Positions 1-62,192 of a stretch of DNA of 62,192 bases are shown one piece after another. Source of the DNA: Dimargaris cristalligena (Eukaryota); contig ML002239.1 of NCBI GenBank assembly GCA_003614675.1, positions 1-62,192 of the forward strand. The letters are read 5' to 3'. Below the pieces are notes generated by a model. The model saw only the letters and a list, made by a program, of their open reading frames with translations. It did not search any database and was not told where the DNA came from. The first letter of the stretch is position 1, and every line of letters begins with the position of its first letter. The position numbers were made by a program, and so were the translations under genes.

Positions 1-55
1 GGAAGTCCTATCTCGCCTCAGAAAAGCCTCCTTATTTGCCAAATTAGAAAAATGT

Positions 56-530
56 TGTCGTGCTTAATAATCTAAAGGATTAAAGCCGACTACCTATGAA
101 GGACTAGGTGTCATCATCACCTAGTTCTATCAAGGAGGCGCGGGAATTCGGCCTTGTTGAAGGATCAGCATCCTTCAGCCATTCCCGCCACTCGATTCAC
201 ATATTCTATATATCACCTTCATTATATACCCGTCTATTATTAGTTATCATTTATATTACTATCTAGTAGCGTTTTCCAGCATCTTCTATACCGGTTTGAT
301 GCCTTTACCATTAGTCTGCTCGGCTATATAAAGCCGAGCCAATTCCTATAGTTACTCTTCAGTTAATTACCATTTATTCTATACCCCCTTTTATAGTTAA
401 CTCAATCTATTAGATATCTCCCTTATTCTTATCTATAAAGCGCCCTTCGCATCAACTGCCTGTGTGTTAGCTCTTGTAAACTTGTCCGAAGCGTAGCCAT
501 TTAGCATATTGTGGAATTTAGCCTACGACA
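56..530 (+). mobile_element. Solo LTR, family A, full-length copy (475 bp)
   Basis: Termini are TGTCGT...ACGACA (TG..CA, 6-bp inverted ends) with an internal TATATAAA. It aligns end to end with the copy at 7180-7628, which carries a 5-bp TSD. Strand is relative to the other copies only. Confidence 0.85.
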
Positions 531-984
531 GGTCTTTTTAACGATAAAATAAACATGAACGGCTTGTTTTTATCTTGGCTATTTATTTCTTCATTGGTGG
601 CGAAAGGTCTACCTGTACTCTAACCAGCCATTCGACGGAAAGAGCCGTGTGTGTAACATTTTGCCGGACAGGCAGATTTACACCCATCGGCCGTTATTAA
701 AACCAACATCTCCCGCCACCCCCTAACTCAAGGAAATCCCTTTTTGTATACATCCCCACATCAATAAACTCTATGTGCTATATTACCATTTTCGCCCGCT
801 AAGATGTAACAGTATGATTTATTCGTCTTGCGGATACATGGTATTGGCCCAGGTATGGTAATATAAATTAACCACTATTACCAATGTGAATGCTACCTAT
901 AGGCCACATTAAATCGCTGGTCAGCTAATATATTATATGTTTAAAACTATGAAGGGCTAACTTGATCGACCGCTTAATTGGTGT

Positions 985-1121
985 AGGAGAGGCTCAACCA
1001 GGCTGTATAAAGAAAAAATCGCTAGTATGAAGCAAATATTACTGGTTAAATTTGAATCACCCGCCTATTTTCCTATACACACACCATGTAAAGCCTTATA
1101 CGGCTGGGTTTAATTTTACAC
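985..1121. mobile_element. MITE family B, degenerate copy
   Basis: Aligns with 41175-41310 (ggagaggctcaaccaggctgtataa...ccttatac). Termini and TSD are decayed. Confidence 0.7.
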
Positions 1122-1326
1122 GCACGTTAAATTTAAGTAACAACTGCCTATTCGTAATGTTTGACTATTATAGATGTCTTCTTTAGCGTCAACAGAGAGT
1201 CTATACAGAGGAAATGTCCTCGTCTATAACTTTCAACGGGTGAAGATGAAATCAAGGTATGCTTGGGGAGGGGGGGGATTACCTCCAATTCTAAAGCAGG
1301 GATTTGTTATCAATACTGAGACATGA

Positions 1327-1707
1327 ATAGATAAGAATAAGGGAGATATCTAATAGATTGAGTTAACTATAAAAGGGGGTATAGAATAAATGGTAATTAA
1401 CTGAAGAGTAACTATAGGAATTGGCTCGGCTTTATATAGCCGAGCAGACTAATGGTAAAGGCATCAAACCGGTATAGAAGATGCTGGAAAACGCTACTAG
1501 ATAGTAATATAAATGATAACTAATAATAGACGGGTATATAATGAAGGTGATATATAGAATATGTGAATCGAGTGGCGGGAATGGCTGAAGGATGCTGATC
1601 CTTCAACAAGGCCGAATTCCCGCGCCTCCTTGATAGAACTAGGTGATGATGACACCTAGTCCTTCATAGGTAGTCGGCTTTAATCCTTTAGATTATTAAG
1701 CACGACA
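1327..1707 (-). mobile_element. Solo LTR, family A, truncated copy, inverted relative to 56-530
   Basis: Exact reverse complement of 56-436. It lacks the last ~94 bp of the LTR. Confidence 0.9.
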
Positions 1708-3463
1708 AGACCAGCCCCACATAGTATTAGTTGAAATATATAGCCCAATATCCAACTCCAGTGAATAGGGGGAGTGGGTGATTTGGCTAGCTGGTTAATG
1801 CGTATTTCTGCTTTAAGCGTTGGCCACTTAAAAATATAGGATAGTTAGTTCCGTATTGACATTCTGTCTATATCCCACATAGGTCCCCCAAATAATAGAA
1901 TTATGCGTGGGATGCACTCACCCGCCCTTGCTCAAATAGACCCCCCACACCTGTCTTTTTTCTACTAGTTGACCTAAAACTGAGGTTCTTGCTAGGCTAT
2001 TGCGCATAGGGGCATCGGAGAAAGCCGAAATTGGACTATTGCTATTAATACAGGTGGGCTACGGCCTTGGCCGATTCAATTACAAATTTATACAAGATGT
2101 AATCATTCGAGACTAGGTTTAATTAAGTGGATTCACAGAGGCGGCTCAGTATAAATAACTAGTTAGGCAATCTCAAACAAAACTATACTATACCCAGCAC
2201 AATTGGGTAGAAGGAACAAGCCAAACGAGTGAATGTCAACGTGGTTGTACGAGGTCTTGGATGCAATGCCCATGGTATTGTCGGAGGGGTATTTCTTCAG
2301 CCAGTAAGACCCACTCCAACAGTTACACTGTTTCCGGCCTATATTCATTTTTTGATATAAAAAACATTTTTGGTTAGGAAACGGCGCCTCGCTTGAGCTT
2401 TCGATATAGGCCAGGTATAATAAAAGTCATACTAAACAACAAAGTTCAAGATAGTATCGCCAATTAACTTGATGGAAAATGATAGAGACCCAAGAAAAAG
2501 CTGTGCTAACCATTAAATTGCTATAAAATATCACGAACACAATCTATCGCTAATCGGCCTTGCCATGCTCGCAAAAACCCCATACAATATAGTTCTATCC
2601 GATAATGGCACATGCTCCGCGGTGGAAAGACGCAAACTATTGCCACTTGTTCGTTAACTGACATGCTAATATGTAGACCCCGCTGCCCCCTCCTTTATTT
2701 TTTTTTGAGTCCCCCGAACGGACTAGTTTAAGCCTCCCACCAAAGACCTACATAGCCAACCCGGTGCCTTTAAAGTAATGATGTAGCCCTAAAATTAATT
2801 AGCTTATAGACTGGTCTATTCCAAAATGGGAGGTTATACGTGGAAACCAGCGATCACTAGTGGTCAATTATCAGGCGGTGCCTTGGAAAGCAATACAAAA
2901 CAATGATCCACATTCGGTTACTACCATGAATTGGACACTGTGCTACTTGGCCTAGTGCAAAACACGGCGAGACCATTACCTGGTCGGCCTTCTCCCTCCG
3001 CTTCGTACCTTTGGCCTTGTCTTTCCGTGCCTTGCCCTGTACCCAATGCAGCACTGTATAGACAAGCTCACCAAGTGTACAACGGGTCTCTAGGGAAGCA
3101 GCACCAGCGAAATGGCCCATTCAAGCGGAGTGCACCTCCCAATATGGCCTGCGTATGCTGTGCCGGTTCAGTTCCATAGGCTGTTAGGAGGACGTAAACT
3201 GTTTTTGTGGGTGGGGTAGCTCGCGAACTTTTAAGGTCGGCATAGAAAAAATAGGCCGAATATAAGTAGGTGCGCTCGCACTATATAGTTTTCCTTTGAT
3301 AGATTTACTTGCCTAAAACGCCAGTTGACTCTGGCCCTTCGCCCAAGCCATCCACCAACGACGACTTTTCCCCACCTTTACTTTGACTATTCCTTTTATT
3401 TTAAGCCCAACCTTTTTCTATTGTCTCATCCCTGATTCGGTATAAATCCTTAGGTTCCCAGAT

Positions 3464-4822
3464 ATGTATTTATCTACCATTGTTTTCAAGCTTGGTTTGA
3501 CTGTGGGGCTTCCTTGCTTTATATCTGCTCGGCCTCTTCCTGGTGACACGGCCACTGGTACTCCATCGGTGGAATTTACTGAACAAAACCATTTACGTGC
3601 TCTTGATGCTATGCGTAGGAGCGGTCATGATGGGCAGATATCGCACGAACCCAATCTGCCGAGTTCGAGTGACTCAGACCCCGACCAGTCTTCATCCGGG
3701 TACTGTACCGAGCTGTTCAAGGACAGTGAGTTCCCATTCCCGGACAACACCCAGTGGGATCTTGACCATACCGATGACGAACCTGTACATAATGGTGTGG
3801 GAGGCTGGGAAGGGTACAACTATTTTAAGGACGACTGCCCTGATACTGCTCCGAATCCCGGTGAGAATTGTGATGTTGACCCATTGGGTGGCTCCAAGAC
3901 TGGGTCGATTTGCGGGTATGCGGGTGAATCAGACGATAATGACATGGGATCGGAGTTCAGTGCTATAGATGGCGCCGGCGAGGAATGTTACCCAGTAAGT
4001 GTTTTTTGCGAGTCCGAGGACGAGTATGTGCATGCTCCCGTCGAATTGTCGAACACTGAGGTTCGAGAGACCTTACCGGATGTCGAAGGAATGAATCACT
4101 CCATCGAAACGCAAATTGTCCATCACAGGGAATCCGATACTGAGTCCAACTATCCAACTAGCCCCAAACATATTTAGAGCAAGGATGATGGCGATAATGC
4201 TTCAGATTTTGCGGAGCATGACTACCAGACCAACGTATCCGATGGCGAGCACAGTGATTTCGAGATGGGCCCGAAAATGATACGAAAGAATTCTTCGGGC
4301 GCCATTAACCATCATCGCAAGGGCCGCCGGCCTAACCCGGACCTGAAAAAGACACCAAAAATATCTCCAGGCACTATTAACAAACGTCGCATGGGCTGCC
4401 AAATTCACCCGAGCCTGTTATGTGCCAAATGCAAAAAGGCATTTAGTGATAGTAAAGATGCGATAGTTCACAGAGAGAACTGTCGGGATTTTGTATGTTT
4501 TCGCTGTAAGGGAATCTTCGCCCATGCACCAGGGCTCAACCGACATCTGTCAAACAACAAATGTACCAAAAATAGCATCTGTGATATACGCGGGATTGAT
4601 TTATCGGATCCGGCCGTTTTAGCCAAGCACAAGACCTATGATAGTTCCCTTAACGCTTATCCGTGCCGTGTGTGTAAAAAAAGTTATCGCCTGAAGCGTA
4701 GTCAACAAACCCACTTGTCCAGAGCCCAACAAAATGCACCGTATTTTTGCAAGACTTGCAACGATGAGTTTCCCACCACTTGCAATTTAAAACAGCATAA
4801 GCAATCGTGTAAGGAAACCTGA
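3464..4822 (+). CDS. Putative secreted protein with acidic linker and C-terminal C2H2/C2HC zinc fingers, interrupted by one in-frame TAG (4175-4177); gene or recent pseudogene
   Basis: ORFs 3464-4177 and 4265-4822 are in the same frame and the 87 nt between them are open. The N-terminus MYLSTIVFKLGLTVGLPCFISA-RP is signal-peptide-like. Intact fingers: CAKC..F..H..C, CFRC..F..L..H..C, CKTC..F..L..H..C; two more are degenerate. Confidence 0.6.
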
Positions 4823-5700
4823 CAAGGTTGCTCTAACTATTTGGGCCTTTAGCCCCTAGTGGTATCTTTACACAGTATAAATGATTATAAACTCTGTGGT
4901 TAACGATTAACACCCAGCTTTATTCGGCTATTGAGTAGGTACTTGTTGTAGATAAGGCTTGATCTAGCTGTATATCACAAAAAAAAAATTGCCAAGTCAT
5001 TTTTTACATAGTTAATTAGGTGTAAAACCTATTTTAAAAATGTACACTTCATACATCAATTTCCTGAGTTGTCTAATTTCGTCCATATAATTTACCGGAT
5101 AGATTAAATATAATAAATCATCAAGGCAAACTGAAAGTGGTTTTTTATTGAATGGGACCTAGCCGCCTAGTTTTACTGGCATCATCTCTATATATAGGTG
5201 TAATAGTCCTGTAAAAATGTAAGGTATGGGGCAATGGGTATAGGGAGGCATTATCATTCAAAACAACTGTACTAGCTTATAAAATAGGGTTGGCCCAGTC
5301 GTGGTCTATAGCCACGTAGCCACCAAGTTGCCCGCTTTCATACGTTAACCTTCGCCAACGATATTAGTATATACATTAAATAATTATGTCGTATACCTTT
5401 GTGTCATCTTGCTGGCACTAATATCACATTTACGATTATTTCACTCAAGGAACATGCTTGACTAATAACCAATCTAGCTAGGTCAAAATTTAATAATGCC
5501 ACTTTGGAAATACGCCGTCCACCAAATTTCCCATTTGAGATAGTTTAGGCCAGTCCTCAGTTGTTTGGCTATTTATTGGTGTTAAATCTCTTCCCTATAG
5601 ACAGAGTGTGAAAGAGATAAGGGGTACAAATTGGCGAGTGACCGCCATTGATCATAGTTATAGTTGAGTAGGTTCCAGTAGTGTTACCATAATAGGCGGT

Positions 5701-6006
5701 TTAGACCTTCTTGGCGAAGTTCTGCTTGGCTTCACCCTGGGCGCGCTGAGCCTCATCCTGGGCCTTGGCGGTCTGGTTGCCGGTCATGCCGTGGAACCCG
5801 CTCTTGATGGCCGCGGACATTCGATCGGCGGTACCCGAAACGTAGTTCTTGGTCTTGCCCTGGGTTTGTTCGGTCTGGCCCTGGGCCTGGTTGGCGGCGC
5901 CGCGGGCCTGCATATTCTCGTTACCGGTTGCGTTGCCAATGCCGTGCTGGACGTCGCCGAGGCCTTCGTTGAATTTACCGTGGGTCTGGCTGGGGCTGGT
6001 CGACAT
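5701..6006 (-). CDS. CsbD-family / Hmp1-like hydrophilic stress protein (101 aa)
   Basis: Two CsbD-type repeats (G..NE..G.V..G.G..TGN..MQA.G...QAQG). GC-rich coding bias. TATAAATA upstream on the minus strand (~6163-6170). Confidence 0.85.
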   Translation of the reverse strand: MSTSPSQTHGKFNEGLGDVQHGIGNATGNENMQARGAANQAQGQTEQTQGKTKNYVSGTADRMSAAIKSGFHGMTGNQTAKAQDEAQRAQGEAKQNFAKKV

Positions 6007-7179
6007 GTTGAGTAGAAGTTGGGTGATGTGTTGGTTGAGGGATGGGGGATGAAGGGGGTGGTGATAAGGTGCGGTGGGTGTGAAGTAGAATCGATGAGGT
6101 TGTTATGGAAATGATGTTAATGATGTTGATGATAAAATGTCAGTTCGGTGACAGGTCACCCTTTATTTATAGAATATCGGACTGATCTGGTAAGCAGAGG
6201 TGGGCCATGATAGCAAGGGCGAGAAGGTACGCTACTACTACTACTACTACTACTAAGAGGCCGGGCGATTTACAGTCGGACATGGGGGATATGTTTCGTC
6301 AGTATTACCACCGCATTCCGTCACTAGCCATTAGGTTCACCAAAGCCACCGACTTCAAGGAGGGATCGTTGGTATGACAAACCCGGTTGGCGCTACCCTT
6401 GATTAATCGCTTGCCTCAATCCCCCCACTGGATCTGGGTGCTGTCTAGTTGCAGGGTATAGGGCGATGCGCTAATAATTAGACATTCAATATTACCCTTG
6501 TTCTGCGAAGGGGCGATGATTACCTCATTACTATCCGGTGAGAATGGACCGCCGAAGGAGATATTGTCAACCGAAAAGTCCGATTTTGACGCCATTGGTC
6601 CAATCCTAATCGATATTACATATACGTCACTTTCATTACATCATCGTATCGGTTTGATTAGATGACCTACTAGCCAATGTTGTTTATTGACAACTACGCC
6701 ATTCGCCTATTGAGGTTGGCTCGGTGAATAATGTGGTCACAACCTATCGGCCCGGATCTAGAGACCATCTTTGACTAACGATAGTCATCCGACTTTGCTT
6801 CGTTATGAAGCCGCTTTATCAACTGAATTTTTAGAAATAGTAAAATGATGCAACCTCCCACTTTACCAAAGAATGTCTGTAGAAGGGGAGTATCTATTAT
6901 ACAAGCTCGCTACACCTATGAGCGCAACATTGGTATGATTGGTAGTAGGCAGCTCTGTAATAGTGCAAAAAATGGGCATGTTCTGGCCGTAGATTCTCAA
7001 CAACCTATTGAAGGATATTGGCTTGAATGCTCTTGGGGGACTATACTGTCAATTATAGGCTATGCCGTCATTATGAACCAGACAATGACGGAAATCACAC
7101 GGGTTATTTTCATGTTCGATTCGTCCGAGGATGGAGCAGCACTACAATGACCTAGACTATTTTTGTCGGCGCTTTTATT

Positions 7180-7628
7180 TGTCGTAGGCAATGATCCTGG
7201 CAAGGACTAAACGCCTACGCCTAGAATGAGAAATAAGAACTAACACACAAGCAGGTGATGCGAAGAGCACATTATAGATAGCACATGTGGTAGATATCGA
7301 TAGGACGAGTTAACTAATAAAAAGGGGGGGGTGTAGAATAAACACTAATTAACTAAATAATCAGCTATAGGAATTGGCTCGGCTTTATTTAGCTGAGCAG
7401 ATTAATGATAAATGTGTCGAACCAGCACAGAGCATACTGGAAGACACTACTCTAATATAGAATGAAGATGATTTAGGGAATAGATAACCTGGGTGGCTGG
7501 TATGGCGGAAGGAAAGTGGACATTTGGCAAGGTGAAGTTATCGCACCTCGTTGATGGAACTGGGTGATGATGGCGCCTAGTACTTGAAGACCCGCCGGCT
7601 CTAATCCCATTTATTATTATCTACAGCA
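7180..7628 (-). mobile_element. Solo LTR, family A, diverged copy with intact TSD
   Basis: Similar along its length to the reverse complement of 56-530. TG..CA ends. Direct repeat TTATT at 7175-7179 and 7629-7633. Confidence 0.85.
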
Positions 7629-8063
7629 TTATTAAATGACAAATTAACCATAAAATCAAATCCTACCTAGCTATAGAATACCATATCCTTTAGCTGAGCC
7701 GGGTCTACGTTGTCGCAATTAGCCCTATCCCTTCGGATTCCACAGTTACATTTACACCAATATATATTACAGCTGCGCTGAACCCCACCCATATTTTACA
7801 TGTTCAATTTACTATATAAAAAAAAACCAACGTATACACCAAGTTTCCCCGTGGACCTAACTGCCCAAATAGCTATATAAAAAATTGAAAGAGTATGCGC
7901 CAACGCTCTTATTGTTGAAATAATCTAGCGGTTCCCTAGAGCGTCTGTAGCCAGTGCTATGTCGCCATTACGAGCGCCGAGCTGTGGGCAGCCCGCATGA
8001 ACGAGCCATTGCTTTATTTGGCGGGCCGATGATACCACAATTTGGCCGTGGATCGATTGTAAC

Positions 8064-9020
8064 TCAGCTATCCTGCATGTAAGCATCCATTTGCTCATCA
8101 AGGTCTTCCTTGGTCGCGACCGGGGCCCGGTGGGGGCGGTCGGAAGAGCGGTGACTGGAGGACAGCCGGGAATTCCGGGGTGCTGAGTCCCGCGATGAGG
8201 AACCAATACGGCTTCGCAGGTCCCGTGTACTGATAGCCACGGGGCGCGCGGTGGGTTCGATGGAAAGACGGGTGAATACGGACGAGGCTCCCCGGATCGA
8301 CATATTGGATACCCGGGGTTGGGCCTTGGTTGTACCGTGGTATTGGCGGATGTGAAGGGACCGGTCTATGTGGTATTAGAAGGATTGGTAGGGGGGATGG
8401 TAACTATGATTATTAGGGACAGAAGGACACGGCGACTCATACAAAGAGCATGGTACTATAGGGCATAAAGGAGTGGGCAAAATGATCAACTCAACTAGTA
8501 TCACCGAAGTACGACTTGGTTACTTACTGGTAATACTCAATAGCCGTTCGCCGTCGAGAGTACGCTGGGCCTCCATGGCATCTTCGGGGGTCACGAATTC
8601 GACTATAGCCTGACCCATAGGCTGACCGGCCACATCGTACTGCACCACCACCTTGGACACGGGTCCGATTTGCCGGAACTCGCGTTCAATATCGTCTTCC
8701 TCTACCGAATGGGACAAATTATCGACGAACACCATACTCGTAGGTGGGGGGACTTCCTCCACGGGAACCGGTTCGGGGATGCCCTGCGCAGCCTCGTTGG
8801 GTTTGGCGGAAGCGGGGTACCGATCGACGTACAAGTCGTTTTTCCATTTGCTGTCCCTGGAGGTAGAACGGCGTGGGCGTTGGGCGTAGGGGCGCCGGTC
8901 CTCGCGACGGGAAGGCCGTTCGGTCCGGCGCGAACGTTGGCGGCCGCTAGAAGGACGATCCCGCTTGGACGCGACAATGTCGTCTAGGGACATGGACAGG
9001 AGATCGGGGGTACTGTCCAT
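8064..9020 (-). CDS. YRA1: Yra1/Mlo3/ALYREF-like mRNA export adaptor, RRM protein (264 aa)
   Basis: Exons 9020-8528 and 8365-8064 (GTAAGT...CTAAT...TAG) splice in frame. N-terminal LSMSLDDIV and C-terminal EDLDEQMDAYM UAP56-binding motifs flank an RRM (VFVDNL...GQAIVEF). Confidence 0.85.
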
Positions 9021-10041
9021 AGTACGTGAGTAAGGTTAACAATGAGGGTGGGAGTTGAAAATCAAATAGAATAAAATAGAGGGACTAATAGTAACTAATG
9101 GAGGAGGAACGAGTCCAAGTGTCCGGGAGTTGGGAGAGGACGTGTATGGCGGTTGTATGGCAAGCGGCCGTGGGATATAAAGCGCTTAAACAGAAGGAAC
9201 GAGGGGTTCGTAGATCTAGATGCTGTCAAGATGAATAGCGAAAGTATATGGGTACAGCACACAAGGTGGGCAACGGCGATTGAGAGATTCTACCGCATTG
9301 TTTATGAACAAAACGAAACAAGTGAGACAGCAGGAGGTTAGGGTGCTGAGTCCCCAGGGAGAGGACACTCTGTGAAGAATACACACCCCTTCCCTCTATC
9401 CAATGCTGAGTGACATTATGAGTGGGGTTTTTACCCAGGAAGTATAGATATCGGCGGTACCCATCACCTGGATACTTTCCACCCTGGCTTTGGAAAACAG
9501 GTTTTAACCGGTAGGTTAGGCAATGGGATGATGATCACTGTGGCCCATATACAGCCACTGTTAAGATGGGGTACTATATATTTCATCAGCTATAATGGCG
9601 CACACGCAGGCACTCTGTGGCTAATATGTTCCCTCTAGACGGTATGTCCTTTTATAAGCCGAGTTGGTCAAACGGGCAAATTATGGGCGGTTCCTTTGGA
9701 TGTATTCTGCAAGCCCTGTAACAAAGTCGATTAACTAAAGGGGTACAAATTGGATTGGCGTAATAGATACTGGAGCAGGGCTTTAAGGTTTTTTTATTGA
9801 AGGAAAGGTAGTAAAAATAAGCAGCGAGGGGGTTATTTCATAATTACAGGGGATAGCAGATGAGGACAAATTAAGCGAGGAAAAGACGATACAGTCTAAT
9901 CATGACGCCGGTTCTGTCGGTCTATTATAGTTCATTCGGAAGTCGTGCTTGGTAAAAAAAGTGGGCCTCTAAGGTGTTGGGGGGGGGGGATATAAAGCGA
10001 ATCAAAAGGCTGAGGGATGCATGCTCCACCCCCATTGATAA

Positions 10042-10230
10042 TTACAATACGATCAGGAGAGCGTAGATGATGGCGGGGATAATACCAAGAATCCACAGGA
10101 GAATGGAAATGGCGAGTTCTATGCCGCACCCGCGATGCAAAAATACAGCCACAGGTGGTACGATAATGGCCAGTAGAATCTCGAGCACCTTACGGGCGGT
10201 GGAGCGGGCCTGGAGAGAGCCGTGGGTCAT
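10042..10230 (-). CDS. PMP3: PMP3/UPF0057 plasma-membrane proteolipid (62 aa)
   Basis: Family signature ILLAIIVPPVAVFL..GCG....ISILLWILGIIPAIIYAL with two hydrophobic segments. Confidence 0.92.
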   Translation of the reverse strand: MTHGSLQARSTARKVLEILLAIIVPPVAVFLHRGCGIELAISILLWILGIIPAIIYALLIVL

Positions 10231-11940
10231 TTTGACTGGTTAGGTGGTGTGTTTGTAGGTGGGGGGTTAAAGGGCCGTCGAGGTTACGAGGCGGTTGGTA
10301 GGCTTTGGCTGATAAATGCGAGAGACTGTGTGTAAAGGAGAGGCAACCGATATAATAGTAATAATCTAGGAATGGGCGCTGTGCAACTGCTATAAGTGGG
10401 TAGCAAAGAAGGACGGAACAGGAGCTAAGAAATGCAAGGAAATGAAAGTGGTGAAATGGAAGGAACTAATAACAACCCGAAACCTGTTGTGGGGGGCGGG
10501 TTGTAAGGTTTTATACCCTGGACGGTCTCTCTCATGAATGAGTGAAGGGGGAGTTGGTTCAAGAGTGGGTTGGATGGGATGGTTAAACCCCACGGTTCGA
10601 CTCACCGGAAACCACCAACAGCAGCAGTAGTAGTAGTAGTAGTCGTCGTCGCAGCAGCGTCTGGGTTTTCCTCGTTGGACAAATGAGCTCATGTTGGCGA
10701 CCCCCGTCTTCCCAATTGGCTGATCTGCCTGCAGCTGTATATCCAAATGGAATTTTTCCAATTAACTACTACGTACAGTCAGCCAAATATAATAATGGGA
10801 AATGTCCCAAAATACCACATCAGTAACGTCATGGTGCCGGACCCTGCCTTGATTCGGTGGTCTTGCACTCCCACCATTGTTCTGAGCACGCACATTCTGC
10901 AGCCGTTTTGATGGGAAATTGGCACTGGACTGGCTGGGAAAGGGGTAGAAGAGTAAGTAGGGCGACCTATTTTTACTATTTGCGGTTGGCTAAACAAATC
11001 AGATGCCATTCTCTCCAAAAATATAACACACCATTCACAAATAAGAAGGGGGGATGCTAATATAAAGGGGGCGAATCCCACTTTGGGAAGGAACGGGATT
11101 ATCCCATTCAGCAGAGCCGTGTAAGAATCGCTGGCCAATCTCTTGGTTAATACGGGCCATGAATTAAGTAGGCGCAGTCCTTGGCCAGCGAAATACAATC
11201 AACAAGTAAGTAATCATAATCAGATAGGGAAGGTGCAGTCCTATTCGGTCAGTGAATGCCTCCGTTGGTTCACAACGACGATCTTGCGCTTGACTGTGCA
11301 ACTGACCCTCAATTATCCCCATTCTCTTCATTCTCTTCTTCGCTGACCTTCCCAATCACACTGCCACCAACAAAGGGGAGGATCGAAGAGAAGAAAGCAT
11401 ACCCAGACCATTTCAGCTGGTTGGGATATTTTGGTAAATGCAATTGTCCCATGAAAGGTGCCAATTTAAATTCCCCGTGGTGGGGGATATCTGTGAAATA
11501 GTTAAGCCAATGATGGTGAGTGGCTTTGTCTTCCAGGAACGGGAAGGGGGTAGCTATTTACTTTCTCCCTACAAAATTACACTTATTACTACTATACTAT
11601 ACTATACTATACATGTTATTGTCAAGACTCCTCGCGCCCTAAACACCCACCAGCAGCCCCAATTCCACCCGCAGGTGGGTTGCAGGATTCAAAGGAAGGG
11701 TGTGTGAATCACACCCTCCTCTGCCTAAACTTGGAGCCTACCCTCCCCCGACCACACCCCTTCAGGAGACCCGAAAACCACCATTCCACATTTGCACCAG
11801 CTGAATCCATTTCTGACTATAGCTCCATTTCTACTGTTCTATTCCCGCCTCCTTATCGGCCATTTCTTGGTCATCGTTACCGGCACCAGCCTGGCTTGTA
11901 GTCTTTTAACCTCTTCCCAAACACGAAACCTACCCCATTC

Positions 11941-17387
<5,447 letters not shown>

Positions 17388-17961
17388 AAGAAAAATATTA
17401 TTATATGTAGCCAAGGAACCAGGGTGGTTGGGTGAAGGGGGGGGGGGGCTCTGGACTGGAATATGCGAAATAGCAATATGGTATACCACTTGGTTTACTT
17501 CCGGTCTTGAATAATGAGCATTAGTTTGTTTCGGGTTTTTTCAAATTTTAATTTCGTGCATTAAATTGTCAGGGTGGATTTACAACCACTCCTCTTTTGA
17601 CCCATGCCGAGACTAAGTGACACATATCCCTTTAAATTTATTCTTCAATTATGTGTTTCAAATATGTAGTATCTCGTATATATATATATATCTCTCTATC
17701 TCGAAACATAAACCTAGTAATATTAATATATATCTCATGCCAATCGATGCTATAAATTCTAAAAGAAGACGTATATAGAGTTGTCTCGTCACTCAGTCCG
17801 ATAAAACCATCATGTGATTAATCAATTAAGTCTTTAATCGTTCAAAATTATACGAGAATATGGCTCCACGGAAATCCCTGAAACTGTCCAAAACCCCCAT
17901 TGAATAGTTGCGTCGACTCCGTCGCTAAAAGGAAAACAAAAAAATGGATATCAACTCTGAA

Positions 17962-19296
17962 TCAGTCCAACCCTGGTCCACCCGACGGCAGCAGACTGGG
18001 CTTATTGGATCCACCGGGGGCGAAGAGCGCCTGCATAATATCCTGGAAAGGGTTGCTCTGTTTCGGGATAGAGATATTAAAGTAAGTCTCGCCAATAATA
18101 TCCAGAAGCTAGATCGGTGTGGTTCAGGTTGGATAATCGCAATAGCAATATAGAAATAGATTGAGTTAGAAATACATGGGCAAGAGGAGAATGTCTAGGG
18201 TATTGTCATGAACACCGTATAATCCTGACTTTTTGAAGGAGGAGTAAATCGTACTTACTTGGTTTGCGGCTTCGCTGGAAGCGCCCCACTGGACTGGGTA
18301 TTCCCGGCGCAATTTGAGGAAGACCTCCTTGGCCTGACGTTCTACGGCCAACAGGAGCAATTGGCAAAAGTGGGCCATGGGCGAAGACGCCAACGTTTGG
18401 TACTGAGCCAGTGGATCATTGGCCAAGGCCCCACCAGGACCACCACCGTTACTGGCCGATGCGTCGTGGGGGGGGTTCTCGGCTAAATAGGTCTCCATGA
18501 AGTAGGAGGCGGAGTTGGGTTTATGGAGAGCCAAGTAGGGCAGTACGGCACGGGCGGCGAAAAGACCGCTATCCGCCATAGGCTCGTCCGGCATGGCCGT
18601 GGTTGACTGGGCCGCCCAGGTATGCATGAGCTGGGCCAGCCGCGGGGCACTGTCATGAATCCCTAGAAGCAAATGGGCCTCGGCGGCCTCAAATAACCGG
18701 TCCTGGGCCAACCGTGTACCCAATAAGTGGTGCAGGTCGGGGTCCCCGGCGGACAGGTAGGCCGGTAATTTCCAAGTCGACCCCTCCCCCGTTTGCGCCG
18801 TAGCTTCGGCCCCGTGCTCGAGGATCCACAGCCGTTGGGTGACCTTGGTCGACCAATTCAGCAGCCCTTTCAAAAGACGGGGGCGCTGGGGTTCACTGGC
18901 GGGCATTTGCATTAACAGTACGGTCAGGCGCTGTTTATCAGCGGCATAGCGGGTCCACCAAGCCGAGCTTGTATTTGCATTAGTTTCGCTGGCCAGGGTC
19001 GAGGCGGAGCTGGCTTCAGGAGCGGGGGGTAAAGCGAACCGACCGTAAATATCGAGCACGTAAGCGATAAGGTCTGCGGCGGACGAAGTTTGGTTGTGCT
19101 CGAGAAACGTCCGGGCGCCTTCCACCAGCAGGTCAATCGTTTGGCTTACTTTAACGGGCGGATCGGCTTGCGTGCTTTCCTCTTGGCCAACGGCTTTCAT
19201 GTACCGATTGGCCAATGTGCGGAGTCTCTGGTGGGCTTCGTAATATTCCCCGGCGGCCATCTGGGCCTTGGCGGAAGTTAGCAGTCGGGCGGACAT
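17962..19296 (-). CDS. GET4: Golgi-to-ER traffic protein 4 (394 aa)
   Basis: Exons 19296-18259 and 18108-17962. Motifs GEYYEAHQ.LRT...RY, SAADL, GDPDLHHLLG, AEAHLLLG, ARAVLPYL; C-terminal IGETYFNI..P..SNPFQDIM..LF...LD. Confidence 0.93.
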
Positions 19297-20547
19297 TGTG
19301 GAATGTGGTCAAATACAAAAAAGCAATATAAAGCAACGGGTACCAAAGAGGGGGCGAAGGAGTCGAATGTAGAAGCGGAATGGAAAATGAAGATGGGTAA
19401 TTCAGCAACCGTTAACAGCTAAGAACAGTCTCGAAGCATGAGGGCTTAGTGAGCTAGTCATGGGGGGGGGAGGTGTGAGCATGATAAAAAGCAGTGAGAA
19501 CATGCAAAATACTGGATATAGCAAGTTGGCGATGGTACGTTTTCTAAACTCCTATCTCATTACCATTACCGTTACAATGTATCTGTTTAGTATGAGGTCA
19601 GTAGCATTCGCCGGAACACATCCACTCCACTAAATATAATTGGTTTTTGGAGTACCGCTACATCAGCAAGTTGGGTATTTGATTATTAAACATCGAGTTT
19701 GCCGACTCGACACCGTTTGATATTATAGACGACATACTATTGATAACTGCCACTTGGACCATATGTCGTGTTTGAAGTCCTATAGTAAAGGCACATTACT
19801 TTGGTGGGTTTGGATGCCTTTCACTAGCTATCATCCAAGAACCACTCTCGTAAGATTCCTATCGAAATGGGTTATGCATACCCATTTGGTCTGATTCCGG
19901 ATCACATCGCCTAGAGGAACTGACACCCCCATTACTTATTTAATCGTAAACCCGTATATTTAAACATTGCTCATTAATTATACTATTATCACCGGGCTAT
20001 ACTATAAAGTCGCCCACCATCCCCTTGCATCGTCTCTGAGTAAGTTTCAGGCTGACAAATTCACAGATTGGGGCGATTTTCTCCAACGGTCGCCCAATAC
20101 ATGGATCCCCCCGAATAGAGGAAAATCATTTGGTAGGCTCAACTGCGCATTATCCAGCAAATGCCTATTCTAAATGCGACCCTCAGCTCTCGTAGATATA
20201 TATCCAGCCATTATGGAGTCTCCAACCCCTGCCCTCACAGAACAAGGCAAATCGAAGCTGGTCGGCACAATAGAATTGGTGAAAGGGCCGTCATAGAGAA
20301 CATTATTTAATTGATTAGGCAATTCACACACATGGTGCACTGATGAAAGTACCTTAGCTGGGTGGACAAAAAATGGATTATAGGCCAACCAGCAAGTCGT
20401 TAAGTAAGTAGACACCAATGTGCTATACATGACACAGAGATAAACAGCATGTGCCGCGGAACAAAGCAAATGCAGGAGGGAAGTTGGAGTGCAGCTCAGT
20501 AAGGAAAAATTAGGAACAAAATGCGCATAGGAAATTTATAGTATATT

Positions 20548-20620
20548 GGGGGTCTAGCTCAAATGGTAGAGCGCGCGCTTCGCATGCGTGAGGCAGGGGG
20601 ATCGATACCCCCGTCCTCCA
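20548..20620 (+). tRNA. tRNA-Ala (anticodon CGC)
   Basis: 73-nt cloverleaf with the G3-U70 alanine identity pair, anticodon loop TT-CGC-AT, T-loop GATCGATAC typical of eukaryotic tRNA-Ala, and T-runs downstream. Confidence 0.95.
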
Positions 20621-21280
20621 ATAAATATTTTCCAATTTTTTTATTGGAATAATCTTACTCTATCAGCTTGCTGCATTTTAGTTATAGTTAACAAGCGAAC
20701 GAAGTGTTATAGGGGGGTGGGTTAAGTGGATGTGTCTTTTACCTTAGTAGATGCCGTCGACGATTTGATATTTATTGGCGATACTTGTTTTGCTCAATGA
20801 ACAGGTCTACTATAATAATGACCGAAAGTCGTCATGCACATGTGTAAAGAACACGTTAGACATAAAATTTGATAGTGAAAATTGAATAAACTAATAGGGT
20901 CGGCCTTTAGGAAGGAATAAAAGAGGAAGAAAGATAAAGAAAATTTTGCATTAAATTTTTTTCCTATCTACTTCGGGGAAAAAGCTATTTTTACGGGTTT
21001 TTTTCCTTCCCCTCTATTAACATAATGAGTTTGCAAGACGAATTTTGCATAGCACCTCCTTATTTTTATCATCTGCCATTGGTTCCTATCCAGCGAATTG
21101 GGAGGAAGTGTTTTACACAATTAAAATGTGATAGTAGTCCACGTATTGCATTTTTACCAATTGGGCCTAGTCCGGATAACAATTACTCCAGTATTCGACT
21201 GTGCCGAGTCTATCTTTTATTCATTATACAAAATACACTTATTAGAAAAAAAACAATCAAGCAAGTTTATTCCAAAATAT

Positions 21281-21416
21281 GGGTGGAGTTCAACATAGCT
21301 ATATACGATAACAAGTGATGTATGTTTCGGCAAATAGGCGGACTATCTAAATTTAGTCTATAATACCTGTCCTGTCAAACATATTTTTCGTTATTCAGCT
21401 GGATTGAACCTTTTGC
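21281..21416. mobile_element. MITE family B copy
   Basis: ATAT-GGGTGGAGTTCAAC...TTGAACCTTTTGC-ATAT, 136 bp. Confidence 0.75.
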
Positions 21417-23012
21417 ATATACATCTCATAGCATTGGTTTTATGCCCAGAATAAGAAGGATTGGTTCGGATGTCTAATACAGATCATGTCGGGCTCAATG
21501 GCCACCATTTCGAATAATATGTCAATTGGCTGTTGATCAACAAATCAACCAGTGAGATCCTATTGAATATTGCCTTGGCAAGGGTACCATGTATTATCCA
21601 CGCTGACTGCCAGAGGCTCGCAGCGCCTCTTCAATAGATCCATTTTGAGGATTTGCCAATAGGTGCATCATGCCAACGAGATGGGATTGTCCGTTGGAAA
21701 GCAGGGAAGCATTTGATCCCAAGAGTCCGATTACTGAATGACTAGAGTCCTCTGGCGATTGGAGCTGTATGAGTATGGTGAGTGTAACGGGGGGGTCGCG
21801 GTGGACCGGGGAATTTACCAGAAGTGCTTCGATTCGAGGGAGGAGGAGGGAATTTGGGAGAATTCCTAGCAGAAGCAAATTAGTAAAGTTTATAAATTAG
21901 TATTTTATTGTAGCACGATCTTTTTCCGTTTTCGGGTAATTTTTATTATTTTATACTTCCGGTTCGGTCGTGGTCTTCGCGACGACAGTCATTGCACGAG
22001 CTCCGCTTGGTGTGGGCCCGGATAGGCTTTGGTCACGTGATAGCGGGGTTTGTCGGGACGGGGACTTATCGCGCGGTTGCATGAGGACTTGAGCCATGTT
22101 CAATTTATAAGCATATCGAGACTCTGGCGAACCGCTTAGGAATTAGCTGATTGTACAGGGATTAGTCGTATTCGTGATAGAATCCCTGTCAAGTATACAA
22201 TGTATTGAATTCATGTTAGATAGGCTGCCATACTAAAGAAAGGAACCCCCCAGGGCCATTTGAAAAATCCAATAAAAGCGAGTGAAGACTGTAGTGACAT
22301 TGGGCCGCAGTGTTCCTCTTTAATGTGTCACTTTATATGAATATGGTGCGAGGTCAATTTGTTTAACTTATAATACTACTAGAAACCCAAAAGTAGCTTG
22401 AGCTGCTCCGGTCTAACAATTGGAATCCCACATCGACACTGACAAAGTGGACTATAGCCCCAAACCAATTGCCATTTAATGTATTAAAGTCATATAAAAA
22501 TAAATGCATTATTGAAACAGCATCATAGTATCAATATGAGCTTTTGTAAAATGATTCAAATGATAAAGAAATGAAAGGCTGAGAACAGCAAAAGCACCTA
22601 CCAATGGCTCATCATACACCATTGGGATTCGTTTAAAGCACATTGGATTGGTTAATATATTCGTTCATATCCCTAGGGCAACATCAGAAAACCATGAGCA
22701 TGTAAAAGTACTGCGCGGATGCAACTACATCGCCACCAAAATACTTAGTACCATCCCTTAGAAATGTTAATTGGTTCTTCAGCTCAGAAACAAGATAATT
22801 GTGTCAAATAATAACGAAGCTTTTAAGCTGATCACGGTGAATTGACGATCTTGCCTGATCTAAGTGGGTGGTAATGTATGCCACGAATCTACATGACTTA
22901 CACGTAAGCCCCACGTAAATTATGCCATCTATGCCACCCTCGGTTATTAAAAGAGAGTACAGAATATAAGGGGGTTGGGCATTTATGACTGTTATTACGA
23001 GGTGATTCATAT

Positions 23013-23151
23013 GGGTGAAGTTCAGGTTGGCTGTATAAGGGTTTAACTGATATATGTATGGGAAAGTCGGTGGGATGTTTATTTTCAACTAGTAGTAGTA
23101 TTTGCCTCATCAAATGGATTTTTCGTTATACAGCCTGGTTGAACTACTCCC
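23013..23151. mobile_element. MITE family B copy
   Basis: Imperfect TIRs of ~26 bp (GGGTGAAGTTCAGGTTGGCTGTATAA / TTATACAGCCTGGTTGAACTACTCCC), TSD ATAT. Close reverse complement of 41175-41310. Confidence 0.88.
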
Positions 23152-23161
23152 ATATTGATCT

Positions 23162-23299
23162 GGGTAAAATTCAAAGCAGTTGTATAAGGTTTTACAATAT
23201 ACACGTGTATGGGCGAATATATGTGAGAATAGCTTTTAACCAGTAATATCGGCCTCATCCAATGGATTTTTCATTATACAACCTGAATGAACTTTTCCC
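23162..23299. mobile_element. MITE family B copy (tandem neighbour)
   Basis: GGG...CCC flanked by the non-palindromic direct repeat ATCT at 23158-23161 and 23300-23303. Confidence 0.88.
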
Positions 23300-23762
23300 A
23301 TCTGGAGTTGAAAAGACAGAACCATGATTAGAATTGCTGGGATTGGCTTCACTAGTAGTATGCGATCTATATAGTTATATTCGCAGCAACATGATTGATT
23401 ACCAGTTCCATTGGTGATCGTCGTTATTCCCTATCAAGTTACGGGCTATACCATGCATTGCATTGGCTTATACAATGTAAAAGTGATACCTCCAAACCAT
23501 GTTGGAGTTTCTTACATGACCAGACCAGTTAGCTAGGAAAAGAACAGAAAAGCTACACGTGCAATGGCCTATATCAAAAGTATAAAACCCCCATGGTTAG
23601 CCAACTTTTATTATTTACTCCCTCTCAAACTCGAATATCCCAACGAATCTCGCTCAATTCTTTGCCCACTTTAGCTACTACTATCACTAATCCAAACATT
23701 TGCCTCGATCGCTGACTCTCGCCCTCTTGCATCAACCACATTAAGCAAATATCGTATCATTT

Positions 23763-24130
23763 ATGATGGGGTCCCCCGGCGTGTATTACTTTATTATGTT
23801 GGCCATCACTATTTCCCTCTATCAATCGTCTACCTTTGCGGCCCCTTTGAACGGGAGTATCCGTCTCAAAAATCGACCGAGCGTGACTCCATAGTGAAGA
23901 CCACTACTTCGTTTAAGTGAGGACATCAAAACCCTCCCCGAAACTCGAAATCCATGGCCACTCTCCTGGAACACTCTCCATTGACCGGTGAGATTATAAA
24001 GCGATCAAAAATAGGGCGCCCCATTCACCCGCATATTGTAACCCAACCCCACCCGAACCCTGATAGTACTGGGACGGCTTTCTGGAATACGATAACGAAA
24101 GGTAGAATGTTTGGATCCTCGGTGTTTTAG
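23763..24130 (+). pseudogene. Small secreted protein gene: a 43-aa peptide (23763-23894) or a disrupted longer ORF
   Basis: MMGSPGVYYFIMLAITISLYQSSTFA-APL is signal-peptide-like. TATAAAA at ~23581 and a C/T-rich leader precede it. A second, shifted frame runs to TAG at 24130. Confidence 0.4.
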
Positions 24131-24490
24131 TTTTGATGGCCGTACTAATTTACCGCCGCTTTTGTTAAAAAGCTCTGAATATCGTTTTTTTTTGTGGTCT
24201 AGTATATACTGTGTTCAATATTTATAAATGTTATTATCCACATTATCATTTCATGATTCGATTCCATATATAGATCCATAATCCTACTAGAGTGTTGTTG
24301 CATAGTGCAAAAGGGTAAACAATCGACCAGCCTACCAAGTTCTGTTTTAGGAGGAACTCGATTGTTATACATTTGTGTTCGATGTTTAGGATACTGGTCG
24401 TGGAATTGGCCGCTAATCTATGCTGTACTGGCAGCATAAAGTATTCACGCCTCAACTTACCCTTTTTCCTTTGACTTATTTTAACTAAGT

Positions 24491-25107
24491 TGGTATGCTC
24501 AATCAAGGTGATTAAAGTAGTCCCATCATTGGTATTTAGGCGCAATGGTCGTCTAGTTTCATAGATAGGACGCGGGAATTCAGTCGCTGAAGGTACTACC
24601 CCCCCCCTTCGATCATTCCCGTCTCCCTTTTTATATGGTTTTTATACCATATTCTTTATTACATCTTCTATATTCATATTTTTTGTATTATGCCTACTAG
24701 TAACTTGTCCCAGCATATTGTGCGCTGAGTCTACAAGTTTATTCTTAGTCTACTCAGCTATATAAAACCAGGCCAAAACCGATAGATATGGGTGAACGTC
24801 AACCCACCCGTATAAGATTTTACACAATATATGTATGGGATAATATGTGGGAGAATAACTTTTGACCAGTAATATTTACCTCATCAAATGGATTATTCGT
24901 TATACAGCCTGGATGAACTTCTGCCATATATTTCAGTTATCTAACCATACCAATACCCCATATTACCTGCCATCGCATCCTATATACTTTATTCGTCAGT
25001 ATACTTATCCTTAGAGCACTCTTCACAGTCTTATTTTGAGCGTCCTCTAAGCTTACCCTTCCTAGGCGTCCGGATTCTAGCATTTACTAGGATGTTTCCC
25101 CATGATA
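24491..25107 (+). mobile_element. Solo LTR, family A, old degenerate copy containing a nested MITE
   Basis: Blocks colinear with 56-530 (gattaaag, ctagtt, gcgggaattc, attcccg, cagctatataaa, ttcagtta). Length minus the 140-bp MITE+TSD is ~477 bp, matching 475 bp. Ends are approximate. Confidence 0.7.
24790..24925. mobile_element. MITE family B copy inserted in an LTR
   Basis: ATAT-GGGTGAACG...GAACTTCTGCC-ATAT. LTR similarity resumes on both sides. Confidence 0.85.
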
Positions 25108-25929
25108 TCAAGCACCACTTTGGGATATCCATGGTAAGATCATAATAACTTGATGTTGCAATACCATTTACTCCAATGGTGTGGCTATGGTCTCGCACTG
25201 GAGAATATGCGCTTTTGCGACCAGACCTCTTACCATAGCCATCATTCCGATTAGGCTTTATTGTACCATAGTCTCTTCCTATGGCAACCCCTGTTGCTAT
25301 CAAAAGCATTCATCAGTTTGCAGCCAACCCTTAAAGGAGGCCACTACTGCACCTTAGTTAGTGGTACAAAGGCTCTGCAGGATACCGAGCAGATACCCTC
25401 CGGTACCAGCAGTATTATTCTTGGATATCCCACTGGCATTGTAGCCATGTATAAATAATTGGACAGGATGCCTGATCTGCCATTTCCTTGGCATATACTT
25501 GCCCAGGTTATCCTAATGTACCACTATACACCCACATCAACCAGTATCCCCTATCTGGGTGCACAGACAGTTATATTCCCCCAGTCTGCTGATCCCATTT
25601 GAGTAAGCACCAGTTGGGCCGACTCCTTGCCCGGGATTAAAGTGGCTTGCCACCGCGACATCCTTGATAGAGGATGCTTTGCTATCCCAAACACCGTAAG
25701 CAATACTACATGGATTAGAAGCAACTCATTGTAAACTACGACTTAGCTTAACTTCGAGTATATCGTCGCTGCCTTTCACCGCCTGGGCGAGTGATATCCC
25801 AGGCCTATTGTAAATGTGGTTGGCTTTAATATCCACTACCAATTTTCTACAGGTTCAGATTGTCAGCTAGAGGGCTCACAAATTCAACTCTACCTACCTA
25901 CATCCTTGGAGGTGGAGGAGGGAGCATAT

Positions 25930-26066
25930 GGGTAAATATCAATATAGCCGTATAATACTTAAAATGGGTGTGCATATGGTCAAATAGGCGAGATGTCTAT
26001 TCTTAACCAGCAATAACAGTCTCATCGGACGGAGTATTCGTTATACAGCTGGACCGAACGTATCCT
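25930..26066. mobile_element. MITE family B copy
   Basis: ATAT-GGGTAAATATCAATATAGCCGTATAA...TTATACAGCTGGACCGAACGTATCCT-ATAT. Confidence 0.78.
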
Positions 26067-26250
26067 ATATACATAATCGACAGGATGTTCACTATAACCA
26101 TACTTTATTCCTGGAGATAATAGTGACTCAAAAATAAGTTTTAAATTTTGGTTGACCGGTAAGTGGAAATTATCGAATAATGTGACAACTTGGTCGACGG
26201 AGTAACTGAAGCATACAAAAAGACAATAGAGCGTTCTATTCCCGCTTTAT

Positions 26251-26722
26251 TTACTGGGCCTTCTTCTTGATATTGACACCACTCTGTTTGAGGCCAGAAG
26301 GGGTCTCGATACCCGCGACCCCGGAAATGGCCACAATCAGAATCACAAGCATGAGCAGAACGGCCGAAAGAGTCATTAGCATGCCCGGGGTAGTCAGGTG
26401 GTAAAAGAAAGTGGGATTGTTGATGGGGCTGCCGGTGGCCGTGGCCGTGGCGGACATGGTTTCGGTGGTGCTGGTGAGCAGGGCGGTAAGCGCTTCAGTG
26501 GCAGTGGTGGTCGCCTAATTCGGGGGTCAAGTAAAGTAGCAGTTATTGGACGGCGAAATGCATGGGTTTGGTTTAGTCAATGGCCGGGTCAGGGTAGTGA
26601 GGTATTACCCAGTCCAGGGGTTTAGGCCGCCGGGTTTAGCGGCAACTCTAGAGCCAGGTTAAAATCATTGGGGGTCTTTAAGCAGGGTGGGTGCAAGGCA
26701 AGGCCTTTGTGGAACTTACCAT
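26251..26722 (-). CDS. Small ER membrane protein with VOA1/Ac45(ATP6AP1)/BIG1-type C-terminal TM domain (88 aa)
   Basis: ATG-only coding exon 26722-26720, GTAAGT intron to TAG at 26515, exon 26514-26251. Thr-rich N-terminus, FF..LTTPGMLM...LLMLVILIVAISGVAGIETP motif, C-terminal KKAQ dilysine signal. Confidence 0.75.
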
Positions 26723-29700
26723 TGTAAACTGTATTGGGCGATTGGGGAAGAGGCGTCGTAGGAAAATAAGTAAGGGAGGGTGGAAATGGTGGGTCAACTA
26801 CGGAACGGATGAGCTAAAACGTAGGTTATAAACTGTGGAATGGGAAGAAGTGAATGTGCTGTGGGTGTTTGGGAAGGGTCCCGGCGGTCTTAACCTATAG
26901 CCAATGGAGTCGGCGACTGGATGGAAGCTCGCTTGAGATAGAGCCATCGGGGCCTTAAACCGGCCTATTAGTGGGTGGGGAAAATATATTTCTTGGCCCG
27001 TCCAATGGGTCAATATTTCCCTAAATTCGTCTGTAGGGTGAAGCTTGGTGGCAATGCCACCATTTGGATATCCCGTATTTTCAAAATAAAAATGAGTGGG
27101 TTGGGGGAGGGAGTGCCACAGCTGATAGTTGTCATTTGAGTAGGTCTTCACGTTGGCCATCGTCGAGGACAGATAGGGGTATATATGAGGCACAGGTCTT
27201 CAGAGTAGTCTAGGGTAAAATCAAACCATCATAGCAGCAAGCTAGGTGCGACAAAAGCCATTGCGTAACACACCTTGGAGTCTTGTAGTGGTACTAAGGT
27301 CAGGTGGGGCGACAATGGACTGGAGGAAAACGTAGCGAGGAAGATGGTACACGAAGGGGAAAGGACGGAAGACCAAATGGGCAAATCAGATACTCACGGT
27401 TGGGCACCACGATTCAAGCACTGGTGCAAAGGAAGGCGAGTTTGTGATATACTAATCCAGCTACTATGACCTATAAAGTTTTATGTAAGCTATTTTTGGA
27501 ACGCGTATGGAATTTTATTTGGCTGAACCTTATAAGCAAGGACATGCCAGTAAATATAACCCATACAAATTATTGCTAACAGCCTTAATCTCCAAAGAAT
27601 GATTATACAACACGGGGGCCGCTCCGTGTGATCCAGCTGTGTGCCGATTGTCCCAATATGCCCTTTGTATATAACGTCAGCATAATTTATTTCATTAACA
27701 TTACTGCAGTTGGTCGAAGACTACGAATAAAATCGGGATATACTGAGTGTTCCCCATTCATTTGTACACAGTGCTTTCTGCCCAGCCGTAGTCTTTAGTA
27801 TTTATTACAGGTGACTTAACCATCTGGTTTAATAATAAAAATCATAAAAATTGTTAACTGTATATATTCATAGCCTTTTATTTCCCCTTTTAAATGCTCA
27901 CTATGGATCCCAAGTTAAAATTTCGCTTCCAAGATCTCCACACCACTATCTCTCTGGCCGGGGGCGCCTTGAGCTCTACATCAATTGCCCAACTACATCT
28001 TCAAATGAACCTGTACATGTTCTGGATGGGGGTTGCTGGGGAGTAACTAAACGGCTATTGGAATCAGTACCTTCGTTGAAGGTACCGGTGGGTATAGTTC
28101 TATACCAACTATGGGGCTATACTGGGATTCAGTCAGACAGAGGGTTCTCTATACACCCTAAATAGAATTGACGTCCTTTGGCACACATTAAATGAATATA
28201 AATTCTTGGGGGTTTTTACAGGCCCCAATGAGAATCGCACGGCGACATGCAAATCATCACAAGCCACGCATAATTACACAAATATGGTGAGTATATTATA
28301 AGGGGGGCGGCCTTATTTAAAGCCAGGGTGCAATAAGTATTCACAATCAAGTAAAGGGGTCTGAATAAGGAAAATGGTGGGGCTAATAAGTGATCGGTGC
28401 TTGTGAAATAGGACAATCGTCAAACCCCCTGCCTGTTGACACATGCTACGACACGAGTGTAGGAGGCTGCTGACTCAGAGATAATGTACAGAATATGAAA
28501 TTAGACATTCTAGATAGTTAAGGCCTTGGCAAAAGAATACGATGGGAACATGAACAAATCTATAAATATATTCGGATCATTCAGTCCTCTTCTATTTGAG
28601 GTTTTCTACAGGAGTTATATAAATCATGTCTAATAATCGAGGTCTAGCGGAGTCAATCAGGCAGCTGATAATACCTCGAGACGCCTGCCACTACCCATTG
28701 CGAGTCAATCATTCACGGGTGTTCCGAGATGTCCGGCATATTTGTTTGAAAATATACCCCCTGGCTAGACGCTAAGGAACCCTGTTATACATGCTACTAA
28801 GTGGGGCCTGTTATCACAGGTCGCAAACGATGTCTGTAATCCGGGGTTTTTATCAATAGCGACTACACAGGCCATTTTCACATGCCTGGCATCGGATCAG
28901 AGTGGACACTAGTGGTCGTACGTGTTTTTTCAAGGCAGCTATTTTCTTTACACTCAGTTTATGGAAACCCCTTTATGTGTAAACATTACACTCCGAAACC
29001 CTGCCACCCCCCAGTGAACCCGCCGGATTTAGCCATACTTTGACAGCAGGATCAGTAGAGAATAATGAACGGATTAGTCCTGTGATCTTAATTGGATGAG
29101 TTCAACTGGGAGGAAATCGCAATCCCTTGGGCACCACCAACTGTTCAAAGCAAATGCCCCCTGGCAATCGCTTATGTTTCCCTTGTTTAATGTTAGAGAC
29201 AGGTGTGAGCAGAAGGGTGAGGGAGAGTGATATAGGATCTACTATCCCCAAATCCAATGGAAAAAATACCTTTCTTGGGGAATAAGTCGATTTACAAGTC
29301 AAATACCAAACTTCCTTCAATCGCCGTTGTCTGGCCTTCTTAATCCACTGGTCCATTGCCAATCCCTGTAATTTTGAATTCGATGAATACGGTCATTTTT
29401 GGCTTAATTGCCCTATGTATTTCCTAATCAATATTCACGAGGGATTTGGCCCAGTCGCAATGAAGGTGCTTATATTAATTACCTGGAGGGGTCGAAACGG
29501 GGGATTGGCCATTTATTATTGTTCGTCTCATTCAGTTTCAAGTGATGGCCCATCTGTCAACAATATGAAAGTCTGCCACTAGCAAATCTCCCCCTACGCG
29601 AACATAGGAAGCCACCTGGTTGCAGTTGCCATATTTATGAGCACCCCTATTGAACCGATGCCTAGTGGCACTGATGTTCACTAATATCTCATACATGATT

Positions 29701-32700
29701 TTACTGAAAGGGATTCTCAAAAACTATGACCAGGGGGTACTCCCCCTCCCACCCATTTGAAAGTACAATTTTCCGTCGATCTTTGATCATTAGTATTGCC
29801 AAAGGGGAATACTTGGGCAGGAGATGGAGTGAATTGCACTCTAGATGGATCAACACTCCCCCCCTTACTATCGATCTACGGGTATCGCCCATTTAGACGC
29901 TTCGTTGAATTCCGACTTTGTTGCTGCCAATCTTATCTTAAATAAGATACGCCTCCGCGGCTAACCCCAGACTGGATTTCCGGATTGATTGCTCTAATAT
30001 CTGGATCGAGGAGGCACAGCTCCCCCCAAAAAGGGAAAAAGTCCCCCCCCTTCTCCCCTGCGTAATCTCGCCCCGCCCCCCTCGGGCAATCAAAGGAATG
30101 AGGGAATTCACTGTAACTAAGTCATTCTTTCGCATCGTCAACCATTAGTCCATATTATTGATCACCTATTCGCGTATTGGTGCTATTATTCCTGAGGTGC
30201 TCGAAGATTTTCCCCTCTACGGGGCTATAAAATCTAACCTGGGTATAGAGGACATGGAAGTATGGAGTTCGATTGGAAATCCCAAGAGCCCGATTGCCTT
30301 CAGATCTCCATCTCCAATCCCAAATTCAAGTCACTAAAGACTAGTAAAATGCTCATTTTCTTGAACCAAACGAGAATATACAGACCGGCAATTTTCAATT
30401 GAACCATCGGCCTATCAGTGATTCCCAGGTAAGGATCTCACAACGCTGTTGACCGTGTCGTTCTGCCGAACACGGTACCGACCTTGCCGTAATCACTATG
30501 TGCCCCCTTTATTTGCCTTGGAACCGTTCTATATAGGGCGGTATCAGTTTTGGGAAGTTTCATAAAGCCACAAGTACAATGTCGTAAATTTCTCGGTTAT
30601 TTGAGTGAGTTACATAAAATATTTTTGTAAGTAACATGTAATACGAGAACTGGCAACCCAGGGCTATCGCTACTCAATAGTTAGGCTTGGGGTAGATATC
30701 TGAGGGTATAGTTTGCGATTTAAGACTTGCCATTAATGTCATTTGGTCGAATCTGTGGTCTATTTGATTCACGATACTAAATCAGGAAAAATTAATGACG
30801 TTGTTTCTTATTCGCTTCTAAAAAGTGGTAAACCGGGCGCGGTCTTATTATGAAGAATACCTGGTGGCTGCGTCCTAAATCCGTTTATGGGGCCCAGTGT
30901 CCCCACGTCGGCAAAAATGGGTACATTGGCGGTGACTGCACCCATCCACCTATTCACCGTCGCGCTACTGCTATATTAGGCTATATTAATTTACAAGCTC
31001 TCCCTTTTCCGGCTAAACCCCCCCGAAAATAGATGCTCACGATTAAGCGTGCCAGTCGCCGTAGTAGCTCTTCTTAGCCCACCTATATAGGGTTTAGGGG
31101 CTACTTTATTAAAGCACGGCCAAGTAAAATGCACATCCTATTTACCACCCTATTTACTGTTTTTTTAACAGTAGCGTAGAATGCCGCAATATTTATCACT
31201 GTATTGACCTACCCGTCTCCATCGAGGTCTGTTCGAAAGTTGAGCCAACCTCACGCAGTCGTGGGTAGAAATCCGGAATTCAATTTGTCTATCCTGGTCA
31301 GGAGGTCCGGTTGCAAGATTGGTTCTAAGTTACCAGTACCAATTGTCCTCGCCTATTGTTGCATACCACTAAAACGTATACCCTTATATTGGGGAGAAAT
31401 GTCTGTTATAATACTATAAATCAGCGTGTATAGATGTACCAAGCGTGGTAAAATGATCCAAAGGGGTTAAAGTGCTCCCCTATTCGTACTTCCAAGAATG
31501 AAAAGGGTATTTATCATTTAATTACTCACAACATTTCTTCTGGGGAGTGAATAAGGGGAAATAGGCCAATTCTGGCTGTATCTAAGTCCGAAAAAGCCTC
31601 CCATACCTATACTAGTACTTGTCCGCCAGGGCTAAGGGGATTGGTGGTTCAAGCAGCTAACCCCGGCCTCAAAGTATCGGGGGCACTGGCCGTAAAGGGC
31701 TATATTGAGATAATAACGATGCACGCAGAAGGATTTTTAAAGAGGGGGGTGAGAGTGGGAGACGGGGTATAATACAATTCTACGGCCCAGCACCCCACTC
31801 GTACGCAATGATATATTGTAATCTTTTTTAGGCTGATACTGCCGCCTTTGCTTCGCTATAATGGGTAATGTTTTGGCTATTCAAAAGGAATTTGTATAAA
31901 CCTGGACCCACTGGTTCCTTTCTCCCTCTCCCTCGGCTGATTTAACCAACCACTCTTTTAGTATCCTAAAACGGAATGATGTCCTTTCAAGGGGAAATAT
32001 TACCAAACCAGAGAAGTGGAAGACCACCGGCGTGGGCCCATAATCTGGACCCCCCATTGAATCAAAGGCGGTACATTTACACCGACACAGTGTCCTTTCC
32101 TGCACGTAAGCCAAGGTATATTCATAGCTAGATGTGTTCATTACCCCGCCCCCACTCCCACTCCCGCAACCGCAACCACAGCCGCACCCCCATCCACGCC
32201 CGCATACCCGTATTGATATTTTCAGTTGGAAGCGACCATCTTCGAGGTTACTCACGACACCCAGGCGTAATAATATAGGAGGGAAAATGTACCAAGCGCC
32301 TTGTTCCACGACTCAAATTTTGTGTATTTTACGCGAATAATGCAGTGCCTCCCCGAGAGAGTGCCCTTCAGGTGGACTTAGTGCGGATTATCGCTATCGG
32401 TCAATCTATCTGAGCCTCGTGTCCCTAAGTACCATTTCCCCGTTGCATCAAGTCCACGCGGTCATTCGGACCCCCCTAAAGATGAGAAACGAATGACCAT
32501 GTACTAGGTCGCGCAAAGGTTATGATGATCCCGGTGCTCCCTGTTCCATTCACAAACCATTAATTTTATAGCCCAGCAATAATAATAAAATATGATCGAC
32601 TTCCGCCCGCGTGCTGCCGTGTTGCTTCGGTAGTCCATCCGTCGGCTGGACGTACCTTTAGGCTCAGCCGTACTACGACCGTCTTCCTGACTCCATTCCC

Positions 32701-35700
32701 ACCGTTTTTCCTAGCTCTTCACCACCACCACCTTCAATCTACCCGCTTCTGCTTCCTTGGAAGCGACGATGGGGATTTCCCTTGCTTTTTAGCCCAAAGT
32801 GGGGTACTAGGAAACATCACCCGATAAGGCGGTATACCGGTGGGGCCTGCTATATGGGTGGGTACCACATGTGGAACATAATGCCTTGAGCATGGTCTGG
32901 TCAAGTGTCGAGGAGAAAGGGGGGACTGTTTAATGACGGAATCTCCTCCATAATTGATTGGCCAGTCGTCCGACACGGTGGTGAACACTGGAGTCGATTA
33001 AGGAAAGGCGGGAGGTACACGAAGGATAGGAAAATGGGAATATTGGACCGACCCTTACCCCATTTACCTAACTGTACATCCCGCTCAAGTTACCCCAGCC
33101 CGTCCGTTTGCCCACCCCCTCCTTCCCCCCCCCCTAGCCCTGCCCCACAGCCATAGTCGTGGTCGTGGCCGTAGCCGCAGCCGCATCCCAGCCATACTGG
33201 CTAATATAACGAGTGCATGATTATGTAGACAGGGGGGATGGGTGTGCTAAGTCAGCCAACCTTGCTACCGTGCAGGCTTTATACTGACCCATAAAAGACT
33301 AGGGTTGCCGAGTGACCAGATAAGGGTCTATGGGAGTGTGGGCTGGGCTCCTTTACATGGGCTAGGTCATATCCATGGGCACATTGGTCAGCAGCCCAGA
33401 CCTGTAACAAATTGGTCATTTGAATGAGTTCTTCGAATATTGGATAAAAAAACTGTTCCGTTGTTGCCCTAATCCCTCTTCTTTCTCTAACTCTTACCCT
33501 TCCCCTTTCTTGTTTTACCAACCGATAGCGAATATTACCATCAGCGCCAATCCTAGCCACTATGCTTCAAATAGTTACATTTGGGGCCACCAGTGTAACC
33601 TTGTTTTGAAGGACCTTTACTCGCTCCCCCCATATGGCACCATATCTATTCCATTCACCAAACTCTGATGCAGCGAGCATTGACCAGCCCCCTCCCCCTT
33701 TTACTAATCCTGCCGTTAATTATTAGGCGCCGCTGCCCAAGAAGACAGGACCGCAGGTGATATCAGAGAAGGGAGGGGGAGTGGGGCTGGGCGAAACCTC
33801 CGTTACTCGAGGTTTCCCCGTTCGGTAGGTCAGTCATCCATCGCAGCAATGTCCCTTTTGCCTTTATTCCAACGTGGACCTCTTAATGTGATAGCTGTGT
33901 ACCTTAAAGTGGGGCAGAATTTTCCTTGCCGAATCCTTCGTCCTCATATTCCCCACCGCCATCTCGTCAGTTTCCTCCCCATGAGAGACTACACCAGCCG
34001 AATTACAATAGACTAAATAAATATATGTGCAGTATTAGAAACCAATGAAAAAATGGCAATGTAACCATAAGATAAATGGATGTATGGAACTTGGTCCCGC
34101 TGACCCAGCCTGTCGATCGGCTTTAAGTAATATATATGACAATATATTATTTGTATATTGAATGCCGGTGTGGGTGATGGGTTTTTACGGCGGGCCCATT
34201 GTTTAATTATACTAAGAAGGCTCGACTAATATGGACACCAGACCCCGCCGCCACTTCGCCACACCAACCATCTCTAGAACCACTTCTATCCCGTCCCTTC
34301 TGGGGTGGTTCGGCCCGCAACTACGGCAATTATTTTAAATGAAATTGAGGAAAATACCTTCCCCTTTTGAATATACAGTCAATACTAAGATATTAAATTA
34401 TTGGAATGTCCCTCCTGTAAATTAATGTATATCGAATATGGGAAAAGGGCATGGCTGTAAAAATAATCATGAGGGGGGGGGGTTTGATTCTTCGACGTCA
34501 GCCGTGGGTGGATCTATCTAGCGTATCCGCCAATCCCGGCAGCCAAATCAATGAGTATAGCTTTATCAATATCAACATTTTTCACCGAAAAGGCCAGCAT
34601 AAAACACAAGAAAACATTGTCCCAATTTGGATAGCCTCCGATTGCACCGAGGCTGTTCTTAATTCCGTAACCGGAGGCTACGGACGGGCCTTCTCGCCCC
34701 TTTTTGCCCGTGGACCCAATTAGTACTGTCAAGGCGAAGCGGGGCGAGAGCTGGGGGAGGAAGGAGATGGGAGGGGGAGTTATACTAGAGATTATACTGA
34801 TTCGCCCTTTTCTCATGATAATAGACCAATATACTGAACCACAACAGATTACCTATTCTGGGATATTGTTCAAGGGCGGTCACTCCCAAGCGCAGCCCAT
34901 CGAAATGAGTGAGCTGGATGTCGAGCTATCGTGAAAATCAAATGTGTAAAAAAAACGCAGAGTGAAGCGCTGGCAAGGGTCCAAAAGAGGATATTTCAGC
35001 AATCGCTGCCAGCGGATGGGCAAAATTACGTGAGGAGCAGCGAGTGTGCCAAGGTGGACCAAGCATAGTCTAGTCCACCAGCGGGTCGGGATTCGTATAA
35101 ATACCGCCACGGTTTCCTCGTATCGTTTAAACTCTACGAATCTAGAGCCACTGTTAATTAATATCCGATTTCTTGCTACTCCCATTGTCCCTCCTCCATT
35201 TTATTGGCATCATTTTACGGCCTTATAGTGGACAGCCGCCTTATCAATCCCACTGGATTTTTCGTTTTTTAGCAATAACCACCTTGCCAATTTCACATCT
35301 TCCAACTCACTCACCCATAGAACCGAGTGATAAATATCATCGCACTTCTCCGCCCAGCCATTCTAGATCACTGACTGGCCTTTAGTTCCTCAATTAACCC
35401 CCGAGCTTTCCCTCCCCCAGCCACTCCTCCATCAAAAATACCATTGCGTAACCTAGCCTCGGCCATACGCCAGTTTTGCTCTGCCTACCCACTCGGGCGG
35501 TTACCATTTACCACCGACCTGAACTAGGTGTCCCGGTTGACTTTAGGTAAGCACTTCATTTAGGCCTATCCATCTGGCGTTCTACCAAATGGGGGAAACC
35601 GACCCATTCGGGGCGGCTGGGCTGGACAAGTACATTTTAAAGGGCACCCGTACCACCAACCGGTATGGCCAAGTTTCCGCGTTCTTTCCCCGCCTTATCG

Positions 35701-35952
35701 GTACGGATTAAAAACCGTAGAAGGTAGCACCTACGGTTGGTCAATGGTGGTAGACAGAGGGCGGGGAAGGAAAGCAGAAGGAAGTGGCGGGGTGCCCGAA
35801 TAAGAAGGTGCTGAATACTATACTCATTCGCCCACACCCACTCCGTCCTCATGCAGCAACTATTACCCACAGGCCACCTCCCCCCCTCTTCCTCCCCCCA
35901 CTCACTCACACTGGTTCCTACCCTAATCTTTGTACCCGTCACCCACTCGCCA

Positions 35953-37000
35953 TATAAAGACCCTGCCTCGCCCAGCCATCTCCCGCTTCTGCCAGCACTC
36001 ATCGATGACATCGTCGGTTCAACCCTTCCATTAACATTTCTCTCCGCCCCCTTCTCCACGTACACGATTGCCCTTTATTATATTATCTTATCCTTTGGCC
36101 CTAGCCCTCCCTCCCTACCCACCCATCAACACCAAATTTTGCAGCTCCTTCATTGAGGTCAACCAGCAATTCCTTCCAATTCGCCTCCCATTGGTGCCTT
36201 CCTCATCTATTCTATTTTGGTACTTCCCGCGTTGCCTTCTTCCCTGCCTCTACTTTTCGGGTAGTTGTATAGTGGTCGGATCCTTAGGTCACCTTCCTCG
36301 TTGGTCTATATTACCAATATCATTTGAGGATTAAACCAACATTGCTTTGTTTCACTTGACCCTCCTATTTTTTGATTTCCAACCCCTCGATAGTATATTA
36401 TCCCCCTCTTCCCCCGTTGCTTGGTCCTACCACATCGGCCTCCTTTATCTAGTAGAGTGTGGGGTATTTCAGGTCACTGCAATTCATTTCCCACCTTTTG
36501 GCTCTATCTCACGTAGCTGCTGGTTTTTGCCGAGAACAACCTAAACGGCTCCTTTGTTTGGTCCATCTCACCTCCTATCCGCCCAAGGAGCTATTCGCAT
36601 TTTCCCCAGCCCTCGCCTTAATAGATTTTTTTCCAAACTCTCAGTCCACCCTTCCTCCCTCCTTCCCCCGCCGTTGTTTTCCGACTGATTTATATCGACC
36701 GGTTTGGCTACTGAGCGACCGCCCACAGAGCCGACCCTTCCCAGTATTCACTATATTATTCCGGAGGTGTCTCTCTTTTTTTCTCCACTCCGCTTCACGT
36801 TTTCCCTATTTTCGCCACCCGACCGCGTCTTCCCATACGATTGACCCCACTCGCTGCTTTGCTTGACCCATTCACCCCCACCGAGCTGATTGTATCCGGA
36901 TAGTTTTCCACCGAAATTCCCGTCCCCTTTCTAGCCTATACTAGCTAGCCCTCCCCACACACCACTTGCACCGTTTGTATCGTTTCCAACATTCGTCACC
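35953..37000 (+). promoter_or_regulatory. TATA box and ~1-kb pyrimidine-rich 5' leader of the ubiquitin-like gene
   Basis: TATAAA at 35953-35958. I found no ATG on the + strand between ~36008 and 37000. Strong start context GTCACC-ATG. Confidence 0.65.
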
Positions 37001-40000
37001 ATGCGTCTTCAAGTCTGGGATGAGAATATTTGCGACTTTTACGCAGTCGAAGTATCGTAAGTTAATAGGGCCTTGAATTGGCGTTTATATTTCACTTGTT
37101 ATTCCCCATGGGTACCGCCGACCATGTCATGCTACGACTTAAGCTGGAAATGGACCGGAGTACCTCTTTCCAGGCCCCATTGCCTGGGCACATTAGCGCG
37201 ACCAATTTATCTTTCATTTCATTCAGCTATTTTTGGCATTCTGCCAATAGAGGTTTGGTGCCTTGGGGAGAAGTGGCTTATTGGCGTGGGTTTTCACCCA
37301 GAGTATGTTTGATTGATATTATGGCCATCCGCGGACTTTTCCAGCAGTGTATTGCCGCTTTACGTATCAATGATGTGCTCGAGTTACTCCCCCCTCCCTC
37401 ACATATCACCCCTGTCATTAGCCGGCAATCCCCCCCTCCTATACCCCTCTCTTAGCCATGCCGTTGCTGACTAGGCAAACCCAATCTCTGGTTGGCCTAA
37501 AAGCTGGGCAAATGGGCCGCCGATCCATCATATTTACCACTTTGGTGCTTTCACTAAATTCGCCATTTTTTATGGCCCGGTGGCATATTCTGGGCCGTCA
37601 CTTTCGTCGCATTTGATTACTTTACCCCTGTCCCTACCCACTGTATATACATATTTATTGGTTCCTGTTCAAGCTTGGGGACCCCTATACCAGAGCTAGA
37701 CTGCCACCTTTCATTTTTCCGGCCATTTTTATTTTTTATTTTCCAAAACCTGGCGGCCCAACGTTTTCCCAATACGGCTGCAACTTAGCGGACTTTAGCT
37801 TGGCCCACTTGGTTGTTAGTACGATTGCCACCGCCAAGCCATTAATTAATCACTGCGCTATCCAATTTGATACACTGATTAATACGCTTCGACAGAGAAG
37901 GTGTTGATCGCTCTAGTTATAGCTATATTTTATTTTATTTTACCTTCCCACATCAGCTTCTGCATTCTTCTTCTTTATTGGGCCCTTTGTTGGGATAGGA
38001 CTGTACCGTTCTCCTGCGCCATTTCATTCACCATACCGGGCTACTCTCGTTTTTTGTTTACGAGAAAGGGGAGGGGGGGGGATATAGGGATTGCCATTTG
38101 ACTCCATGATATATGGCCAAGGTGTACGCACAATCCCATTCACTCTTCTAGGCAAACTAACTAATAATGATCTCTCACTGTCACTTCTGTCATGCTCGCC
38201 TTCCGCCATCCCATATACGACGGCTCCCCGCAACTCAACCACCGCAATTGCCCTCGGATCCTTCTTCGGGACCCACCTGACTTCTATATATGGTAATTCG
38301 TTGGTCCGCCGTCTCCCACTACCCTGGGGTTCTCCTTCATACTGGCCACATGTATTGACGCTCCGCGAATGATGCACCCGTATTCGTCCATACATTCAAC
38401 AGGGCATACGACCAGGTATGGTCTATAAAACAACAAGTTAGTCAAATGCTTGGTCTTTCTCCAAACTCACTCCGGTTAGTTGACGGGTAAGTGTTAAATG
38501 TGTATTCATATATGTAAATGTAAATGGTCATTATGTATGAGTGTGGTACATTCGGTCATCGGGCCGGCTGTGGTTTGGCCCCCTCGTCAGCGAGGATACT
38601 CCGCTATGATCACCTATCCACACCCATGTGCATACACATATTTCTACCTTGTTGGACAATCGCTTGCGCTGTGCTGACTAGTATGGGTGAGAGACTACGG
38701 TGCTGTCCTCCCAATTCCCCAAGCTAGAGGGGCTCGCCGTCCATTTTTTTTTTGGATAGGGTTGCGGAAGATATGTGGAGGGGGGAGCACACGGGGGGGG
38801 GGAGAGAGGCTATGCGAGCTAGAGACCTAGACCACGCCTGGGGTAACACGAAAGCCGTGACACCCAGCCGTCGACCCTGGGTTGGTTCAGCCCAAGAGCT
38901 CACCTCTAATTGGTCTGGTGAAGGGTAATTTGCCCATAAGCCGTATCAGTGAGCTGGAACAGGGTGCCTCGGAAGAAGGAGGAGGAGTAGAAGAAGACCT
39001 CCCACATTCACACCCTTCAACCGCTCTCATTCATCCACGCTCCCGTTGCTCCTCTTTTCGCGAGACACTACTTGCCAAAGATGGTGCGAAATGGCCGATG
39101 ATTGGATAGATACCGGTTTCCACGTTGCTGTCGGGCTGTTGTTGCTACTCCCCCCTCTCCCATTGGGATTGGACTATTTACGGCATCCCCTATACGCCAC
39201 TCCATATGAGGAGTGTGGGTTCCGGTATGGACTGTGAGCCCTTTCGGTTCGATCGTCGGCTTGATCCGTAAAATTACCTCCGTCACTAAAAAATATATAT
39301 ATATATATCTAACCAATGTAAAATTTATATGTGTGATCTTCTTCTATATTTACCCTACCTGCCTAATTCAATCCGACTAATTTTGGATGGCTCTAAAATC
39401 ATGTACTACTTGGAACTACTCCCATCCCCGCCACCTCCCCCAACTCTAATACTTCCTGTCCCTCTTGCAACCGTCGTACCTGGCCTCCTCCTTAGCGACG
39501 ATGAGCTTGACGACCACCAATATATCCAAAACTGTAAGTAATTTCTGAACTTATTGAATGGCCTGATGGGCCTTTTATGTTAATCTCTAAATTGGTCCTA
39601 TAGCTTTTTTTTAAAAAAAAATGGGGCTTGAGTGGGGAGGACACGTGTGACCGGAGCTTTCCTTTTTAAGGCACACAGTTATTCAGCGACGCAGGCATTT
39701 GTAGCTGATTCATACCCACTATGCTTCAGCGCATGTCTCTCGCCGAACGCTTTCCCAGAGCTCACCGCTGTACCATTCGTGACTGTCAGGATCCCCCCCC
39801 CACCACCCATACAACCTCCCGGCAAACACCCACTATATTCTCTACGTATGGGATACACCCGACATCCCCTCATTCTTTGCCCACCATACCAGCGTTTTTG
39901 TGGGCGGGCAGGAAATAGATTGGCGGAGCAAGCGGCTTGGGGGGAGGGGATCTACTCTAGCCACATCGCCTCTTTTCCCCATCTGTACATTGCGTGGACG

Positions 40001-40199
40001 TAAGAGAGATACGCCCGTGCTCACATTAATGCCCACCTGGCATTAGTGTCGGCCCTCACTGACTGGAATTCCTATGCACATGACTAATGGTTGATCCATC
40101 ATCCGGTTTATTTTTATTCATCCATTATCGATTGGTAATACCCCCCCTCCATACTTAGGTCAATTTGAGGAGGACGATTCTATCCATGTTTATTACTGA
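37001..40199 (+). CDS. Divergent ubiquitin-like (beta-grasp) protein, 72 aa, C-terminal YY, no di-Gly
   Basis: Exons 37001-37056, 38403-38486, 39496-39533, 40159-40199. All donors are GTAAGT, acceptors CAG/TAG/TAG, phases 2/2/1 compatible. Product: MRLQVWDENICDFYAVEVSAYDQVWSIKQQVSQMLGLSPNSLRLVDGDDELDDHQYIQNCQFEEDDSIHVYY*. It matches the ubiquitin fold pattern (EV...D.....K.......G..P...RL......L.D...H). Confidence 0.88.
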
Positions 40200-41174
40200 T
40201 TCAATGCAGCATTCTTGGGAATAACAAACGTCGGCACTCCGATCATCCAAAGCCCAGTGATAATTCGGCGATCATCGCATCCGGCCAGTCTTTTCTAGGC
40301 TAGACTGCCTCTGAGCATCGTTCACTGCCCCCCCTAGAAAAAAATAGCCCCCCACCCGCATATTCCACCTGCAATTCATCCATAGTGCCCATCCCCACCA
40401 ATTTAGTCGGCTGGGCCAATGGTCACTGCTATACAACCCGCGGCCGTTACCGAGGTTTCCTCGTATAATGTGTTTCACCTTACTCTTCCCACTCCCACTC
40501 CCCTCCCAAAATTTTTTGTACTTGTCTTCTATTCTGATGGTCCATGGCCGCACCGTAGATGTTTTTAGTAGATATATATAGATATACATATAGTTAGTTA
40601 AGTTAGCATATTAGAATATACACCCATCTGTCACTTTTTTCATTTTTTCATTTTCCACTTGTTAAACCCGTAATCGACCAATTCAGCTATATTTTTACCG
40701 CCTTTCAATGTAACGTGTTTCGTGCTTTCATCCGAAGGCACCAAGCTGCATTATTTATGCGCTTGTGTTAATTTTTTATTTCCGTAATGACCATCAGACA
40801 TTGTTTTTATCACCCTCTCTCTCATTTTTATTTTATTTTTAAATCGGCGGTTTAAATTAATTACAAAATTTCATAGGCTACGTGATTGTTCAGACCTTGT
40901 CATCTGACCATGCGTAAACCTCATCCTATCATAAAGACGTGTTTGTTCCAAGTGTCCACTTCCAGTTGTTTTATGAGGTGGTGCGGTACAATCCCCGTAC
41001 CCAATGGGATGGTGTCCATTTTGGGGGTAGCCGCTATAGGTTGCAATTGTAAAAATATTTTCTCAAGAATTCATTAAAGATGTCTCGAATTGGACAGAAT
41101 TCGGGGTATCTTAATGATAATAATTGGATAGCCACAGGGATGTCTGGTTTCATTTGCACTGCATTTCTATATAT

Positions 41175-41310
41175 GGGAGAGGTTCAACCAAGCTGTAGAG
41201 CGAAAAATCCATTTGATGAGGCAAATACTACTGGTTGAAAATAAGCATCCCACCGATTTTCCCATACACATATCGGTTAAAACCTTATACAACTAAGCTG
41301 CACTTCACCC
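41175..41310. mobile_element. MITE family B copy
   Basis: ATAT-GGGAGAGGTTCAACC...GCACTTCACCC-ATAT, 136 bp. Confidence 0.88.
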
Positions 41311-44300
41311 ATATGTTTTTTTACCGTGCTATAGTGCATGGCCAACATCAATAGTTTTCAACTGCTGCTTGGCGTCACTGCCCAGCCAACTGTATTTATA
41401 AATTGAATGAAACACTCGTGGTCACACTGTTAGGGAACTGCATTGGCTTGGGTCCCAATTACCCGGCTATTGCATTCTTAAGGAGTTGGCTGCATGGCGG
41501 GCCAAACCCCGAAATCGAACCCAATGTCATTTCCGCCAATCAGCCCACCACAACCCCCCAAATGAGAATTGGCCCGATACTGTGGGCTGAGTCACATTGA
41601 CGAACGATTTGCCTTTTTGAACCCAAGTTGACTAAACAAATTGCCCAATATCTATCGGGTGACGTATGGTGGCAGTATCTACAATGCAGGTGGGGAAGAA
41701 ACACCAGAGGGATTAGTTCCCTACCTAGAATAGCATCGGCTAGGCTTCAATGAACTCAGAATTCTCATCGCACCCGAAATTTCCGTTTTGGGGGTCTGTT
41801 ACCCCTTCCCTTCCCATATTCACTCAGCCATTGCGTTATTCATAATATTTCATACTCGTAGCTATTCGGGAAAAAAATATATTCATTACGTCTCGACTTC
41901 AAGAACCAAATCATGGGGAGGGGGTCTAGGTCAATTGGGAAATAAAAGGACCCAGGCGTTTTCCTCCTATGGTTTCGCGGGAGGCACCACCCCAAGTGAG
42001 ATGTTTCAGCTTTAGTGGGACCCTATCACACGGTTGAATTTGGGTCTCTATTATTTCTCTTTTTTCTTTTATATATATATAAAATAATAATATTTAATTT
42101 AACCATAAACGAAAAGGTCTCGTCAGGCAACGGGCCTATCCGCTATCGGATCGCCCTGGTCAATTCAGCGCATGATTTCACCAATATTAGTACGACGGAG
42201 TGTTGGTGTGCTGACAGCCCTTCCAAAGGCCAGAAAGTCCCGTTCTTTACCACCCGCCAGCCCAAGAAAAGGGGGGCGGGAGGAAGAGGAGGGAGGCATA
42301 CGCTTAATTTCCAATTAACCGATCCAGCAATACACTGGTCGGAGAGCTACCCCCTGAGGCGGTTTCCCTTATATGTAAATCCTCCGATTACGATATTCAT
42401 TGAGTTTTAGGATCCTTAAACCAAAATTATGATATCCCCCTGAGGAGGGGGGGGGGTTTCCAAACAAATCCACGATTTATAGTATTCAAAAGTCACCATG
42501 TAAATGTAAGCCTTCTAATATATATATCAGTATGTCAGCAGTTTAGTATACCGGGTCATGTTATCGATTAACGAATTTGAGAGTAATCGTTGGTAGCCGT
42601 CGGGTTCAAAAGAGCGACTGGTCTGTCTGGGTTTCGCCGAAAAATTAGGTTGCCGCCCTTTCCGTGTTTCTGATTGTTTACTATTTCAATGAACCATGCG
42701 GCCGAGGTGAGTGGGTGGGAGGAGAAGGCATCCTGCTTGGCCTATTAATGCTGCATTGACACGTCGCCATTCTCCATTTGGTTGGTTGGGGGCGGGTGGG
42801 TAGGTAGGTAGGTAGGTAAGTAGGTGGCTGGGTGGGCACAGGCCAGCCGATGGGTCCGACGAAATTGGCACGGTGCATGTTTCGGGTAGCACGTAGAAAA
42901 CCCGTCTGGGTTGGGTTGTCAGGTGGGTGTATGTCTGGGTGAGCAGGATGCTCTACAATTAGACATAACCAGCCACATATTATGAAGCAGTTGATGTGTT
43001 TTGCGGGTAGTCAAAGGAAGAGGGTATAAAGCGGTGACTAATACAGTAAAATTCAATATCCCCTAACATTTATATAATGTCCTTTATGCAATTCCCATCA
43101 CTCGATATTACTTGTCTTCGAAACCGGCACTTACAATACTCACTGGGAATGCTACGCACTGTCCTCCTAGTAAGGTTTGAGCTCCCAGTATATTTTTTTG
43201 TACCACTTGCCCACTTCTTTCCACCAGGTCGTCGGTATCAATTCGGACAGTCCATACAGCCACTTGCCAAATAATCCCTGTACTCCACTCTAGGAGGGGA
43301 AGTGACCATGCTAAAGGGGTCTTATTTTGGTAAACGATGGTTTTACGAAACCGCAGACAGCCGCTCTGTCTAACGAGCCCGTCTCACTCAAATGTTCAAT
43401 TTTTCGATCTCCCAGCGGATACATAGAGGATCAGCGAGACTCGCAAAAAAGGGGGGGGATTTTGATCTCTTTCCCTTTTCCATCTCAAATGACAAAGCTA
43501 CATTGTTTAGGACAGGGCCTGCGATTTTAAGTAGAGAAGTCGGCATCAACGAACTAATCGGGACTGGCTAGATGTTATTGTCCCGGTTGCACCAACAAAT
43601 CCCACTGTTTCAGAAGGCACTACTTATCTAGGGGTTCGTTATCCCGATTTAGCAGTGAACCATAGAGTGCACTACGTAACTCCCTCGTTCCGACTGGTGG
43701 GTAATTTGATAGGGGATTTGCTTGAACCATTGGACGTGTAATGTTTTTGGTGTGGCTATTATCCGCTAGCTTTTACGGAGGCAGTTGGGTTTACTTTATG
43801 AACAGCACGATCGAATGAAAATATTAATGACCGCAGCCATAATGGTGACTGTCTTGCTTAATTACTAAACAGCGCAGCCGAAGCCTCCAAATCCCCAAAT
43901 ACGTAGCCCCCCCTCCTCATCACTTATCTTGAAGCCCGTGAATTTATGGGGCTGCCGAATTCCATCAGGGCAGATTCGCCGGGAGAGAGTATACACCGTG
44001 GAACGTCGTCTAAACAACCGAGCTGCCCGAATAGAACACCAAGGGCAGGACCGTGGAACGCGATTGTCCAATTGCGAATCTTATGACCCGCTTGGGGCAG
44101 GGGCAAAACGCCTACGACATGCAGGTATTCTCTTTCTTTCTTTCTATTCACTTTTTCAGTTGCCAGTCCACGGCAACGGCTCGCGGTATTCTTCCTCAAT
44201 CGAATCACCGGATCCATGAACAGGCCGCCGAATTAAAGATCAGCGAACTGCTGATGTGCCTGTGTATTTTCTCTTGCATAATTCCCGCGCATCCCTTAGG

Positions 44301-47085
44301 CCGCTCATAATGTCGAGCGGATACTACGGGTTAATGTGGCGCTGCTTTCTCGGGGGCGGTAGGTCAGCCTGGATAGTTACCCGCAAAATTTCTCTAGAAC
44401 GTCTCTGAATTTCATACCTACTACTTTACTTAATTACTAAGATATAGGGGATATATATATATATTGTTATTGGCGAAGGCTATCACAATAATAAATACAA
44501 CGATCCTGGTTTCCATGGGAAGTGCTTCCACTAATAAAGCCCTAATCCTCATTTGTAAACCACCAAACAAGGAAATGTGCCCATTAGGAGATGAAGGGGG
44601 GGGCAATGGTACACGGTAGGTGGTGGCCAGTGCGGTCGGCGGTAGTGGAGTCGGGTGAATCGCTCGAGACCCCATGCGACCCGACCCCCCACTCATTAAC
44701 TATAATAGTCCGAGTTTCCCATCGAAGGGGCCCTGGCTATTAGAAAGTCCAAACAAGTATTCCGGATCATAGTCACAAGACGGGAGGTCACGTCCTTGGC
44801 AATGCACCACATAAAAAATAAAGAGAATGAAAGAGTAAGGGAGTGTGAGTTAGACAAGGTAAAAATAAACCAAGAAAAGCGGAAGTACAACGAGATGCTT
44901 CGGATAATGAAGGCGACGTAGTCCTCGGTGGATAGGTAGGTGTATTTTGTTATTGTATATTATTATTATTATTTTGCTTTATTAACTACCTAATGAATGC
45001 ATCAGCGGTCTGACCCAAGATATTTTCATGTTCAGATGGACATATTGGGCTACAGGCAATCTGAATGACTAGTAGTAAACAAGACTTCCCCAAATGGCTA
45101 ACCATCAAACCAGTCTGTTAATTGGTAAGCGTTTAATTATATTCGAAATTATATTGGCAAAAAAATATGGTTCCCAGCCACTTGAAAACAATGGGAGCTC
45201 AATGAAGTGCAGCTGAGAATGTAAACGGGTAAATTTGGGGCTAGGCATAGGATAAGTTCCGAGGAATTCAATTTCCAGGTTGTTCGGATAGGGGAAATGT
45301 CAATAGTCGAAAAGGGGGACATTCCGAGGTAGTTACAAAAACCACACGCACACACACACACACAGGCACGACAAGTAACCTGGTCCGAGGATCCTATAAA
45401 CCTTCAAGGTAAGTAAGTAGATAGGTAGATAGGTAGGGGGGGGGGCTGGTCCACCTTCCAACCCTTCATGATAGAAATTGGGCATGACCTTCGTCCCCAC
45501 CAGGTCCAGAAAACGACGGTTCCTTGGACCAGGTTTCCCCAATGTTGTTCCGGAAATTGCCAAAGTCTGCCGGCCGTCGATCCGACGTCCTTCGGGAAGT
45601 TGGAAGCTAGTTTAATCCAGTTTGATATATACCTCTACATTGCCGTTAGACTCGGCTAACTTCCTATTTGTCACTATTAACTTGGCCCGTGCACCCCCCT
45701 CCCATAGTTCCAATATACCCATCACTATACACATATATGTATGTATATAAAATGAAATTGATAAATGACGCCCAGAAAACTTCCACCACTTCCAAATTCC
45801 CTTATGCATATACGAATCGGATAAAAGACAGGTCGGTCAAGGAAACCATCCTTGGACCGCAATGGGAGAGAGCAAAAGCGAGAGGATAGGTTGGAATATG
45901 CTGTTACCAATTCTTCCGAGTCGAAGAACCCTTGTGTTCGAAAACTGCGTAACCAACAACGGGCAACCCGGTGACCCCTATGGCTGACTGACTGACTTAA
46001 CCTCCCTCTCTCCTCCATTATACCGCTGGTTCACAGGTCGATTGTTTGTATCGCAATCGCACGCCAATAGGAGGTGATGCTGGTGACCTTTATTTTCCTA
46101 CTTATCTAGGGAAATCCAGAGTCTCCAGACCCGATAAGTTTCAGGTTGACGCTATTTCTCCTCCTCCTCTGTTTCTTCCTTTGTATCCACATTCACATTC
46201 TCGTTCCCTTTTCCCGTTCACCATCTGACCATGATTCTATCAGGAGATTAGTTTGCTTTCCTTAGTCCCGAAAACTAATAATAATAATAATAAATGTGAA
46301 ATCACAACAGCTGGTCGTAACCCCCCAGCACTTCACACGGCTGTATGGGTTCCAACCAGGGCGATTTGCCCTCCTCCACACTTCAACAGACTTTGTCATA
46401 TTGGGCTGCTCGTTTTTTCTTTTTTTAAAATAGCTAATCAATATCCGATTTGGTCGGCGAATTCCCTTGGCCCCTGGTCCAAACCAGTTTCCTGAAGTAA
46501 CTCAGTTCCAAGGGATTTTCATCACAATATTCTTCAACAAAAAAACAATATACAATACACAATAAAGGGTGATTTATCAATATAGCTGTGCGGATAAATA
46601 GTACCACCAGTCGATAGGGTTAATAATCTTGGAGAGCAGATTTAAGCAGTGATATAAAAGGATTGGGGTGTGATGTAATATAAATATGACCCGTCTATTG
46701 CAATGTGTATCAGTATGAGGGTGAGTATGCCATAAGCGAAACGTAATAACCATGGCCAATTGGGAGGTGTATATTCCAGCCGTGAGATATGAGGTGGTAG
46801 GGAGGAAGGGGGATGGGGTAGTTGGTCGGGTGGGGTAAGGAGGAATTGGATATGTATGAATTAAAAATAAAGGTGGTAACAGTTAAATACCGTATATTGG
46901 GCATCAGATAGATATGGATGTGTATGTGTATGTGACAATTAGTTGTCAATATTAATATGTATAAACACACTAAGGTTGCTTATAGAAGGAAAATACATTG
47001 GTATCATTTGTGAGGGATATAGCCCTAGTATCAAAATGGAGCGCTGGGATCAAGTAAATTAGAAAATCGAACCCAGCGTTTCACG

Positions 47086-47086
<1 letters not shown>

Positions 47087-47124
<38 letters not shown>
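47087..47124. repeat. (TA)n microsatellite
   Basis: Uninterrupted TA run of ~38 nt downstream of the kinase stop codon. Confidence 0.95.
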
Positions 47125-47127
<3 letters not shown>

Positions 47128-47366
47128 GGAGACATCATTTACCTAGACGAAACTAGGCTTAAAGCACAGTAGGTAATAAGGGCAGGGCGGTATATTTAAC
47201 AGTGAGAATCGAAAAATTGGCGAAAAAAGTAGCCAAATCGAAAAATGGTGCAATATTATTTAGTTTGCACTCTACAACAGTCGGTTGGTTGGGTACGAAG
47301 GATTTGGGGAAGGGAGGCCCCTTGAGTAATATTTCGGAGAAAAATTGTTGCAACAGCGGCTGTCCA

Positions 47367-50312
47367 TTAACTTAGGTAATCCAGGAGACGCTCCACAACC
47401 TGGCTCATGGAGGGGCGCTTGGTGGGCTCATGGGCCCACATGTCCTGTATCAGGTCCAGCAAGGTCTGCGGATAGCGCCGCAGTTTGGCCAGCGATGGGC
47501 GGTAGCCCCGATCCCGAACTTGAATATACAGTTGATGCTCAGTGAAATCGTGGTAGGGGTACGGCTCAGCCCCCCATTGCAGAATCTCCCAATAAATCAG
47601 GCCACAGGCATACACATCGACCTTCTCAGTATAGCTGGGATTAGAGGTCCAAAACTCGGGGGCCTGCCAGTTGGGGGTGCCACACTGGGTGTGGATCATG
47701 GTGTTGGCACGTGGGCGAATACGGGCCAGGCCGAAATCGTTGATCTTGGCCCGATTGTCGCCACTGATAAGAATATTCATCGATTTGAGATCCTAGTAGC
47801 AGTCATGATAAAGTAAATACGGGAATGGTCCGGTTAGTTACACTGCGAGGCTCGAAGCAATGGTACCGATGACGGACAGGTATTAAACGATAAAACGCGG
47901 GAGGGGTTCGGCCCAGGTGCACGAGTCCGCAATTTTAATTTAGATAGGAGTATAAAAAGAGTACGCTTGTTTATCGCTGGGTATGTCTAACCAAACAACC
48001 AACCCTATTTCATTGCATAGTAATATTACATGCAGTAGTTAACTTACCCGATGGATTACACTAGGCCGTCTAGTATGAAGGTAAGCAACACCCAACGCAA
48101 TGTCGTGCATATACATAGTCTAAAGTAGTAATAGTAACAACCGCAGCAAATGTTTTAACAATTTGGCTGAATGTGATTAGAAGCAGCGCCAATTACCTAG
48201 TTATACGACCAGGGGGATATGGGGAGAGAATTGGCGGTAATAAAAACTAACAATTGAATATCAGTATCGAAATCATTATCGTCATGCCGGAAAGGAAACT
48301 TACCATCTGAGCAAATCCAGGCTTACGGGTTCGCCGCATGTAATCGAACAAGTCGCCGTGTTCGCAGAGTTCGGTGATGATACAAAGCCGCCGGGCATTG
48401 GTGGAGACACCAATAAATCGAACAATATTTTCGTGCCGAAGTTGTCTAGTAAAGTTGCCAATATAGTGACCAAATAGATCCCGAATTAGATATTTTGTTT
48501 TATAATAGCACCAGCATAGCAGAGGGCCAGGTGACCTACATTTAGAACATGGTGAAGGTGAACGCGTAATAGGCTACTATACTCGACGCACTTTACAGGA
48601 AGAATAGGACTTACTTTAGGACGCTGATCTCGTGTTTGATTTCGGCAAAATCCTCAGGAGAAAAATCAGTGATACGAAGTTCACCCACTGCGACCGGTTG
48701 CTGTATAATGGTGATGACAAATGCGGATTACAAAGCAGAAGTTGTTAGAAAATACAGAATTGGCGGAATGGGTGCTCTACCCATTGCAAAATCGCGTGAT
48801 ATCGAGGCCTCAGCTAAGTGTTTAAATTCAACGACAGAGCTGCGGCGGCAAATGGTGTTGGATCAAATGCCAAGGCAGAACAGGCAAAACCCACAGTCCG
48901 GATTCTTTTGACGTGTATATTGCGAGTACGTATACTAAATTAAATTGGTGTCGTTTTTTTTAAAAATAAAAAAGGAGTGGTTGTCGGCTCAACTTACCCC
49001 TAGGTACAATCCGGCATAGCAATCCTTGAATCCGCCAGAGCCCAGCTTCTTGCCCATCTCTATGGACTCGAAGGGGATTTCATCAACGACATCAGACAGG
49101 TCGTCAAAATAGTCTGAATTGTGTATGGTAGACTGCCGCACACTCTGGGCCTCCAGTTGGGGTGTCGATGGAGCGGGGATGGGTCGCGCCCCCAGTTTCT
49201 ATTACCATAATAGTGAGTGGGTGAAATGAAATACATACGGGGGGGGATTAGAAATCAGTCCTAAAACAGACGAAGCGAGGGGAAGGGGATATACGAAAGT
49301 CGGTGCTACTTTTTCCTGCAGTGCATCACATGCAGGTTTAAAAAATGGTAGTTAATAGAGGTGTTTAAGCAGTGGCTAGTGTGTTGCAACAGGCCAAGTA
49401 GGATGTTTCAGAAATAAAAAGGGTAATTAATGCATTAGCGACAGCTGTGCAACCGCGAGTCGCAACAGCCAACCCCACTGATACGCCCGAATTTCAAACG
49501 CTATTGAACATAAATGTATAAGTTGATCAGCGCAGGGGCATTGTAACGAGAGGGGGGGCATGTCTAGCTGGCGGTGGGTGGGGGAGGGGCTGGTCGGTTG
49601 CACAATGTGGCTGTAAGCACAGGCGAATATAACTGAAGGGCCAGCTACTGGTCTTCTCTACGGGCATGTGAAATCAAAATATACACTTACCCAATCCATA
49701 AGCGATTGTATGAGCGTTGCTTTCGATTCTCCAATTTTCAGGCCTGTGCATTAGGCAACGAGTAATAGGAGCGACGGTGATACCGCAAGTGAAAGATGGG
49801 ATTAAGACAAGATCCATCGAATAAATAGATAAACGCTATTTAGTACAAAACTGCAAAGGGGTTAAGGGGACCTGGTTTGCCATTAGATGGGCACCAAAGA
49901 CAATTGGACAAGGATATCCATGGGCGAAGGCAGCTCGAGGGAAATTGCCAGTAGGCAGTCGGGTGGTCCGCAACCCCCAACCACGGAAACAGATTTGGTG
50001 GCTTGGGTAGTACGGGAATGGTCGTGGGGCGACGTATGCGTGTGATGGGTCGGGACAGATGAGGATAGTAAGGTCCGGCGGGCTAGTTCAATTCCATGGA
50101 CATGGCCATGTCCAACGCATTCCCTCGATTTCGGTAGTTTTCCACTCATGGGAAACGCTGGTGGATATATATATATATATATAAAAATGGGAAAACCTAC
50201 CTCGGTCTTGGCATAGTACGATGAGGTCGGCCTTAATCATACGGTTAAGGGTAAACCAGTTTTCGTTTTCGAGGAGCTCGTCAACGTGACGGGCAATGGT
50301 TTGAAAAGCCAT
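47367..50312 (-). CDS. SAP-domain + tyrosine-kinase-like (TKL) Ser/Thr kinase with WNK-type lysine placement (363 aa, 7 exons)
   Basis: Exons 50312-50201, 49743-49691, 49198-48998, 48700-48615, 48445-48304, 48119-48048, 47792-47367 (1092 nt in frame). SAP-like LNRMIKADLIVLCQDRGLKIGESKATLIQSLMDW. Kinase motifs LGSGGFKDCY, VAVGEL, HRDLKSMN, NDFGLAR, GTPNWQAPE, KVDVYA. Confidence 0.92.
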
Positions 50313-53235
50313 GGTGTGCGATGCCGGGCAGTGGATGTGGTACTAAGCAGGAGGGCGGGGGGGGGTAAAGAGGGGGGGAGATTCCAATGCCAACAAAGTC
50401 CAGGTGACCGTGGGGGCGGCGGGAAATGAACAGATGGGCGCGAGGTTAAGGCAAGGGGGGAGATTTATACTTGGACAAGTGGAATGGGTTGGGTTTAAAC
50501 TGGGCTATTTCAGGGGGGTTTTCGGGAAGGAGTTGCAAAAAGTACTGACAGGTGGGGCGAACCAATAGTAGCGAGTGAAACTCGAATGTAATAAAGCCAA
50601 TGAAACGGTGGAGGATGAAAAAAGATGGATAAAAATAAATGAACTTGATTAAACGGCAGGTGAGGAGGAGAGTGCGAGTGTATCGAGTAGGATAGAGTGG
50701 AGTGAGGGTGGTGAAGGTGCCCCCACAAGCCCATTGTCGAACAAGTTCCACAAAAGCAGCTAGACAACAGGAAGCAATATACAGTTGGAGGCGGGCCGAA
50801 ACAATTAAACGTTACCAACCTCGACGGCTTAGGACAACTGGTGGCCTTATAGGTAGGTAGGCGCGAGTATCCAAGGATTCTAATAGATGGAATAGACCAC
50901 AGGATTTGACGTGGGAGAACATCGGATGCTGGACGCAGGCTTCATCGTATCGGTGGCGATGGGGAAATACCAGGGCAGGTGGGCCGCCAAAGGTCATGAT
51001 GGACACTGCCCTTATCCAGACGGTGGTTACTTAATAATAGTTGGCAAGGCCAGGAATTCATCTTTGGGGAAGGCTCGACAATCCAATCCTCTCTCCACAT
51101 ATACATACACCTACCGACTGATATATACATATATATACAGAGCCGGCTCAATCTTGGGCACATTGTCAATTGCCGGATTTCCCCCCAATATTACGCAACG
51201 TATATCCCCATTGCTTGCTTAGCTAGGCTTACTATGGAAGAACCGAGTGGAGTATAGCGAGATCGCCGAAATGGGTCCCAGGCGGCAATTGGGGAATGAT
51301 GATACTGGGGTATCGTGTCTGGCGGGGGGTAATTAAACAGTCGCGTGGCCCTTTACTAGGGCCAACAGGACAAAAAAATACGGGCTGGCCAACTTATGGA
51401 CGGACAACTGCATCCAAAGAAACCCAGAGAAATGGGACTGGGACATGATTCGAATTTCCTGGTCACCTTATCTGTTATACGGGTCGAAGCCATGTGTATG
51501 ACCTACTGTCCTAGTTCGGCCGGGCATTTGGGCGGAATAGTGTTCATCACTATTATTCCACTCAATGTATCGCTGCCTCAGTCTAATATTCGTATTTCTA
51601 AGCTGACTCGGAGGATGGGGGGGGGGGTTAGGATGTTGTCCCATAGCAATATATGAAATTGCCGGGCTAGATGACACGGGGGAAAATAATAGAAACGAGA
51701 GTGGTGGCGACCATCAACAAGTTGACCGTGTGACGGGGTCTGCTGCGCCCCCATTAGGTCCATGGGCCCGCCCCAGTGCACGTATACATACGCTTGGCTA
51801 TAAGCACAGCTATATTGGGGGTTGAACAAGGGGATGTCCAACACAATACCGGGTAGTTTCCAGCCATAATTCGGCCAAATCCATCGGCCCCAGTGAAACT
51901 TACCGTGACTGTTGTCGGGTGCATGCACCGGCTTGCTGAGGTACATGCTGCAGGTCTCATCAGCTGTTCCGTAGGCCCAGAGAATGAATCCCAGCATTTT
52001 TCTCCAGTCTCTTCGAGTCGAGCACATTTCTATTCAATTCAGTTGGGCAGTGCCCCCCCGTGTGAAGTGCGGGAATTTATCTAGGTAATGGCGGGTCCCC
52101 AACCTAGTAGGCAATCCCCACGGGCCTTATTGCCCATATTAGAAACACTGACTTACCTACTGAAGTGTGAACACAACAACTGCCCTCTCCAAGATGGCTC
52201 ACAAGCAGTGCTGTGGATTGGGTCCGAACTTGCCACCATTGGCTCATGCCGAGAAATGAACCCCCCCGGCTCTGCATAAAATCGGGCTTCACTTGCATGG
52301 TCTAAATCGTGGGCAGTTATAACAAGAAGGAAGGGGCGGGTCGTTCTGGGTAGGGGCAGTAACTACGGCAAGGGGTGAAGGGTAACTGAGGGACTATGCA
52401 CATTACAGAGGACATACCAATAGGGAAAGAATCTGCCGCTACCGCAGGCTAAAGGGGCTGACTATGAATGAAGTTTAACCCAGCTGTACCATGAACCATT
52501 CGCCCGTAGAACAGGCTTGTTCTAATTAAAAGAATATCGCATATGTTTGTCCAACTGGCATTCCCTACAGCCTACTATTCGGCCGCTATGGACCCTTCCT
52601 ATGCGAAATCTCCCTATTGGCAGGTTTTAAAGGCTCTAGAAGACCCTATCGCATTCTAGGGCTCATCCTATTGACCACCCAATTCGACACTATTACCGAA
52701 CCTACAAATAGTGCAAGGTATAACAACAGAGGGAGGGGGTAGACATGTGCGCGGCTTGTAATTGTCTGTGGCTATTCCAATGTGAAGTTAGGTAGGATCC
52801 GCCTGTTTTGGGTGGCGAGGTCTCTTTCATATCTGCCTTACATGTCGGGTTATTCAGCAGTAGGAGCCCCGGTGTGATCCGCCGGAGGAAACTCACTATC
52901 TGTTATCTGGGAGGCTGAACCCCCCCAACCTTGATCAGTACACTGGTAATCAAGGCAATCAAGCCCTAGACTAAGGTCGTAACCATTTTTTTTTAATTAT
53001 TAGTGGGGCGGCAATGAAAATCCACCAGATCTAAAACCAACTATTCTTCAGCTACATTTACTGTATAGATATGGGTGTGGTTTATAACTTCACGGTATTC
53101 CAGAATCAGGCCAGTGTACTGCTACTACCGACTGCATTGGTGATAACAAGACGTGTCAATTATAAAGGCCGACTGCTGGAGGGGGGGACTTATCGATATA
53201 ACCGGGGCGAGTCCGAAAAAGGCGTAGTGGGGCTG

Positions 53236-55644
53236 TTAGAGCTTACTTTTGAGTGGAATATTAGAATATTGGAAACGTATTCCATGTTCAGGAGGTAGGA
53301 CCGGGTGGTTATTCGGGAGTAAATGCCGGGTCAGATAGTCATTCATAAAAACATTATCAGGATCCATTTGAGCCCGGACTTCCATGAAGTTCGGGAGCAT
53401 TGGGTAAACGCGAGCCAAATCCTCGTAGCCCATGCAGTGGAACTGGTGTCGGAGGGAGGCGGGTTAAACAATAGGTGCGTTAGCAAGAGATGGGTGTGGT
53501 TAATGGATAGGGCAACTTTCTTAATAGATGGAAATAAGCCATGGCATCCTATTGAGCCGGCTCTGGGGTACAGATAGCAAACTAATAAATATAAAACAGG
53601 GTGAAGGGGATGTAGCCGACCATTGCATCACCAGCATATGACCTACTGGCCAATACATAGAGAGGGCCGTTACGGCAGCCCAAACTAAAAGTGCAGTGGG
53701 CGTATCTAAGGCTGACCAGATTGTTCAGGTGACCCAGCAATGTAAATCGAATATATGGGATCATCCATTGTCACAAGGTTTAGTTTGGCCTTTGTTAAAT
53801 CCGCCAGGCATCGTTTGTTACTAGCTAATATATCGATCTTTACCTTGGCCCAGTGTGGTCGACCATCCATGGACTTCATAACTGCTTCAAAGTCCGTCCA
53901 GAATTCGCCGTACGGAACATTGGAATTGAATGGTCTTGGTTTACAAACATAAGGCAGTTGGTAGACAAATAAGTATTATATGGTGAGCACAGTAAGTCCC
54001 GGCACGCAAGTAATATATACACAGAAATAGATAACCCACTGGGTGCCAATAGCTAGTCGATAAGGGGTGTGTCGTATGACATAGTTTTTGGAGCGATATG
54101 CGGAGATAAAGGAGGTACACTTACTTATACATGACGACCCCAATGTAGCAGGTATCCCGCTGATAACACGGGGAGAGCCAAATATCGTCATGCTGGACAA
54201 ACCGAATCTCAATGGGAAAGTGAATAGGATATTTGGCCTTGGCCAGAACCTGGTTCAACTGTTTAATGGCTTCACTGGCCCGTCCAGTAGGGATGGCCCA
54301 CTCATTGGTGTACTGCCGGAACATGCAATCAAAGTTGAAGACTTTATAGCTATCGTCGATTCGGTGGATTTCTCTTGCATAATCGCGCTTCCAAAGCTGT
54401 TTCTCCACCTCGGGCAATATACCCGGCATATACCGACCGACGTACAGCTCCATTTCGTAGCGCAGCCGATTCTTGCGCTGGGTGATCCGCCAGGTGCTAT
54501 CCGGCTCTGACTTGACCTAAATAAATGAAATATTATAGGGCAGCGTTCCAAAATGTTAAGTTAATATAGTGGATACCCCTGCTATGATTCCCAATCCATT
54601 AGGAAGAACGGGTCACTGGGTTGGAACATATAGGCGGGACTTGAGGAATTTACCTTAGTAGTGCGATTCAGAAGAGAGATGGCGACGTTGTTGTTATAAG
54701 GAAACCACAGGAATTTAGTGTGCTGGGCTGTCTGCGAAAGGGAGACCAATTCATCCAACATGGTGGCAAAAGGAATGGGTCGCTGAATGCTCTCGAGCCG
54801 GAACGCTCGTTCGCACTGGAGAGTGACTTTGGTCACGATGCCCAGGGCCCCGATATGGCAACGAGCGGCCGAGAATATATCGGTGTGATCCATGGCGGAA
54901 CAATCAATGATTTCACCGGTTCCGGATATGAGGCGTAGACCTAGAACCAGGGTGGATAGATTACCAAAACCGGCCCCCGAGCCGTGAGTGGCAGTTCCAA
55001 TAGCACCAGCGACACTCTGGTCACTGATGGCCCCCAGCACACTGAGGGCTAGATTGTGTTTCTGTAAGAGAGGGTGGAGCTCGAATAAACGCATGCCACC
55101 TTCGACAGTAACCACCATGCGGGTCTCGTCAACCTATTCAGGGGAAAAGCAATGATTGAAGTTGAGCCCAGTCCAATAGGCGAGTTTTAGTCAATGTATG
55201 CGAATCAAACAAGGGTCGGAAAGTGCCCCCTCCGGCCACCGTAGCCCCAAACGAGAAGCTTAGGTACTAATGTATGTTACGGATGGTCGCTGATCCCCGA
55301 CATTCATTATTCAGCCGGGTGTAGGCCCAAATAATTTACCCGACCTGATTATCAGCCGATTTGGCCGTGGGAACAAAAAGACCGGGACCAGGCAGTATGA
55401 ACCCGCAACTTACTTCCAGCAAACGGTTCATACGGTCCAGGTTGAGCATATAGCCGTCCGTGCACGGCAAATCGGACGGGGAATGACCCGCCCCGAAGAC
55501 CTTGACCGTTTTACGGTGTTCACGGGCGCGCTGAACGATGGCCACGATTTCCTTCTCATTTTGGGGCTCAAAGTAGAGCTCCGGGGAGCAGCTGAACGTT
55601 TGGGCCCAGTTACGGTAGGTGAAGGTCTTGTTGGGACGAACCAT
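53236..55644 (-). CDS. ALO1: D-arabinono-1,4-lactone oxidase / L-gulonolactone oxidase (466 aa, 5 exons)
   Basis: Exons 55644-55414, 55133-54654, 54516-54125, 53934-53844, 53442-53236. Motifs NWAQTF, FAD-linking GAGHSPSD, GTATHGSG, HFPIEIRF, GRPHWAK. Confidence 0.95.
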
Positions 55645-56379
55645 GGTGACTGGGAATCGGTCCGTTTAGAATTGCTAGGAGGGACCAACGCACTGTCCGG
55701 AAAAAACGGCTATGAATGGACAGGAACAGCAAAAATGGGAAATGGCTTGGTACACGACCGGTTTTTACGAGTTGGAAAGGGAAAAGGAGAAGAGGGTGTT
55801 GTATGCGACCAACTACTGTCACTAAGGGAAGGGGGCACTGCATATAGGGGGGTGAAAAAAAAGGGGAGTAATTAGTGTGACGGTGAATAGGAGACGGCGG
55901 GCAAGGCCAATTTGGAGATGCAGTGGTAACTTAATCACCCCAGACAAAGGGTGGTGTGAAAGTTCCAGTAGGCCATATACCTCCTATAGTTCCCAAAGCC
56001 TCTACCAACAGGCTGACTATGTATATATTCATAATATAATGTGGGGAATACGCCCAGCATTGTTGATAAACCATTTGGATATATGGTAATATTCTCCCAT
56101 CCTCCATCCCATCCCAACCATATATTATACTTGGTTAATAGGTGAGGAAACAGTTAGTGCGTAAGGGATGATGTCTTCATAAATGGACGCACCATATCTT
56201 AAAATACGCCACGTAAAGAACTATAGGTTACTCTTATATGTAACACGTACTGTGGGGGCATGGCAGGAACTACTTAGGTGGATGAAAACTGACAATGCCA
56301 TGAGTTATGTAACCAAGCCCAGTGAACTACATAAAGGTACTGACAGATATTAGGTTATTGGGTCTAAAATATGCTCGAT

Positions 56380-58410
56380 AAACCAAATATTTAAGTAATA
56401 TATTGTAAAGGGGTCAATTTGCACACTGTTGTGTGGATAGTGGTACTTTCACCTTAATCTACTACATTAATAACTGACCACTTTCCCTTCTTGGCTGGAA
56501 ATAATATTGAAAATCCTGCCCTTGTTAAGCTAAGAATGTGTATTGTTGTGATAAGTGTCCTGAACAAATCCTTGCAGGTCTACTGTGGTTTTTTCCAGTT
56601 AAATTGAGCAAGGTCCCAGTTATGGTATGTACTTTCTAATCAATAATACCTTGACAAAGTCCAGTTAAATTAAACCACAAAGAGCTGTACACTCTCCTTA
56701 GCTATGCATGGACCTAATGTAACTAATGTAACAATACAGATGGAGCCATAGAATAATCAGGTCAAAACATTAAAGCCTGGACAACTCCAGAGCTTTGAAC
56801 CAAATACATAAATAAATAAAAATGACCAGTCTTTGTTTTTACCTCCTCTTACAAAATACATATCCATTATTTAACTGTAAGTAAATGTCACATTATAGCC
56901 TAATAAAGACATTTTGGAACTATACTTACTAAACCACCTTCACATAGTAGTGGCCCATAAATATTTTTTACTAAAGTCAATGTTCCTATACAATTGAAAT
57001 AGTCAGTTAAAAGCATAAACCATTAAGAAAAGACTGGTTTATCTCATAAAGGCATGTTAATAGTAATGTACTTCTGTAGTTAAAAGCTAATGATATGGGC
57101 ATATTGCTAGAGCAGATAATAATATTACCAGCACTGAAGTCCAATTAAGGGAATACTGGTGATTTCTAAATGAAGTACTATTTATAGTAGTGAGAGTGCC
57201 TATAAAATGGCTCTAATAAAATAGTCCTATATATGGTGTTGCCCAGGTTAACCACTCTTAGTCCATTAAGAGTGCTGAGGATAGGCTTCTAATAGAAGAT
57301 GGGGCCCAGGATCAGCCAAGTGGGTCTTAGCATTAGGTTGGGGGCATGGTACTAATTAATAAAGGCTAAGTGCAGGTATATGCAAGGGATGTGCAGTGGG
57401 TACACTTACTAGTTAGTCTAAAGGGAGTGAGTATATATAGAGTTTATTGGGGGTAAAACTAAGGGGCAGAATAAGCTAAGGGAATCTAACTAGACCCAAT
57501 GGGGCCTGGTTATATATATGTGGGGGATAACTCCAGAGGGAGGTCCTGAAGGAGGATACTACTAAGACTAAGGTATACTAAATAATCCAACCAAATGGTT
57601 GTGGGGGTCTGGAAGACTTAGGTAGTAACTGGAAGAGTCATCAGATCAGCACCGGAGTGAGTGGTGTGAACCTAAGAGTCTGGAAGGGGGATGGTTATGT
57701 TGAATAGGGTAATCCCATAGTACTAGGGGTGACCATGGGAAGTTACATAGGGTACTATATGGCCTAGTCAGGACAGATGATTGTTACACCTGGATTAAGT
57801 CAGATTAGAAGGTGTCATGACTGGCTAATTTGAACTATAAGAATAACCAGCCATATAAGTAAAAACCCATACCAATAGATGGGTAAATTAACATTTAACA
57901 TCATAGAAATATATCCCCATTATCCTACTGTATTTTATTTCCATTACTATATTCCCTGTATTATCTAGTTACTGATTTATATTCATTAGTCATCATTATT
58001 CTTCCCCTGCCCCTTGAGTTTAGATATAACCCCAACTGTTTCCCCACAGCTTACAACTTCTCTTTTGTTTTGTCTTATTCTGATATTTATCCTAATAAAC
58101 TTATTCCTGTCCATCCTGTGGTATCTGGCCTTAATACCAGCCTATCATAACAGAAGGGCTGATAATATCTAAGGCCACTGGTAATAACCAAAGCTAGGAA
58201 CTGAAAAATATATATAAAATAATGAAATATTAAAATAAACAGTGATATAAGTTATCAGTAATCATACCAACAGCATAGTAAATTTAGCTGGATTTATTGC
58301 TATTGATTGATATATATTGAAAATATTGCAAGAAATTTAATATAAAATGAAAAGGATATGATGGATAATTAGTTTTATGTGATAAAATGGGAATATATGA
58401 TTGATAAAAC
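56380..58410. other. CpG-depleted, ORF-less island (probable methylated and decayed transposon relic)
   Basis: By eye, one CG dinucleotide (~57653) in ~2 kb, while the flanks have frequent CG. No ORF of 60 aa or more in the track. Confidence 0.7.
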
Positions 58411-58731
58411 TGCGGTTTATAGAGATAAATAGTTTATAACCAGTAAAGAAATCAGTTAATTATTTAACCTTTTCAGCTACCTGTACTCTGCAGTACCACA
58501 TATGCTATGAGTAAAAATAAAGGATATATAAATTGTGGAATGCAAAAATAAATGTTAATAAATAGGAGCACCTATTCAATTATAAAGTAGTGTATATTTA
58601 ACCTAATAAACTATTATAAAAAAATAACTTAAAGTAGTCTCTATAGAGGAGTTAAATTATACATCATCTATTCTTCAAATCTTGAATTTTATTTTTTTGA
58701 CAAAATGGGAATCGGAAAATCCTTATATGTA

Positions 58732-58804
58732 GCCCGGTTAGCTCAATCGGTAGAGCGTGAGACTCTTAATCTCAAGGTTGCGGGTTCGACCCCCGCATTG
58801 GGCT
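58732..58804 (+). tRNA. tRNA-Lys (anticodon CTT)
   Basis: 73-nt cloverleaf GCCCGGTTAGCTCAATCGGTAGAGCG-TGAGA-CT-CTT-AA-TCTCA...GGTTCGACCC...TTGGGC-T, followed by TTTT. Confidence 0.96.
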
Positions 58805-60581
58805 TCTACTTTTCCACTTTTGATGCTGATGTTTATTTTTCGAGTTAATTTGACCCATTCTTTATTATTGTAATTGTATATTTACTCACGCCAATGCATT
58901 GGCAACCAATTTTTGTACGATCTTATACTGGCCGTTTACATCAATCGTTTTTGGCATGCAGTAGACATTACCCATATACTACATTAGTTGTCAGTTATAT
59001 TCTTGGTGACCATAGGTTTTGCCGCAGTTTGAATGAAAAAAAATCGGATTTGGTATTAGTGCATGGGGATGTTTATGTTGGATTAGCCAGGCTAACCCCC
59101 CCCTGGTCAACTGCGTACTACGGCATAACCGAATTAGCCGGGGGGGAGAGCAGTGCAGTTTCATATTGCCATACCTCTGAAAATTAATTGAGCCATTCTT
59201 ATGCTTATCCCAATATCCAGTGGCCACAGTTCATCCAGGATAGATTGGTTGTATGGCTCTAGTTGTAGATGCTTCTTATACCTTGGTATTTCTGTAGTTT
59301 GCCAATAGGTAAATAACAAGACGCTGAAGAGAAACGCGCTGTCTTTCCCCAGGCATTATTGAGCTACCCCCCTCCACCTGACTGGGCTAATTACCATTCC
59401 CCCCTTATTCAACAGCATCTTGCCCCAGGGTATTTCTCTATCAACTCATTAAGTTAGCCGTTACAATATACTTTGAACCCGAATATGCCACGGCCATAGT
59501 AACCGGAATGGTACAGATATTACATTTCTTTCGCGATAGCCATTAGCATATGTGGTCAAGGGACCTTATCGGTAGATATCAGTGGAGTGGCTCGGACAGA
59601 CCTATTGTTCGTTTGGGATGTATGCAGATGAGAGGATCACCTTGGCCAACGTAGTCCCCGCCTAGAAAGAGGGATATGCTGTGCCTTCTTTGCTAATATT
59701 TTTCCCCTGACAGAGTCCAAGAGCTGTGGACAACTGACAGTCTGTGGCTTATTTGGCGAATTCCCAGCAAGTTGAAGTAATGCGAAGAGAAAGATGGACT
59801 GCTAGTGGAGTTGGACCCCTTAAGGGGCGCCAGCCTAAGCAAGAGTTGCTCCCGAGGCTCGTATGTTTATCATAGACCTTGTAGTACTAATAAAGGAATA
59901 TGGTTGTCCATTGGATTAGATTGACCTAGTTCATCCCTCCTACCTGACCTACGTGACTCAGCTGGTCTATTATTTATACCAAATTATCGTCCTCCCCTCT
60001 TATCGAGCGCATAAACACATTACCAGCGTGTATGCATGTGTCCACTCCCAAGCCAAATGTTATTATATAAGATACAGATGGCGTGCTTATAACAACAGGT
60101 CCTTCCTTCCTTTCTCTCTCCCTTGGTCCTTGCGTCCTTCTAATTTACGGCCTTTTCACTTATCTCCCGCGTCCTTTAGAAGCCCCCCTCTCTTGTACTT
60201 TGCCCGTTAAACTATTATTTGTGTTTTAATATTTTAGATAACCCGGTCCGTCAGTTACGGTCCTTTGTGCTCACCTCCTCGTTTTATTAGGCTGCCCGGC
60301 ATCGGCCACAGCCCATTGCTGCCCATTTAGTTTACCCTCCGTTGCCTGCTTCTAACTTTACTCAGTACCGTTTCCTGTGTTTGCTCACATTCTTATTTTA
60401 TTACTCTATATGCTCATATCTCCCTCTTTCCATGTAAACTACATTTGCCGTTTTCTTTCACTATTAGCTATACCATAAATCTCTTCCAACCCCATTGCCC
60501 GCATTACCCGAGCCTTGCCCTGGGCCGTTAATCTTACTTGTGGTTTATTGCTTCGTCACCCGGTCAATACTGGACAAGCCA

Positions 60582-60674
60582 ACCCATTCCCGGCTCTCTA
60601 CGCATTAGCCCATTCCCGGCTCTTTACTCACTTATTTACCCATTCGCAGCTCTCTACTCATTAGCCCATTCTCC
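60582..60674 (+). repeat. Imperfect ~25-30-bp tandem repeat (~3.5 units) upstream of ATG13
   Basis: Unit cccattcccggctctctac(g/t)catta repeated with substitutions. Confidence 0.8.
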
Positions 60675-60767
60675 GACGTCAGGCGTGTGGTACCTGGTTA
60701 GCTTTCAACTGTTCGTTCATTACCTTTTGCGATCGGCGACCTGCTCCGGCAACGGTGTACTGCGAGG

Positions 60768-62192
60768 ATGAGCCGCCCGCCGACCGGTTCGCCCCAGCTA
60801 CCCAGCCTTACTCTTACGGCTTCGAATGCCACGGATGGCCCTACTTCCGCCTCGACCGCCAGAGTCAGCCGCGATGAGCAAATCGTCCAGAATTTCGTTT
60901 CCAAATTCGCTCAGCTAGTGGTTCAGACCCGTTGGAGTACAGGTAGCGCATCCCAAGCGTCTTCACCCACAAGCCCAGACAGGCTCATTACCTCCCCCCG
61001 GACCAATAAATGGGTAAGTCATTATAATACAGCTAAATTCCGCCCTATTACTTGGTATTCCTTGAACCGTTGGTCCATTACAGACTAGTCGGTCTAGTCA
61101 GTCAGTGTCGTAGACCCCTCTACTCAATTCTTCATGATAACCTCTAACGATATACCATATATATATATTCTCGGGCAACTCTGCGGTTTATGTCCCAATA
61201 GTTCAATTTAGAGACTGAGGACCTCGAATCGGTCCGGTCCGATATCAAGTACTGGCGGGCCGCTGTATTATTATCAACCCCTCCCCCACCCCTGATACTG
61301 GAAGTGTATCTGGATGTAGCTCACCTGGTTCCACACCAGAATTTAGTGGTTACTGACGAGCGGCTTCGTCGCTGGACGGTCGACCTCCAACTACCCCTGA
61401 ACGATAGCCATTCCAGTCTCAACTCCCAGTATTCCCAATTTCCCTCACCCGATCACCGAAGTGGAGTTCGGCGCTATACCTCGGTGCTCCTCGAAACCTG
61501 GCAGCTCCAGCTCAGCCACCCCGTTCCCTACCCACCCCCCGAGCTACCAACCATTTACCAAAAGTGCATCGTATTCTTCCGGGGGCTCTTCACAATGGCT
61601 CGGCTACTTCCCGCCTACCGGTTGACCCAGCGCCTCCGCCAATCAACCCCATCTCCTATTCTTAGGCTAGGCTACCGATTCAACACTTCTCCCACGACAC
61701 CATCCCAGGAAATTAAAATGGACACGAGTCTGACCGGCGCCGTCAACACTACTTCGCATTACTGCTTCGACCCTCTGGCCACCTCCCTTGGCACATTCAA
61801 CGCCAGCGTCACCTACCGAAGTGGCTGTAGTTTCCACGTGGAAGGCCCCGACCATCTGATTGATTCCGAAACTAACCCCTACTTTTCACCAACCCTTGCC
61901 CAACCGGGGGCTGACTCCACCACGTTCCATACCCCATTTAAGATTCCCACACCGGCCTCAGCGGTTGCTACCGCCACAGCCAACCCCGCTGCTCCCGGAT
62001 ATCGGGATAATCTACACCAGTCGCCTGGACTGATGCCACTCCACCGACGAACAGCCAGTACCCAGTCGAACCGGACCGTGTATAGTTCGTCGACAATGGG
62101 GCCCGGGGTCGAGAATGGCCCCCTGTCGTCACTTCACCGGCGTTCATCCACGTCATCCCGGCCCATCTCAGGAGGATATGCCGCACCTGCAT
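60768..62192 (+). CDS. ATG13: Autophagy protein Atg13 (HORMA domain), 3'-partial
   Basis: Exons 60768-61013 and 61202 to the window end. Motifs QIVQNFVSKFAQLVVQTR, NKWFNLE, PPPLILEVYLD, VLLETWQL, ELPTIYQKCIVFFRGLFTMARLLPAYRL, then a Ser/Pro/Thr-rich tail. Confidence 0.93.

Follow-up and report, generated by a model that had tools for sequence, protein, structure and literature searches.

At positions 37001-40199 on the plus strand of a 62,192-nt stretch of DNA from Dimargaris cristalligena, an early-diverging mycoparasitic fungus, four small exons form what is probably a genuine, uncatalogued protein-coding gene for a highly divergent and strongly acidic descendant of Hub1/UBL5. The whole analysed stretch is called the window below. 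Hub1/UBL5 is a non-conjugated ubiquitin-like (UBL) splicing regulator that is near-invariant from yeast to humans. Judging from the sequence, it is very likely that the gene is real, derived from Hub1 and under selection. Given such a gene, we lean towards a neofunctionalised paralogue, with a canonical HUB1 expected at another place in the genome. The Hub1/UBL5 family, its fold and its gene layout are already known; what is new is the putative gene itself, an uncatalogued and charge-reversed member of the Hub1 type.

The gene model has the following structure, all on the plus strand. Exon 1 (37001..37056, 56 nt) begins with ATG, carries the first 18 codons and two nucleotides of codon 19, and is equivalent to beta1-beta2 in the UBL fold. 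Intron 1 (37057..38402, 1346 nt, GTAAGT...CAG) interrupts codon 19 in phase 2, the commonest intron position in Hub1/UBL5 genes. Exon 2 (38403..38486, 84 nt) holds codons 19-47, both end codons being partial, and encodes helix alpha1 and strand beta3 with residues D22, K28, and G36. It is separated by intron 2 (38487..39495, 1009 nt, GTAAGT...TAG, codon 47 phase 2) from exon 3 (39496..39533, 38 nt, codons 47-60, again with partial codons at both ends), which contains D53-H54. Intron 3 (39534..40158, 625 nt, GTAAGT...TAG, codon 60 phase 1) is followed by exon 4 (40159..40199, 41 nt, codons 60-72), which covers strand beta5 and ends in YY and the stop codon TGA. All of these sizes and coordinates exactly reproduce those proposed in an earlier note on this DNA. 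The resulting coding sequence of 219 nt is scattered over 3.2 kb, and in this form it escaped both existing annotations of the genome.

The start codon at 37001 stands in the context tcaccATG and is the first M of a stop-to-stop frame that extends from 36935 to 37060, with no in-frame ATG upstream of it within the open frame; the only ATG options for exon 1 are 37001 and 37020. The pyrimidine-rich 5' flank (36800..37000, plus strand) may serve as a core promoter or 5'UTR. The donors at 37057, 38487 and 39534 read GTAAGT in all three cases, and the acceptors (CAG, TAG, and TAG, in this order) are all YAG, every splice site agreeing with the consensus. Within 30633-42815, counting both strands, GTAAGT occurs at these three donors and nowhere else. 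The annotated intron of GET4 in the same window (18109-18258, minus strand) is likewise of the form GTAAGT...TAG; its length of 150 nt is in line with the ~140-490 nt suggested earlier for neighbouring introns, of which this was the only one checked, and the introns of the candidate gene are 4-9 times longer. An Rfam scan of 35500-41500 returned a single weak MIR394-like match (E=0.068) that was taken as chance, and no Rfam family was found inside intron 1. Repeats at the locus are unremarkable. The locus is situated within a 28-kb stretch almost devoid of coding-like ORFs.

We compared this structure with Hub1 genes from metagenomes, for which all 119 Hub1 loci were examined, and the 102 loci with a score of at least 60 were reduced to 83 unique gene models. 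The three commonest Hub1 intron positions in these models (given as codon and phase) are (19,2) with 19 occurrences, (60,1) with 13, and (47,2) with 10, and the introns of the Dimargaris gene coincide with precisely these three. The commonest multi-intron structure of Hub1 genes is exactly this triple, which is present in 5 of the 83 unique models and, together with a fourth intron, in one more; exons 1-3 (56, 84, and 38 nt) also have canonical Hub1 lengths. The gene structure shared with Hub1/UBL5 therefore points to a Hub1-derived gene rather than a new UBL family. Several ideas of the earlier note are changed by this result. The proposed undescribed UBL family becomes a divergent member or variant of the Hub1 family, the Hub1-type gene structure speaks against derivation of an acidic mimic from ubiquitin, and the micro-exon layout is not peculiar to this gene but is the ancestral UBL5 layout with longer introns. 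From the proposed neofunctionalised Hub1 paralogue, the Hub1 descent is upheld by the canonical intron positions and phases and the canonical lengths of exons 1-3, whereas its status as a paralogue is something that we infer.

Joining the exon translations and the three split codons yields a protein of 72 aa that has 15 D/E, 3 K/R, and a single K, lacks GG, and ends in YY, a composition that agrees with the earlier description in every respect. The net charge is -12 compared to a Hub1 mean of about +0.6, the pI is 4.05 compared to 7.29, and there is an acidic run at positions 63-66. In gap-free alignments with 26 unique full-length Hub1 proteins, between 9 and 18 of the 72 residues are identical (mean 12.1), matching the approximate 12/72 previously counted by eye against UBL5. 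When the protein was shuffled with its composition preserved, the maximum identity was reached in 0/20000 shuffles and the mean identity in 1/20000. In the set of 70 Hub1 sequences, 33 of the 72 columns are invariant (at least 95%), and the protein retains 7 of these 33, D22 among them, while 26 are changed, so that it is indeed far too divergent for an ordinary Hub1. D22, K28, G36, D53-H54, and Y71-Y72 are kept and H63 is absent, as had been noticed before, position 63 being E. Within positions 7-18, which form an invariant basic motif in Hub1, V16 is the sole identity.

The hydrophobic pattern of the protein is that of the ubiquitin fold. Seventeen of the 25 hydrophobic Hub1 columns are still hydrophobic, and 363 of 100000 shuffles do equally well. 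The product is predicted to fold as a beta-grasp domain that would end at YY right after strand beta5. Without a flexible tail and without Gly-Gly it presumably cannot be conjugated, and it would therefore have to act by non-covalent binding, like Hub1. In this sense the initial impression is supported that the micro-exons look like a real gene, one for an acidic, non-conjugatable UBL ending in YY.

The gene is absent from protein catalogues. Two Dimargaris cristalligena proteins, one at 99% and the other at 87%, match the GET4 of the window, which means that both annotated proteomes of the species are in the protein database; the candidate is nevertheless missing, as could be expected from the earlier remark that ORF callers would probably overlook it. 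In queries with exon 2 alone, either as the 43-aa stop-to-stop frame or as a 27-aa peptide, the protein catalogues, the representative library, the ESM Atlas, and the metagenome scan yielded no relative of the acidic form. No protein of 23-76 aa shared a word with exon 2, no PDB chain was matched, and among 1.84 billion representatives of any length there was no true match, the one match obtained being a repeat-protein artefact lying partly on intronic residues. The best ESM Atlas score was 0.79, which is below the level of a lead, and the 30 pattern matches in the metagenome scan included no relative. A Pfam search with five exon-frame pieces gave no UBL match, and the four weak matches for ten ORFs in and around the locus (E=0.099-0.23, under the curated cut-offs) were taken as chance. 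Literature searches of limited coverage found no report of a divergent Hub1 paralogue, and in the main text of a Hub1 review (PMC8431670) the word 'paralog' has 0 occurrences.

The first alternative to be weighed against a paralogue is that the gene represents the sole Hub1 of the species, a true orthologue that has evolved extremely fast and whose partners have co-evolved or been lost. Such an orthologue would be in agreement with a gene structure that is the same as in canonical Hub1 genes, and with the long-branched character of the lineage, in which GET4 shares just 44-46% identity even with its counterparts in Dispira and other species of Dimargaris. It would also fit the failure to find a canonical Dimargaris HUB1, since the canonical Hub1 basic motif is not matched anywhere in the window, even with as many as 3 mismatches allowed, and a protein search with a canonical Hub1 query gave no Dimargaris-named match among the best 120 of 2004, these 120 being 82-93% identical to the query. 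However, 120 of 2004 matches correspond to 6%, so this absence says almost nothing. Moreover, few eukaryotic proteins are as conserved as Hub1, as the 33 columns of at least 95% invariance illustrate, and the loss of 26 invariant columns together with a reversal of charge would be far easier after a duplication. On this evidence we regard a sole, fast-evolving Hub1 as unlikely.

A neofunctionalised paralogue, the reading that we favour, would have kept M1, V16, and D22 of the face that clamps HIND helices and lost the basic strip and H63 of the face that contacts Prp5. Such a protein would bind a basic, Arg-containing helical partner, either serving a new client or competing for HIND-type motifs, and stimulation of Prp5 would be lost.

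That the locus is a pseudogene, a decaying and unexpressed duplicate of HUB1 that is still open by chance, is a reading that we consider improbable. The codon-usage log-odds of the spliced coding sequence is -0.133 per codon, which is no higher than the 95th percentile when ranked among mosaics of non-coding sequence, 4.6% of them scoring at least as well, and is below all 72-codon windows of the four training genes (minimum -0.117), a small training set of 1590 codons that was scored in-sample. The purine content does not differ significantly between exons and introns, as the exon value is equalled or exceeded in 1919 of 20000 mosaics of intron sequence. This ambiguous codon usage, the unusually long introns, the 28 kb of surroundings nearly without coding-like ORFs, and the absence of any detected homologue of the acidic form are compatible with decay. 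But with only 9-18 identities in 72 residues, indels, stops, and damaged splice sites would be expected of neutral decay. The reading frame has no stop and no indel across its 72 codons, which we count as a sign of selection. The canonical lengths of exons 1-3, three perfect GTAAGT donors, the ATG, and the stop right after YY are all intact, and both the hydrophobic core pattern and the profile signal of the ubiquitin fold are preserved.

Profile comparisons, made with HMMs built from sequences fetched for this analysis (70 Hub1 proteins and 82 viral ubiquitins), address an origin outside Hub1. The Hub1 HMM aligned residues 16-72 onto its positions 16-72 with no gaps at 9.9 bits (E=4.3e-5, Z=1), and multiplication of this E-value by the 373 alternative models described below gives about 0.016, a weak but significant match. 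The ubiquitin HMM matched residues 15-70 with no gaps at 17.1 bits (E=2.3e-7), and R43-L44 and H69 of the protein pair in this alignment with R42-L43 and H68 of ubiquitin, whose equivalents had been reported as retained. In hhalign the ubiquitin profile also scored better (P=1.8e-5, probability 78) than the Hub1 profile (P=4.9e-4, probability 32). Taken at face value, the higher ubiquitin scores would favour an independent UBL family or an acidic mimic derived from ubiquitin, with no Hub1 descent. Genuine Hub1 proteins, however, score alike on the ubiquitin HMM (9.5-24.1 bits, median 17.5), so the 17.1 bits reflect the shared fold only, and the intron positions and phases, the length of 72 aa, the missing tail, and the terminal YY are all Hub1 characters. 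This makes an independent origin very improbable, and descent from Hub1 is the reading that we retain.

To assess the gene model against chance, we used spliced-profile alignment with the Hub1 profile, in which the donor and acceptor rules and the intron penalty were varied between runs. With any GT-AG intron allowed at an 8-bit penalty, the search of 36501-40700 returns exactly this model. When GTAAGT donors and YAG acceptors are required, the locus scores 27.7 bits compared to 10.5 for the next independent locus in the window, and the maxima in 13 simulated windows range from -17.2 to -3.5 bits. The three donors allow 373 valid four-exon ORF models, among which this model is at the top with both the Hub1 and the ubiquitin HMM. 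By PSSM, exon 1, scored against Hub1 positions 1-18, ranks 363 among 53303 stop-free windows (p=6.8e-3), and the remaining exons, each against its own Hub1 segment, rank 4 of 36071 (exon 2, p=1.1e-4), 86 of 70183 (exon 3, p=1.2e-3), and 9 of 70183 (exon 4, p=1.3e-4). Under permissive splice rules the profile test has no discrimination. If any GT-AG is accepted at a 5-bit penalty, scores elsewhere reach up to 30.4 bits and the locus is outside the top six; with a 10-bit penalty it scores -2.3 compared to 6.7 in the SMC gene; and if donors are GTRNGT, acceptors are YAG, and introns carry no penalty, its 27.7 compares to 27.3 in the SMC coiled-coil region. If splice sites are ignored altogether, about two chance chains of four exon-like segments are expected in the window (a rough estimate from per-exon rates), so that the significance of the model comes from the splice sites, the phases, and the HMM tests of the whole protein. 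That short open frames beside chance GTAAGT motifs were put together by accident, or that the locus is a fragment of a larger gene, is scarcely credible: micro-exons do avoid stops easily, as the 373 open models at the locus illustrate, and three GTAAGT in 2.5 kb are only mildly unusual, with counts near expectation in the 28-kb gene-poor stretch, but the shuffle, unbiased-recovery, HMM, 373-model, and simulated-window tests all stand against chance, as do the three exactly coinciding intron positions, and the Hub1 match is collinear from M1 to the stop, with no room for further coding exons.

A Hub1-derived gene in which the architecture, the fold, and D22 are retained, most invariant surface residues are replaced, and the charge is reversed would amount to a natural separation-of-function variant, from which the surfaces of Hub1 that serve HIND binding could be told from those that serve Prp5 activation. 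It may also reveal whether decoys of the Hub1 type are used by cells. The paralogue might itself be a natural antagonist that would occupy HIND-type motifs and fail to activate Prp5. Should the acidic form prove to be the only Hub1, with canonical HUB1 absent, which we doubt, a near-invariant protein would have been remodelled wholesale in an intron-rich early-diverging fungus, with its charge reversed, its basic strip and Prp5 face lost, and D22 retained, and the Hub1-dependent control of splice-site choice would be rewired. For genes whose similarity to known families has fallen into the twilight zone, conserved intron positions can provide a rescue.

Among known systems, the nearest is Hub1/UBL5. 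PMC8431670 describes Hub1 as a single-domain UBL with a di-Tyr end and no tail, and structures 4PYU and 3PLV are named for it in the literature. The Dimargaris protein shares with it the length (72 compared to 73 aa), the beta-grasp sequence pattern, the lack of a tail and of Gly-Gly, the collinearity from M1, and the residues M1, V16, D22, K28, G36, D53, H54, and Y71-Y72, as well as the intron positions and phases and the exon 1-3 lengths of the commonest multi-intron Hub1 gene structure. It differs in that the basic N-terminal strip (positions 7-18), K29, K41, K46, K52, W47-Y48, and H63 are replaced, and in that the stop follows directly after YY, the usual one unconserved extra residue being missing. 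The very high conservation of Hub1, including the basic motif 7-18, is not found in this protein. According to PMC8790634, the D22 side of Hub1 binds HIND and the H63 side binds Prp5, and the HIND interface comprises, as described in PMC4141198, a salt bridge between D22 and Arg together with M1, V16, K17, C18, N19, K29, L30, and A33. On the HIND face, M1, V16, and D22 are retained in the candidate, C18->V and N19->S are conservative, and K17->E, K29->Q, L30->Q, and A33->Q are not, while the Prp5-binding H63 surface is not preserved, E taking this position. Ubiquitin (PF00240 in the wide sense) resembles the protein in the gap-free profile match and in the equivalents of R42-L43 and H68; unlike ubiquitin, the protein lacks a C-terminal LRLRGG tail, contains one lysine, carries acidic replacements in the strands of the I44 patch, and has a Hub1-type gene structure. 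In contrast to the conjugatable UBLs (ubiquitin, NEDD8, and SUMO), which expose a Gly-Gly tail, it ends in YY and contains no GG anywhere.

The Hub1-like candidate gene occupies 37001-40199 on the forward strand. Exon 1 (37001-37056, 56 nt) has its start codon at 37001 (tcaccATG) and is followed by a GTAAGT donor at 37057; exon 2 (38403-38486, 84 nt) and exon 3 (39496-39533, 38 nt) are preceded by CAG and TAG acceptors, respectively, and each is followed by GTAAGT; exon 4 (40159-40199), which closes with TGA, comes after a pyrimidine tract and a TAG acceptor. The introns measure 1346, 1009, and 625 nt. These coordinates and counts, as given in the earlier note, agree exactly with the sequence. 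The exon translations and three split codons yield 72 residues (15 D/E, 3 K/R, a single K) with a terminal YY and no GG. Overall, GTAAGT is found 40 times in the window against 27.0 expected, while between 30633 and 42815 the three candidate donors are its sole occurrences on either strand. As many as 373 distinct open four-exon models can be built from these donors; therefore an open spliced frame alone is no evidence, and family profiles are needed. The introns also contain G or C runs of 8-9 (38073-38088, 38794-38809, and 39791-39804), which may be assembly-prone homopolymers, and a weak MIR394-like Rfam match in intron 1 (37220-37261, forward strand; 25.8 bits versus a gathering score of 60, E=0.068), taken as chance.

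For the Hub1 reference, scanning metagenome contigs with a short degenerate motif provided 119 Hub1/UBL5 loci, including 33 intronless 73-aa proteins (26 unique); a second scan, of viral contigs, provided 82 unique ubiquitins. The approximate 12/72 identity to UBL5 estimated by eye in the earlier note is matched by the measured gap-free mean of 12.1/72 against the 26 unique Hub1 proteins (range 9-18), a mean reached by 1 of 20000 shuffles and a maximum reached by none of 20000. The candidate scored 8.2 bits (E=1.4e-4) with the Hub1 HMM from 26 sequences and 9.9 bits (E=4.3e-5) with that from 70 sequences, residues 16-72 pairing with Hub1 positions 16-72 without gaps. The ubiquitin HMM gave a gap-free 17.1 bits (E=2.3e-7), and hhalign P-values were 4.9e-4 for Hub1 and 1.8e-5 for ubiquitin. 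With either HMM the candidate ranks first among the 373 models, and both E-values survive multiplication by 373 (about 0.016 for Hub1 and 9e-5 for ubiquitin). Each exon was also ranked by its fit to the matching Hub1 segment, in competition with every stop-free window in the six frames of the 62 kb; exons 1 to 4 came 363 of 53303, 4 of 36071, 86 of 70183, and 9 of 70183, respectively, all deep in the tail.

The higher ubiquitin score is the argument for an acidic ubiquitin mimic, one of the two options in the earlier note. However, genuine Hub1 proteins score likewise on the ubiquitin HMM (9.5-24.1 bits, median 17.5), so the score reflects the shared fold. The decisive evidence, which is independent of amino acid similarity, comes from intron positions. 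The spliced-profile programme used for the candidate was run, with traceback, on all 119 Hub1 loci; a score of 60 bits or more was reached by 102, from which 83 unique gene models were obtained (30 without introns). Intron positions in Hub1 mark lineages: six loci (L014, L026, L042, L043, L056, and L058) share one lone intron, at codon 70 phase 2, immediately ahead of the terminal YY codons, and a Pezizomycotina-like group (L022, L040, L080, and L082) has introns at codon 6 phase 2, codon 42 phase 0, and codon 70 phase 2. Across the models, introns fall most often at codon 19 phase 2 (in 19), then at codon 60 phase 1 (in 13) and codon 47 phase 2 (in 10), and the commonest multi-intron structure combines these three (5 models, including loci L003, L006, L037, and L038); locus L018 has the same triple plus a fourth intron. 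The candidate has its introns at exactly the positions and phases of this triple, so that its first three exons match the canonical lengths (56, 84, and 38 nt). The chance that three positions drawn at random from 216 (72 codons in 3 phases) would match this triple is about 6e-7, and the chance that all three would fall on any of the 34 observed Hub1 positions is about 4e-3. This match shows the introns to be real and the gene to derive from Hub1/UBL5 rather than ubiquitin, which speaks against the mimic option; the micro-exon layout is that of ancestral UBL5, with its introns lengthened.

A spliced-profile dynamic programme allowing any GT...AG intron, each at an 8-bit penalty, recovered the identical four exons from 36501-40700. 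With GTAAGT donors and YAG acceptors required, the candidate locus scored 27.7 bits, compared with 10.5 for the runner-up, an independent site elsewhere in the window, and maxima of -17.2 to -3.5 in 13 simulated windows. Under permissive splice rules, however, equal or better chains arose elsewhere in the window, chiefly within the K/E-rich coiled coil of SMC, reaching 30.4 bits with a 5-bit penalty. With GTRNGT donors and no penalty the candidate scored 27.7 versus 27.3 elsewhere, and with a 10-bit penalty -2.3 versus 6.7. Its codon usage is ambiguous, matching the 95th percentile for non-coding mosaics yet lying under every window of the small training set, and purine content did not separate its exons from its introns.

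Dimargaris cristalligena is an early-diverging mycoparasitic fungus, and the neighbours in the window are eukaryotic housekeeping genes (SMC hinge, GET4, ATG13, lactone oxidase, kinase, RRM protein, and CsbD-like protein). The GET4 frame matches two D. cristalligena database proteins at 99% and 87% identity, while its next relatives (Dispira, Tieghemiomyces, and other Dimargaris) reach just 44-46%. The annotated 150-nt GET4 intron (18109-18258, reverse strand) reads GTAAGT...TAG, and thus GTAAGT...YAG is genuinely used for splicing in this genome; the candidate introns are 4-9 times longer than this single mapped intron. The two database models of GET4 (17965-19296, reverse strand) disagree (394 versus 350 aa), the shorter lacking two more segments, roughly 72 and 60 nt long, with ends that, as placed by the gapped alignment, are unlike GT...AG, possibly an annotation artefact. 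Between GET4 and the protein kinase gene, a 28-kb stretch (19300-47300), where the candidate also lies, is nearly devoid of coding-like long ORFs, its sole coding-like scorer being 26254-26514 (reverse strand); it may hold more micro-exon genes invisible to ORF-based scans. Genes for tRNA-Ala (CGC) and tRNA-Lys (CTT) are located at 20547-20621 and 58731-58806, both on the forward strand.

No catalogued protein of 23-76 aa shared words with exon 2, and its comparison with 1.84 billion representatives of any length returned an artefact match only. The catalogued proteomes, including the two of D. cristalligena in the searched database, therefore lack an annotation for this gene, as anticipated from its likely invisibility to ORF callers. 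A metagenome scan for relatives found none, and the acidic form has no known orthologue; with a 28-residue probe, detection was confined to close relatives. The canonical Hub1 motif had no match in the window, and no protein named Dimargaris was among the 120 matches listed of 2004 Hub1-family matches. The earlier interpretation is thus partly supported: a Hub1-derived acidic UBL, predicted to be non-conjugatable, stands, but as a variant within the known Hub1/UBL5 family, since the intron triple speaks against an undescribed family.

According to published work, Hub1 acts non-covalently, lacking both a tail and Gly-Gly (PMC8431670), clamps the Snu66 HIND helix via a D22-Arg salt bridge with further contacts at M1, V16, K17, C18, N19, K29, L30, and A33 (PMC4141198), and binds Prp5 through its H63 surface (PMC8790634). 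On the HIND face, the candidate keeps D22, M1, and V16, conservatively changes C18 and N19, and alters K17, K29, L30, and A33. Alignment with 70 Hub1 sequences bore out the earlier reading that D22 is kept and H63 absent, position 63 being E. From the retained D22, M1, and V16 and the E at position 63, the product, a predicted non-conjugated beta-grasp protein, would be expected to bind a basic, Arg-bearing partner and to have lost Prp5 activation. The gene is most likely a neofunctionalised paralogue of Hub1, possibly competing for HIND-type motifs.

Among the 33 Hub1 columns that are at least 95% invariant in the 70 sequences, the candidate keeps seven (M1, V16, D22, K28, G36, D53, and Y71), along with 17 of 25 hydrophobic columns, a result equalled by 363 of 100000 shuffles. 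A neutral relic at such divergence should show indels, stops, and damaged splice sites; the candidate has none, which suggests purifying selection on its frame and fold. It would represent a naturally occurring and radically altered version of a protein that is otherwise nearly invariant, so far in one genome. Its net charge is -12 compared with -1 to +5 (mean +0.6) in Hub1, its pI is 4.05 compared with 7.29, and it replaces the invariant basic strip of Hub1 at positions 7-18 as well as K29, K41, K46, W47-Y48, K52, and H63.
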